This document shows positions 1-64,000 of a stretch of 64,000 nt of DNA, piece after piece. A program made the position numbers and the translations under genes. Positions within the stretch are counted from its first letter, which is position 1. The number at the start of each line of letters is the position of its first letter. The notes under the pieces are model-generated. The model saw nothing but the letters and a program-made list of their open reading frames with translations. It was not told where the DNA came from and ran no database searches. This DNA is from Octopus sinensis (lineage: Eukaryota): assembly GCF_006345805.1 (NCBI RefSeq), contig NW_021833114.1, forward strand, positions 17,235 through 81,234, in the 5' to 3' direction.

Positions 1-213
1 AAAGGTGATTCCATCTCTCATTTACTATTTACCATATATCTTGAATTTGTTTTCCGCGACCTCCGTAAATGCTATACAGGAGAAATAAAAGAGACATTTT
101 ATTCTGATGATGTGGATTTCGTATCACGGAACGTGACCGCACTCAAACACCTACTAGAAAATGCACCATCGAGAATTGGAAAATGGTTTCTCAGCGTAAA
201 TGTAAACTTCATT
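1..213 (+). mobile_element. RTE-like LINE reverse transcriptase fragment
   Basis: Frame 1 reads KGDSISHLLFTIYLEFVFRDLRKCYTGEIKETFYSDDVDFVS...KWFLSVNV, colinear with QGDALSPLLFVIYLETALRDLRKFY...YADDVDFVS of the RTE at 41303-42652. Confidence 0.8.
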
Positions 214-683
214 CAACGGATTATTGAAACTGGATTCGTTCCATAGAAGGCAACTAAAAAGCTTACTCGGAATGAAGTGTACGCGAAAAATATCAACCAC
301 TTGTATGAACAATTTTTTTCATTTATAAAATTAACAAAAACTGTTCATAGAACACGACTACAGACAAAAATTTGTCGGCTTTAATTAAAGTTGGGACTAC
401 AAAAATAATTGAGCCCGACATATCAAAAATCTTATTGGAAAAAATATGTCAATCATCCGAAAGTAGATCTAAGCACGATTAAAAGATAGTGATTACACAT
501 TTAGATTTCCTTATTTTTGGTTTTTCACTAAAATAAATAAATAATCTTTCCTTGATGAAAATTATTATGAACTAGCTCGGCAGCTCGCTTCGCTCACCGC
601 GACCTAGCTCCTGCGGAGGGCCTGTTTCATCAAACAACTATAAGTTTATGTAGATGTATAAAACTACCTGGTTTAATGTAACC

Positions 684-870
684 CTATTCTATCGCCTGTT
701 GATAAACGATGTTTGTCGTCCGTCCTTCCTTGGCATATATGAATAAATTTTCTCTTCTGCCTACCCTCAAGCATCCCACATACAGCTGTCCATGTGAAAA
801 GCACTCACTCTCTAAAAATAACCCAACTACCTTTAATGACTGTCCCTGGGCCTTGTTTATTGTCATTGCA
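684..870 (-). pseudogene. Helitron RepHel (PIF1-like helicase) C-terminal remnant
   Basis: FAMTINKAQGQSLKVVGLFLESECFSHGQLYVGCLRV is the PIF1/Helitron helicase motif V-VI region. Confidence 0.9.
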
Positions 871-1228
871 AACTTTTTTTTCATTTTTTGTGGTTTATTT
901 TTTTATATTTAATTTTTTCATTTTTCCTTTGTAATTTCTTTTTTTTCTTTTTTTATTTTTTACTGGCGGAAATGGGGCAGGGGGATGGACGGCAGGCGGA
1001 AATGCGGCAGGCAAGAAAGCGACACACAAAAAAGATTTAATTAATTACCTTATTAAGCTGACCGTTTTTTCTTCAGCTTCGTTTTTCCTCCTTCGGTTAT
1101 CTATTTAAAAAATTATTTTTGAATAATAAAAAAGTTTAGGAAAAGAGGCATACCGAAAATAAATTCTATCTTTACGAAAAACTCAAGTAAATAGTTAATA
1201 TTTTTACGCAAATTCTTCTGATTGCGCT

Positions 1229-1535
1229 GTCAATTGGTGGTAAATTGTGTTAATGATTGTGCTAATGTGGTTTCAACTATCAAAGTGTTTTTCAAAATCT
1301 GTTAATTGCACACTCTATTTAAGGTCGTGCGTCAATTGGTGGTAAATTGTGTTAATGATTGTGCTAATGTGGTTTCAACTATCAAAGTGGTTTTTCAAAA
1401 TCTGTTAATTGCACACTCTATTTAAGGTCGTGCGTCAATTGGTGGTAAATTGTGTTAATGATTGTGCTAATGTGGTTTCAACTATCAAAGTGGTTTTTCA
1501 AAATCTGTAATTGCACACTCTATTCAAAGTCGTGC
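1229..1535. repeat. Tandem repeat, about 3 copies of a 102-103 bp unit, inside the Helitron
   Basis: gtcaattggtggtaaattgtg recurs at 1229, 1331 and 1434. Confidence 0.95.
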
Positions 1536-1744
1536 AATCTGTGATTGCACATTCTGTCAAAGTCAAATATGATAATAGCTTTAATTTTGATTCATGGTCG
1601 ATAATGATATATGCATTTAATTTAAAGAGAAAAACATAGGATGAATTGAATTTCTTTATCGCGAATAATTGGGAGTTCATCATTGTTAATATTCTCGCTG
1701 TCGTTTTCATCAAGGATATTCTTAATACGTGAGATTTTTGCCTT

Positions 1745-2712
1745 GAAGGTTTTAATGGACCTCATCATGAATGTCGAGGACATTCGCGTTGTTCATTTTA
1801 ATCAAAATGCAGAAAATATTTTGATTTTTTGGGGGAAAGTTTTAAGGACTTCATCATGTAAGTCGAGGACATTGTAGTGTTCATTTTAACCAAAATGCAG
1901 AAAATTTTTTTTAATTTTTTTGGGGGGAAGGTTTTAAGAACTTCATCATGTAAGTTGAGGACAGTTGTAGTTGTTCATTTTAACCAAAATGCAGAAAATT
2001 TTTTTTTAATTTTTTTGGGGGGAAGGTTTTAAGGACTTCATCATGTAAGTCGAGGACATTTTAGTTGTTCATTTTAACCAAAATGCAGAAAATTTTTTTT
2101 TAATTTTTTTGGGGGGGAAGGTTTTAAGGACTCATCATGTAAGTCGAGGACATTGTAGTTGTTCATTTTAACCAAAATGCAGAATTTTTTTTTAATTTTT
2201 TTGGGGGGGAAGGTTTTAAGGACTTCATCATGTAAGTCGAGGACATTGTTAGTGTTCATTTTAACCAAAATGCAGAAAATTTTTTTTAATTTTTTTGGGG
2301 GGAAGGTTTTAAGGACTTCATTGTAAGTCGAGGACATTGTAGTTGTTCATTTAACAAAATGCAGAAAATTTTTTTTTAATTTTTTTGGGGGGAAGGTTTT
2401 AAGGACTTCATCGTAAGTCGAGGACATTGTAGTTGTTCATTTTAACCAAAATGCAGAAAATTTTTTTTTTTTTTAATTTTTTTGGGGGGGAAGGTTTAAG
2501 ACTTCATCATGTAAGTCGAGGACATTGTAGTTGTTCATTTTAACCAAAATGCAGAAAATTTTTTTTTAATTTTTTTGGGGGGAAGGTTTTAAGGACTTCA
2601 TCATGTAAGTCGAGGACATTGTAGTTGTTCATTTTACCAAAATGCAGAAAATTTTTTTTAATTTTTTTGGGGGGAAGGTTTTAAGGACCTCATCATGTAA
2701 GTCGAGGACATC
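1745..2712. repeat. Tandem repeat, about 10 copies of a ~93 bp unit with variable poly-T/poly-G tracts, inside the Helitron
   Basis: The gaggaca motif recurs at 1776, 1865, 1957, 2052, 2146, 2239, 2330, 2420, 2518, 2612 and 2704. Confidence 0.95.
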
Positions 2713-2740
2713 GTATTGCCAATTTGAAGTTGGTGTGCAA

Positions 2741-2812
2741 CACACAGACAGACAGACAGAAGCCACACAGACAGACACCAGACAGACGAACAGACAACAG
2801 ACAGACACACAC
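2741..2812. repeat. Imperfect (CAGA)n/(GTCT)n microsatellite at the Helitron 5' end
   Basis: cacagacagacagacagaagccacacagacagacacc... Confidence 0.9.
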
Positions 2813-3249
2813 CATACCATTTTATTATTAAGATGTGGCCCTCGAAGGAAAATTATTTAAAAATGTGTCCCCTGAAGCAAAATGAGTTTGACACCCCTGC
2901 ATTATACTTTCAAGTTGTTTTGTATTTGGCATATTTTAATTGATTGGTTAGATCTAAAAATTATTAAGTTAGTAATTACCTCTCCACTTGGCCTTGTATC
3001 CACGGTGCGCGTGGTCTTTCACATACGTGATTTATATCAAATTTAAACTCTTTTCCATTGTCGGTTTGCAAAATAATTGAGAATCAATAAGAAATAGTTT
3101 ATTTAAACAAATCAAAATTATTAAATTCATTGAAGTGAAAAATATCTTATGATAATTTTTGTTCCAATTTCCTTCTCTTTACTCCTCCTTCCGCCGGATT
3201 CATGGGCCGGAATACAGCGTCTGTATGCTTGACAGGTTCCTCTGGAGTC

Positions 3250-3590
3250 TCGTTGTGGCTGTTTCCTTTATTTATTCGTTCATTGATCACATGCTACGCC
3301 GTTGTAGGCAAGAGTTTGTACTCCGGGAGCATGGTCTCCAGTATTTTTTTAATTACGATTGTCTGAAAATATGCACCCGTTGAGTCGTGGATTTTTAGGA
3401 GGTTTTGGTAGTGTTTGTAAAATCTGGATGTGATTCCATCCTATGTAAGGACCAACAGTACGACATTCACATTTGTATTGTGGATTGACCTCAATTCGCT
3501 TGACAAAAGGTCGTATTTATGTAATTTCTCAACTTCCACATGCTTCAAAGATTGCTGAGAAGTAATCCCAACTTCGATCAGGGTAATGAT
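3250..3590 (-). mobile_element. R4/Dong-like non-LTR retrotransposon, restriction-like endonuclease C-terminal fragment
   Basis: Minus strand reads ITLIEVGITSQQSLKHVEVEKLHKYDLLSSEL...VLT*DGITSRFYKHY...AYFQTIVIKKILETM; homologous to 9480-9640 and 60800-61430. Confidence 0.75.
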
Positions 3591-3594
3591 GTTC

Positions 3595-3775
3595 CGAATA
3601 TTTCTTTTGCTGTCTTAGTTTTAGATAATTCAACGGCTGCATATTTTGATAACGAATCAATGATAACAAGATGAATTTGAAAAAAAATTTGATTCGTTTA
3701 ATTCCGAATATCTCCTTAAGTCAATAAGATCGGATATGCATCTATTACGCGGACCTTTTGCAATTATTGGAAAGT
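3595..3775 (-). mobile_element. Ginger/TDD-type integrase fragment
   Basis: PIIAKGPRNRCISDLIDLRRYSELNES...LVIIDSLSKYAAVELSKTKTAKEI, matching the integrase at 39515-40616. Confidence 0.75.
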
Positions 3776-3877
3776 TTTTTGCGTTAATTATGAATAAAGG
3801 TCTGCAAACTCTTTGATTTTTATTATTTTTAGAAGTTTTGTTTTTGCTTTTTAAATTACAAAGAAACGCATTTTTAT

Positions 3878-4090
3878 GTTTATTTATTTATTAGGATCAA
3901 AAACACCGTCATAACCATAATTAACTATTTCAGGTGATCCCAGCCTCTTTTAGAAACCTTCGCATCTTTTCTCTGTGTTCTACAACGCATTGTCTAAAAG
4001 GTCGGGGATCTCGAACATGGACTTTTTTCCTGAGGTCTCCACCGTTTTCTTTCAATTTCTTTTTGTCCCTTTAGTTGAATTTTGTTCCTC
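3878..4090 (-). mobile_element. 3' end of an I-group LINE
   Basis: Ends RPFRQCVVEHREKMRRFLKEAGIT* (compare RPVRSCVGSWKDHRARMKSLVECIGIT* at 16450), then a short UTR and (AAAT)n tail. Confidence 0.7.
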
Positions 4091-4106
4091 ATGTTAAATA
4101 AATGTT

Positions 4107-4531
4107 CTACACTTTCTACACTTTTTATTGACCAAAGGACAAGGGTAAGCCAGTTAATTATAATCCCCCGTGATCCCCCGATTCATGCGAGGGAGATCCT
4201 TCTGAAAGGTTCGATCCTGCCCACAATGAACGGACTGAGACGACGATGTCCCAGGGTCAGAGTTCTAGAAGTCCTTTTTGGGTAGGCATTAGGTGCCTCC
4301 TGAGCGTTTCCATATCCGATTGGAAGTTCCAACTGACAGGGTGGACTCCATAACGCCACGCTAAGACCGCAAGGAAGGTAAGAGATCCCCATTTTCCAAC
4401 TGTGTCGTGTCAGAAGTACTCGTTGCCTCACGGGCAGGGTAACGAGAATTGACCCCCAGATGAAACTAGCTTCCTTCGGAATCGAACTCACGACTGTCCA
4501 GATCCATTATCCATAGCTTAGTCTTCAGCCA
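4107..4531 (-). mobile_element. SINE-like element with probable tRNA-derived head
   Basis: 16-bp TSD atgttaaataaatgtt (4091-4106 and 4532-4547); B-box-like GAGTTCGATTCC near the 5' end; short tandem tail; second copy at 24995-25210. Confidence 0.75.
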
Positions 4532-4614
4532 ATGTTAAATAAATGTTGTATTTAATTAATTAATTAGTACGATAATATAATAAAAAATAAAACCAACTTT
4601 TATTTTCTAATGAT

Positions 4615-5385
4615 TTGCCATCTGATGTGACCTGCCAATCGGAGTGGACGTCGAAAGTCCACGCCAATACGTTTTCATGCCTAAAGGAAACCATGGACCA
4701 GAGAAGGTTGGCTTGTTTACAAGCGGGCAACCAGCCCCTAAGCGGCGCGTGGCTAAACTGTTACCCTTGTAATACAACTGGCTGCCTTCTTAATGATGAA
4801 GCCGTAAGAATTGGAGTTTGTCTGCGCCTCGGTCTACGCGTTTATGAAAAACACCAATGCCTGTGCGGCGTGTGGACTGACGAGTTTGGATATCACTCCC
4901 TCTCATGTCGAAACGGAATTGGACGTTCCTCACGGCATTCCGAACTGAACCAGATCATCTGTCGATCTCTTCGAACTGCGGGATTCCACACACAATTGGA
5001 ACCTGCAGTGATTTTTGTAGAGGACGGCAGAAGACCCGATGGGATGACCACATTTCCATTCCAGAGGGGAAAGTGTCTGGTTTGGGACGTCACGTGTGTG
5101 AACTCCTTTTCCAATCAGAATATCAAATTATGCATCGAGAATCCTGGAGCCCCGTCTGAACGGGCTGAGAAAAGAAAAGCTGAGAAATACGCTGGAATTG
5201 GGAATGGGAGAGTGTTTGTCCCCCTGGCTGTTGAGACGTCAGGAATACAGGGGCCTTCTGCTCGGACCCTACTCCAGCGTATTGCCTCATTAATCGAAAG
5301 GGTTACCGGCGACCCGTGTGAGCACCGGTATTTAATCGAAAGAATATCTATAGTCAGAGGCAATACTCTGGCTATCTGCCAATGA
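4615..5385 (+). mobile_element. CRE-clade non-LTR retrotransposon, 5'-truncated (zinc knuckle and REL endonuclease)
   Basis: SGAWLNCYP, CLCG...HSLSC...RH, DGRRPDGMTTFPFQRGKCLVWDVTC, AEKRKAEKY, PLAVETSG, ISIVRGN. Confidence 0.85.
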
Positions 5386-5448
5386 CTATTTCTCTTTTGA
5401 TTTAAAATTTAATCTAATTAAATTTATTTTTAATTATAATATACGCAC

Positions 5449-5490
5449 CTGGTCCGCTCAAAAACCGGGTTTATTCGAAAACCGGTGACA
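5449..5490. mobile_element. Orphan TGT..ACA-type terminal repeat (Ginger-like end)
   Basis: Ends ...aaaccgggtttattcgaaaaccggtgaca|aataa with internal subrepeats; no partner end found in the window. Confidence 0.35.
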
Positions 5491-5613
5491 AATAATAAAT
5501 AAGCGAATTTCGAAATAATTATCGTAGTAAATATATACTAAGTCAATAAAGGATTGACAGTTATTGACTATTTTATATAATCATTAATATATTTTTTAGT
5601 GCGCTCATTTCTA

Positions 5614-6524
5614 ATGTCATCGATTGAAGAACGAAGAGAAGCAAGGCGTTTAGCAAGGTCACAGAAAAACGCAGCTCGTAATAATGACGAGAACGGTAAT
5701 CAGCGGAAGAGTAAAGAAACGGTTTTAGTTGATTAACTAATATCAGTCTTCGAGATTATCTCGAAAAGATTCTGCAAGATCACGCTTTTATAGCAATGAA
5801 GAAGAATCTCTACTCTCCCCAGGACAAAATACTTATACATATAAGTTCGACGAAAAGCCCGGTGAAAATCAAAGTTCTGAAAATAACGTTGAAAGCGATA
5901 AAGCCGTTGAGGTAATGTAAATTATTTCAATTAAAGGAAAAAAATGACATAATTTGTGAAACTACAGATAATTCACATCTTGAAGATAACAATACACCAA
6001 TATTAAAAATTTTTGATCCGGTGTATAATAAACATGAAGAAGAAAATATAGAAAATCAGCCATCTATCAACGAACCCCTGACACCTATCAGTGTATGCGA
6101 TCTTTTAATAAATATAGTCTTTTACTAAAATAAAAAGTCAAAATTTTCTTACTCAAGAAAAACGACAACTACTCAAAGTGTGATTGAATCTAAAAACTCT
6201 AGAAAATAATAATGCAAAGAGTACATCAACTCGCCAAAGAAGAGGCTTTGCGAAAGGAAATAGACAGGAGGCAATATGTAGAAGGATTTCTCACTCAATT
6301 TCGAGGAGATTTTAATTCAATGAATGAAGGTAAAAATATGGATTAATATGTTAGCAACACTGCAAACTCGAATGAAAGATATGAACAAATTGATTCAGAG
6401 TATGAAAGAAGATAACTTAGAGGCCCATATGAAATCTCGTAAATTAGACTTTGAAGTAAAATATAGTATAATGATCTAGGTAAACGAATTGACGTGCAGG
6501 CTTAGCAATAGAAGCGGAAAATAG
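5614..6524 (+). CDS. Hypothetical protein with C-terminal coiled coil (about 253 aa, 6 introns)
   Basis: Removing five 25-nt and one 24-nt GT-AG introns gives an open frame, MSSIEERREARRLARSQK...VNELTCRLSNRSGK*. Confidence 0.75.
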
Positions 6525-6770
6525 TATTAATTGAGTATTTATTTTTGTAGTGTACTTCCAGTCTTGAAAAAAATTAACAGAATTTTAATAAAGTATTCAT
6601 ATTATAATTAAGTAAAAGAGATCAAAGTATTAACGAAGAGGCGGTTTGTTTCCGGGCTGCACTAATGGACACTAAGAATACTCTTCGACGCTCATCCTAA
6701 CACAATAATCGCACTCTTACTAACACTTCATGTCTACTTTATCATGTTAAGTATTGTTATTAGTAAATAA

Positions 6771-8595
6771 TTAACGAATACTAAGATAACTTCCCGGAAC
6801 ATAGCCAGATTCTCCATTATTGTTTTTTGCCTGTCAAAATCACAAATAACGATTAAAACAAAGAGCCACTTGTTGGGATCAAGTTTTTCAGAAATCTCAA
6901 GAATCTCCCCCTGTTTGATTGGAAGCATGTTTGGATTATTTCCGTCAGGCTGTTATTAAACCAATACCATTTTAAACCGTATATCCATGTGTGGCTACTA
7001 CAGTTATAGAAATCGGGCTCATTGGATCAGAAATTCCGCAGTAAATCTCTTCCTACAAATTAATTAACACATAGCAGACAGCATATTCAACAAAAGTATT
7101 TCCATAACAATCATAGTTTTCTGTATCTTGTGGTGTCACCTGTAAAACTTCTGTTTTTATTGGTGTCTCAGTCGTTAAGGTAGCTCCAAACATGGCCGAA
7201 CTTCGAAACTTTGAGAGGTCTACATGATGACCAATATACTCAAGAACGGAACTAGCAAGTCTATTAAACAACTTAACATAGACATAAATTATTAAACCAG
7301 ATTAATTTTGTTCCTTTTATTAACAGATTCATTATTTGGATCGGTATTTTGGTTTGTTTTAATTAATTCGAGGATATTTTTGCTTTGTTGAAGAACAGAC
7401 TTCCATTTGACGATAAGATTGTCCAAATCCACAAAAGTGTCCTCGTCATCAATTATATCCAACCTCTATTTCTTGGTCATATCAAAATATTTATATTAAC
7501 TGTAGATTGTGTCATTGTGAACTGAAATTTGGTTTTGAAATTTGATTTGTCGGCTAAAAACCGCTGACAATTTTCTGCATGGTTTTGCTAGGTTTTAAAA
7601 TTTATAAAAATTCACAGAAAAAAATATTGTGTTGGTGTTTCTGAGAAGAAGACTTTCCTTTTGAAAAATATTTTTAAATAGACAATCTATTGTAGTTAGA
7701 AACGTATTGTCATTATGAAAAAAATCCTTTAGTTTGAATAGTTTCACCATAACCTCTACGTTCAACTCAAGATTATTGTAATGCAGTTCTAGGTGAATAT
7801 TGATAGTATGTAGTTCAATAAGATAGTTGTTTTGAGTGATTTTAAGAATTCTTCCAAGTTCTGTCGATTTGTTGATCATCTGACAAAATTAAAATTCAAA
7901 TTACCTTGTAATGTTTCTTAGTTTTACCGCAAGACGAGTGACTGCTAACATTGCTTGTCCTGTGCTTATTAGAATTTAAAGTGATACTTTATCCGAGAAT
8001 TGAGACTATTTAGTGTCATCGAAGTCTCCTCAAATTTCTTTTCAATTGATATTAAATTATTAAATCCACTGAATAGTGCACCCTGGTCTTCTGAGGCGGC
8101 GTCTATCACCTAAATAATTTGAGAATAAATATCTCACTCGTTTCCTTTTGTCCAATATGTCCTTGGTTGCATCCACTATTTCATCGACTTTGGTGATCCG
8201 GTGGTCTAGTTCGTTTAACTCGCCATTGTAGTAATTAATGACCTCATTGCCAGCCTTAATCATAATTTCGGCAATTCCCCTAGGTGTTGTGTTATAATTT
8301 GTGCCTTGAATCAAATTCTTTCAATTTTTTAACCATTTGAGCCGTAGAATTTTTCGTTTCCTTATAACATTATAGTTCATTAATGAACCTGATAAAAATT
8401 TTTCTGTGCGGCTAAACATTGCAGTAAGTAGTTTCTATTACTCTAAATGAACCCCACTTTACTTTGTAATGTTGGTGATTGAAGTTAAATTGGAAGATTC
8501 CAATTCTAACTTTGAGATTTGATCAGCAAATATTTTGACAATATTATTATACTGCTTATTCTAAATTGGTGAGGCTAGAGAATGAGAATTACCAT
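6771..8595 (-). CDS. F-BAR-like coiled-coil protein with C-terminal SH3 domain (about 485 aa, 13 introns)
   Basis: Spliced model ends in a clear SH3 (VVATHGYTPDGNNPNMLPIKQGEILEISEKLDPNKWLFAKNNNGESGYVPGSYLSIR*). The N-terminus is helical; F-BAR is inferred from architecture. Some internal exon boundaries are tentative. Confidence 0.7.
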
Positions 8596-9089
8596 GCTAA
8601 AGAAATAGGATTATCTTAATTATCTTTCTTATTATTTCAATTATTGTTTAAAGCATTCAAACTAATGAAAATCTATTTAAATTAGGATTTTTATAATCAT
8701 TATATTAAATTATTTTGAGTTATCATACTTAATAGTATTTATGTGTTTTTTTGAGCCAAGAGTAAAAAAATTGCAATTCCCTGCACCTAAAGATTTTTGT
8801 TTCTTTTTAACATTAATTTTTTGTTAAAAAGGGTATAAATCCGAGCTTGCTAGCATGAGATTGTTTATAAAAATTCAGATTGGTTGGATTAAATATTAAA
8901 AGTGAGAAAGGAATGCTCGGATTGTATGAATTAAAAATAAAATAGAGAATCTACTAAATTAAAAATTTTCATTTTCTTTTTATGAACATGTTAGTTTTTG
9001 ATAATGTCAACAGAAAATTTTCTGGGGACCAATCTTGATCATCTATTATTTATGGAGGACAATGCTTGAGAAGATTTCCTCTTTACTCC

Positions 9090-9410
9090 AAGATGAGATC
9101 AAGATCGTGGAAAAAATGAGGGTCTACGACTTAAGGAAGGAATTCAGAAAAGCGAATTGATGATATGAACTAAATAGAAGACGGTTCTTTAGATGTGTTA
9201 GTTGGAATAATAAGAGTGCGGTAATTAATTTCAATCAAGAGGAATGTCTTTTGTTCTGGACCAAAATCTGGAGTAAACATGAACTGAAGAAAAGCAGTTT
9301 TCCGGTTACGAAAAGAGTTATTGGGTCTGAAAATACTTTTGACGAGTTCCTAAACGAAGGAATTGTTGATATCATAAAAGTTCCTCCAAATTGGAAAACG
9401 TTTTTTATAA
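9090..9410 (+). mobile_element. R4/Dong-like LINE fragment (region N-terminal to the RT)
   Basis: YELNRRRFFRCV...LFWTKIWSK...PNWK, homologous to FEFNRRLFYRC...DTWGSMWK at 12518-12880. Confidence 0.65.
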
Positions 9411-9479
9411 AGAACTTTGCTGATATCTATGGATTCCTCTGTTCGAGAAGGTGCAGTCCAGCGCCTCTTGCTGACTAAA

Positions 9480-9640
9480 TCTCAGGAATTGATTGGATCG
9501 GGAAGCATCAAATGAGATACTTCCAGAGTCTTCTTAAAAACAGTTGACTGCATATAAGCAGTAGAGATTTATCAAACTCCAACTGTTTTAAGTACTTCTT
9601 ATGGTATTTAATGACAAGTCCATCCCATGTCATCACACTG
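9480..9640 (-). mobile_element. R4/Dong-like LINE C-terminal fragment
   Basis: VMTWDGLVIKYHKKYLKQLE...AYMQSTVFKKTLE. Confidence 0.7.
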
Positions 9641-9779
9641 GATGACATGGATTTTATACCGGTGCATCAGCTTTCAAAATACGTTATTTTTAAATCAGCA
9701 CTAGCTCGTTCATGAAAAAGTTATATTTCCTTCTCTTTTCTACTTCCACTATCTGCAAACGATCTAGGCACGTGGCGCC

Positions 9780-10250
9780 TACCTTGACGATCTCCTCGAT
9801 GGCGTTATTTCGACCACAATATTGGGTTTGTAGTGCTGGACAACAATCAAGGTACGTATTTGGGTATCCACCTTAATGCACATCTTCGAGCTCTCACACA
9901 ACGATTAAACTCGATGGTTCATAACTTTCTGATCGCCTCAAACCATACTTATTGCAGAGCAGGAGATGAGGAGACATCAACACCTCGTTATGTCTTCATG
10001 TGTAATCATAGTAAATCATACTTCTGCACTTTGTGGCTAAGTGGTCAACGGTCGTCGCCTTTCTTTTACAGGAGTTACAACTGTTTTCATTGACTATTGA
10101 AATATGAGAATAACCCCTCGGATCGGAGAGAGTTATTTGCATATTTCAGCCACGTTGATGACGTGCGGACTGTCCAGATTGCTAAAGAGAATTTTGTAAA
10201 AGACTTTAAGTTAAATTTTTAATTAGGGATTTTCTTTAAAGTTTGATCAA
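9780..10250 (+). mobile_element. Heavily deleted non-LTR retrotransposon remnant
   Basis: AYLDDLL, TYLGIHLN and a CRAGDEETS..C knuckle-like segment occur in RT order across frames. Confidence 0.35.
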
Positions 10251-10820
10251 CTCCCTCACGTAAATCCTACTATTTTTGCATTGCTCTAAATGTGCTAAAT
10301 GACAATGGTCGTTAACTGAAGAATGCGTCTCCAAAACAATACTCTCGGGTCCTTGCTAAAATCAATGGCCTGAACTATTGTTCAGATCAAATGAAAAAAA
10401 TTAAAGATTATATTTCAACGTCGACAATTCTAAGTTTGAGGCCTAACTCCGTCCTTAATAAATTTCTACCGGATGTTCACCCCTCCGACATGCTTCTTGC
10501 GCTCAATTAATCTTGCTCGTTTCCGCTCTGGGTATCACCATTCATTAAACCACTACGCTCACAAAATGGACGAGTCTCAATCTCTTCGCTCTGCAACCTC
10601 TGCTGTGTTGACGAGCATTCAACTGATCACTCTTTTCGCTGTCTCGGTTTTCTTCCTATCCGTAGAAAATTTAATGTTTACCCCTCCAAGGTCCTGTTGT
10701 TTCTGCTTGCTGCAAGTGTCATACCTTGACGTGTGACCGGAATTATGTAACAACAATATTCCCTTTAACGCAGATTAGTTTCTTTGCAAATACTTAATTA
10801 AAATATATCCAAGCAACGGA

Positions 10821-11940
10821 ATGTCCCAACTGTCACGAAGTAAATTAGCACCTCCTAGTTCGCAAACCAGTTTGAGAAAGCTTAAAGAAGAAGAGGAGTG
10901 GACAAGACATGCCAACATAATGTGTGACAGAAGAGTTGTTCGCGGAAATACATATGCTCTTCCACTCATTCAAACCTGCGCTCCCAAGGAACCACAAAGA
11001 CCAAAGAGAAAAAATTTTCCAAGAAAAGCTAACACAGCATCTCCCTCACCAGTGAAAGGACGCTTACATATCGAAGTTCAGACTGAACTCTATCTCGAAG
11101 AACTGTCAGAACGAGTAGAAGAAATTGAGGCCGAAATACAGACCGACACATTTATTGACCGTCCAAAAACTCCTCTGTTTATTCCTGCAAAAACTGGCCT
11201 CGATGTTACTACCCAAATTTATGAGGGAGATGTACGATTGTCAATTCGGGTTTAGAGTCAGTTGTTTGACTTCGATATCGAAGTCGTGCCTATCTTGGAA
11301 GTTATCGTGGGGAAGACGATCGAGCAGTCACTTCTTGAGATTATGGAAGAGGAAGAGTTAGCTAACCTCCGCGAACAACAAAGACATTTTGAGGAACTGC
11401 GGAGTGCAGAATTAGTCGAACAACAAAGGCTTGAAGAACATGATAGACGACAAAAAGAAGAAAAGGTTTAAAGCAAAATTTGGATTGCAAGGAGAACAGA
11501 ATTAGCCAGCAACGGGCCACCCTTCTCGTTGAAAAGGAAACTGCTAGGAAAATGGCGGCCAGAGCATTGGCTAAAAGTTACTTAACTGATTTGGTTCCTT
11601 CCGTGTTTGACGGTCTTCGGAAAAGTGGGTATTTCTATGACCCCGTCGAGAGAGGTCGAATTAATTACTGTTTTGTTAAGAGCTTGAACGGGTCTGCATT
11701 CCTGTCTTGATGAAGCTTGTTCGGAATAAGTTGGATTGCGTCAATATAGGTTGTGGAATCATTGACCAAATCATAATCGATGCTAGCAGTCTTTTCAGTC
11801 AAGTTGAAAATTCTTTAGAAATGTCTAACGAGTCTCTACGCTTTAATCAGGAGAACGCACCTTTGAAAGAGGCCGATCAGTCGGAAGTTCTGTTGACTTT
11901 ATCAGAAAACAGTGTCGACTTAAATAAAACCACAATTTGA
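10821..11940 (+). CDS. RSPH3: Radial spoke head protein 3 (about 345 aa, 3 introns)
   Basis: NIMCDRRVVRGNTY, GRLHIEVQTELYLEEL, FIPAKTGLDVTTQIYEGD|LFDFDIEVVPILEVIVGKTIEQSLLEIMEEEEL; introns 11232-11261, 11466-11491, 11655-11680. Confidence 0.95.
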
Positions 11941-12219
11941 TATTAAAACAAACTAACAATTCTTTACTTAAATGAAAAAAATTCAACAAATGCAAGATAG
12001 GGACATTCATAGATAATCGAATAAATAGATAAATCAACCTCGATTTAAAATTTTTGTTTCAAAAAATGATTTTTTACTAATTTTTTATTAATATAAAATA
12101 CAATTGGTTAACTTTAATGAATAAATTATAATAATTAAATTTTAGTAATTAAAATCAAATGTATTTACCCAACTTTGATAATTTAATTCAGCAATTCCCA
12201 ACCGGGGTGTCGCGAGATT

Positions 12220-13500
12220 TTTAATCTCATCTCGTTACAGAACATCGTTCTTGCCACTGCAGAAGGGATTGAGTGCACGACCCGCGAGGACTGGGTTAAA
12301 TCCGCTCTTTCCCAAGTGTTAGGAAGAGTTTCCAGGATGCCCAGAAATGGGTGGCCTACCCTGCTTCAGTGCTTCAATCGACGCTTTAGCTCGAACCTAT
12401 CGTTAGATGCACAAAGAAGCTGGCCAAGACCTTCCTCCTGGCTTTCGTGGTTACGCCGTAAGGATGCCCCTCGTGTTCTGAACAACACGAGTACCAAGTA
12501 GCGAGTTATCGCTACTCTTGCAGGTTAAGGATATATTTATCAACGAGTTGAGGCGTGTCCGAGCAGAGAGGGAGGAGCTAATTCTCGTTTATCAGAAGAA
12601 ACTCTCAACTCATGAGTCTCGGTGTCAGCGCAGGCGAGAGAACAACCTGTTTGAATTTAATCGCAGGTTGTTCTATCGGTGTTATCACGGAGAGACGAAG
12701 GAGGGTGCCCAGCAAAAGGACAAAATGCTTGACACATGGGGTAGTATGTGGAAAGCACGTCCTCGAAAGGGTGTGTCGTTTCCGTTTTGTAGATCCGATG
12801 CTCCCTTGATGACCGAGTCTTGTGGTGTCTCTGACATCCGCAAGAAGTTCGATGAGGCAGTAAACCGTCTCTCTGACTAGAAAACACCTGGGTCGATAAG
12901 GTGTATAATTTCTTTATAAAAAATTGCAAACCAACCAGTAAAGTACTCGGCGGGATTGCTAGGGAGCTAAGGAGCAGGCACTGATCAACAAATGCCTCGC
13001 GAGAGCCACGGAAACTCACTAGTGTCGATGTGAGTGGATGTGAAGAAGGCATATGACTCGGTTGATCATGCCTACCTTGTTGAGTGTCTGCGAAGGCTCA
13101 AGTTTCCTTTGTGGTTTATCAAATTTGTTTCAACTGTATGGACAGGTGGAACGTGCATCTACACTACAACAAATGCGATATAGGCGAGGTTAAGCTAGAT
13201 AGGGGCATATTAAAGGGCGACAGTATCTCTCCGCTCCGTTTGTCCTCTGCCTAGAACCGCAGACTAGAGTCCTCACTGTCCGATTTGAACATATGTCGAT
13301 CGAACATGATGAAGGGTGTTTTAGCACCAATCATCTAATGTTCATAGACGACAGAGATCCTCTCATGTTCAAACTGTTCGCTCGGTCTTCAAAGATCCTT
13401 CACTCGATGGGCAAAGCCTTGGAAGGTTTTATGAAGGCCGTGGGTCTGGAGCTTAATTACAACAAGTCGTCGACTAACACCCCTGTGTGTGGTGATCTAG
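12220..13500 (+). mobile_element. Degenerate R4/Dong-like non-LTR retrotransposon (RT domain with frameshifts)
   Basis: QGAKEQALIN, WVDVKKAYDSVDHAYLVECL, RGILKGDSISP, TNHLMFIDD across frames. Confidence 0.8.
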
Positions 13501-14003
13501 TCAAAATTTTTTGCAAGTTACGGGTAATTCACGTAATTTACAAAAGAGTATTTGAAAATTCTTTGGGATATTCTACATAAATATTTTTACCCTTCTTAAA
13601 ATCGGAAGGTTGATTTTTAAGCTCTATAATTTAGTTAAAGATTTGTTAAAATAAGACAAAAATGTCATGCCGATTATTTTAAATTTATTTTGATGCTTAG
13701 CGAGCATAAAAAGATTAGGAAAAGCTGATTTAATTTATTTTAACTAATGTTAATTTTCAGAGCAAAAATTTCTTTGCCATAGGACATTTCCTGTAATGCC
13801 AGACATTTTTGTGATGCTGGTCTATATCAGATTACTGATTTAATATGCCACAAAATAGATTAACATATTTTTTAAGCTGTCAGGTTCTATAGATTATACG
13901 AAACTAACAAAGAATCGATTTGTCACGCCTCACTAATTGGAAAAACCAAAATTTTTATGTAATATAAATTTTTAAGTACAGTTAAACAAAACCAACTAGT
14001 TAA

Positions 14004-14460
14004 TTATGGCGAGTTGTTATTCAATCCCTGATTGAGAATGTTTTTTAATTTTGCATTCACTTTACTCTCCAATTTCTAAAAATCTTTATTATTGAAATAA
14101 CCTTGTATTTGTGATGAATAGAAATATTTTTTGTTGAATTCTGAAGCAATCATGTTTAAAATAAATACACTTTGAAGAAGTCCATCTTTGATTCCACGGT
14201 AGACAATTCCCACATATTACTAGCTTCGAAATCGAGTTGTTCAAGTTGTAGATCCTTGTAAAATAATAAAATGTAATTACTTTTTGCATTTTTTTTATTT
14301 TGAGGGTGATCCAGTTCTCAAAGTCAATCACTTTTTTGGCCAAATTTAATTGATCTTTATTATATTTTTGTGTGACCACGCGGTTTTGAATGTTTGTTTT
14401 TTTAGAAAACTGTTCCAAAAACTCAACACGCCCATGATTAATCGGATCATTATTTTCCAT
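14004..14460 (-). CDS. PP1 inhibitor of the PPP1R14 (CPI-17/PHI-1) family (about 124 aa, 3 introns)
   Basis: RVVTQKYNKDQL...IDFENWI resembles RVTVKYDRRELQRRLDVEKWI; introns 14255-14280, 14141-14170, 14076-14101 give an open frame. Confidence 0.7.
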
Positions 14461-14642
14461 TTTTATCTAAAAGTCGTTATATTTTATTTTGGTTTGAGGT
14501 TTTCCACGCAATTCTGCATTTTATTAAACAATTAGTTTATAATATTCCTTCAATATTTTTCAGAATAGAAAGAACTATCTGGGAAATTATCAGAAATATT
14601 GAATAAAAAATAATTGTTAAAAATAAATATGAAAGTTAAAGT

Positions 14643-15249
14643 TTATTTCTTGATCACAGTGTCTCCGTGTTTCCTATGATGTAGAAGTAGATGGTCAGAA
14701 CGGGAAAATTTTCGATGGCAAATCTCACACTTGAAGGGTTTGAGACCCGTATGTTTTCGTATATGTCGTTGAAGTTCGTCCGATCTTGCAAAAGTCCAGC
14801 AACATCCTGGCCAAGTGCAAGAATATGGTTTCTCGCCTAATTGTAATTAAAGTCAAGAAACCCGTGTGACTTCGAAAATGTGTTTTAAGATGTGAACTTT
14901 TCATGTAAGACTTGGAACACCCCTGAAATGAGCATTTAAATATGCGTTTCTGTTCACTTTTATCAGGATGAAGCTTCTTAGTTGTGTTTTTAGCCTGGGG
15001 AAGTATCGATTGATATGTTTGAAAGGATTGTTTGCAGTATTGAGTAATCGGAGGGTCAAAGATTATGTCATTATAATTATTGTATGTTTCATATGGGTTA
15101 TACAACATATTTTGTTCGTGAAAATGCTCATAGTATTGTTGGTCGTAGTACATATAGTCGTAAAAACCATTTATATATTCTTCGGGATTTTCTGAGTATA
15201 TTCCATCAGTGTTATAATAGTCCATCAAAACACAAATAACAAATGGCAT
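14643..15249 (-). CDS. Kruppel-like factor with three C-terminal C2H2 zinc fingers (about 193 aa)
   Basis: [27 protein letters not shown]|[52 protein letters not shown] after removing a 25-nt intron (14837-14861). Confidence 0.93.
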
Positions 15250-15661
15250 GTTTAAATAGGCATACCTGACCGCATTTGAGGTTTACCGACAAATTAATTT
15301 GTGAAGTGTAAAAGTGTTTGTTTATTCTGTCCAACCTATTTAATTTTTCACAACATCTACTGAATTATCTCTTAAAATATTCGGAATAACATAAAAGACA
15401 TGTAAAGTATCTCAAAATTTGAATTGAATTTTTTTTTCAAAAACTAAAAACTCAAAGAAAAAGGAAAAATCATTATCGGGGAAATAAAGACAAGGGACCA
15501 AAGTGTCGCTTTCCATCCTAACCCCGATTATAATTACCCAACACAAATTTTCTCTAGGACCATCCAGATCGTGGTCAAGAGGATTCTTATGAGTCTTCTA
15601 TCCTTCCTTCAAGTTGTCAAAATTTGATAGACAAAATCAAAGATCGCATTTTTTAAATTTA

Positions 15662-18046
15662 CTGTGACCGTCCATAGAATGGACACGCCGTTGAATGGAC
15701 ACTAGAGCATAAAAAGCAAAATAAATAGCAAATTCTATAAATAATTGATTGAAAATGCATTTTTTAATTAATTAAAATATTAATAGTTAATATTTTTAAT
15801 TATTTTTTTTAAGAGTGCAAAATGGGTTTTGTGAAACTGAAAGCTTCGGATCTAAAAATAAGCAAAGAAATTCAAGACGGCCAGTTAATTGATGAGCCGA
15901 ATGGGAATGTCGACCGTAAGAAAAGATTTCGATACAAAAATTTGGCCAAAAAATGATATTCAATGAAGATAAAGTGTATATTTTACACAAGGGCCTTCGG
16001 TTACGTTTTTTTGTGAGGACGAAGTGGAACTAAGGGAAAAAACCTTAGAGGTATTCAAAAAAGTTAAAAAAATTTTGGCGGAGCATAACTACAATCATTT
16101 CGGACGAGATAGATTGTTTAGTAAATTGCGAACATCTTATGTGACCGTCCATGGATTGTTTTTAGAATTTTTGCTAGAAATCTCACATCTTTAAGCTTTC
16201 TAAAAGTCTGTATCAAACACACCGCGGCCGAAGGCCGCATAGGGAACTGTATCAAATACGTCTTCAACGATTAGGGGTTTAGTCTAAGGCTGCATAAGAA
16301 ACAATACGTGTGCAGCAATTAAGGTTTGGTTAGGGTTCCCTTTAGAAATCTGTACTGGTCATCTCTAAAATTGCTGTTAGAATACCAACGTCTATTTTAT
16401 TTAATTTATTTATTAAAACACCAAGACCACGCTAAAAACCGAACAAATGTCACGTGATCCCGATGCACTCAACCAGGGACTTCATCCTCGCTCGGTGGTC
16501 TTTCCACGAGCCCACACAAGATCGCACAGGGCGGCAGGCCGTTTTTGGCGGAGCAGTCGCTGACGGGCCCAGGTTCAGCTTGATGAGGTCTTCCAGAGAG
16601 GCTGGACCGGGGCGTTGGCTATCAAGTGACCAACGATCGGTTAATCTGAGGGCCCTTTGTTGGGCCTCCTCGATTCGCCTCCTGTTGGACCACGATAGCC
16701 GCGGACCCCATGATCCGCAAGCGTACGCAACACAGGGTTCGAAGTACTGGCGGTAGATATTCGCCAGTACCGGGTGCGACCCGTTTTTCCAAATACCAGA
16801 TAGAGTTCGCAGAATGTTCAGTTTTTGTTCGCATTTGCGAAGGAGGTTGTCCACATGAGGGGAGAAACAGAGGTGCATGTCGAGGGTTACCCCTAGGACC
16901 GTCTGACTCCTGCAGAAGGGAACGGATATATTGTTCAGCTTTAAGTCGACAGACGTCCTTCCCAATCTTTTATCCGAGGTGAAGAGGGACTTGGCGGACT
17001 TCGCCGCGTTTACCACGAGCCGGTTGTCCGTCAGCCATAGGTTCAGCCGATCCAAGTTAGCTTGGAGCCTTTCAGAGGCCTTCTGGATGTCCCGGTCCCG
17101 TGAGGCTAGCACGATGTCGTCCGCGTATGAGAGAACAATGTCATTGTTGTCGAGGGAGTGAGGGAGGTCTTCCAAAAATAGGTTGAAGAGGGCCGGGGAT
17201 AAGGGGGATCCCTGAGGTACTCCGTTGGGTAGAAGACGAGATTTGGACTTCAGACCACCGAGGCACACCCTTCCCCTTCGTCCACTTAGGAAGTTGGTAA
17301 TCCATATTTTTAGCTTCAGAGGAAAGTCGGATTGGAATATCTTCCTTGAGAGGAGCTTCCTCGAGACGGAATCGAAGGCTTTATGGATGTCGACGGAGCA
17401 GAGCACGGTCTTTTGGTGCCTCGGTTTGCTGGAAAAACCGATATAGATGAAGTTTGACAAGGATTGGAGGTACGAAGACGTGGACTTCGCCTTCTTAAAA
17501 CCATGTTGAAAATGTCTTTCGGGTAAGAAAGCTTCTATTCTGCCAAGAACCAGTCTTTCTAGGATTTTTGACATCGAGCATAACAGGGAAATCGGCCTGA
17601 AAGAAGCCGGATCCCCTCTTGGTCTTCCAGGCTTCAGTATCGGTCTTATTAAGGCCTGTTTCCATAAAGCCGGAATTACGTTGTTGTTAATAGAATGGTT
17701 GAAGATTGCTGTTAGAAATCTGACACCTTCGACGCCAAGGTTTTTTAATAGGATCAAATAAATTTTACAAATAAATTCGATTTTATAACTATTAAAAAGT
17801 ATTATTTTAAAATGGTAAACCTCGAAATATAATAAACATTATGATTTTTAATCAATAATCGTAGAAAAAACGGTGTGGTTGGTTTTGTTAGCTCTCTTAT
17901 TTTCTCAAAACTCACCAAATTCATCGAAAATAGGCTCAAAATGGGACTTGGAAAAAATTAAGATATGTTTTATATGAGCAAAATTGAAATAAATGACATT
18001 TTGAAAGTGTCCACTCAAGGGCGTGTCCATTCAACGGACGGTGACA
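15662..18046. mobile_element. Non-autonomous element with pogo-like TIRs, containing a nested LINE
   Basis: Left ends (c)tgtgaccgtccatagaatggacacgcc at about 15662 and a partial copy at 16140; the right end gtgtccattcaacggacggtgaca|ta is their inverted repeat; flanked by TA. Confidence 0.55.
16394..17757 (-). mobile_element. I-group (Ingi/I-like) LINE, 5'-truncated, open RT frame with an internal C-terminal deletion
   Basis: 435-aa ORF with RPISLL, QHGF, DIHKAFDSV, GVPQGSPLSP, YADD, LGVTLD; (AAAT)-rich tail near 16394. Confidence 0.9.
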
Positions 18047-18096
18047 TATTTTATTAATAAATACATAATTTAAATTTCACGTTTATTTACATTTTT

Positions 18097-18960
18097 TTGT
18101 TGTCAATGGTTATGAACTACGAAACAAAATTAAAGATTGCTAAATTGATATCGAAGAAAAAATTATCTGAAAGACAGATAATTCAAAAATATAAAACTAG
18201 CAAAGGCATGATTTCACGAATAAAAAAAACAATTGTGCCTTTTCTTGAACAAGGAACTGTAAACACGGATGAAGATCCTATGCCTTATTGTGAGAAATCG
18301 AAATTTGGTGATCAAGTTTTTGAAATATTTCAGAAACTACGGGAAGATAAAGTTCCAATATCAGGTCCTTTCATAAAGAAAATCGCCTTATATACGGCTT
18401 CAAAGATTGGATTTGATTCCTTCAAAGCTTCAAACGGCTGGCTTGACAGATTCAAAAAGCGTCATGAACTGAGATTCAAATTAATTTGTGGAGAGAAAAA
18501 TTCATCTGACCTAACTTACATAAATGAGTTTTTTAAAATCCTTGACGAGAAAATTGCGGAATATGGAAGAGAAAATGTGTTTAATTGTGATGAAACAGCG
18601 CTTTATATAAAAAGGACACCGAGAAAGTCGTTTGTCGGAATAAATGACGATACTTTTGGCTTTAACCGTACTTCTTTGTTGCAATTCTATGGGAGAAAAA
18701 CTTGAGCCATTGATTGTTGGAAAATTTAAAAACCCTCGATGTCTCAAAAATTTCAATGTGAAAGATTTTGGAATTTCATACTCATCATCTAAAAATGCAT
18801 GGATGACTGGAAATATTTTTATGAGCTGGTTGACTCGGATAAATGAAAGATTTTATACAATCGACAGAAAAGTATTAATATTGCTTGATAATGCGGGATG
18901 TCATAAAACTATTGAATGCTAAAATATTGAGTTTTTATTTTTGCCAAAAAATACAACTGT
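18097..18960 (+). pseudogene. pogo/Tigger transposase pseudogene
   Basis: FKASNGWLDRFKKRH (CENP-B HTH), VFNCDET, AWMT, LLDNAGCH; frameshift near 18650. Confidence 0.88.
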
Positions 18961-19799
18961 ATTTGTTTTTTGTCGTTACTTTTCACTAATTAAAAAAATG
19001 AAAATCCGAATGAAGCAAGAGAAAAGGTTTTGTAGCATCTAGCTTGTTTAGTATGGGACCAAAATGTAGGCTTTTAAGGTGTCACTGGAGGAGTTTAAGG
19101 TGATATTTGAGTACACGAATTGTAAAATAGAGTATTTTTACTTTAAATAATTCGTTCGGTTTTGGAATCCACATTACTTATTAAACCGACTATGATTCGG
19201 ATTAGATTGTTTCTAATATTGGATAATCCAAATCCAGTGAGGTAGAATAGTAAAACAAATTTAAACTAGTATCAAAAATACTCCCGATATGTTAAGGACT
19301 TGAAGAGGATGACGGTTATTGGAGAGATCGATTTTTAATTTGAATTGTAGCTGAATCCAATTTATCAATTTAGTTATCAAATGAAATCTTATTAGATAAC
19401 TAGAAAAATTTATCTTTTTACAAATTTTGATTAGTGTTTAAGAAAAGTCAAAGAATGCTTATTTTTCAATAGGATTAAACTTTTTTTTATTTTGCCAGAT
19501 TTATGAAAAAGCAACTAAAAACCAACTCCGTGTTTTTTTGGCAGTCAGGTTGTGTATGCTTCCTTATAGAAAGATAAAATGAAAGAAAAAAACTCCAAGA
19601 CGATGGAAACTCTCAGGATAGTGGGGTGAAATCCCTCCGTTTGTCATGGGTGTAATAAAATCAACACCAGGAAATGTGGCGTTTTCTCTTTAATGTGTAA
19701 TAAATTCAAGCTGTACACATCCACCCGATATCTACCTGGTATGTTTTTGATGTTCCTGTCAGGGGTTGGTATTGTCGTGAGAATGTGACTTGTATGTTT

Positions 19800-19915
19800 T
19801 TTTTGAGAAAATGCTCATAGTATTGTTGGTCTTAGTACATATAGTCGTAAAAACCATTTATATGTTCTTCGGGATTTTCTAAGTATATTTTCTCAGTGTT
19901 ATAATAGTCCTCAAT
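19800..19915 (-). pseudogene. Partial duplicate of the KLF gene 5' coding region
   Basis: Near-identical to 15119-15225; reads [33 protein letters not shown] with an in-frame stop. Confidence 0.8.
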
Positions 19916-20473
19916 AAATGTAAAGATGAGGCAAAAAATTAAGTTCTATAAATGTCAAAATAGTCTGAAAAGTTTTTGAGGAGGCGGCAATGTAATTCCG
20001 AATATTACATTCGTATTCTCCCGCATCTTTTACATACCCCCTATACATTGTCGCTTCCATGACAAAAATAAATCTCTATAATATTTAAATCTGCGAAACA
20101 CGGCGATTAAGATTTGCTGAATCTATATATTCACCAATTAATTGTACTAGGAATTATCTATCAACTTAATAGTTTTGCACTGTCTAGTTTTCCAGGCGAG
20201 AGACTGACGCGATCGAGAAAGAGTTAGAGCGTACTGTCGCAAGAGATATCCGCTCAAAAAACCATCTCGACTCGCGAGCGTCGCCTGTGAATATAGACAT
20301 CCGAAATCCGGTAATCTCCAAGTTTCGACCAAGTATAAATCTCGACGTATAAGCAATAGATTTTAATTATTTTTTCATTATTTATTAATTTAGTTTGATT
20401 TTAATGGGATTGTCTATTGGATTGTCTGGATTTTCATATTTTTTAAGAATAAAAATTAAGCCGAAAAATCGTA

Positions 20474-22284
20474 CAGTTTACCCTCTATTGCTCGCCATTT
20501 CTATAACTCGCCACTTTTTTGGAAAAAATGCCATTTTTACTAAGGAAATTCCATTGCTCGCCACGTTTTAGTATTAAAAAATTAAAATTTATTATTAAAA
20601 AAAATAATTTTTTCAAATATTTATACCGCGTGTTTTTTTTTGTAACATGAGGAAGTGCTCAAGATTATTTTATGATCAAAAAAGAGAAATTATAAATTAT
20701 CTTATTGATAATTCTTCTCTAAGTCTAAGGCGTGTTTCAGAAATTTTTTCGTCGCGTTTCAAAAAATCAATTTCGAGACGTGCAATTAACGATCTTAAAT
20801 TGAACAAACAGAAGATTCTTGGAATTAATCCAATTTATGGGAGAAGTTCTCGTTTTTCGAAACTTAGATATTCAGCAATTGATTCTGAAATTATTGCCTG
20901 GATAGATTACATGGAATCTATTGGAGTTTGCCTCAATGATGAGATAATTTGTCGAAAGCAACTGAAATTGCTGCGTTAAATCTCTTCGAATTTAAAGCCA
21001 GTAAAGGATGGCTTGAAAAGTTCAAAAAAAGGCACAATGTAAAACTAAGAATTTTTCATGGTGAATTGGAATATACTGCGGATGAGTTCAAAGACCAAAT
21101 CGAAGACTTTAAAAAAATTATCTCTTCTAAAATAAATGAATATGGTTCAGAAAATGTTTATAATGCCGACGAAACCGGCGTATTTTACAAGACCATTCCA
21201 TCAAAAAGTGTCTGCAGGAAACGCCAACCAGGACAAAAATTACTTAAAGATAGGTTTAACATTTTTAGCTAATTTTCAGATTTTCATTAATGCTTTGGGC
21301 AAATATGACTGGATCCGATAAAAGAACCCCTTTGATGATCGGGCAGTTTAAGAAACCAAGGTGTTTTAAAAACTTGAACGTTGATGAATATTTACAATAC
21401 CGGAATTCTTCAAAGGCTTGGATGAACATGGAAATATTTAACGAATGGTTGTATAATTGGAACAAGACTCTCAAACAAAAACAAAAAAAGATACTTTTGG
21501 TTGTAGACCATTGTCCTTCACATAGAATAACAATCGAATTAAGTGATTCAAATCATTCAAAATCATTCAAATCTCATTTCAACAAATTTAAATTTAAACA
21601 TATAATTGAACAAATAACGCAACTATTGAATGCTATAAAAAATTAACCCTGAAAGATGCAGTCTTATTTTCTTATCTAGCCTGGAAAGGTGTGTCAGTGG
21701 ATAAAATATCAAAATGTTTTCAGCACGCCAAATGGGAAAACAGAATTGAAGAACCTATTATGGGAGACCATAAAATAAAAAATTTCGAACAAATTATAGA
21801 AAAATTAATGATCACAGATCCCATAAAAGAGAAGGAGTTTATAGACTTTACGTACTCTGAAAATGACGAACTTCATGAATTTGTTCAAAACAATAACTAT
21901 GAAAATAACGATGAAAATGCAATTTTAGACAGTTCAATTACTGAAGATTGTGAAAGAAACAACTGTATTACACATCGAGATGCGATAAAATGTATTTTTC
22001 ACATGACGATAATTTTGATGTGAATATGCTAGAAAGTTTTTTAAAAATGCAAAAAAATATAGAGAAAAGATCATACAAAAAAACTATAAATGATTGCTTA
22101 CTTAAAATTTTGGTTTTTTAAATAAATGTTTCGGCTATTTATTTAAATGTTTAGATAGTTAAAAATTATAGAAATTTTTTGTTGATAGAAAATAGGATAT
22201 TGATTATTTCTCTTACTCGCCAAATTCTCTTAGTCGCCAATTTTGGCTTGGTCCCAAAAATGGCGAGCAATAGAGGGAAGACTT
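20474..22284 (+). mobile_element. pogo/Tigger transposon with decayed transposase and a 26-nt intron
   Basis: TA|CAGTTTACCCTCTATTGCTCGCCA left TIR and matching right TIR ending at 22284|TA; FKASKGWLEKFKKRH, YNADET, KAWMN, VVDHCPSH. Confidence 0.9.
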
Positions 22285-23191
22285 TATTTGTAAACTATTA
22301 GGAGCAGAAATTGCAGCCGCATCAACAATAGACAATCCCATTTAAAATTATTCAATGTTGGCCATTGCATTCCACGTTTTTGAGGTATTTTTTTAATTAT
22401 ATGAGAAGTTTGGCGGGAAACAACGGTTGAAAGAGTAGGTGGTTGGTATATTTGTTAGTTTATTGACGATGTGTGTTTTCTTTAATTTATTAATATTAAT
22501 TATTTATTTCTAACAAGGAATTATTTTAATAAAATTTTAAATAATTTATTCTCTTGTGGTTTATACTTGGTCGAAACTTGGAGATTACCCGAAACCCGAT
22601 CTCCCGGTATCTTGGGAGGAAAAGCAATCAGCTTCATCAGCTACAAGAAGAATAAATTATGATAACGCCCAGTTACGCGTTCGCGATGTGACATATTATT
22701 TTGGTTATTATCACGTTTATTTACTTTTATTTTTATGAAATTATAATAAAATATTAAACATTTCATGTTTATCATATTAATAAACTCTTCCTCGAGTCTA
22801 CATGCTACTCGAGTAACTCTTACTCATATGAGCACTCTTTCGTCTTTTTAGAGTCTGTCTTTATATTCGGAGATTTCATGCACTTCATCAGGAATGCGTG
22901 CCCATCTATTTGCATAAGAGTTATCCGCGGGTAAAGGGGAAACTTGAGTAAAGTCAGTGCGATGATATCTGGTATCCTCCTGTTCGCCTCGGCATTTGTC
23001 TACCATTGTTCGATTCCGCACCGATATCAGACAATCCTGCTTTCCAATATTTTTTTGTTATTTTTGTGAATAAATAAAATCCTGACTAAAGTATAGATGA
23101 AAGCTTAACTAGGCGATCTCCATAAAAAGAAATTTTATATTTATATATTAATCGTTTTTATAGTTATTCATTGTGTGGTGGTATCAGGTCA

Positions 23192-24280
23192 ATGCCGAAA
23201 TGGCTTGGAAGTAGCAAAAAAAAGTCGAAAAACAATTATGATGTAATCTACGGTGAATTATGTGTGATTGGGTAATGAAGATTAATTCTAAACACCAGGA
23301 GTGGCCTTGAGATTGGGGAGTCATTGCGACGTCGCCCTCGACAAACATTGTTCAGAAGGAACGTGGCAAACGGAATTAATGGAGAAATGTTATTAGAAAG
23401 AACTAAAATTGTAAATGAAGGTAGTGACTGTGTAGCGTAACAAAAACTATTCGGTGAAATTTAACGAGGGAATTTGGGAATACGAGGCAGACGATTCCCT
23501 GGACATGTTCCAGATCGGTCGGTCACCAGGAGAGACAAACGACATTGTTATGGAAGATAATTTGACTGTATCTCGTTTTGCTTGTCGTCTGCTCGTCTCC
23601 CGCGACCCTCCTCACACTACGAAATTATATGCGGGAGGATTTAACGATGAACACTTCCTCACACTTAACCAATCTTTCCAAAGACTCGGGTCGTGGGATG
23701 GATTCACGACCAACGGAGTTTTCATCAGGCATGCCGGGCCTGCTCAGGAATGGAAGGAAGTGTCCGTAAGAGGTGGTGTCTTTCCTCATCGAACGATTCG
23801 AACGTCAATGGAACCTTGTGGGGACAACACTCTCCACGATGGCTCACTCATTGATTTGGGTGGCCTCACTTTTATTTGGAGGAATCCCTTCGCACGACTC
23901 ACTACTCCCGTACTGATTAATTAATTATTTTAGGATCCACAATCACTCGCATTACCGACCACTTTTTCCCATGTATTCTCTGGATGTGGTCATGTCTCCA
24001 ATGAAGATAAATGCCAGGTGTGTCCGATTATCAGTCCTATCCGTCCACTTCTTCTTGGAACTCAGACTTGTTTCTATGTCGATGATAATAAACTGACACA
24101 CTTTTTTACAGCATGTGGACATGTCACCACTCACCTGACTGCAAAGTTATAGTTCCGTGATAAAACTTTAGGTTCTGGGCTAATACTAAATTACCATGTG
24201 AACAAGACTTTAGGGCTGTTTGTCCTTTTTGTCGTACTCCATTAGAGGGCCCTGCATTTCTTTCTCTTATACTTTCTTGA
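23192..24280 (+). CDS. PELI: Pellino E3 ubiquitin ligase (about 328 aa, 4 introns)
   Basis: YGELCVIG, DMFQIGRS, VSRFACRL, DGFTTNGV, LHDGSLIDLGG, and C-terminal CGHV...FYVD...CGHV...CPFC RING; introns of 27, 25, 24 and 26 nt. Confidence 0.93.
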
Positions 24281-24728
24281 CCAAATTATCATTATATAAA
24301 CAATTTTTATAGTTTAATGATAGTTGTTAAACTTACCATATAAGTTATTCCAAACGGAACTTTTATAATAAAATTCTGAAAAAATTAAGGATGAGCATTC
24401 CAAAATGTATAAGACAGTTGAGCGTTTTTGTTTACATTAAAGCCTAGCTAAAACTTTGTCTACTTAAAAGTTAAATCCTTAATTTTAAATTCACGCGTAA
24501 ACTAATGGACACTTTGAAATCTTGGAAATTAGAATAGATTAATAAAATAATTGAGAAACCAAAATATTTTAAAAATTTTGTCAATAATAATTATCAACAA
24601 ACCGTTGCTGTTAAACGCCGTAAAAATCAATAATCTGTGCCGTAAATTGATTAATCTCCGTCAGATTTAAAAATACTTAGTTATTATGTGAGAGAAAACT
24701 TGCAAGAAAACTTGCAGACATCAAGTTT

Positions 24729-24920
24729 TCAAACTTGCAAGAAACACTCGGATATGACCTTTCTTACAACATCACTTTTCACGATGAAGTAATGACGGCG
24801 ACAGAGAAATTCAATCTTGTTGATGCCTCCGTGAGACATCAAATGTAGAGAACGAGCATGGGTCTCCATCTCTGCTCGACAGTCCAAAGGAATGACTAAT
24901 TTTTCAAATTTCCTTTTCAA
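24729..24920 (-). mobile_element. Ginger-type integrase N-terminal (HHCC) fragment
   Basis: HLMSHGGINKIEFLCRRHYFIVKSDVVRKVISEC. Confidence 0.6.
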
Positions 24921-24994
24921 ATAAAGTCTTTAAATTAAAAAAGATTAATACTTATCATTTTTTTGACAAAAATTGGAAGCTTTTTTGGCCAATT

Positions 24995-25210
24995 CAATCA
25001 GATATGGAAACGCTCAGGAGGCACTTAATACCTACCAAAAAAAGGACTTCTAGAACTCTGACCCTGGGACATCGTCGTCTTACTCCGACCATGTGGCCAG
25101 GATCGAACCTTTCAGAAGGATCTCCCTCGCTTGAATCGGGGATCACGGGGATTATAATTAACTGACTTACTTCGGTCTTTTGGTCATTAAATAAAATAAA
25201 TAAAAAAATG
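24995..25210 (+). mobile_element. 5'-truncated copy of the SINE at 4107-4531
   Basis: Matches the reverse complement of about 4120-4325 (gatatggaaacgctcaggaggcac...gaacctttcagaaggatctccctcgc); A-rich tail. Confidence 0.85.
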
Positions 25211-25299
25211 CAGACAACAATAAGAAAACACGTAAGGGCGCTTAAAATGAACATTTGGTAGTTCAAATTTATCATATTATTAAAATATTACCAAATATA

Positions 25300-25760
25300 A
25301 TGTCTGATGAACTCAAACTTTCCGCATCCCACGAACCAATCGATACAAAGGATCTGGGACAAACTCTCGACCGTAGCATCTTTCGGGAGTTTGAAGTCTG
25401 CACTCAACCAGCACTGTTTTGCCTTTCTCCTCATTGTTGCACACCAAACAGCGTTACCTGGCTAAATGCATTAGGGGGGCTCTAATCAACGACAGCTCTT
25501 TCAGAACCGGCGTCGCCCTACGGCTCGGATTGAATCAATCCACAAGGCATTTATACAGCAGTACGAGAACGGTAGTAGAGAAAAAACTTCGCTCTTTCTC
25601 TTACCGGCGCAGCGCGCCGGCTACCACTGATACGAGGTCCTTCACTTTTAACATTAGAGAAGAATTGCTATCTTTAGGAGTGAGGCACGCAAATTATCGT
25701 GCCTTTTAAAAAGAATTTCAATTGCCATTCCCGCGGGAGTCAAGCAATTCTCTCTGAACA
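25300..25760 (+). mobile_element. Degenerate CRE-clade LINE fragment
   Basis: WLNAL, SFRTGVALRLGL, and a terminal ISIAIPAG-like segment. Confidence 0.55.
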
Positions 25761-25999
25761 CGTAATTTTTCTTTTTGGATAGTTTGGTTCTTTAAAAAAT
25801 TTCTAAAGTATGAAAATTTTTTTTCATTTAATGAAAATAAATTTTAAGAAGAGTATTACTCGTATTCCATGATAATTTTTAATATAATGCCCACACTCGG
25901 CATTCAATTTCAAGGTTTACTTACAGAAGGCATCAAATTATTAAGGTATCTCTATCGATAGAAAAAATAAAATCGTTATTAGTAACATTTTATTTAGAA

Positions 26000-26469
26000 A
26001 ATACAAAATTTTAATTTTCATATTTTCCAAAAGTCGCTGAATTTTACTCCATATCGAGAAATCTACAATTTTAATTAAACGTGCACTATGTTTTCCAATT
26101 CAATTAATTTTAATTCAGTCTGATAGAGATGGGAGAGTATTTCTGTATCGTTAAAATCACTTTTTTCTTTTAATCGTGCACACCATACTCATTATAAGAA
26201 TTACCTTGTTTGTCAATAAATTAGTTCGAAGATAGTCATTTTTGATTGCTACACTTTCTTGTTTATAAACTGACTCAATTATTACCGTTTATATTTTCAT
26301 AACGCTGATTATATATCCATAGAATCTTTATTAAGTCGTGTTGGTCTTCAATTATATCCATAAGATTTTGAATCTGTCGTCTTCCACTTCTTGGATTCGC
26401 CCACTTGGAAAATATCTCAATGAGAGTATAAAGCTCAAAGTTCTTTAAATTTTTATTCTTAACTTTCAT
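26000..26469 (-). CDS. Possible hypothetical gene with short introns
   Basis: The 65-aa ORF can be extended through 22-28 nt GT-AG segments; no recognisable domain; boundaries uncertain. Confidence 0.3.
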
Positions 26470-27046
26470 CAATTGGTCAGTCGATTTAATCTATAATTAT
26501 TTTAATTGGTGTTGTTTAAATACTAAATGCGTCATAAATCACCGGAACAGTCATTTTAGTTTGTACTTTTCTAATTCATGAGTAGACCGTAAAATTTAGC
26601 TAAATTTATTACAGAAGATATTAAAAAAATTATTTATGGATAGCAATTTTTGACACGTATATAACTACTTCACCTGATGTTTGAGAACAAAACACAGATT
26701 ATTAGAAAATCGAAAAAAAGAATACTATCAAACCCATAAAATACAAATGAAATCGACAGTTAAAAAATTATGAAAACAAATTTCAATGTCCTGAGATGTT
26801 CGTTAAGCTACATTTTGAAGATTATTGACAATTATATCATTGTCCAAACACTGTCTTCAGAAAGAATGATGGTTTTGTTGGGGAGTTGCTAATTTTTTAA
26901 AATTATTGTAGGATTATTTATGTATATTTATATTCAATTTAGTTATTTATAATACTATTTGTATTTTTGATTAAACATACACCAATATAATAGTCGCCAT
27001 AGAAAATTAAATGGACCATATATAATTATAACAGCAAGTAATAAAA

Positions 27047-29311
27047 ATGGATCCTACAATAAAAACCTCATACCAATTCACTAGTCTACCAAGTAATACA
27101 AACATAATTAAATTTGCAGTGCCCGGAGAAAAAAAAATTCATACAAAATTAGACCAAAAGGAATATCGCGACTATCTATTGCAACAGATTGCAGTTCAGA
27201 GAGATAATAAGCGAAGGTTATATATTTGAAACGTAATTAACAGAGAGAAGGAATTAAAGATGAATGTTGCTCTAACAGGATCAGTCGATCCTGAAAAATC
27301 TCCAAACAGACTTGGGATTTTAGGGAATCCAATTAATTATTCGAATCAGGCTAACCACCCATATCAGACAAATGAGTCAACAGCTGAAATAAAATTATTT
27401 GAGGGAAATAAAGATTTTTCTACCAGAAATGAGGAACTGAATGGAAATAATTTAAAAGAATTGGATTCATTGCGCGTTGAAACCTTCGAATCTACAAACC
27501 CTCAAGTATGTCGTCAAGGAGATGAGATTTCCAATTCACTTTCTTCGATTCTACATAGACCACATCGAATTAAGTATTTTCCAGAGTTACTTAACGTGTA
27601 TATATCCAAATTAACTTTATAAGTACCCCTTTTAGTGTCAGTGTTGTCCCCAAAGAAGAATCTCTTGTCGCAGAAAAAAGTTCCATTCCGAAATATAAGA
27701 TAACAAATCCAAACAAAGAATCACCAAATGAGTACTTCCATGCCTCGATTATTTAGCCTGAATACTGGAATAGGTGCACAGGCGACTAAAATCGAGCAGG
27801 TTGATAACAAAAAAAAGTATCAAACCGAACTTCTCAATCAGGTAAATAAATTAGATATTCACAATAACTCAGATTCATAATAACAATGAACGAAAAAGGA
27901 AGCAGATGGAAACAGAAATCAGGTAAGTGAGTAGTATCAATGTTAGAGAACAAATCTTGGCACAAATAGAATATGAAAACAAAAGTCCGTGGGGTCGAGA
28001 AGGGGCAGGAGCTCCAAGAAATAAAATTCAAGACGATCTACATAAAAACAAGCACAACAATCCAGTTAGTGAAAATGAAAATGCTCCACCAACGAAACCA
28101 TTAAAACAACAAACTAATTTTTACGGAGAAGTGACGTTTGCTCGTGGTGGAAACTCGATTTTTGGGACTCCAAAAGTTGATTTTTTTATTAAGCCTTTAG
28201 ACCGAATTGGAGAAGTTGACAGCGGAACGATATCGTATCGACCTAGAAAGACAGATTGCAGGTCAGAAAGAATTCAAGCGATTGGAAATGGAAAAAAGAA
28301 AGGCTGAAGAGGAGAAGGAATTGCGTGAAATAAAAGAATATCATGATAAAATCACGAAAAGGGAAGAAGAGGAACGTTTAATCCATTTTGAAAAAGTCAT
28401 CTAATTAATATTTAAATAATGACGTACAGGAAAGGAAACGAGTAGAGAACATTCAATACGAGTTAGAAATAAGGAGACATGCTTTTGAAAACAAAAAGAA
28501 ATACATTTACAAACATGAAGATGTCTCAACTTTTTGTCCCCATAATTCTCCAATTGTTCAAAAAGAAAGCCAAAACGACAAGGTCGTCATCGAAAAAAAT
28601 AAGCGTACAAATGATTATTGTCGTTATGTAATAGAATCAAAACTATTAAACCGTTTGGAAGCCTTTAGAACTCAACTAAATGAAAAAAAGGCTCGATTAG
28701 AAAATTTTGTTGACGACCAAAAAGTTTATAGTTTAATATTATTTGCCTAAGAACAAGCGTTGTGACAATTCTGCTAAATTAAAAGTTCTAAAAAGTCCTA
28801 AAATGAAGGCCCCACAATCTGTATTTAATTATTAGCTGATTTCAGCCTGCTACCGCCCTATCAATGTCGAATAATTCAATGAAAGATCAACAAGATTACG
28901 AAATTCTGTCTGATTTTTGGAAAATATCAGAATTTGACGCAGATTCTGACAAATTTGACTTTGGACTTTCGACTCTACCTAGAAACGACTCTGAAGCTTT
29001 TATTACAGATATATACGAAGAAACAGATAATCTAGATTCTCAGGTCTACTTTTATTTTTCAGCTTTTAGAAACAAAAAAACCCTGTTATTCCAACGAAAA
29101 AATTAGTTAAACAAATGAAGAGTCTTCGGAAAAAAAGTATAATTTTATTTTCATGTAGTATTGGGATGTGATGGAGAGTATTATGATATTTTGTAAATTC
29201 AAAAATAATAAATTTAGTGATACTCCAACAAATAAACTTAACATTAAATTCGACTCACTAGCAAATATCGAGGACGACGAAAATTTGTGGACAAACCCTG
29301 GGACTGATTAG
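27047..29311 (+). CDS. CSPP1/CCDC66-like centrosomal/ciliary coiled-coil protein (multi-exon)
   Basis: KEYRDYLLQQI, SPWGREGAGAP, FARGGNSIFG, RYRIDLERQI, and terminal LWTNPGT motifs; short GT-AG introns link the ORF fragments; several junctions tentative. Confidence 0.55.
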
Positions 29312-29604
29312 TCATTAATATAATTGCTTCTTAATTTGAATATGAACAATGCAGAAATTTTTTTTAATTTAGCAACTCTTAAAAATCAAAAAAATCGAAT
29401 TTTTGTTTTGACTAACAATTTTAAGTTATTTTAAGTTATTGTCTCATCTTTTTCGAAAAAAGGCGTTAATTATAATTAACATATTTTTTTCTTTTTTAAT
29501 AATCACATTATTTAAGAAAATATGAAAGGCGAAAGTTACGTGCCAGCGGCAAGGACGCAGTGTGCGTTAACTTAATTACTCAATTGTCTATACATCATTT
29601 ATAT

Positions 29605-30837
29605 TTTTTTTTTTTTTTCACATATTATATGTAATTAACAAATAGTTATTAACTAACTAAATTCCCGGCATCGTAAATGGAAACACAGTTTCCACGTACT
29701 ATGGCCAAGGAAATCCTTTCGAAAAGCCACTTGGACTCGCGTGGGTCGCCCCGTTTATGGGAGATCATGCGGCCAAGCTTTTTTAGAAAGGAAGAGACTT
29801 TTCGCCGATGACGCCGGAAGTCTCGACGGCGATGGGAGTGAACAGATACCGTTCAGAGAGCTCCTTGTACTTTCCAATCTTCATCTTCTCGGTTTTGCGA
29901 GAGACTGAGCCAGGCTCGACAGCTGAAGAAGGAAGGTTGAGCTCCGAGAAAGTGTCTGAACACGTCGCATCCCATAACAGAGACTTGCCGAACTCAAACG
30001 GGAAAGTCGATAGGCCGTCGGGTCTTTTCCGTCTCCCCTCGCAAGCCCGACGGGTTCGAGGATTGATGGGATCCCAGCGGCCGTGAGCCCCCTCTGAATA
30101 ACGTCGTTAAGTGCTGCATGGCGTGGTGCGCGCCCTGCACTGCGACGACAGGAAAGGGGATGTAGACCAAAACGGTCAATGACAGCACCACAACGACATT
30201 TGTGTATTTCGCAGATTTCCAATCCAAGACGCAATGATAAACCAATTCGTAGGCAATCTTTGTCTAGTAGGTTACCGGTGGAAGGGACAGGGAGAGCATC
30301 CAGCCAGGCCCCACTCCCTGTGCAGCAGCCTGCGCGGAGACATGCAAGTCTGTGCTGATCGAAATTTTTGCGTAGATGTACGTCAAGAGCTTCACAAGAA
30401 ATGGCATCCCATTGAGCTTGGATACACGGGTCACTGGGTCTTTTGTTGTACAATGAATCCCAAAGGTCCAGAGCGGCCACGTTATCAACTGACATTTTTC
30501 GTTCGGGAAGGTTTCTGAGAACGATGTCAGTGAGGGCACGGGATGATGCCAGGGACGAGAGGAAGGCAGGAAGAGCCAGATAAACGGGCGAACGAAGGCC
30601 AATCCCCCCGAGATTAACAGGCAGGGAAGATTGAAGCCACCCCAGAGCGTCGAAATGGATGTTGCACAGATACTCGGCTCCAGACTTCAAGATAGAATCG
30701 ATATCGGATAACAGATTAGGCATGCGAAAACAAGGAGAACTCCTTAGGGTGTACAAAAGCCTCGGAGTTGAGAAATAGTTACGCAGAAGAAAGAACCCGA
30801 GGTGGGCATCAATGAGGGAAAGCCGTTCGATCATCAT
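29605..30837 (-). mobile_element. CRE-clade LINE, 5'-truncated with poly(A) tail
   Basis: SLPVNLGGIG, GSGAWLDALP, CRCG...HPLSC...RHAALND, PDG, AILRGN-like end (IVRGNCVS); T-run at about 29605-29618. Confidence 0.88.
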
Positions 30838-30859
30838 TTATATTATAATTCAATTTAAG

Positions 30860-31540
30860 CTCTTCTTAAATATTCCATATTTGTAGAATCAGATTCGGAG
30901 TAGAATGTGTCCTGGATAATTAAAATCTATGTCACGTCTTTTACCCAACGGATTACCTCAGGGTTCCCCCTTATCCTCTGATCTATTCAATCTATTTTTG
31001 GTAGACCTCCCGTACCTTTTAGACGATAATAATGTTTTATTGTGTTATGCGGATGGCATTGTATTGGCTTCATAGGATCAGACATCCAGAAGGTCACTGA
31101 AAGGATCCAATTTAACCTGGATCGGCTCAATACTTAGCTAATAGATAACTGGCTAGTTGTGAATGCTGAGAAGTCATCTACGTCCCTCTTCATACCTGAT
31201 AGAAAATTGGGAAGGAAGACAGTTGCTTTGAAGCTGAACAATGTCTTCATATCTTCCAACAGAAGTCAGAAGATTTTAGGAGTGACTCTTTATACGCATC
31301 TCTGCTTTTTTTACATGTAAATAACATAGTTCTGAAATGCGAAAAAATGAACGTGATGAAAAGCTTATTGGGAATATGGAAGAGTGGTTTTTACTCGATC
31401 TTGGCAATCAAATATCGTCAATACATCAAACTATGCTTTTCCTACGCTTGTGCTTTACGGGAATCGCTTCTTTCTTCAACAAACAAGAGGAAAATTGAGA
31501 AGGCTCAATTAAGGGCATGCAGATTAACCGAACTTCCTTG
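30860..31540 (+). mobile_element. Degenerate copy of the I-group LINE RT
   Basis: LLPNGLPQGSPLSSDLFNLFL, CYADGIVLAS, LGVTL; colinear with 16450-17757. Confidence 0.8.
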
Positions 31541-31666
31541 ACAGTTTCTTAGATTTTTTCTTCATTTATTTGATTACATTTTTAGAACATCATTTGTAAG
31601 CTGCTCGTTAATTTTATTTTTAGGCAAACATAAAAAATTTATATTAGAATAATTGTCTGCCTTATG

Positions 31667-31967
31667 ATGGAGGTTGTTTGGACACATTCTAAGGATGGAT
31701 TTAGATGCACCGGCAAACGCCGCTATGGAGGACTATTTCGAAGCTGGGGGTTATCGTTTTCGTGGGCGACCAAGAAATACTCTCCCGGGTACGCTGGATA
31801 GAGACCTAAAGAGGGTTAATAAAGAATTGAGGGCCGGGGACGATCTCAATGCACTACGGGACGTCGCCCAAGATCGCGGGAAATGGAATAAACTAATTAC
31901 TCTTATTGTTTCCTGTGCTGCACAAGCTTTGTCATGATCTATGGCATCGCGAAAGTGCCTATAATAA
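31667..31967 (+). mobile_element. RTE LINE 3' end with TSD
   Basis: WRLFGHILRMD...FRGRPR...; (AAT) tail; 11-bp TSD tctgccttatg (31656-31666 and 31968-31978). Confidence 0.88.
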
Positions 31968-32046
31968 TCTGCCTTATGGCATCCTGGATTCTCAAAATTA
32001 ATAAAATATTTCTGTTATTATCTTTTATTTGTTCATTTATTACATA

Positions 32047-32790
32047 CAGTAAACATCGGTTAATTGCATAACATTTGTCCACGGAAAATCTTATGCAATT
32101 AACCGATATATGCAATTAACCGATGTTTTAATAAAAATCAATAATTTTTTTAGTAGTCAAGAAAAGAAAATAATCAAAAACGTTTAAAAAAATCATTAAT
32201 TTTGGACTGTCTAGTCTTCTGGCAAAGGCGTAGGACGCTTTTTTCTAGTTCATAGAAGTTGTCCATATCCATTTCACTTGTTAAATCGCTGTTAGTAAGA
32301 AACTGGCGTATTAATCTGCATGTACCCATAACTTCCGAACTGGTTGTTTTCACGGGTATGGGACATGTGTAATAATAATTAAATTTTAAAATTACAAATT
32401 ATAATTATGCAATAATTATTATAATTATAATTACAAATTCTAGACGAAACAAGGATCCCAACGAGACTCGTCATCTTTTCCAAAGAGTCCGAGGGAACTG
32501 CCAGGCCATCTTATGCGCCGGCAGTTCAAAATAACTGCTTTGCTTTTTTTCTTGAATTGATAAGTTTTATTTCAAAAAAAAAATTATGCAATTATGCGAA
32601 AATTTTTATAAGAAAAAATAGTAAATGTTCCCAATGAGAGTATGCAATTAACCGATTTATGCAATTAACCGATATGCAATTAGCTGATATTTTTTCAATG
32701 GAAACCATATAAGTTATGGTTTTAAACATGAATTTATGCCATTAACCGATTTATGCAATTAACCGATATGCAATTAACCGATGACTACTG
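32047..32790. mobile_element. pogo/Tigger-type MITE
   Basis: TA|CAGTAAACATCGGTTAATTGCATA ... TATGCAATTAACCGATGACTACTG|TA; subterminal tgcaattaaccgat repeats. Confidence 0.88.
32440..32583 (+). mobile_element. CRE-clade LINE 3' tip nested in the MITE
   Basis: KDPNETRHLFQRVRGNCQAIL, poly(A) at about 32574, flanking aattatgcaat direct repeat. Confidence 0.6.
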
Positions 32791-32829
32791 TATAAACATT
32801 CATTACATATAACATTTATTACATTTATT

Positions 32830-33090
32830 ACATATAAAGAGCTTTCACACTTACCGAAAGGTGGTATACAGGTGAAGCTATCAAACCACCAATCTCTTTC
32901 GAAACTCTCATTGAGAAGAATACAAAAGGGCATCAATGGTATAAAGAAACGATCCGCCCTCAACGATCTTGTGTGGGCTCAAGAGAGCAGCACAGAGCGA
33001 AGCTGAGAGCAATGATCAAATTCGTCGGGATCACCTAGTTAGTTTTTTTTTCTTTTGGTTAACGGTGGTCTTTGGAATAAATTTTGATTT
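32830..33090 (+). mobile_element. 3' end of an I-group LINE
   Basis: IRPQRSCVGSREQHRAKLRAMIKFVGIT*, matching the C-terminus of the 16450 ORF. Confidence 0.7.
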
Positions 33091-33167
33091 GATTTGATTA
33101 AAAATTTTTTTACAAATAATCCAGTCTCATCGCAGTTTAAGATATCCTTAATATAATATTAAATTAT

Positions 33168-33400
33168 TAATTCGGCAGCTCAGGGCTTGTTTAATCAAAC
33201 AACTATATGTTTATGTAGATATATAAACAACCTGGCTTGCTGTAATCTTACTCTAATATTAATGTTTTTACTTTAGCTGAATGTTTGTATTTAATTATGT
33301 ACTTTAAAATCTGCTAACTGTCAAGTGGTATTTTAAAATCTTATAATTACACTAACAAGATCGATTATGATAATGGCCTGAATTTTGATTCATAGTCTAT
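33168..33400 (-). mobile_element. Internally deleted remnant of the Helitron family at 572-2833
   Basis: tcggcagctc, caaacaactata.gtttatgtagat.tata and ttttgattcat.gtc.ataa segments match 577-700 and about 1560-1600. Confidence 0.65.
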
Positions 33401-33646
33401 AAGTGCCCCGAAAACCGAAAGTCCCCCACTTCCGGGGTCGCAACAATAATGGGTTGCACTGTATATAGATCTAAAACAGAATTTCCCGTAAAACGTTAAT
33501 GCTTGATTGTAAAAGCAAAAGTGTAGAAATTCGACATTAATGCTTGAAACGTGAACACTAATGCTAGTGCTTTCGACGTTAAAGTTCCGAAAACCTTAAT
33601 GAACAATATTAAGAGAAATTGTTAGATTAGAATTAATAATTACTGT

Positions 33647-36600
33647 TCAATCAGTAGGAATTATTTTGGGCAGTTTTGCTTCCTATTGAATGGCGGATTA
33701 AATAATACTTGAGGAGGCATAGATCCAAGTCGAGTAAGCTCAGAATATTGCAAATCAATTTGCCTTTGTGCCTCGATAAGGTTTTTTTCAAGAATTGCGT
33801 TTTTCGTATTTGATGCTATCATTGCAAGCGTTTGTGCAGAATCGTTGTTTTCCTGATTACGATGGATTCCGAGAGCAACATGAAGGTCATGAATTTGAGT
33901 AAGAGCTTGTTTAAGTTCTTTTCTTAAATCATTTATTTCCTTGATGAGACAAACATTTTCCTTAATCTAAAGGAAAACAGAAAACTTGAATTATCTTGAC
34001 ATGATCGGCTCGATTGAGTTGCACGTCTTTAACAAGCTTTTTCCTTAATGAATGAACCGTTTTTTCCAAATGTTCTCTTTGCCTATTGTACTCGTTCTGT
34101 AAGTCAGAATCAAGCGTCGCCACTTCCAACTGTCAATGTCGTCATCTCTTAAACTTACAATGTTCCCACGAGCGTGTTTTTTGTAGAGTTGTCTGATCCT
34201 GTTCTTTAATTCTTTTGGGTCTTGTATGTAGGCAATACAACGATGTAAGTCTGTTTGGAATTTCCTGATGACGAAATCCTTATCTCTCACCTGTGAACTA
34301 ACGAATGTGGGCTAACGAATTGACGTTCTTTGAGCATTTCCTTCTGAGTCTGTTTTAATTTTTCCGTGAGACTAGCAGCATTGAGATCAAGTTGAGCGTT
34401 TTGTTTGTTAAACTTTTCTAACTCACTTTCCATTTCCTTATAGTCAAAGTGCCCCTCCATTCACCTGGATTTGTTCCTTCATTGCTTTGATATAATTTTC
34501 CTTGGGCTCAATTTGTTTCTTTAATTCTCTGATCTTGTAGTCCAACACGAATTTGAACTTTTCAAGTTCCTGGTTTTTCTTTTTAATGTCGTAGATCTTT
34601 TTTTCCTATAAAAATATATGTAATCAAAAAAGTTTACTTTATCCTGAATTACGTCATCGCGCTCTTCTACTTCTTTTCTGAAACTCTGAATATCTCGTTC
34701 AAGGTTGCGAATCACATTTGCTTGTTTTCCGTTTTCAGTTTGCAGAACTTTCAGCTCGTCTTTCAAATCGTCAATTTCAGAAGTGAGACTCGAGAACTAA
34801 AATTACAATCACCTTGTACTTTCTTTTTCATTATTCCCGACTCACTCTTGAGTTTTGTGTTCATTTCCCTTTCGTCTCTGAGTTTGCGTTCAAAGTTATT
34901 CTTCAGTTCGAGAATCTCCTGATCCGCGTCTTCTTCGATCTGATTCCTCATTTCCTCGTGTTCTTCCTGCTGAGATGCGATGACTCCTTCAGCCTACAGT
35001 CACTCAAATTGGAATACCCGCTCATTCTGTCGCCGCAACTCGTCCAATCTGACTTGGTAATATTCCTCCAATTCGTGAAGAGCTTCTTCCTTGTCGAATT
35101 CTTTTGAATTTAGTTGATTTTCATAGTTTTCCTGAATTGTCTGGGACTTGGATTGTAGAAGTTGATACTTTTCATATTCCAGCAACAACTTTTGGCTGTG
35201 GGAATCATCTGATTATTAAAACTATAGGCTTAACTCATGTTTTGTATTTCCCTCATGTGGTTCTCCTCGTTCACTCCCATAATATCTTTATACCGATTTT
35301 CTAACGACTCTTTTTCGTTCAAAGACTTGAGGTAGTCTGCTTTCCAGTTTTCAGTCTCAGTAGAAAATTTATCGGTCAGTTCCTTAATTTTTTCTCCGTA
35401 CATGAGATCTTTTAATCTGAGTTGATATTCATTCTCCATCTTTAGTTCACTAACTCTTGTTTGGAGGTCCACAATTGATGCGTTCTGAATGATATGCTAT
35501 TATTCTACCTTATCTTCTAAATCACTTTTGGTAATCAAAATCTCTTCTGAGTATTCAATTTCAATTGACTGTTTTTTGATGATTGGTTCAGTCACTTTCC
35601 ACACAATCATAGTTCCGTCTTCCGCAGTTGTAAATATTGATGTACCGTCATATGATAGTCTAATCTTGAAGTAAATATACCAAAACTTACTCGAGTAACT
35701 GCTGTGGAGTGTCCCGACTGAATTGTGTATTCAGGAGTGCCCATAATCGGGAACTTTATGGAGGAAAACTGTCCAGAGCTGGTTCCACAGTACAAAAACC
35801 TTCCAGAGGGTGACATAACAATTGCCGTGAATGGCACTCCTGGTGAATCAGCCTCGTGGCTGACCTAAGAATCCAGTAATAAATGAATGCACATTGGAAT
35901 TTGATATTTCTCTCAGTTTATTGTCCGACCCGACAACACACGTGCATTTTCCATCTACAGAAGTAGTCAAGTCATAATAATTGCAATGTTTGAGAACATG
36001 TTCATTGGTTCGAATTCCTGAAAGTATGATCGAACGAGCAACCTGTAATTAAGTCCCATTCGTAAACAGCGCCGTCCGAACCACAGGAGTGCAATCTGAG
36101 GTCGTTCATATTCCACTTTAAAGAGGTAATTCTTGAATTGTGGCCTTTGAGATTAATCATATTTTCAAATGTGATTGAGGAAAATATTTGAATCACATTC
36201 GAGTTTGCAGCTGCAAACAAATGTCCCCCATTACTGAAGCGACACTGAATACTTTAACAATTATAATTAACTTCTTGGCATAACTTAACAAGGAATTCTT
36301 TCACAATTTTCATGTCATCGATAAGTAGACTCATCAACCGCAGTTTATCGGTGAACCCCACCAAAATGTACAACCCTGACGGATGAAGAGATACGCAATG
36401 TATTTCCTGACTGAATTCCTTTACGAATTCTAAATTGCTGGAAAAGTAATTTTCTTAGCTACCAACTCGGTCTCGTAGTTTCTTACTGCAATAGATCGAT
36501 CATTTCCGGTGGTCACTACGAGAGTCTTGCGAATGCAAACGTCAAGACCTTTAATTGCCTCAAAATGATTAAATTGTCCTAAATTTTCAAAGTGACAAGC

Positions 36601-37715
36601 GTCTTTCTACAGATAAACCAGGTTAAACACTTTGTCGATCGTCGTCGAATTAAGTGAAAACCAAAATATTTGTCCCATACTGGTCGAGCAGATTAAGGAT
36701 TCTTCTGCAGAACTAATTGCCAAGGAATGAAATGTCTGGTTGGAGAGACGACTTTCTGCGTTGAATTCGTCAAATTCAACCTGAAAATGATTGAAAACAG
36801 AACCTCTATTTTTTTACTAAAAGTGTATTCCTTTCCCTTTTCATAGTTAAGAACCAGGGAAGTTCCATAGCCAAAAAAGATTCCCTTTGAGTAGGCGCAG
36901 ATTGATGTCACTGGAAAGGTCACTCTACTGCTAGAATATTAGTAGAAAACGCTGAAGTATCGTAGGGAACCAATTCACCCTGCATTTCGCCCGATTCCAC
37001 AAAAATGAGTTTTCCCTCTAACGTCCCGGCTATTATCTTGTCTTCAGAAATCCACGTGTGACAAGTGTAATTTAGAGAGTCGAGTTTATGTGAACTAAAG
37101 ATTTGTAGTATTCCTTCGGTGTAGTGGAAGAATTTAAACATGTTTATTCCACTGACACATATTTGAGTGTTGTCTTCAGGATTGAATGATATCTATAATG
37201 AAATAAAATCTGTATCAACCTGGGATATCTCCGCAGTAATCTTTGACAAAATTGGTTTGGTGATGGATAGAACTTTTGCTTTTTCCCAAAGCCAATACAG
37301 AATTGTCCAATCGGGACCACTTCCAACCACCGCCAAATACTTTGAGTCAGAAGAGAAGGCCATGCAGACGACAGGAACAGATATCAATTCTGCACTCGTC
37401 AAAACTTTTTTGCGTCGAAGAAGAACTAGGTCGTAAATGCAAATGCTTGTTCTATCCAAATTCTCTGCTACAGCTACATATCTAATCTCATTTGACTGGG
37501 AAATACCGCTTATTTGGACTAAATGCCACAGCTGTCATTCCCTTAGAATTCTCACAGCATTGAATTATTTTTTGTTCTCTTGTATCTTTATTATGTAAAA
37601 CGATGTTGTTTCCGGCTGGAAAGACTAAAGTCTGTTCGTCTGTGAATGATATGTTGTTTTTTAAAGCAAAGTTGATTCCGTAAATATGATGAGGCTTAGC
37701 AGACTCGAGTGACAT
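33647..37715 (-). CDS. CFAP57: Cilia- and flagella-associated protein 57 (WDR65), many short introns
   Basis: N-term [28 protein letters not shown]...AFSPNKR|YVAVAE, WD40 repeats ([14 protein letters not shown]), coiled coil, C-term [17 protein letters not shown]. Confidence 0.92.
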
Positions 37716-38499
37716 TTTGAGAACTGTTTCCTTGGAAGTATTTAATTGATTATTAATAATGAAACAAAAATATTTTAGAGTCAAAATAAAATTCTCTTTA
37801 CAAATTCCTATTCCAAGAGATCAAAATTATTATTCATCGAGGCAGACATCCAAAAAATGGCTTTATTGGGATTATATATTTTATCAAAAAGAAAGCGAAC
37901 TCTGTTGAAACCCAAACTCACAATTTGATACAAAAGTTACAGTTTGGAACTAAACGATACTATAAATGAGATTTTGGTTTTTTTGTTTGGCTCATATGCA
38001 CAGGATTTATAATTTTACTAAATTTACGAAAACTTTCTTTTGACAGTTTTTTAAAATTAATTTTAGAAAGTATTTCTTTTGCAAAATAATTTTGACCTTA
38101 AAATGTACTAGTCAATTGACATCAGTTGTACAAATTGAGACATTATTTGAAGATAAACCATTCGTTTTATTATTTTATTGTTTATGAGTTGGTTGTTTTC
38201 TTAAAGATAGACGGGTTTTATAAAAAGCTAAAAATAATTTAAAATCCTTTTATCTACACAATTCAATTCTTATTTTTTACGGTCGGCAAAATTTCCAAAG
38301 TAACAACATATTCCAAAAAATTTTTTCAAAAAATCATGATCGAAAATATTTTAATCAACTTCTATCATGAGTATTTCGCCAGAAACCTTATCTTGTACTA
38401 AAATGTCTAGCTTATTTTTATCAAAAGTCAAGTCGGAATCAATAGCAACTTGATCCAGTGTTAAAAATTGGCAAAATTATCTTCTTGAATACATCCAAA

Positions 38500-38780
38500 A
38501 GTCTTTTCACAATTTCCGATGCACACGGTTGAATAAAAGTCTCCGTAATAGTACGCGGCTTCTTCGGTTTTGCAATTTCATATGCTATTTGGATTGAAAG
38601 TAGCGGTTTGTCAATGGAGGTAAATCCATGCTTCGGGGGCGTTGCTTTAATATCGTATCGGACCCTTTTAGCCTTCAAACGTTAGACAGTCATTTCTTGA
38701 ACGTTTTATTATCCCTGCATAGACATAAAATCTTTGTTTAGCTTTGATGGTTTCAAATTAGAATTAGAAAAAATTAAATT
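38500..38780 (-). mobile_element. hAT (Buster/ZBED8-like) transposase fragment
   Basis: NLKPSKL...LKAKRVRYD...GFTSIDKPLL..IAYEIAKPKKPRTITETFIQPCA. Confidence 0.75.
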
Positions 38781-39514
38781 ATTAAAATCATTCCTGGCAC
38801 CTCATAAAAATTTTTCGCTCCCTAAATCGGGAAGAACTTCTTTACAATGAGAACAGACCTTAGATTGATTCCAGAAAGAGTTTTGATCGTACATATAAGT
38901 AAATAATCGGGTCAAAAGAAGTCATTTCCATATCTTAGGCAAGTCATTGACGACTTGACGTCAACATGCGGATTATCCTAGGCTTTGAAGATATCAGACT
39001 CTTTTTGTACTATGATCAACCCTTTCACATTAGCTTGGGTAGCACATGGTCCCAAGGTGGGTATCAAGTGATTTTTCAACAGCAAGGATGACGTCGTATA
39101 TGTGAAGAGATAGTATCAGCTAATCCAATAATATTGGCTGATATTGAATTAGTGATTTTTGATATAAATAATGTCACAGGCCGGAAGCGTTACGGCGCCG
39201 GAAGCGTTACACATTTCAATATTCAATAAATAAGTTAATATTAAATATTTAGTAGTAAACAAGGTATTTTAAATTTAAAAATATACTTTTTACTCTTTCG
39301 ACGTCAACTATTTGTAAATCACTCCGAGGCAGAAAACCAACCAGACATAATTATCAGAACGGCGTCGCTACGTAAGTACAATGTATTCAATAATTGGCTA
39401 GCCATTTAACACTATTAATAATTTGTTAAATTAATTAAAGATTTAAAAATCAACAAAAATTATATTTATTACGCACTTTACAAAAGTTAAGTATTTGTAG
39501 GGTGCATTCCGATT

Positions 39515-40616
39515 TTAATTAGTCGGTAGATGTGAATTCCCTCCATTTTTTTCTCCCCTTTCACTTTCTAGCGTACATATGTCGCCTTCCCTCTCGATGA
39601 TCGTGTACTTTTCCATGTGTAATCCGTCATATAATGGATATTGCCTTACATTCGCATCATTTTCTTGTCTACATAAATTACATGTTTAAATATTGTAACC
39701 TAATTATTACCTCCTCTCCTATGCATAAAGGTTCTTCGTCGTACTTCCATCTTCGTCTCTGTGCCATTTTTTCCACAGCTTGTAAAATATTTGAGTATGC
39801 TTCTTGTCTTGAATTCGTTAGATCATCAAATTCTTCAGTGACACAGTAGAGTTGTTCTAATTCTTCATCACTCGTTCTTACTGGAAATTGCATTCCCATA
39901 AAGATGTAGAATGGGATATTCCGTGTAGTAGAATGAACAGTATTGTTGTAGTCAAATATGATGTCTTTGACTTTTTGAAATAGAGATGTAATTTCAGCGG
40001 AGCTTTTTGAATAAGCTAACTCGACCATGGCATATTTCGAAAAAGAATCAACAATAACAAGAATCTAATCGTTTAAGAGAAGGCAAATACCCAATTAAAT
40101 GAGTCATTAATTTCCGAATATCTTCGGAGATCGACCAGATCGGCGATATACCGGTCTCTACTTCTTGCAATTATCGGCGTAATAGGTGGCTTTGTTGCTA
40201 ATGCCTTTTTAGACTAAAAATATAGGAAAAATCGTTACCTGACAAGGGACACATTGGGAAATGACTTGATTTATTTCGTTTCTTATAATTCCATAGTAGC
40301 GTGATCTGAGCTTAGAAAATAAGCGATCTTTACCAAAGTGATTAATATTGTGTTCAACCTATTGATATTGTATTCAAATACATACATCAACAAATTTGCG
40401 TCTCAATTCAGTTTCATCCGTACAAAAAAAACGTAATTTTAGATTATTGTGGCAAATGAATGGCGTTTCGCCTTCAAAAACAAATGACATAGCCAATTTT
40501 GCTAGCCTAAATCTTTTCATCTTAGACGATGAATCCTCCGAAAGAAGATCACAGAGGTTTTCTTGAAATTCTTTGATTTTCTGTAGGGATTCTTTTGTTA
40601 TTTGCACTAAACGCAT
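39515..40616 (-). CDS. Ginger integrase, spliced (4 introns), catalytic core partly deleted
   Basis: Introns 40359-40385, 40214-40238, 40065-40090, 39669-39699 join MRLVQ...KFVD|VEHNINHFGKDRL...CVPCQ|SKK...RYIADLVDLRRY...FNW|ILVIVDSFSKY... into a 330-aa frame. Confidence 0.75.
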
Positions 40617-40765
40617 TATACACACTTAATAAAATGATTAAAATTTATTCATAATTTATTAATATTTATAGATATTTGTTCTTTTCAAATGAAATTATTA
40701 TTGTTTTACGTATTTTTAATTTTTTTTGTTTACATGCGTAACGCTTTAATTTTTTTTGTTTACAT

Positions 40766-42692
40766 ACACTCTGATCTCCCTGCCCTCATCAAAGAACAAA
40801 AGGAGCTAAGACTACAACTGGAAAACACATCTGATCCGAAGAAGAAACAAATCTTACAGAATAGACGTTCATCTACCCAGAAAAAAATCAAAATGTTGAA
40901 CAAGACAAACTTCACTAACAAACTCGACTTAATAGCTGCAGGAATTGAACAGCTAAAGGACTCTTCAAAAATGTTTACGGCAATCCGCCTACTCAACAGG
41001 AAAAAACAAACTAACAAACTCAAAATCCATGACAGCAATGGAAGATTCATCACAAATCCCAAAGAGCAGGCTGAATATATAGCCTCGTATTTCGAGAGTA
41101 TATTAACCGCTCACGGAGAAATATCCGATTACACCAGCGGATACACCACTCATCTCAGCCTACCTATCACCACCGGTGAAGTATCAACTGCAATAGCCAA
41201 ACTTAAAAATGGCCGCTCCTCTGGACCGGATGGAATAAATTCAGAACTGTTTAAATACGGACCGCCTGCACTAACAGACAAACTGGCGGAGCTACTCAAT
41301 GTATGTTTATGAAAAAGGAATTCCTCGGTCTTGATTCCGGATTATTAATACCGATCCAAAAGCCTAACAAGCAGGCTGGGCCTGTCGAAAATCTACGCCC
41401 TATAATCTTGCTAAACACCTTACGGAAACTTTTGGGATTAGTTACACTGAACCGAATAAGAGAACAAGTGGACAACTATCTATCCCCGAGTCATAGTGGA
41501 TTTAGGACAGGAAGATCCACCGCCGATGCTGTCTGGGCCCACAAGTGGTACTGCGCTATCACCCAGAGATACAAAAGTGCAACAACAGTCCTGGGAATAG
41601 ACCTGTCTAGGGCCTTTGACACGGTACGCCGTGGTCTACTCCTCAAAATACTGGAACAATTCCTGGACCCTGACTCTGTCAATATGATAAGAGTACTACT
41701 ATCGAACACAAAGCTCAAGGTGCGGGTCGGCACGGCGTTTTCCCGTGAATTCACGTGCAACGTCGGTACCCCTCAGGGAGACGCCCTCTCGCCGTTGCTA
41801 TTCGTGATCTATCTGGAGACGGCACTACGAGACCTTCGAAAATTCTATGCTGGCAATATCGTCGAAATTGTATATGCAGATGACGTCGACTTCGTGTCAG
41901 ACGACAAATCGGCCTTACTTCGACTCCTTGAAGTGGCACCTGCTGAGCTGAACAGATGGTTCCTTAAAATGAACGTTGGAAAAACCGACATCGTTGAAAT
42001 CATGAGGATGGAGAGCAGCTCAAGTGAAGCCTGGCGCAAAACGAACAAACTCGGTTCTCTACTTGGGGACGGCCATGATATTGTCAGAAGAAAGGCTCTC
42101 GCTTGGGCCACGATGAACAAGATAAAGAAAGAGTGGATCGGCAAACGACGACTCTGTACGTCACTTCGTCTGAGGATGTATGAAGCCTTTGTCAAACCAA
42201 TCCTGACATATAATTCGGCGACCTGGGGAATGTCTAGTACTGAACAACGTGGACTCGATTCTTTTCACCGCAGGCAACTTAGATCCCTACTGGGATTGAA
42301 CTGGCCTATAAGAATCAACCAGGAATCGCTATACAATAGATGCAGAACTGGCCCTCTGAGTGTGGAAATCGTCAATATGCGGTGGAGGTTATTTGGCCAT
42401 ATTCTACGAATGGACATGCTTGCCCCAGCTAACATAGCAATGGAGGGCTACTTCCTGAAAGAGGGATCGAGCTTCCGTGGACGTCCACGTGTTACGCTGC
42501 CGGAAACACTTGACGGAGACCTGAAATGTGTGAAGAAAAGGCTAAGGAGTGGTGAGGATCTGGACGAGCTGAGGAAACTCGCTCACGACAGAGGAGGTTG
42601 GAGGAGGCTGGTTCAAAGGATTGTTTTTAATGCTGCACGAGTAAAATTATAACTAATATGATTCTACGTATGTTGCAAATAATAATAATAAT
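40766..42692 (+). mobile_element. RTE-clade LINE, 5'-truncated, one frameshift, inserted in the Ginger TIR
   Basis: GRSSGPDGI, LRPIILL, SGFRTGRST, DLSRAFD, GTPQGDALSP, YADD, WRLFGHILR; (AAT)5 tail; gcgtaacgct duplicated at 40736-40745 and 42693-42702. Confidence 0.92.
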
Positions 42693-43249
42693 GCGTAACG
42701 CTTCCGGCGCCGTAACGCTTCCGGACTGCGACAAAGCATTATACACACTTAATAAAATGATTAAAATTTATTCATAATTTATTAATATTTATAGATATTT
42801 GTTCTTTTCAAATGAAATTATTATTGTTTTACGTATTTTTAATTTTTTTTGTTTACATGCGTAACGCTTCCGGCGCCGTAACGCTTCCGGACTGCGACAA
42901 ATAATGCTAACATTTTCAAACCTTCAAGTCACGAACTTTATGTTATCAACATTTTAAATATGCAAGAGTTGATTTACATAAAGTACATTTCGTGAGGACA
43001 ATTAAGAATTATCTTTTGGTTATTTTAAACACAATATCTATCTAACGAACTCTTCAAATATTTTCGTATAGTTCTTTATGATTGATCCTGAACGATAAAT
43101 ATAAAATCTTTCACATCTAACGATTCAAATTTTCAAATTTATTAGTTTAAAATTTATCTAAATCGTGTATTGATAAAGTCATTTAGTATTTATTGATATA
43201 ATCGTGTTTGTTTGAGCGGATAATCTATTGTGTGAAGTTATAACTCAAA

Positions 43250-43615
43250 ATGACTTTTTTAAATAAAAAACCAGAAATTGATTCCGAAACAGATACATGG
43301 AGGCGTAACCTACTAGAGTCTAAAAAACTTTTCATTTTTTCCAGTAAATCAAAGACTCCACAAAAAGAAAATTGCAAAACTAAAAATAATTATTTGACAA
43401 GTAAACTTCAAAATATGGAAACAAAAATCTTGGAAAAAAATAAACTAATTGAATCAGTCAACTCGTCAAAGCTAGAAAAAAAACATTCTCCAATAATCGA
43501 GTCAATATTGTTTAACCAAGAATTTCGAACGATGCCTCGATTGGCCAAAGTGGAACCTGTTTTGCGAATAAATAGATTTTTTGAAAAGAAAAAAATATGG
43601 AAACCAAGAAAATAA
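43250..43615 (+). CDS. Hypothetical protein (121 aa, single exon)
   Basis: ATG-initiated open frame in very AT-rich flanks; no recognisable domain. Confidence 0.4.
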   Translation: MTFLNKKPEIDSETDTWRRNLLESKKLFIFSSKSKTPQKENCKTKNNYLTSKLQNMETKILEKNKLIESVNSSKLEKKHSPIIESILFNQEFRTMPRLAKVEPVLRINRFFEKKKIWKPRK

Positions 43616-43949
43616 AAAATGCAATAATATTTGTCTAATGAACTTTTATATTTGACAAATAACTTGTAATTAATTTAGATAATCTATAAACGTCAAAAAT
43701 AACACAATAATTATAAATTCGATATTTTCAACACTTATATAGAACGGAAATACCTGTTACTTTCAAAAATAAACTAAAAATTTTAATTCTAATCTATTTA
43801 AAATGTAATGCAGAATGTCAAATCGAAACAGACTGACATAACATTCACGTTTCGTACTGAGTTGTAAAGTCGGAGTTAATTCTCTGACAGTACACTCCAC
43901 ATTTTTTAACAGACCAAAATGATTTTAAATTTAATGTAAATTGGTCCTT

Positions 43950-44390
43950 TATTGCTCTTTAAAGAATATCCTGAAAATTTTCAAACAATGGACTGAATGT
44001 TTTCATAGAGATGTAAATTTTTCAATAAAAGGCATGATAATTCCTTTTACATTTATTAGATTAATATTGTTTCTTTGCAAGCTTATAACTAAGGGGTATT
44101 TCATGTCTCCACAAATATTGTTCGACAGTTTTAAAAATTGTTAACCCTCTTGTGTCGAGTTCAAGGTGTTCAAACTATAAGAATTCTTCTTGAAATAGAT
44201 CATTTTGATTAATAAAACGTATGTAAATTAATAAAAGTGCAACACTATCGGTAAATGTCGATTCATCAATTTGAATTTAATATTTTGTTGTTCTTAAGAA
44301 TGCACATAAAGTTTCTTCGATATCAGATGCCATTCCATCAATTCTGGAAGAGACTGAAATATTACTCAAAGGAATTGATGAAATTATTTA
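43950..44390 (-). mobile_element. hAT (Buster/ZBED8-like) transposase fragment
   Basis: IPLSNISVSSRIDGMASDIEETLCAFL...IQIDEST...LLIYIRFI...DTRG. Confidence 0.8.
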
Positions 44391-45230
44391 TTCAGAATCG
44401 CAATCAACCATTAAATTTAGAAATTTTTTGTTTAGGTAAACACCAGACAATTTGAATTTTGAATTCATAGAAAAGCACGTGATAATAATTTACAAAAACT
44501 AATACAAATATTTATAATAAAGAAAAATAAAATTCCAGCATCCCGTTAAAAATCACTGCGCTAGACTAATTCCTGAAGCAAACAGCAGGAAAAAACTTAA
44601 TAGAAAATGTAATTTTATGCTTAAGGAAAATATATTTCTATTCGACCGATATACAAATGATAAAAAGTGCATATAAGTTTGAGACACATAAAACAAATAC
44701 GATAATTTAAACTATTTCACACCGCTTTCCTTCTCTATAAATATCAAAAATTTTTTAATCAAAACCATTTTTCAATTTTGTATGGATTATGTTTTTCAAA
44801 AGATATTTTATTGTCTTTTAAATATTTAGTTATTCTGAAACTTATTTTTCACTGTAAATTTTATTTTTTAGATTAGAATAAGATCAATTTTTGATATTGT
44901 TGAATGGTCAAGAATTTGAATAAAAACCTTCAAACTAAAACAGACCATTTTGAAAATCGTAAATTGACCTTGTAAGTATATACACGAGATTTTTAATTAA
45001 TTTACATAATAAAGAACCGACAAATTAACACAATGTTCATAAAATAAGAAAATATTCAGGTGGAAAATTAATTCAATAGAGATAATATGGCGAAACCAAT
45101 TATTTATACGGAAACCAGGCATTGGGTAAAGTAACTCCTGACGAGGTCGAGTTTTTCGCCAATTGTATGATTGTAATATCTGGGTTCAGAGGGATTTTAG
45201 TAGATGTCCTTGGAAAAGAATCCTACAGGC

Positions 45231-46233
45231 TCATAGAGATAAAGTTAATACACGAAAAGAACTATGAAAACGAAACGATCCGTTGCGAATAAAAGAAACA
45301 TCACAGAGAGAAATAGATCTTACAAGTGATGTAATTGCACGCTTTTTTCTATCTCGAATACTCACTCCTGACAGAGTCTCATCAAAAGACCGAGATCGTG
45401 GCTTCGGATCAAAACTTTTGCATAGTGAGGTGACCTTGAAATTAGTTGAGAAAATCTCTGATTCAAAATATTTAGGAATGTCTTCTAATGATATAAGATT
45501 TTCAATATTACTATGAACTTTGGACTGATCATCAGAAGTTGGAGAACTGTTGTAATGAGTGTGAGATGATTCCATAGTCTCTGAATAGAGAATATCATTC
45601 TCATCGAGTTCAATTGGGAGATAGTAATGGAATTTTGTCACAAACTCATAAACATGTCTGTGTCTAGCCATGCTGATATAATGCTCACAGTCTGGTATCT
45701 AAACAGAATACAACTACAATAACAACGTCAAATGTCGTGGATGATATATTTCTCGATACTTTGTCATCGTCCTCATTCACTGAATGGAGAAAACTATGAG
45801 ACTTTCCCTGTTTTCTGTGGAGACTAAGATTTCCTCCCATTATATTCATGGAACCGTCATCAAGCAGCCACCTATGCTTCACGATGCGTATTTGGATAAT
45901 TGAATACTCTTAACAACGCCATACGCACTTTATCACTCCTATTCTTTCATGTGATTATATTGCTGATAGTAATGACAGTAATCAATAAATGGGTGGCAAT
46001 CGATTTAGACCAGTGTTAGCAGGTGCTTCCACGTCCTATAACTGTTTTCTGTTATTATTTAATTTATTTAAAATCAGAATTAAAGGAATCGAATTATCTT
46101 CGAGACAGGTTATTGTGTCGATAGAATTCTGTGAAGGAGACAATGCAATTAATAATCCATTAAAATAGCAGTATTCAATAGTAATTAAATTAATGAGTGC
46201 CATTTGAGTAGCTGTGTCTATCACGGCTGTCAT
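45231..46233 (-). CDS. Probable intron-containing hypothetical gene (structure only partly resolved)
   Basis: Three ORF blocks; 28-31 nt GT-AG segments link the last two; the 5' part could not be resolved; no confident domain. Confidence 0.35.
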
Positions 46234-46410
46234 TTTATTTTACAATTTATGTGAGTACGTGACTCATTCATTATGGGTAACAGTGCCCATAAACTTACTT
46301 TTAGCATTAAATTTAGTCAATAAATCATTAAATTTACTCCATCAGGTCAAATCCGCTGGCCAAAACATCGTTTGCTTGATATGAACAGCTAATATTTATT
46401 ACAAATATTA

Positions 46411-47181
46411 TGTCACATGCCCCACGCGTTACCATGCCCCACGCGTTACCATTGCTCTAAATTTCTAAAATTTCAATTAAAAATATTTAGACGATTGAAA
46501 TATATTTACTTATTAATTTAAAAATTAATAATATTATGGATTTTTATTTTTTCAATGCTTAACCATTAAAATTAAAAAACAATAAATTAAGCATGCTGTT
46601 TATTGTCGGGGTTAGGGCTAAGGTAAAGATTAGGGTTAGGGTAAAGGTTAGGGTAAAGGTTGGGGTTAGGGTTAGGGTAAAGGTTAGGGTAAAGGTTGGG
46701 GTTAGGGTTAGGGTAAAGGTTAGGGCAAAGGTTGGGGTTAGGGTTTGAAAAAATTTGAAAGTGCTTGTTGTGATACTGTCACGATCAAATCAATCTTTCT
46801 TATAACCGCGTTAATGTAGAATTTTCGAATGGAGATACAAAGATAGTTTACATGAAAAGAATCAAATAAAGGACAAAATAATTAATTTTAATTTTATAAA
46901 CTATCAAATTATGTTGCTTTAAGCTTTTCACACAATTCACATCATTTAAAATATGTTTTAATGTCCGTAGCAGTCATAATGTTTTGTTGTATTAAAAATA
47001 TTATTTAATTTATTTATTTTAAAGCATCTTTTAGTATATCATTAAATTATACTCTAATTAACTTTATATATAATTTGAATTTTATTGCATTATGATTGAT
47101 TTTTTAATTTTTCTTAAAAATTAAAAATCATATTTCTCAGAGGTAACGAGTGGGGCATAGTAATCGCTGAGGCATGTGACA
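46411..47181. mobile_element. Ginger-like MITE
   Basis: Imperfect ~39-bp TIRs tgtcacatgccccacgcgttac... / ...gcatgtgaca; 5-bp TSD tatta (46406-46410 and 47182-47186). Confidence 0.85.
46608..46745 (+). repeat. Interstitial telomere-like array inside the MITE
   Basis: Three 36-bp units (TTAGGG)(TTAGGG)(TAAAGG)(TTAGGG)(TAAAGG)(TTGGGG) at 46630-46737 (one T>C variant). Confidence 0.95.
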
Positions 47182-47187
47182 TATTAG

Positions 47188-48480
47188 CATCAGGTCAAAT
47201 CCACTGTGCGACGTGGTGCGACTTATCTAATCCTATGTCTTCCTGCAGCGAGTACAGACTTACGTGTCCCCGGAAAAAGGGAAGGTATTGTTCTTCGTGC
47301 CAACTCTACTTCCACCTCTCCTGTGTCGGCTTATCGAAGATCAGCTCGGCAAGCATCCCAAACTGGAAATGTTTTCGCTGCTCTTACTCCGCTGTATATC
47401 GAGTCTCTTCCCAAAATATCTAAGGACCGATCTTGTTCCGAGGCTCGTGAATTTCTTGTACTTTTGTCTCGTTTCCGGAAATCGAAGTCTATCCCGTCAC
47501 GCATTCCTAAATCGGCCAGGATTCAAGTGGCTAATCCCTAGCTCTAGTTATTGAGCCGGCTCTGGCCTCGAATTCGTGGTGCGATTGGTGCAAGTTTCTT
47601 TCATTTGTCCCCATCTGTCTGGGCAGCCCTTTAAACGGCCCTCTTCGTGGTGACCGCTTGTCCGTCTCGCAGCAAATTAAAACAAACTGCGAGTTTTTCA
47701 ACAATTCAGAATTTGATATCAGCTATTTTTCCCTTCATGCTGCTGAAAGGCTCCCTCGTCCAATTCAGAGCACTCAGGACATTACTCGAATGGTCCGCAG
47801 CAAGCTTATGCAAGGCGACGTTCGCAGTGCAGTACGTGTCAATTCCTCGAACACTACAATTGCCGCCCCTTCTGATAAAGTCCTCGACCAATTGCGCTCT
47901 AAACACCCCGGTGCCTCGGATGATTTATCTGAAATCCCAGATCTGATTACTGATTCCCATTATGTATATCCCGTCTCTTCGACAGAAGTAACTGCCGCCC
48001 TCAGTTCTTTTCCATTCAGTAGCAGTGGGGGTATCGATGGCTTGAAACCGATTCATATAAAAGATCTGATTTCCCCTCTAACTGCTGAGGGTGGAAGACG
48101 CTTATTGTTGGCCATCACTTCCCTCTGCTCAAGAATCATCTCTGGTACGATCATCCCTTTCGCTAGGGATGTACTTTTTTCCGCAAATCTGACTGCTCTT
48201 AACAAAAGTGATGGTGGTATACGGCCTATCGCTGTTGGCAACATCTTCAGACGCCTTGCTGCTAAAATTATTTGCCAATCAGTGGTTCCGGAAGCAAGTG
48301 CTAACCTTCTCTGAAGTCTCGAGGAAAAGTCACGAGAGACGTGAGTCTAGCTGGCTTTTTCAGCGCATTTCGCTCGCGATATTGCGTGGAAACTGCCTAT
48401 CTATTCGCGCGTCCTCTCACTCAAAGAATTAACATCATAAATTCACTTAACACCTAAATTTGAAAAATAATAAAAATATC
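47188..48480 (+). mobile_element. CRE-clade LINE with N-terminal PHD finger and large internal deletion
   Basis: CSSCQLYFHLSCVGL...WKCFRC; RIPKSAR; KLMQGDVRSAVR, SSGGIDGL, GGIRPIAVGNIFRRL; jumps directly to terminal WLFQRISLAILRGN. Confidence 0.85.
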
Positions 48481-48999
48481 ATTAAAAAAAATATTTATTA
48501 CACGTCCATACAGATTTTTTTATAAAATATATAGCTATTTTTAGTAACCAAAATAGTCGTCACGATTTTCATACTCTCGTAAGGAAGCTATAACAACGTA
48601 ACAACATTGATAAGTTTACTTGTTGGAAAAAATCTGAATACTTTTTGATAATTAAGAAATATCTTTTGATAATTAATGAATTAGTTGAAATAAGAATTCA
48701 TACAGTTATCAAAAAAATAATTAATATTATGCGATTAACTCATTGATTTTTTGTTTAAAGTAATTTTTTAATAAACCAACCAATAACTACAAGTTAATTA
48801 ATTAAAAGCTTCAAGGGCGGGAAACCGACGCGATCGAGAAAGAGTTAGAGCGTACTATCGCAAGGGATATCGACTCATTGATTAAATCCAAAACGTTGGC
48901 AATTTACGTCACTTTTATAAATTAAGAAGATATGAAAAAGAATATGGTTTTATTGACACAATAGCGAGAGAAGAGATAACAAAAAATTAGTCCAAATAG

Positions 49000-49540
49000 G
49001 ATCGCGTCTATCGTGTCAATACTCCAAGTCCTCCAGCGGACTGATGAGGTTCAGGCCGAATGACAGTTTGATGGCAAATCGTCTAGTTTTTTTGAGTTTG
49101 GCGATTAGACTGTTACTTTCGTCCGTTCGATAATAGCCCTCTGATCCATCTAATAGTAGTGGCCGAACGCAGGTTCGATAAACATAAAGAAACGCTTCCG
49201 TTTTAAGGCGGAAACCCCTCAATCCTGTTAGAATCCTCGCATATTGTTTACGCTTGGCGTCCATACCTAGTTTGTAGGACCTGGTGATGTCTACTGTTAC
49301 TTTAAGTAGTGTAGGCTACTCGATATAATTAGGTTCCCACAATCTTCGAAAGTGAGTTTTCGTCTCGGCCAATCGATTCAAACCTTTATCCCTACAACAC
49401 ATTTCTAGTACCTCCAGGTACGGTTCAAATCTACTCCAAGAGAACCTCCTCCCGTTTCGGAATCCCCACATCGAGACATCAGTAACCAAAATGTCGTCGG
49501 CGTAGATAATTAGTCCCCTCGTAGAAAATAGCGGTTTTAG
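49000..49540 (-). mobile_element. Degenerate LINE RT fragment (Jockey/CR1-like)
   Basis: IIYADDILV followed by LYVYRTCVRPLL. Confidence 0.6.
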
Positions 49541-49859
49541 ACCGGGAATAAATTGATGAGCAGAAAAGATAACGAGTCGATTAACATCGTAATAATTAGT
49601 TAATTTGATTTTTTGTTTTAATAGTTTAAATCATTAGGATAATTATAAACTTTAAATTATTAATATGTCTCGTAAAATTTTTTATCAAAATTAGTTAATT
49701 TGAGAGTGGAAACGATTAACAAAACGTATATATAAATTGAGTTTTTGACAAATTGAGTTTGGCGGTTGATATTTGAAGTTTGTAATCACAAATTGACTTG
49801 AAAATCGTATATAAGAGGGTGGCACAAGCGAGATAACTTTACTAACGTTGTTTTGCGGT

Positions 49860-50370
49860 TTTATCGAAAATCTCCATCTAAAAATGGACATCCTGGTCGA
49901 GACAAACTGCTTTTTCTTCTTAAAGATACTGTTTATAAATTTTGTCGAAGTGAGATTATGTCAGTTCTTAAATCATGCTGCTAATGTTAGGTGAGAAAGA
50001 TTATGAACACCAGACCGGAATTAAGCCCATACGGACAATGGGAACGAATTTGTCTAACAACGAAAGGATTTCCCGATTGTGTGATGAGTATAGGATAAAG
50101 CATGTGACAGGTAGTACAAGGTGCCCTTGGGTGCAGGGGCAGGTAGAAAGACTAAACCAATCCTTGAAATATGTTGTCCTCCATCTGTTTGTCTGAGAAC
50201 CTCAACTATAAATGAATTGCAATAATATAAATGTTTATTGAACCATAAATGTCTTTAAAATTGGGGACAATGTTCTGCGAAGAGTTAGAACCGACAATAA
50301 TAAAGGAACGCGGATGCGTTCTCTAAATGAACATATGGATACGAGAATATATTATGTCAAAGGATTCTCA
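49860..50370 (+). mobile_element. Ginger-type integrase fragments
   Basis: HPGRDKL...LKSCC*C, HTDNGNEF, HVTGSTRCPWVQGQVERLNQSLK. Confidence 0.75.
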
Positions 50371-51250
50371 CCTACTGGTATTTTCCATGAAAATCTCTCT
50401 GAAATTGTGCACGGAAGCGGTTCGGAACATTGCCTTCGACTAAATTGGCTGAACCCAAGGCAAACTTCCTGTCAGGTTCGGAGGCATTGGCCGCATGCCT
50501 ATTTCTCATCAGTTTCCAGAAGTCGTCAATGGTCTTCAAAGAACTCTCTCTGGATTTACCGGTTGATGACCTGCAATAATTTTGGACTACAGCCAATCCT
50601 TTCTGAGATGTTCAGACAGAGGGATTGGTACGAGATCTGGGCAGCACACTCCCTTTCCATGCTACTGGATCAACACTGCCTAACGTACTTGCTTTCCGCA
50701 ACACACAAACAGTGGCTCCTGGCTCGTCGCCTTTCCGTCGTCATCAACGGGCTCGTGGTTGGATGACGGTCCCCTCACGATTAGAGTTGCTCTCCGGTTG
50801 GGTATTGACATCTGCATCCCCCACCGGTGTCGATGCAAAAGTATGCTGGATGTGAAATTTTTGCACCTGTGCCGCGGGAGCGCAGGCCGCTTGCCTCGTC
50901 ATGGGCACTCAACAACGTCATCTCGAGAACACTTAATGTTACCGGCTTCCTTGAACCAGTCGGTCTTGAAAAGGGGGGCGGCTTTCTCATTCCGCAGTGG
51001 AAAATGCTTCATCTGGGACGCAACGTGCACAGACACTTGCTCCGCATCCGCGATACTCTTATCCATATCTTCTCCTGAATCGCCTGCATCTTTGACGGAA
51101 GCCCTCAAAACCGAGAAGTACAAAAACTCGCCGCCCAACATTTATTTGTTCCTCTGGCATTTGAGCCCTCCGGAGAATTCGACCCTCAACATCGAAATTC
51201 CTGAAAGTCGTCTGTCTCCTTACCGCTCGCAGGAAGATGGATCTTGATGC
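50370..51250 (+). mobile_element. Degenerate CRE-clade LINE
   Basis: IRVALRLGIDICIPHRCRC...HLCRGSAGRLPRH...GKCFIWDATCTDT...KTEKYK. Confidence 0.75.
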
Positions 51251-51625
51251 GCTAGATACACATGAAACCTGGAAAAAAAAGCTTTATCTTCCAAGAGACC
51301 GACTAGGAAGAGGATTGGTCTTCGTGGTGCATAAAAGCGAGCGAATACTTATCGAATTTCTCAAGCACATTAAAGACTTACTATTTTTCTAGGAGAGATA
51401 GAATCCTGAAGGCCGTTGGATCAAAGAAAACATGGAACCTGTCGAGTATACAAACGCTGTATCCCGATCCATGAGTCTAGCAGGAGGCGGATCAGAAACA
51501 AATAGAAGGAAGCTGCAATCAATATTATCTGAATAAGATATTTTTCACTTTAATTGTTTTACTAATTTAAATTAATTTTATTAATTTTTGTAATAAGATA
51601 TTTCTTATTCCTGACGTGGGAAAGT

Positions 51626-52070
51626 ATGGAGAATTTTATTCAACAATTTTGGAACAATTATTGTGCGGGAATCAACGCGAATAAAGCTAATATGCACGTG
51701 TTTTACCATGTAGTTTTATTCTAACTTAATTACACAGGGACATGCAATAATGATATATCAAGGCACCAGACACGAGGGACATGAGGAAATAAAGAAAAAA
51801 TTTGAAGTAAGGGGTAAAAACTCCAATATTAGTCACTTCCTTTTCAACGTCTGGAATACAACGTATCCTCTGTCGATAATGTCCCAATCGAAAACGGAGT
51901 AATGGTCTGTATTACAGGGCTTCTCAAAGTTTGTCTATATATTTAGTTTAAAGACCGACGATGACAAACCTCTCGGGTTTTCCCAAGTGATCACACTCAA
52001 AAATATCAACAATTCTGTTCTTATTGAGAAGGATGTTTTCAGAATTGTAATTCACGATTTTTCTGTTTAA
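51626..52070 (+). CDS. NUTF2: Nuclear transport factor 2 (121 aa, 3 introns)
   Basis: ...EIKKKFE|SLPFQRLEYNVSSVDNVP...GLLK|TDDDKPLGFSQVITLKNINN...DVFRI; introns of 28, 26 and 25 nt. Confidence 0.85.
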
Positions 52071-52132
52071 TTTTCTTCTGATGTTTTATAGTTTTTAATT
52101 ACTAAATTTTTCTTTTATAAATCACGTTTTGT

Positions 52133-53204
52133 ATGATTTGTAGTCTGCAAAAGGAATTTATTAACAAATGTTTATTAAACAAGAAAGTAGTATTGACCTC
52201 ATAAGTCCTAGCGTTTAGATGGCAGGGACCTAGATAAATTCAGGCAAGTTCGCTTGTGGGTGACGAACGATGAAAACTCCGAAACGTCCACATGCAAGGT
52301 CTGTGCTGGAGAAACCTCAGTACTTGCGTGTGTCTCCGCAGAATTGGTGCCACCTCTTCATTACAAACCTAACCAAGGAATGATTTACTTGAACGTCTCT
52401 CCCAACGGTCCAAGGTATTTCTACATTTAATTATCAAAGACAAAATGTTGAGTGGTCTTTAATTAGCCGTTTATTAGAAGGCGTTGTCACGAATTGTGTC
52501 GACTTGGAGTCACTGTGCTTAGTAGCAGGCCAGCATGTAAGCGATTACATAATAGTGCAGGTGTGGAAAATATTTGTGGATGTATCAGTTTTATGTAATG
52601 ATGGAAATATCTCTGATTTGAGTAGTATTTGTGTATTAGCAGCCCTTCGCACATTCAGGTGGTTTTGACTAATATCTCCAGGAGACGAGTTGTTTCTTTA
52701 AATGGAGACGTCCTTGAGGTACTGATTTGACACTATGTTTGTAGTACTCAAAATCTGAGACGGTTGGCATACCTATTACAAATTATTCGTTCTGTACTAC
52801 ATTTGTATGTATTGGGTATTTTCTCTACTTGACTGAGTAGAGATATTTTGTTGGTTGATCCAATTACTGCTGAGGAGGAGTTGAGTAGTGGTAAAATTAT
52901 GGTCAGTGCCACTAGGCTTGGCCAGATTTGCGGCTGTGAAATGTCAGGTAATGTATCCCCCTCTCTGGTATATTCACAGTCTTTATTATAGATGGAACTA
53001 CTTGTCCAGAAGGCCGTAGATAGATCTAATCAATTAGCTGATCAATTTCTTCAGTTGTGTTCTTCTTCTCTTGTCGGGAGTCCACTGATCCTGGACGATG
53101 GAACGCAAGATGCTTTAATTGTCGAAGATACTCCAACTGTAGAGACTGTATTTCAGAAGCCTGTCTGGATAAAGGCTGATTTTGGAGTAGGGGATGACAA
53201 ATAA
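52133..53204 (+). CDS. EXOSC9: Exosome component RRP45 (299 aa, 7 introns)
   Basis: KK|RLDGR, VDLESLCLVAGQH|VWKIFVDVSVLCNDGN, FR|R, LLVDP..EEE; seven 23-26 nt introns give an open frame. Confidence 0.9.
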
Positions 53205-53519
53205 AATCTATTTTGGGAAATTCTTTCATTTTTTAAAAAAATTTTAGTTTATTGTCTTCTACATTATTTTTTCGGTTCCACCTATATTTGAGACACTGAA
53301 AAAGCTAAAAATTTACGTCTATTTAAAGATATTATCGTTTACACTACGACACTTTACATTGGATATGACTTTAAATCGCTATGACAAAGCATGTACAGCG
53401 CAATAGATCATATCCTTTTCTATTTCGTTCTATTCCTTTGCGTAACATGTCGAGATCTTCTCAGGCTTTAAGGTGTTTACCAATGCTTTAAAGCTCTCGT
53501 CAAGAATAAGTGGCAATGT

Positions 53520-53720
53520 TGCTTTCGGCGCAATTTCAGATGTCGATCTTTATTCGCGGAAGCCACTTTGATAGGGCGAAGGTACCAGTCTAGGTGACTC
53601 TCCATTCTTTTGAGAAGGATATTGGTTAGTATTTTTCGAAGCGTGCTTGTCGATCACATGTTTAAAGTTCTCGACCTTACCTGTTGACTTCTGTAGTTCC
53701 TGGATAGGTATTAAGAGTCT
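53520..53720 (-). mobile_element. Degenerate RTE RT fragment
   Basis: LIPIQ...GKVENF...SPYQSGFRE*RSTSE parallels LIPIQKP...VENLRP...SPSHSGFRTGRSTAD. Confidence 0.6.
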
Positions 53721-53893
53721 TTCTTTAAGATCAGGACTCGTTATAGTAACTTGGCTCTGATTTGATGAACGGCCTCAAAACTTTGCATTATGTTCGAGAG
53801 ACTCAATTTTCTTTATATGTCTATTGTTTCGTTACTTGATTTCAAATCCATAATGTATCTAATTTTGGCTCTGGTGGTTACTCTTTCCTTTTT

Positions 53894-54158
53894 CATACTA
53901 TTTAATAGTATGACTATCCAAACAGTATGAAAAAAATCTTTGCCCGTCTCTGCATCGATTTTGACGACGAATGATGCTAATGATGCCAACACCTGCGCGT
54001 GTGTTCTTCGACTGGTGAGAGAAGTTGTTAAAATTTGGGCGAAATTGAACAAATAATCTTTAGTGAGATTATTGAATTCCGCCTCATGCAAGTTAAACAC
54101 TCCAAATTGTATGAGAATTTTCAAGAAATTTTTGATCATACTATTTAATAGTATGACT
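53894..54158. repeat. Two 22-bp direct repeats, each a near-perfect palindrome, 243 bp apart
   Basis: catactatttaatagtatgact at 53894-53915 and 54137-54158. Confidence 0.9.
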
Positions 54159-54314
54159 CATAATGTTTGGAGTTGTCCGTTAGTTTAATGTTTTATTCTG
54201 AAATAATCCTGGAAAGATAAGGTCAGTAAATGCTAATTTAACCAGGAAATCATTTTTATAACATTAAATAGAATCGAATTAAGTTTTATTATTTATTGGG
54301 ACATAATCTTGTTT

Positions 54315-54457
54315 CCCCTGTCCTGGACCGCCTCACTTGTCTCCGCCTATTGGGATTCGGGATCTCTGGGAGCGTCCGATCTTCGCGTCTCGCTACCTGA
54401 TTGCAGCTGGCTTCCTACGTGTTAGTGAAGCCGGGGTAACATAACTAACTAACTCAC
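54315..54457 (+). mobile_element. Short GC-rich retroposed insertion
   Basis: 11-bp TSD taatcttgttt (54304-54314 and 54458-54468); (TAAC)n tail. Confidence 0.7.
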
Positions 54458-55361
54458 TAATCTTGTTTACGTACCAACACTTTTAAGTAAAAAATATCTT
54501 GATTAGTGTTGAACTGAAATGCTTAATGAATTGAACTAAGTCATCAAAAATATAATATATTTCGAAGAATATTGATAAATTTGCTTTCTACTCTCAATGG
54601 ATGATGAACTTTTATTCCCCAGATATATTTGATTGATACAGAAGTATAAAACGAATAAAGAATATTTAAATTCATAATAAATATGCTTGAATCCCCAGAA
54701 CTGTGTAAAATTAGTAAAAAGCGAATAGTCGCTGTCGATAACAACCAAATCAAAATTGTTTACAACCTGTGTTTAAACATGATTAAATATTACCGCATTT
54801 TATTTGAAAATTTTGCTTTTGAAGAAGTCGAACATTATGATAGATCAGAAATGCATTACAATTGGTGACCACATAATATAAAAATTTATATAAAGTGGAG
54901 AAAGTGACGTAAAAGAAACATCAAAGAGTTTTATTAACATAATGAATTGGCAAAATGAATTAAAAGACTATTCATGTTATATTCAAGAACAACAAAGACT
55001 CTTAGAAAGAAAAGTGAATAAAAATTTTCTTTCTGTTATATATAGTGAATAAATAAATTTAGTAGATAAAAAGGTCATTGGAAAGAACAAGAGACGCAAT
55101 ACTTAAAGAAATATACACAGATCACATCAAAAAGCTTAAACAGTATTTGGACGAATCTGATCCTAAACACAACTGGGATATACTAAACTAATTTAATAGC
55201 CAAACCAATATTATGATTCATAAAATTATTAGTATTTAAAACTTTAAACAAACTTCAAAAACCAAAATTTGATGATTTAATAAAGTAATTTCTAAAATTA
55301 AGAAAGAGATTATTAACATAAATATGGAAAATCCCCCTGCAATGATTTTGGATGTTACGGC

Positions 55362-57666
55362 CAGTGTTCCCTCTAAGCTGCGCGCGTGCGCGGCCGCGCA
55401 GCAGTTTGCACCTTGCTGCGCAGCGAAATTTTTTTCTGCGCAGTAGAAAGTATAATATTAAAAATTGCTATTTTTTTTAATTTTTTATATGAATTTATAT
55501 ATTCTTATTTTCATTTCAAAACGAAAACGTGTCTATAATATTGATATGAGACTTAAGAAAAATTCTCCTTCTTTTAAGCCGGAATGGTTGATAGAGTACG
55601 TCGAAACCTTAACACCAGATTTAAAAATTCCCCAACATGTGCAACTGGGTGATATTTTTAGTTTTTCCGAAGACTGCGGAGTTGTTTGTAAAATATGTGG
55701 CGACGCTAAAGCGACTTGTGATTTTGCGAGTGGAAAAACCTGGGATATATGGAAATTGGATTATCTGAAGAGACATATTACCCATAAAATTCATTCAGAT
55801 TCAATAATAAAATTAAGAAGAATTCGAGCAGGAACTGGAATCAGCTGCTTGCTCACAGAGTCTAAGGATGACCGACAGATGAGATTCAAAATGAGTGATC
55901 GTGCACGAAGTAAGATTGAAAAAGTGAAAATTCTCATTGACAATGTTATTTTGGCTCTCTCCATGAATGCTTCATTACTTTCTGTTATGAATATACATGA
56001 TCATATGGCAAAATATGTAGAACTTCCTGATAGCTGGCGAAGTAAAAATTATGCATTTGAGTTTGTTGAATGCATCGACTACGTGGTCAAAGAGATATGT
56101 ATGCAGGAAATTAGAGAGTCTCGGTTCCATACACTCATTGTGGACGAAAGCACAGATATATCCGTAACCAAAATGCTTATTATATATATTAAATATCGTC
56201 CTACGGGGACAAATTATCACAAAACAGTTTTTTCTAGCATAATGAAACTTACAAGTTGTGACAGTAAATCTATTTTCATTGCAATCAAGAAATTCTACAT
56301 GACAAACAATCTTGATTTTCAAAAGATGGTAATGTTTACATCAGATGGGGCATCCGTTATGCTAGGGAGAAGAAATGGCGTGGCATCACTGATCCGTGCT
56401 GAGGTTCCTCATCTTACTGAACAACATTGCGTCGTTCACAGACAAGATCTAGGGATCGATGATGCATGGAAAAAAAATAATCTTGTGAAAAATATTGAAA
56501 TATTACTCCGGACTGTTTATACTGTTTTCAGTCGATCAAGTATAAAAAAAGCTGCATTTCAGGACCTGGCTAATGTTGTTGTTGAAGATGTCGTTTCATT
56601 TAAGCCACTAAATGAAGTGAGATGGATGTCTCGGCATTTTACTGTTAAAGCTTTGATAAAAAACTACACAATTTTAATTGAATATTTCAAGAAACAGGTT
56701 GAAGATGATAATGATCCGATTGCAAAATATTGCTTAAAACAACTTCAAAATCCTCTTATTCATGTTGCTTTAACTGCCTTAAATGAAATTTTGGCTGAAT
56801 TAGCAGATTTGTGCACAGTCTTCCAAAGAAGCTGTATATCGACCATAGAAGCTGTACAGTTTGCCAGAGCAAAAATTTCGAAGCTGAAATCTCAATATTT
56901 GGATGGAAATGAAATTTACTGGAGTGACAGTGTGAAGATGTTGTTATCAACAACTGGTTATGGAGATACAAATACAGATGAAATCCTATGCTTTATCGAG
57001 CATGTTTATCTGCATTTACAAGAAAGATTTCCAGCTGACGAATTAAGAGAATGGGTAGCATTTGACACTCAAGCAATTCAAAATCAGACAAACTTTGAAT
57101 TTGGAAAAGAGGAGATAATTAAATTAGCGAAAAAATATGAAAATTTACTCTCTTCAGAAGTCCCACTCATAAAACTGCAGTCGGAATATACAGATCTCAA
57201 GTTTATTTTAAAAGAAAAACTGCACTCTGGTGCTTTGAAAACATTTGAAGATGTAATTTACTATATACTAGCGGAGAAAAAATTTTCAGCCACTGCAACA
57301 TTTGTGGATATTTGTGGCACATTTCAAGCGTCGAGTGCTGATGCTGAACGTGGATTTAGTTTGATGAACTGTATCAAAACTAAACTACGTAATAGACTTG
57401 AGATTGACCATTTGGAGATGATCATGCGAATCAAGTTCTATTTAACAAGTGGGAATACAGTGGATCTTGATCGAGTATACAAATTTTGGATACAAAATAA
57501 AAACAGAAGAGAATATCCAATTGACTAGACCTATTTTTTTAACCATTGGTTTTTTAATTGTAAAATTTCCCCCCCCCCAAAAATTTTTTGCACACGTCAC
57601 TTTATAACGCTGCACAATGCAATGTGCCCAGCGCGCATAGCTACCACTCGCTTAGAGGGAACACTG
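55362..57666 (+). mobile_element. Full-length hAT transposon (ZNF862/Tip100-like)
   Basis: 16-bp perfect TIRs CAGTGTTCCCTCTAAG; 8-bp TSD gttacggc on both sides. Confidence 0.95.
55546..57528 (+). CDS. Intact hAT transposase (660 aa from ATG 55546)
   Basis: Zinc-finger C..C...H...H; IVDESTD, TSDGAS, CVVH, RW, SSADAERGFS; no stops, no introns. Confidence 0.92.
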   Translation: MRLKKNSPSFKPEWLIEYVETLTPDLKIPQHVQLGDIFSFSEDCGVVCKICGDAKATCDFASGKTWDIWKLDYLKRHITHKIHSDSIIKLRRIRAGTGISCLLTESKDDRQMRFKMSDRARSKIEKVKILIDNVILALSMNASLLSVMNIHDHMAKYVELPDSWRSKNYAFEFVECIDYVVKEICMQEIRESRFHTLIVDESTDISVTKMLIIYIKYRPTGTNYHKTVFSSIMKLTSCDSKSIFIAIKKFYMTNNLDFQKMVMFTSDGASVMLGRRNGVASLIRAEVPHLTEQHCVVHRQDLGIDDAWKKNNLVKNIEILLRTVYTVFSRSSIKKAAFQDLANVVVEDVVSFKPLNEVRWMSRHFTVKALIKNYTILIEYFKKQVEDDNDPIAKYCLKQLQNPLIHVALTALNEILAELADLCTVFQRSCISTIEAVQFARAKISKLKSQYLDGNEIYWSDSVKMLLSTTGYGDTNTDEILCFIEHVYLHLQERFPADELREWVAFDTQAIQNQTNFEFGKEEIIKLAKKYENLLSSEVPLIKLQSEYTDLKFILKEKLHSGALKTFEDVIYYILAEKKFSATATFVDICGTFQASSADAERGFSLMNCIKTKLRNRLEIDHLEMIMRIKFYLTSGNTVDLDRVYKFWIQNKNRREYPID

Positions 57667-57689
57667 GTTACGGCTGAAGCAAAAAGAAA

Positions 57690-60090
57690 GCAAGTACTGA
57701 TTGCTTGAGGAAAAAAACCCGGTCGGATTCAAAGGAGTCTTTGATCACGGAATTGAACCAATATCAATTAAACAAAAAAATTACGATCGAGAATGGGACC
57801 GTGCACAAATCCTGATACTTATAACGAGTTAAGAAGAGAAAAAAATCGCATGTTTAAGAGATTAGAAGGAAAAGAAATCTATGTTAAGAAAATTGACGAA
57901 CGTGTCAGTGAAATTGCACAGAACGCAAATGTTTCGTGCTGTTCGCCTTTTGTAGAAAGCAGCTCAAAACCTACAAATATTTGTATTCATAACAGCCTAG
58001 GAAGAACTGTTTTGGACAATAAAGAAAAGACTGAAATTATTGTTAAACATTTTTCATGACTTCTGAATGGAAATGATTCCACAGACGTGAAACCATTCGA
58101 CAAATCACCAAGAAGTCTGAATTTACCGAACTTCACTAAGAAAACTAACTTGGCTATCAAAAAATCAAACAAAAACAGGGCAACTGAATTAGACAACATA
58201 CAGGGAGAAAGCCGTTAATACAAAGATTTTCAATATGGTATTTGAAGCACACTCGCCTTTGAAGCTTGGTGATTGAATTTTAATCCCTTTTCATAAACCA
58301 GGAAAGAGCAAGAGACCGCTAAAATGATTTCAAAATACTCTGGTTAAAAATATTCAGTGCTTTTGATACTATTGACAAGAAAAAATTGTTTCTGAAAAAA
58401 ATTCCTAACGAATTTAAGAACTTTAATAAAGAAAAGACCGAACACATAAGAATCACAAGAAAATTAGAATATATTAATGAAACATGGAGGGAAAAAGGAA
58501 ATTGGGGTTCTTACTTGCTGATAGTGAGTACATGATGTATAGAAGAGTCCTAGCCACTGCAATGTATAAGAAATGTAAAAAATATGGAGTCGGCCAAAAC
58601 TAAACAAAAAAACCTACAAATGAGGCTATGCAACTCATGCATAAAGCCAGCACTTATGTACAATTCGGGTATACGAAAAGTCACAGAATCAAGAAAATGG
58701 ACATTTCATCGAAGGCTATCACGCAATTTAAGCGGCCTAGATTGCCCAAAAAAGAGATTATATACAATAACTTGTACTCTATGACCCAATCGGTTCCAAT
58801 AATCACTGAAATTATCAAATCAAGATGGAGGCTTTTTTGGCATAAACATTCCCGCAAACATGATAATGAACTTATGATAATGAACAATTACTTTAACAAC
58901 GAAAAAAAAGATTGTTCAGAAAAAGACGTACAGTCACCCATCCTGTTGCTCTAAATCAGACGTCACCAAACTACGGCCCGCGGGCCGGATCCGGCCCGCG
59001 ACAACATTTTATCCGGCCCGCGCACTATTTCGAGATATTCAATTAATACCTTAATAATTAACTTAAATAAAAACTTTAATTAAAAAATTAAACTATTTTG
59101 CAAGATTTAATTCGAAAAAAAACTTATCAGCATTAACGTTAAATTTTTCTTTGTTGCTATGTCTAATATGAAAAGAAAGGTTGACCGCGAATGCCGTGTA
59201 TTCAATAAATTATGGGAATTGAAGTATTTTTTTGCGAAAGATGAATTAAAGCAGAAAGCTTATTGTTTAATATGCCACGAACATCTCTCTGTTATGAAGG
59301 ACGTCAGTTTTCACACTTTTCTTGTTTTAAAAGTTTTTGTGAGGCAAACTGTAATGAGATCGACATTACTTTCCAAATTGGAATTATCAAAGAATTAAAA
59401 CATCATTTTTTACATAAGTTTTCTGAACTTGACAAAATTGAAAGCGATATAATTTTGTTCGAAAATCCATTTTCTTGTAATGTTGAAAATGTTCAACATG
59501 AATTACAATTAGAAGTTATTGACTTACAATCAAATGAACAGCTCAAAGATTGTCACAGACGGACCAAACTCGCTGAGTTCTACGAATATCTCAAGGATGA
59601 TGAGTTTCCGAGACTAAAGAATTTTGCGATAAAGATGATTTCTATATTTGGCACAACTTACCAATGTGAGCAAACGTTTTCGAGGATGAAATATGTTAAG
59701 TCTGCCCATCGTGCAAGATTGACTGACGGACACTTAAAATCAATTCTCATGATAGGATGCAGCAATTTAAAACCAAATATTGATGAACTTATCAAAAAAA
59801 GATCACAGTTCCATAGCTCTCATTAAAATTTTTGTTTACTTTATTTTTATTTAAATTAGTTTTTATTGTAAAAAACACACTTATGAATTTCTAGTAAAAT
59901 TATAATCCTATGCACGTGCTCCGGCCCGCGTTCATTGTGTTGGGGTCAATCCGGCCCGCGAGTGCAAAAAGTTTGGTGACCCCTGCTCTAAATAATGATC
60001 TTAATAAAATTTTTAGAAAACTCAAATGTGCGGGCGACCTAGAAGAACTGCGAGCAAATGCGAGTAACAAATACCTATGGAGACGCTAGA
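57690..60090 (+). mobile_element. Degenerate RTE LINE, interrupted by a hAT
   Basis: CIHNSLGRTVLDNKEKTE, AFDTID, SRWRLF, and after the hAT LNNDLNK...DLEELR; colinear with 40766-42692. Confidence 0.7.
58957..59985 (+). mobile_element. Internally deleted Buster/SPIN-like (GTF2IRD2-like) hAT
   Basis: TIRs cagacgtcaccaaact / agtttggtgacccctg; TSD ctctaaat; N-term KRKVDRECRVF..W...CLIC fused to C-term FGTTYQCEQTFSRMK. Confidence 0.92.
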
Positions 60091-60356
60091 ATTTTGAAAC
60101 GTGTGACACAAACGAGACCTTTGTTAATTTACATTTTTTGGTCCTTTGAACGTTCTTTTAATAATAATATAAATGAACCACAAACACTAGCCGGCGCTTA
60201 TTGTTTAGCAAAACTAAACCTTTAAAATTTTTAAAAATGCATGGCTCATCAATGAAAAACCGATCGAGGTTTATCTTAAATAAATAATACTTTTTATTTT
60301 AGTATAAAATTTAAACTTAATTTAACTAAATTATTAAGCCTAATTGGTTGTTGGTT

Positions 60357-60584
60357 ATGAAGCTTATTCCCGATTTCCTAATCTACAAATCTGCGGCAGA
60401 TCACTTCAATCCAAAGAATGATGTCCACCCAAAAGTAAGAACAAAATATATACTTTAGGTATTTTTTGCAAACCGAGGTAAGAGAATTCGCATGTATGCT
60501 GTCGCATGTGCTTTCTTTGGGTGTGCATTCAATCTGCCATTCTTTATTGCCAATTACAAGATTAAACAAACTGGTTATAACTAA
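60357..60584 (+). CDS. COX7C: Cytochrome c oxidase subunit VIIc (67 aa, one 24-nt intron)
   Basis: ...VHPK|VFFANRGKRIRMYAVACAFFGCAFNLPFFIANYKIKQT matches the COX7C FG.AF..PF pattern. Confidence 0.72.
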
Positions 60585-60799
60585 TTACTAATTTTATTAA
60601 TTGGTTAACTATAATTTGTTTATGTCATTTCTTTATTGAATTTATATTTTTGTCTACTCTCTTATCGTTTATTACGATATAGTCTATACTTCCTGCCAAC
60701 ATCAGCTATGCAACCCGATAGAATTACTCGTTAGAAAAAATCAAGAAGTATGAAAGCTCTCTATTTAGTTTATTACGATTTGATCAAATAGCCGTTGAG

Positions 60800-61430
60800 T
60801 AAACGGAAGTGAATTTTCAAAATTTATGGATTAATCTTTAAAATTGTATGACTAAATTCAGACGTAATTTACAATCTATATATTTCAAAAATTAGAAATA
60901 ATATGCTGCTTTAAGAAATCATTTGACCCAAATCAGAGTTGAAAAGTCAATTATGACTAAAACCAAAGTCTAATTCAATAAACCTGATATTTTTGTGTAT
61001 GACAAGAGTAAAAAAGAAATAAATTTAATCGAAATGGACATTACCTTATAAGATCGTTTAAAGCAAGTCAAAATGGAGAAATTTTAGAATCACGACCTCA
61101 TTGCAAACGAATTGTCGATGAAACAAAAGTTAAGATTATTTAATTGTCTTGACATGGGATGGAGTTGTCTCAAAGTTCTTTATAGATAATTAATCGATTG
61201 AAAAGAAACTGGAGCATAAATCCAGTCGGTTGTGCTGAAGAGGACGCTGGAGAGTATGCTCATTTAATACAGATACGGAGTGAAGGTTGATTACAAAAAG
61301 TACGCCTTTGCCGCCAATCAACTTGCGGAGCTTGCATGTCGCGAGGACAGTCAACTGAACAAAAACCTTGACGCAGAAATGGAAAATGAAAAGAAATTTG
61401 TGGCAAACTCTTCTTCCAAGTAAAGAAGAG
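60800..61430 (+). mobile_element. R4/Dong-like LINE C-terminal fragment (REL endonuclease)
   Basis: NKPDIFVYDK...IEMDIT..DRLKQVKMEK..HDLIANEL...LTWDGVVSK...IQSVVLKRTLESM, with stops and frameshifts. Confidence 0.75.
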
Positions 61431-61659
61431 AAATCACTGACGATCTTGATTCTTAATTATCTAATTTTAATTAAATCAGAATAAAATTTTTCTGACTTTT
61501 ATCAATCCTAATCGATACATAAAATCAACATTTTTTCAGATTTTGTATTCCAGCCAAGGATGTTCAACAAAAAGGATTTATTTTTGAGGTAGCTAAGAAA
61601 AGAAAAAACATGAGCAATTCTTTAAAGAATACGGTGTTAAAATAATATATCAGTAATTA

Positions 61660-62111
61660 TTAATCCAACACGTCCAATTTGTCAATCAAATACTGCACTA
61701 TGTCACTAACTCGCTCAATCCTCTCAGCGTCAACATCGGGAATTTCCACCTCTGATATTACTTATCAAACATTACGGAATTCTTCCTCCATTTGAATCAT
61801 CACTTCCACCTGGTCTAAACTGTCTAATCCTAAATCAGTTGAGATGTGGCAGTCTAGTCCCAACTGAACAAATAATTTCTACTTTATACCTTTTCTGGAT
61901 TTATTTTGTCGAACATGTAAAGAACAAATAGAACACGATCTTCTATCAGTTTCCTACTTAGTGGTTGTGCAAAGGCCAATGTTCGAATTTGAGTTTGTTC
62001 AACTATTCTCTTCAAAGACTTGTGGTTGTGAAATTTTGGTTTGAAATGTAAATTTCTGCCAATTTTGGAAAACATAAATAAAGTTTCCACAACAAACTTC
62101 GTTCGATACAT
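61660..62111 (-). CDS. NDUFAB1: Mitochondrial acyl carrier protein (133 aa, 2 introns)
   Basis: Targeting-peptide-like N-terminus; DLGLDSLDQVEVMIQMEEEF|QVEIPDVDAE; introns of 26 and 24 nt. Confidence 0.92.
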
Positions 62112-62184
62112 TTAATTTTTTTATTAACAAAATGACCAAAAGTGTTAAATAGTTAGAAAAAAAACAAAGGCTAGTAAATAGCCG

Positions 62185-63110
62185 CTAGTTGATGAAGCCT
62201 CCTGCCTGGATCGAAAACGAGTTCCCTCGGAGTATGGCTATTCCAATACTTTGTCTTAGCTATAACCCTTTTCGCTGATCCCTCTTTTTTACGGCAAGCA
62301 TTCCTCCGAGTTTTGGCAGTTTTTGGGTCAACGGTTTCCGATGACTTGGCAGCCAGGAATATTTTTTGATTTTCCGATTTTTCGCGATTGAAGCAGCTGC
62401 TCCAGGAGTCTGAACCAATTTAAGGAGGTACGTGCTTGAATGTCAATAAAAGCTGCCTCCCAAACCAAAGATCTTTTGGGTGTGAAAGGGAAGAGTCATG
62501 TCTCTTTAAATCTCCTCGATCGAGACTCACTAATTCAAGCTGTGGTGGGAAGCCTATAGTTTTTAGCTATGAAGATCACATCGTCCAGAGCAGCATGACG
62601 TAGTCTTCTTCCGGCGCTTCTTCTGCAGGATAGCGGGTGCAATCCCTTCGTATTGACTGTTTTTCTGCATCGGCATTGGTGCTCCTGGCAAACGTCTAGT
62701 CCTAGCCTTTGTCCGATTCCAATCCTCAAAGAATCGTTCTCCAAAAAAGCCCCGAGGTTCAGGTCAGGTATTACACCAAATCATGTCTTACTCACTCCAC
62801 TTGTAGCTGACACCAAACAAGCAAGACGATGTTGATCTCCTTCTTTAAGGTCTTATAAAATTTTAGAGGAAACAATGTTATCCCAATTACTTTGTTTCGT
62901 TGTGTTTTTGAGGATTTTGAGTCTGGAACTGTTCAATTTCCGACAAGCTTGGTCAAATGACTCACTCCAGCAAAGTCCCATAGTGTGCTGAAGGGTTTGT
63001 CGTGTCAAATGGCTGCAACTTGAGAGAGACGATAGATACGGCGGATACGTGACCTCCAGCGGCGCTCTTAGACCGACCCCCTAAAATCCAGAGGGAAGCT
63101 TACATTGGTT
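62185..63110 (-). mobile_element. Degenerate CRE-clade LINE
   Basis: LRIGIGQRLGLDVCQEHQCRC...HPLSCRRSAGR..RHAALDD...IGIAILRGNSFSI. Confidence 0.8.
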
Positions 63111-63256
63111 CTAACAAAGTTCTTTAAAGCGGACTTTGAGTAGTGACTCAACCGTTTGTTTGAAAGATTCTAAGGTAGACTGTCGTATTATTCGAAGCAG
63201 GATGAAAATCAAAGTTGATATAAAAGCTCGGTTAGTCCGATGTTGTTTCTCATCAC

Positions 63257-64000
63257 TAGGGCAACCAAAAAATTGCACTTTTATAAAAAAAATTGCAAAA
63301 ATGAATTTTAAAAATTGTAAAAAATTGCAAAAATATTTTTTTTAATTGTAAACATTACATTATGCAAAAAATTAACGAAATTATTTATTGTAATAGGAAA
63401 TCAAATATTCCTGAACATTTCAGTTTAAAGTAAAGTTCCTCTCTTTACTAAGAATTTTCGTCAAAAGAGATTTGCCCTTTCGATAGATGCTGAACTTGCG
63501 CTACATTTTCTGAGATGTGAATAAACTTCTGGCGATAGATTCTTATTTGAGAATTCAAGAATACTTAGTATTCCTGATTTCTCAAGCTTTTTGATATATA
63601 GGATTTATGTCGCATGGATCTGATGTAAAGTCTAGGGTGTTTAGATCACCATAAGCTGTTGCAATGGAGTAATCAAGCAATTCAGTATTTGAAATCATTT
63701 CAATTAATCCCAAATAATTTGAACTGATTTGGGTTAAGCTTGAAACAACGTAGGATTATTCACTGATTTTTTGCCTAAAATAATTAAAAACTAAAACACA
63801 TTTTGTATTAAACTCCATCTCCTTCAAATTCAGATACGATTTTTAATATTCTGGAAGATTCTGGGGAGTAATTTTTGCTGCTTTTAGCCAGCTTCCCCAT
63901 CTTGTAACCACACACTTCGGGTGGATTTCCGATTCGTGAAAACATCTCCAAACGTCACTTGTTTTTGACTGTGCAGCCTTTATAGACGAAATCAATTCAT
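63257..64000 (-). mobile_element. 3' part of a degenerate hAT transposon (CGGBP1-like transposase), runs off the window
   Basis: Terminus tagggcaaccaaaaattgcac at 63257; minus strand VVTRWGSWLKAA...FEGDG...CSASSASIER...KILSKERNF. Confidence 0.7.

Follow-up and report, generated by a model that had tools for sequence, protein, structure and literature searches.

The window analysed here, a stretch of 64,000 nucleotides from an assembly labelled Octopus sinensis, belongs to contig VCDQ01001671.1 (81,234 bp) of assembly GCA_006345805.1, whose sequence at this locus matches the window exactly. It holds a decayed copy of a DNA transposon, and within the transposase gene of this copy lies a short segment with GT and AG ends. 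The features of the copy are the following:

20472..20473, plus strand: left TA target-site duplication (TA directly outside the terminal repeat; the related copy L001 is also TA-flanked)
20474..20500, plus strand: left terminal inverted repeat, CAGTTTACCCTCTATTGCTCGCCATTT (inverted repeat I2; homology to L001 begins here)
20474..22284, plus strand: full extent of the pogo/Tigger-type DNA transposon copy, 1811 bp and decayed (homology to L001 ends at the terminal repeats; Pfam domains)
20647..21253, plus strand: transposase exon 1, the DNA-binding part with HTH_Tnp_Tc5 (translation and alignment to L001 and L003)
21254..21279, plus strand: 26-nt GT-AG segment, a putative phase-2 spliceosomal micro-intron (sequence, copies on L001 and L003, restoration of the ORF)
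21280..22105, plus strand: transposase exon 2, the DDE_1 catalytic domain and C-terminal part (alignment to L001)
22258..22284, plus strand: right terminal inverted repeat (inverted repeat I2; homology to L001 stops here)
22285..22286, plus strand: right TA target-site duplication (TA outside the terminal repeat)

The terminal inverted repeats are 27 nt long and begin with CAGT (the left arm of I2 is 90% complementary to 22258-22286), and TA stands on both sides of the window copy as well as of the copy on locus L001 (contig VCDQ01001748.1), which lies in different flanks and is an independent copy. Pfam searches with the conceptual protein of the window copy returned DDE_1 (5.9e-23) and HTH_Tnp_Tc5 (5.1e-13), so that a CENP-B/Tc5-type helix-turn-helix and a DDE_1 domain (PF03221 and PF03184) are both above cut-offs. 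On the basis of the terminal repeats, the TA flanks and these two domains, the element is a pogo/Tigger cut-and-paste transposon, of the pogo superfamily of IS630-Tc1-mariner. The catalytic triad of the family, as read from the L001 sequence, is DD30D (NADETG, VVDHCPSH, then 30 residues to QPMDQG). The element also contains terminal and subterminal TTGCTCGCCA-like repeats, and is itself nested in a further repeat, whose long inverted arms are at 20296-20339 and 22560-22603.

The window copy is an inactive pseudogene relic that makes no transposase whether spliced or not, because it carries frameshifting deletions and has lost the third catalytic Asp. Its private indels number six in the aligned coding region, with two more in the 5' subterminal region. 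Within exon 1, a 1-nt deletion between 20947 and 20948 breaks the frame and a 3-nt deletion after 20980 shortens the exon in-frame; at both of these sites, which are the ones that the overlap with L003 reaches, L003 and L001 retain the missing bases. Exon 2 has suffered an in-frame deletion of 54 nt near 21559/21560, with which the LPKNTT...QPMDQG region and the third catalytic Asp were lost, and further deletions of 10 nt after 21616, 19 nt after 21992 and 1 nt after 22097.

An earlier note, made from the letters of this DNA, had placed a GT-AG intron of 26 nt at 21254-21279, and its coordinates, sequence and peptide junction all proved correct. The segment (gtttaacatttttagctaattttcag) starts with GT, ends with CAG (gtttaac...tttcag) and is found once in the window, at its own site, when exact matches or matches with up to 3 mismatches are sought. 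The upstream frame ends ...QKLLKD followed by AG, and the downstream coding sequence continues, in a different frame, with A and FSLMLWANMTGSDK. Once the 26 nt are excised, an AGA (Arg) codon that had been split AG|A is whole again, and the interruption is therefore of phase 2. Read without excision, the frame meets a stop after 5 codons, inside the segment (KDRFNIFS*). The site is the exact N-terminal edge of the DDE_1 catalytic domain, after the DNA-binding module. The proposal that the transposase match runs without a gap once the segment is taken out also holds, as the alignment of the spliced junction with 46 pogo homologues is gap-free.

Copies of the family were collected by fetching the DNA behind other protein matches labelled O. 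sinensis. The segment is present in all 3 copies that extend across the site, each on its own contig (the window, L001 and L003); two of these copies are near-identical. The L001 copy is 97.7% identical to the window copy over 1567 aligned bases and has the segment at the same site (5711-5736 of L001) with one T>C change and with GT and AG intact; its own defects are a 4.7-kb insertion and a 1-nt deletion. The copy on locus L003 (contig VCDQ01001570.1) is older, has about 91% identity and breaks off 13 nt past the segment, which here measures 27 nt owing to one inserted T and differs from the window by 3 substitutions (one of them common to L001); even in this decayed state a 26-nt GT...AG is still there, one base downstream. 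A fourth fragment of the family, also on L003, stops short of the segment site. The earlier note would have given up its proposal had most copies lacked the segment; its presence in 3/3 copies that span the site indicates, from the sequences compared, that the segment is a heritable family-level feature of the transposase gene and not a private insertion. The copies on L001 and L003 also rule out an artefact of assembly or sequencing in the window contig. The assembly is indeed built from long reads, with several other frame breaks in homopolymer runs, but the 26 nt are complex sequence that recurs on three contigs with its own substitutions in each, and we assign an artefact practically no probability.

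By choosing the longer version wherever the window copy and L001 differ by a private indel, we reconstructed a gene that forms one ORF of 506 aa from ATG to stop, but only with the 26 nt removed, the segment being the sole interruption of this ORF. The reconstructed protein has HTH_Tnp_Tc5 at residues 75-136 and DDE_1 at 202-372, the latter complete (profile 1-177/177). This result bears on an alternative in which a 26-nt filler insertion killed the transposase of one copy and an intact relative went on to multiply the resulting non-autonomous lineage in trans, so that the GT...AG ends and the host-like length are coincidental. No copy contradicts this scenario by being intact, since the window, L001 and L003 are each defective and an intact autonomous ORF is absent from all three; yet over 1.5 kb the family consensus is free of any further shared stop or frameshift, despite about 9% divergence among the copies and frequent private indels, and synonymous changes are over-represented among the differences that separate subfamilies. 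In the latter comparison, which spans 184 nt of two older fragments and two young copies and so concerns few sites, all upstream of the intron, 4 of 6 differences were synonymous versus about 20% expected (binomial P about 0.02). Small as the sample is and confined to the part upstream of the intron, it suggests that the master lineage was still protein-coding while both subfamilies carried the segment. The dN/dS ratio was 0.62 for L003 versus the consensus and 1.17 between the two young dead copies (window and L001), the latter value being neutral decay.

How readily could an arbitrary insertion mimic an intron? When random 26-mers from the window were placed at random CDS positions, an exact GT..AG excision was available in 0.4% of 200,000 trials, and this before the match to the length of host introns is considered, which argues against coincidence. 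Pairs of GT and AG 24-27 nt apart are, on the other hand, common in this AT-rich DNA, with 10.7 per kb per strand, a point in favour of an inactivating insertion, as is a weak inverted similarity of the segment to the upstream exon (13/16, p about 0.05) that could hint at filler derived from repair. Local duplication as the source of the 26 nt was nevertheless unconvincing, given this inverted similarity and a direct ATTTTCA repeat between the segment and neighbouring sequence (p about 0.4). The same alternative would also accommodate that no product of the family, spliced or unspliced, was found among public predicted proteins, including transcriptome-derived ones, and that neither junction form had a match in JGI metagenome contigs in exact-pattern scans.

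Within the same genome, relatives of the family read through the site and have no such segment. L002 (contig VCDQ01012648.1, P0004 family), with 48% protein identity, reads AAG GAT CGA TTT TCG across the site in a single frame, and a second pogo element of a different family in the window itself (18097-18970, 40% protein identity) has no insert at the homologous site. Because these relatives are uninterrupted, the 26 nt appear to be extra DNA gained in the family and not coding sequence turned into an intron. An intronless sibling of the family, which multiplication in trans by an intact relative would call for, was not found among the sequences collected, L002 at 48% protein identity being the closest intronless relative, and the protein search returned no close relatives beyond the O. 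sinensis assembly. P0002, a JGI sequence with 38% identity and a continuous ORF, was not counted as an intronless genomic relative, as it could be a transcript. Weighing these points, we consider a shared inactivating insertion unlikely, though it is the alternative to which we give some real weight.

The genes around the transposon and on L001 supply the standard against which the length of the segment can be judged:

KLF-like zinc-finger gene, minus strand: intron of 25 nt, directly after HTG of the zinc-finger linker
Pellino: introns of 27, 25, 24 and 26 nt, all GT-AG
RSPH3-like gene: introns of 24 and 26 nt
gene at 35.4-37.5 kb, minus strand: introns of 24, 26, 27 and 25 nt
beta-galactosidase on locus L001: introns of 25 and 32 nt

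These inferred host introns (n=13; 24, 24, 24, 25, 25, 25, 25, 26, 26, 26, 27, 27 and 32 nt) are mostly 24-27 nt long, so that 26 nt is typical of this genome, as the note had held in describing the segment as being of host-intron size. For Pellino, removal of the four GT-AG segments leaves a complete ORF of 328 aa with Pellino_FHA and Pellino_RING, and the spliced protein shares only 30-34% identity with animal homologues.

Such introns, together with base composition, protein divergence and the source of the material, point to the origin of the contig. Host genes with such introns do not look like those of an octopus: the only animals for which introns below 30 nt have been reported are dicyemids and some myxozoans (PMC13644364). 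The genome of the dicyemid D. japonicum has 36.7% GC and 49% repeats (PMC6736024), and the window has a GC content of 30-44% per 2-kb window. The animal from which D. japonicum was taken is O. sinensis (kidneys). Taken together, the introns below 30 nt, the GC content, the strong divergence of the proteins and a source animal in which dicyemids live make it very probable that the contig is dicyemid DNA that entered the octopus assembly, a judgement made from these features. The host of the transposon family would accordingly be a genome with introns of 24-27 nt, most likely that of a dicyemid parasite of Octopus sinensis.

Sequence signals did not decide the matter. The segment has a branch-like CTAAT motif at -12 to -8 from its 3' end, and TTTT stands ahead of its CAG; its third base is T (GTT), where the host preference is A (GTA), and GTT also occurs in 5 of the 13 local introns. 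Among the 26 GT..AG candidates in the gene, a weight matrix made from these 13 introns put the segment in 5th place, and it ranked the true Pellino introns 5th to 8th of 25. We therefore rejected the matrix as a discriminator, as it did not separate real introns from decoys, and since the true Pellino introns ranked no better, sequence signals neither support nor refute the intron reading. The suggestion that a pyrimidine-rich CAG end is a hallmark of host introns did not survive, both because this matrix was non-discriminating and because the published intron logos of D. japonicum show GTa and AG only (PMC13644364).

A blind scan of all loci for GT..AG pairs joining two open frames was too noisy to use: at 24 and 27 nt, GT-AG exceeded the control dinucleotide pairs only slightly. 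As to the genome-level process conjectured in the earlier note, a strict scan, which recovered host introns, yielded no second convincing transposon-borne micro-intron in the window; its matches at 18668-18695, 20975-21006 and 41249-41277 are ordinary frameshifts whose excision would delete conserved residues.

Host introns of the same kind also bear on a different mode of removal, in which the segment would be an internal eliminated sequence, cut from somatic DNA during chromatin elimination in the dicyemid. Reports from Dicyema describe DNA elimination as well as extrachromosomal circles, a background that makes removal at the DNA level conceivable. A published study mentions circular contigs (PMC6543705). 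The segment does resemble the shortest eliminated sequences of ciliates in size, but its ends read AG|GT...AG|A, neither TA...TA nor any repeat typical of excision, and both size and ends are indistinguishable from those of ordinary introns in host genes of the window. We know of no eliminated sequences this short in animals, and we regard removal from DNA as very improbable.

On the basis of its GT-AG ends, its presence in 3/3 copies, the restoration of the ORF, the intronless relatives and the intron size of the host, we infer that the segment is most probably removed from RNA, as a genuine U2-type (GT-AG) spliceosomal micro-intron of the transposase gene of one pogo/Tigger family. In the spliced mRNA the junction would be AAAGATAG|ATTTTCATT (AAAGATAG|ATTTTCATTAATG), and the message would encode the full transposase of 506 aa. 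The unspliced mRNA would yield only a DNA-binding fragment of 206 aa that ends KDRFNIFS, just before DDE_1.

Introns in transposase genes of this kind have precedents. In Drosophila melanogaster a short intron joins the two ORFs of pogo, and the transposase genes of C. elegans Tc1 and Tc3 have a small host-type intron. For the pogo-like Lemi1 of Arabidopsis, a putative intron was inferred because it overcomes a frameshift (PMC1636448). The element described here is like these four in being a cut-and-paste transposon of the same superfamily whose ORF is complete only minus one short, host-sized intron, and it shares with Lemi1 that the intron is deduced from the overcoming of a frameshift. The frameshift of Lemi1 lies at residue 385, and its site thus differs from that of the present segment. 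Unlike those transposase introns, the segment measures 26 nt, below the limit of roughly 30 nt long assumed for animals.

Ultra-short spliceosomal introns in the host genes of dicyemids were reportedly described by Ogino in 2010. They are also the subject of later work (Lu 2019, PMC6736024; Zverkov 2019, PMC6543705; PMC13644364), and have a median length of 27 bp (PMC6543705). The putative pogo intron belongs to the same length class (24-27 nt among introns in the window), has the same GT-AG ends and likewise displays almost no further consensus. Dicyemid host introns are, however, described as inherited and shrunken, at conserved positions, whereas the pogo intron belongs to a mobile element whose relatives do not have it, and must therefore have been gained in this lineage. 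Known already are host-sized short introns in transposases of the superfamily and micro-introns in dicyemids, and a host-type intron in a transposon gene is to be expected; what would be new is the combination, that is, an animal transposon with an intron below 30 nt, and a clear case of an intron that was not inherited, in a lineage whose intron set is described as conservative.

Mobile DNA has been linked to intron gain in another way, through introners, which are transposons that turn into introns (Huff, Zilberman and Roy 2016, as cited in PMC9942856). The present case resembles these in associating mobile DNA with a gained intron, but the relationship is reversed, with the intron inside the gene of the transposon. 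The segment itself was rejected as an introner: it has no inverted ends and no target duplication, and as a repeated unit it has no occurrence in the window or the fetched loci outside the copies of this pogo family.

With respect to its origin, we infer that the intron would have been gained once the family had split from its intronless relatives, when extra DNA was inserted at an AG|A site, and that the segment would have been about 26 nt throughout the observable history of the family. It is possible, if somewhat doubtful, that the intron was born near its present size, as a frameshifting insertion of about 26 nt that was rescued at once by splicing, and that its retention, given its place between the DNA-binding and catalytic modules, could also yield a transposition regulator consisting of the DNA-binding part only. 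Such instant rescue would be conceivable because, on this reading, the dicyemid spliceosome needs little beyond GT, AG and the right length. If true, an animal lineage thought to have only inherited, shrunken introns would have gained one de novo, at a time that could be dated, and small insertions could be neutralised by splicing in genomes with micro-introns.

In the P element, retention of the third intron gives a truncated repressor. The unspliced message of the pogo element would similarly encode a DNA-binding protein without catalytic function, here of 206 aa; in the P element retention does yield a repressor, whereas for the pogo element the idea comes from the position of the intron alone, and by analogy one may speculate that retention is used for regulation here too.

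Since an intron of the same size occurs in a transposon gene and is absent from related transposons, the size class of dicyemid introns may be reachable by a recently acquired intron and not only by shrunken ancient ones, and the copies of the family may offer a rough time scale for the gain. They may also serve as a natural test case, present in multiple copies, for how an intron of 26 nt is recognised in a genome in which GT..AG look-alikes occur about ten times per kb.

The best protein matches to the transposase are RefSeq models labelled Octopus sinensis, and we rejected these models as evidence for splicing, as they are chimeric or mis-modelled. Several RefSeq "Octopus sinensis" proteins on contigs such as this one appear to be parasite DNA, and the modelling software cannot represent micro-introns, which leads to chimeric and truncated gene models. 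P0003, for example, derives from the window and is a hybrid, with its N-terminus taken from the second pogo and its C-terminus from the first; in P0001 a pogo tail is fused with beta-galactosidase, and an intron of 25 nt is modelled as one of 31 nt.

Besides the putative one in the pogo/Tigger transposase, micro-introns occur in host genes of the window:

11232-11255 and 11466-11491, plus strand: introns of an RSPH3-like gene, 24 and 26 nt
14837-14861, minus strand: intron of a KLF-like gene, 25 nt
23192-24280, plus strand: Pellino, introns of 27, 25, 24 and 26 nt
35485-37506, minus strand: gene with introns of 24, 26 (or 23 or 20), 27 and 25 nt

Splicing out the four Pellino introns yields a complete protein of 328 aa. 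GT..AG pairs spaced 24-27 nt occur at 10.7 per kb per strand over both strands of the whole window, and a matrix built from real introns failed to separate true introns from window GT..AG pairs 24-27 nt apart.

The window contig (VCDQ01001671.1, assembly GCA_006345805.1) is filed as Octopus sinensis and has introns of 24-27 nt, a GC content of ~35% and dense repeats, while its Pellino reaches at most 30-34% identity to any animal Pellino. This contig, the two contigs with other copies of its pogo family (L001 and L003) and the contig with a related pogo lacking the 26-nt segment (L002) bear the hallmarks of dicyemids, the kidney parasites of octopus, and are probably parasite DNA inside a host assembly. 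If so, the RefSeq "Octopus sinensis" proteins P0001, P0003, P0004 and P0032, which were modelled on contigs of this kind, would be mislabelled.

Two of these models are fusions. P0003 ("tigger transposable element-derived protein 6-like") joins window 18112-18670 to 21680-22023 and is a chimera, its N-terminus coming from one pogo family copy and its C-terminus from a different, decayed copy ~3 kb away. P0001 ("beta-galactosidase-like", L001 6001-10227) fuses a pogo transposase tail to a host beta-galactosidase, whose true 25-nt GT-AG intron, GTAATTTATTAAATTTATAATATAG, is rendered as a 31-nt gap at the cost of two conserved residues. Introns shorter than ~30 nt seem to be beyond what the annotation software used can represent.

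Other sequences of mobile-element type in the window:

18097-18970, plus strand: pogo/Tigger copy belonging to a second family (40% protein identity)
40689-42652, plus strand: LINE-type reverse transcriptase in two ORFs, split by a simple frameshift near 41300
55465-57528, plus strand: uninterrupted 687-aa ORF without micro-intron, hAT-like by sequence reading

This second pogo copy is frameshifted by 1 nt near 18655 and truncated beyond its NIEFLFLPKNTT motif; at the position homologous to the 26-nt segment it is uninterrupted.

The pogo element with the segment (20474-22284) is nested within another element bearing long inverted arms (20296-20339/22560-22603, and also 20399-20419/22326-22346), and a 62-nt piece just outside it (20195-20256) recurs at 48816-48877 with 89% identity. 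Its ends (20482-20562 and 22205-22275), like L001 188-300, hold several TTGCTCGCCA/ACTCGCCA-like subterminal repeats, and the L001 copy has two additional units relative to the window copy (16- and 17-nt indels). Such repeats have been described as transposase binding sites in Lemi1/Emigrant, Lemi1 being a pogo-like element of Arabidopsis; the repeats here may be binding sites too. The L001 copy also carries a 4.7-kb insertion (L001 451-5175) within transposase codon ~28.

A 29-nt GT..AG candidate in the LINE-type reverse transcriptase (41249-41277) was rejected as an intron, as its removal would take conserved residues with it. The hAT-like ORF is possibly an intact transposase, and an internally deleted copy related to it lies at 59111-59826.

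Follow-up and report, generated by a model that had tools for sequence, protein, structure and literature searches.

Apparent host-sized micro-introns in the integrase gene of a Ginger2/KRBA2-like transposon from a probable dicyemid genome

The stretch of DNA analyzed here (64,000 nt, referred to as the window) is repeat-rich and of animal type, uses the standard genetic code and carries several LINE reverse transcriptase (RT) sequences, pogo- and hAT-like genes, and host genes encoding Pellino, a KLF-type zinc-finger protein and a CFAP57-like WD40 protein. The integrase gene considered below lies on the minus strand, its frame opening with an ATG at 40616, closing with a TAA at 39517-39515 and interrupted four times in between (Table 1). 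Removal of four GT-AG segments, which lie exactly at the sites reported in the first-pass annotation, restores the single open reading frame (ORF) that it had proposed; at the composition of the gene, 330 open codons would be met by chance with a probability of about 4e-12. The first three junctions do fall between codons, as had been stated, and the introns have an AT content of 75% versus 64% in the exons. On the spliced protein, Pfam Integrase_H2C2 (PF17921) matches residues 69-121 (E 9.2e-8), a span that crosses junction 1, while neither Pfam rve nor a Pfam protease domain is matched. The earlier claim that splicing joins the zinc domain to the catalytic region thus stands for the zinc domain, the catalytic region being incomplete by 76 codons. 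The alignment column homologous to D142 (D143 in the numbering of the L001 paralog) is invariant in family alignment A1, and D142 is presumed to be the first catalytic Asp, a reading that draws on alignment to PFV integrase and on what is generally known of the integrase family. A PDB sequence search with the integrase gave marginal matches only (PFV integrase, E 0.58).

Table 1. Features of the transposon and related features of the window. Slashes in sequences mark splice junctions; descending coordinates are given as recorded.
Feature	Position	Strand	Remarks
Decayed family fragment	3815-2979	-	intron 5 present, intron at site 3 absent
KLF-type gene intron	14861-14837 (25 nt)		restores HTG/EKPY
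Truncated family fragment	15822-16149	+	96% copy of L001 subfamily, with L001's poly-T frameshift
Pellino introns	23272-23298 (27 nt), 23910-23933 (24 nt), 24146-24171 (26 nt)		restored motifs
CFAP57-like WD40 gene introns	37506-37482 (25 nt), 37219-37193 (27 nt)		restored motifs
TSD AATAA, left copy	39167-39171	.	identical 5-mer directly outside both TIRs
TIR at 3' end of gene	39172-39219	+	begins TGTCACAGGCCGGAAGCGTTAC; two CCGGAAGCGTTAC units inside
Integrase gene	39515-40616	-	five exons, four introns; 330-codon spliced ORF, internally deleted
Integrase exons	40616-40386, 40358-40239, 40213-40091, 40064-39700, 39668-39515	-
Intron 4	39669-39699	-	31 nt, phase 2, GTTACA...TGTAG; separates GEEVIIR from QENDAN
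Internal deletion junction	39968-39969	-	...SLFQKV meets KDIIFDYNN...
Intron 3	40065-40090	-	26 nt, phase 0, GTATTT...ATTAG; separates NDSFNW from ILVIVDSFSKY
D142 codon (RYIADLVD)	40139-40141	-	sole residue of DDE triad kept in window copy
Intron 2	40214-40238	-	25 nt, phase 0, GTAACG...TTTAG; immediately 3' of CVPCQ
H2C2 zinc-binding motif H80-x3-H84-x28-C113-x2-C116	40242-40352	-	all in exon 2; Pfam PF17921, regex
Intron 1	40359-40385	-	27 nt, phase 0, GTATGT...AATAG; 3 codons before first His of H2C2
5' region copy adjoining gene (137 nt)	40610-40746	-	99% identical to 42733-42869
LINE (non-LTR), 5'-truncated	40766-42690	+	inserted antisense into 5' TIR of element
Tandem duplicate (166 nt)	42691-42856	-	direct repeats D1, D2; 166-nt period, 99-100% identity
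Outer 5' TIR	42852-42899	-	begins TGTCGCAGTCCGGAAGCGTTAC in gene orientation
TSD AATAA, right copy	42900-42904	.
Family fragment	49886-50169	+	intronless P0024/P0046 lineage

The gene lies within a transposon bounded by terminal inverted repeats (TIRs) and a target site duplication (TSD), as had been recognized. The TIR arms measure 44-48 nt, with 38 of the 42 terminal bases complementary and 90% agreement over 48-nt arms; the termini read TGTCA at 39172 and TGTCG at 42899 (reverse complement), and the CCGGAAGCGTTAC unit is confined, within the 64-kb window, to three TIR copies. The AATAA TSD is known from one copy only, and a chance match of this kind in AT-rich DNA has a probability of about 0.002-0.01. 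No direct long terminal repeats were found around the element. Its 5' end has been rearranged. The copy of the 5' region that adjoins the gene extends from the start codon and first coding bases (40616-40610) across the 5' UTR/promoter region into the 5' TIR, of which it includes the inner 13 nt. The LINE has an RT ORF at 41303-42652 (Pfam RVT_1, E 9e-33) and an (AAT)n tail that runs to 42690, lacks the endonuclease part by comparison with P0002, and is associated with a target duplication, GCGTAACGC, at 40738-40746 and 42693-42701 and with an extra local duplication of 21 nt at its 5' junction (40745-40765). The 166-nt duplicate consists of an inner, full copy of the 5' TIR (42691-42733), AA, and a second copy of the 5' UTR region; it arose later than the insertion of the element, because the duplicated unit takes in 2 flank bases. 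The first-pass annotation is silent on the LINE and this duplication, as it is on the apparent loss of activity, the uniqueness of intron 4 and the fifth intron described below.

The internal deletion takes out 76 codons (FYYVGPP..HTDNGKE..QGQVER..) together with a fifth family intron, about 261 nt in all. The missing segment (..FYYVGPPRILHTDNGKEF...APWIQGQVERLNQS...) is present in all eight relatives, and at the deletion site the L001 paralog (Octopus sinensis assembly, VCDQ01012456.1, 12681-14100) is 261 nt longer than the window copy; the reconstructed L001 protein matches Pfam rve at E 1.9e-14. A mis-called large intron or exon skipping was considered and rejected, there being no GT-AG at the breakpoints in the L001 sequence, and the 76-codon loss is treated as an ordinary internal deletion. 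Two residues of the DDE triad, the second D and the E, fall in the deleted codons; with these gone no active integrase could be encoded, and the window copy is predicted to be a catalytically dead, non-autonomous derivative, which might at best be mobilized in trans via its outer TIRs. Alternatively, the 330-codon product could have a function of its own, either as a truncated protein that represses or competes with transposition or, after domestication, in binding DNA. The spliced codons contain no stop or frameshift, the product would keep an H2C2 finger, an N-terminal core and a C-terminal SH3-like domain even though the catalytic D and E are gone, the deletion comprises an exact number of codons and one whole intron, and the 137-nt upstream region is still joined to the gene. 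An in-frame outcome, however, has a prior of one in three, and an open frame is expected of any young copy. Moreover, neither an ortholog nor a second copy of the deleted form was found in the window or among the fetched loci, with no sign of amplification, and the element retains its transposon ends and TSD and has since been struck by a LINE. A functional product is accordingly considered improbable, and a dead copy is the preferred reading.

Restoration of an ORF is by itself weak evidence for introns, because 37 candidate GT..AG segments of 20-35 nt occur in the gene and an alternative intron 2 restores the frame equally well; homology is the decisive test. Naive ORF-joining recovered introns 1, 3 and 4 as previously annotated, and was rejected as intron evidence because it produced a spurious 25-nt alternative at intron 2 and implausible paths of 18-57 nt in the host genes; it was replaced by junctions guided by motifs and homology. 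Relatives with continuous ORFs were aligned with MAFFT (P0010, P0012, P0022, P0014, L002, P0024, and P0025), among them P0010, a full-length protein of 413 aa encoded by a continuous ORF, and L002, an 852-nt contig that forms one continuous reading frame except for two TAG codons. All seven are gapless at every one of the four junctions that they span, as had been anticipated for an alignment to KRBA2-like integrases, and the fifth junction, taken from L001, is likewise gapless against them.

Intron 1 holds in-frame stops, and L001 has an intron of different sequence and identical length at the same codon position; the site is gapless in the continuous-ORF relatives that span it (P0010, P0022, P0014, P0024, and P0025), FVD/VEHNINHFG aligning with TVSNLHNTCHFG. 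At the codon of intron 2 L001 likewise has a GT-AG intron, which is missing from the L003 copy, and L002, P0010 and other relatives continue through CxxCQSK with no gap (CVPCQ/SKKALATKPP against CIQCQSKRLMTTKPQ). The codon of intron 3 is occupied by an intron in L001 and by a 27-nt GT-AG intron in L003, while intronless relatives pass it without a gap (NDSFNW/ILVIVDS against NSGFGWLLVCVDS). Intron 4 is the only canonical, host-sized GT-AG segment that links the frame to the downstream C-terminal ORF of 51 codons (probability of being open, about 0.017). The sequence at its junction, VIIR/QENDAN, aligns without a gap to VFLRNDTDAN in P0010 and VFLKKDTDF in P0012, an alignment gap of 2 residues lying a few residues downstream. 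Neither L001 nor L003 has this intron, and its restriction to the window copy makes it less secure than the other three; it is probably a true intron, but could be a fortuitous GT-AG insertion.

L001 and the window copy share 69% nucleotide identity over an HSP that covers introns 2 and 3, and their amino acid identity ranges from 49 to 58% with the region considered. Saturation has been reached at synonymous sites (pS 0.78) while pN is 0.30, with 77, 63, and 134 differences at first, second, and third codon positions, which indicates that the integrase protein has been under purifying selection throughout a long divergence. The introns, by contrast with the exons, have unrelated interiors and lengths of 27/27, 25/26, and 26/32 nt (window/L001), with GT and AG kept. 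Because L001 retains introns 1-3 at the same codons with their sequence and length changed, these segments are taken to be genuine spliceosomal introns of the U2-type GT-AG class; as they stayed put while the protein was under selection, splicing would have been required, and would be expected to take place in vivo. The segments might instead be short insertions or frameshifting debris that a decaying pseudogene has accumulated, the frame being restored by coincidence in AT-rich DNA. The abundance of GT..AG candidates, the frame-restoring 25-nt alternative at intron 2, the fact that the window copy is dead in any case, and the restriction of intron 4 to that copy could all be cited in its favor, but coincidence would have to account for three segments at identical codons in a paralog diverged to synonymous saturation, for the retention of GT and AG alongside exon differences that are mostly third-position, for four junctions that are gapless against intronless homologs, and for segment sizes that match those of the host introns. 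Debris is thus very unlikely, and introns 1-3 are treated as genuine in what follows.

Comparison with other genomic copies, as the first-pass annotation had envisaged, reveals that intron content differs within the family. A fifth family intron, located in QGQVER/LNQS, measures 33 nt in L001, 26 nt in L003, and 26 nt in the decayed window copy (2979-2954). In the L003 copy (P0038), introns 3 and 5 are present and sites 2 and 4 are empty, and the 15822-16149 fragment has intron 1 with its acceptor mutated to TG. Introns 3 and 5 are common to most intron-bearing copies, 1 and 2 are limited to a sub-clade and 4 to a single branch, and introns are lacking both in the closest outgroups and in another Ginger2 lineage of this genome. 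In a neighbor-joining tree, a rough one built from partial sequences and without support values, the intron-bearing copies form one group, in which L003 is basal, next to an intronless group of P0010, P0012, and L002. The tree fits a stepwise gain, in which introns 3 and 5 would have come first, then 1 and 2, and then 4; the lack of introns in the outgroups and the differences in intron content between subfamilies likewise fit the earlier suggestion of intron gain, or long residence, in the host. That a Ginger2-like lineage gained micro-introns one after another while resident in a dicyemid genome is put forward tentatively, at somewhat less than even probability. To our knowledge, spliceosomal intron gains are otherwise very rare in animals. 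If the proposal is true, the many dated copies of the family record recent gains in an animal, under the regime of shortest introns known in Metazoa, and the origin of micro-introns becomes directly testable.

The six host introns of the window, fixed by restored conserved motifs, measure 24-27 nt, and the transposon introns (25-31 nt) are for this reason described as host-sized, in agreement with what had been noted from the sequence at the outset. Repeats of the window, both satellites and transposons, are 88-96% identical to repeats on contigs of the O. sinensis assembly. On one contig of that assembly (VCDQ01000492.1), family members lie beside a clathrin heavy-chain gene whose C-terminal coding pieces are only 3-35 nt apart. 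Dicyema japonicum, which comes from the renal sacs of O. sinensis, has a GC content of 36.7%, 49% repeats and many LINEs (PMC6736024), and dicyemid spliceosomal introns are ultra-short (Lu et al., 2019; PMC6736024), a property found among animals in dicyemids and myxobolid myxozoans only (PMC13644364). A dicyemid, a parasite of the octopus kidney, is the most likely host, because repeats are shared with the O. sinensis assembly, VCDQ01000492.1 bears micro-introns and D. japonicum lives in O. sinensis. A ciliate, suggested by intron size, was rejected in view of the long standard-code ORFs and metazoan-type genes (Pellino, and KLF with HTGEKPY linkers). A myxozoan, from the other animal group with introns below 30 nt, is less likely given the 88-96% identical repeats in the octopus assembly. 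A protein search with the N-terminus of the CFAP57-like protein matched only proteins without names, at 49% identity or less, and was uninformative as to the host; scans of the window for Rfam families and tRNAs were negative. A number of contigs and proteins that bear the label Octopus sinensis appear to be dicyemid.

The close homologs recovered by profile search (E up to about 1e-36) are all rve proteins of 170-740 aa, some with H2C2, and contain no RT or RNase H domains. Relatives that match the family profile at E 1e-72 carry the NCBI name 'KRAB-A domain-containing protein 2(-like)', and P0024 and P0025 are named in their sources 'KRBA2-like [Octopus sinensis]' and 'KRBA2 [Dictyocoela muelleri]'. 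A full DDE core is present in L001, P0001, P0010, and other relatives, and GPY/F and YPYY motifs in none of the 12 family sequences examined. The intronless P0010 and P0024 are encoded in units of 2.27 and 3.29 kb that end in TGTCAC...GTGACA, a TGTCAC terminus that they have in common with the window element. The L005 relative (2.27 kb) is a complete TIR-to-TIR unit with an integrase ORF as its only content. No TSD was found around L004 or L005, and the L001 copy has no recognizable ends, neither a TIR motif nor a convincing inverted repeat. By these features and by the source names of its relatives, the element fits a Ginger2/KRBA2-like cut-and-paste DNA transposon; the Ginger identity first proposed would hold, narrowed to Ginger2 rather than Ginger1 because of the TIRs with TGTCA/TGTCG termini, the 5-bp TSD, the H2C2 domain, the lack of GPY/F or YPYY, and the stand-alone KRBA2-like relatives. 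That the gene is instead what remains of the integrase of a Gypsy-type LTR retrotransposon, or belongs to the neighboring RT element, is scarcely credible: an RT ORF does lie 700 nt away, one relative is named 'Pro-Pol polyprotein, partial', and Ginger and Gypsy integrases are similar and have TG..CA termini in common (consulted portions of PMC2836005), but that ORF runs antisense to the integrase gene and belongs to a 5'-truncated LINE, which has an (AAT)n tail and, inside the TIR, a target duplication of its own, the repeats that bound the element are inverted and not direct, GPY/F and, in close relatives, RT and RNase H domains are missing, and L005 contains the integrase ORF alone.

The evidence taken together makes it very probable that window positions 39167-42904 represent one Ginger2/KRBA2-like insertion, that its integrase gene has true host-sized introns, that the copy is dead, and that the host is a dicyemid. 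Such an insertion would comprise 44-48 bp TIRs with TGTNR ends, a 5-bp AT-rich TSD and one integrase gene, from whose transcript the host spliceosome must presumably excise micro-introns to yield an H2C2-DDE integrase. How such an element would move follows from what is established for DDE integrases and for cut-and-paste transposition. Transcription of a full-length family member would be followed by host splicing of its roughly five micro-introns; the resulting H2C2-DDE integrase would bind TIRs that end in TGTCAC and cut the element out, and reinsertion via a short staggered cut would generate the TSD. In the window copy, an internal deletion would have removed the second Asp, the Glu and the fifth intron, leaving a dead, non-autonomous copy whose 5' end was also hit by the 5'-truncated LINE and the 166-nt tandem duplication.

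A gene belonging to a mobile element can thus carry introns at the host minimum of about 25 nt and keep them through long divergence, so that their splicing would appear to be accurate enough to sustain a selfish gene that depends on it. The subfamilies, with their differing intron content, offer a small natural series for the study of intron gain and loss in dicyemids. There is also a practical consequence, in that gene finders that ignore introns below 30 nt break or read through such genes, as in the NCBI models P0002 and P0038. That Ginger transposases can have introns, that animals harbor Ginger2 elements and that dicyemids have micro-introns was known already, and conceptually the advance is modest; literature searches returned no account of Ginger in dicyemids. 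The locus is best seen as a tidy example of a mobile element that has adopted the tiny introns of its host, not as a new type of element.

Among described elements, the closest parallels are to be found in Ginger2/Tdd. According to the portions of the original description that were consulted (Bao, Kapitonov & Jurka 2010; PMC2836005), these are cut-and-paste elements with TIRs of about 45-300 bp, TGTNR...YNACA termini and AT-rich targets, and are defined by being without YPYY and GPY/F; consulted portions of a second source (PMC3575427) derive from Ginger2 the integrase domain of KRBA2, and that of SCAND3 as well. The window element resembles them in its apparent mode of transposition, TIR range, TGTNR termini and AT-rich target, and its family in having a single H2C2 and DDE integrase gene with no GPY/F or YPYY. 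TSDs are given there as 4 bp in described metazoan families and as 5 bp in TDD-4 and TDD-5, so that the 5-bp TSD seen here, in a single copy, is like those of TDD-4/5 and unlike those of metazoan Ginger2. The introns of the window family (25-33 nt) are far below any described for Ginger in that text, which mentions introns for Ginger1 only. Ginger1, and the derived GIN1 and GIN2, are similar to the window element in their Gypsy-like integrase, H2C2 and TGTNR termini, and the same text bears out the statement that some Ginger elements have introns: 1-4 GT-AG introns occur in some Ginger1 transposase genes, at positions conserved in the derived host genes (PMC2836005). Ginger1 differs, however, in its 4-bp CCGG/CCGT TSDs, its YPYY and GPY/F motifs and its C-terminal OTU or Ulp1 domains, and was rejected here, since the TSD is AATAA, YPYY and GPY/F are missing and no Pfam protease domain is matched. 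GingerRoot, with a 6-bp GC-rich TSD, TA...TA termini and TIRs of 100-150 bp (PMC6839031), was likewise rejected for an element with a 5-bp TSD of A and T only, TG..CA termini and TIRs of 44-48 bp.

As a defective copy, the window element is comparable to Ds, derived from Ac, and KP, derived from the P element, in which ends and TSD are kept, catalytic residues are deleted and transposase is needed in trans; unlike such derivatives, the deleted form is represented by one copy in the window and by none among the fetched loci. The introns themselves are most like the ultra-short introns of dicyemids and myxobolids, which are GT-AG, about 22-38 nt long and AT-rich (PMC6736024; PMC13644364). Those reports concern host genes, whereas here the introns reside in the gene of a mobile element, and which of them are present varies between its subfamilies.

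Several contigs deposited as Octopus sinensis under GCA_006345805.1 look like dicyemid parasite DNA. These are VCDQ01012456.1, which carries the paralogous integrase copy L001 and has repeats in common with the window at 88-96% identity; VCDQ01000492.1 (loci L003 and L004), which bears the Ginger2-like transposon family together with a clathrin heavy-chain gene split by micro-introns; and VCDQ01001336.1 (L007), implicated only because the family member P0046 is encoded there. If the contigs are dicyemid, the O. sinensis label on the NCBI integrase-family proteins P0002, P0024, P0038, and P0046 is probably a mis-attribution. Public gene models also mishandle the micro-introns. In P0038 (L003, 10001-10513), an in-frame, stop-free intron of 27 nt is translated as VFISSIKSQ and the model continues into intron 5, a family intron deleted in the main window copy. 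P0002 (L001, 10001-19228) combines a LINE endonuclease and an integrase exon in one model, which extends into intron 3.

Three host genes in the window have the exon structure given in the table below. The top database match of the CFAP57-like protein is an unnamed protein with only 49% identity, which indicates that the window host is fast-evolving or unsampled.

Features of the window, with strand where assigned
Feature	Position (nt)	Strand	Remarks
94-nt satellite	1745-2715		10.4 copies
103-nt satellite	1229-1535		3 copies
Integrase fragment	3815-2954	-	Decayed; lacks intron 3, retains 26-nt intron 5
KLF/Sp-type C2H2 host gene	15249-14600	-	Split by 24-27 nt GT-AG introns
Integrase fragment	15822-16149	+	96% copy of the L001 subfamily; intron 1 present
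DNA-transposon gene	18097-18705	+	
DNA-transposon gene	20647-22023	+	
Pellino-like host gene	23201-24300	+	Split by 24-27 nt GT-AG introns
CFAP57-like WD40 host gene	37784-35700	-	Split by 24-27 nt GT-AG introns
5'-truncated LINE in the transposon's 5' TIR	within 40610-42901	antisense	RT ORF 41303-42652; (AAT)n tail
Telomere-like interstitial array, degenerate	46610-46745		(GGTTAG/GGTTAGGGTAAA)n; about 136 nt
Integrase fragment	49886-50169	+	Internal deletion; second, intronless lineage (P0024/P0046 type)
DNA-transposon gene	55465-57528	+	
DNA-transposon gene	59263-59826	+	

Besides the main copy, the window contains three more Ginger2-like integrase fragments, and in the one from the L001 subfamily the acceptor of intron 1 has mutated to TG. 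The 5' end of the main transposon has been remodeled: the LINE inserted there is associated with a target duplication, GCGTAACGC, and with an additional local duplication of 21 nt at its 5' junction, and the terminal 166 nt of the transposon, comprising 5' UTR region, TIR, and 2 flank bases, are tandemly duplicated at 99-100% identity. Of the two satellites, the 94-nt unit also forms long arrays in L001 (78-92% identity). Among the further DNA-transposon genes, an uninterrupted ORF of 687 aa has no Pfam match and looks hAT/ZBED-like, and another ORF encodes a hAT dimerisation domain. There are also pogo/Tc5-like HTH and DDE_1 pieces; gaps of 45-311 nt lie between their ORF fragments, and these pieces may contain micro-introns as well.

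The intronless metagenomic relative L002 (ENA ERZ17174941) contains two in-frame TAG codons (positions 73-75 and 778-780), one aligned to a Gln of the window protein and the other adjoining a Gln, with homology persisting beyond both. These codons could be the result of decay, with CAG changed to TAG, or the host may translate TAG as Gln. The named integrase relatives in the homologue hit list belong to the microsporidia Dictyocoela, Pseudoloma, and Nosema and to dicyemid-like contigs; all of their hosts are intracellular or internal parasites, and horizontal transfer among parasites is conceivable.
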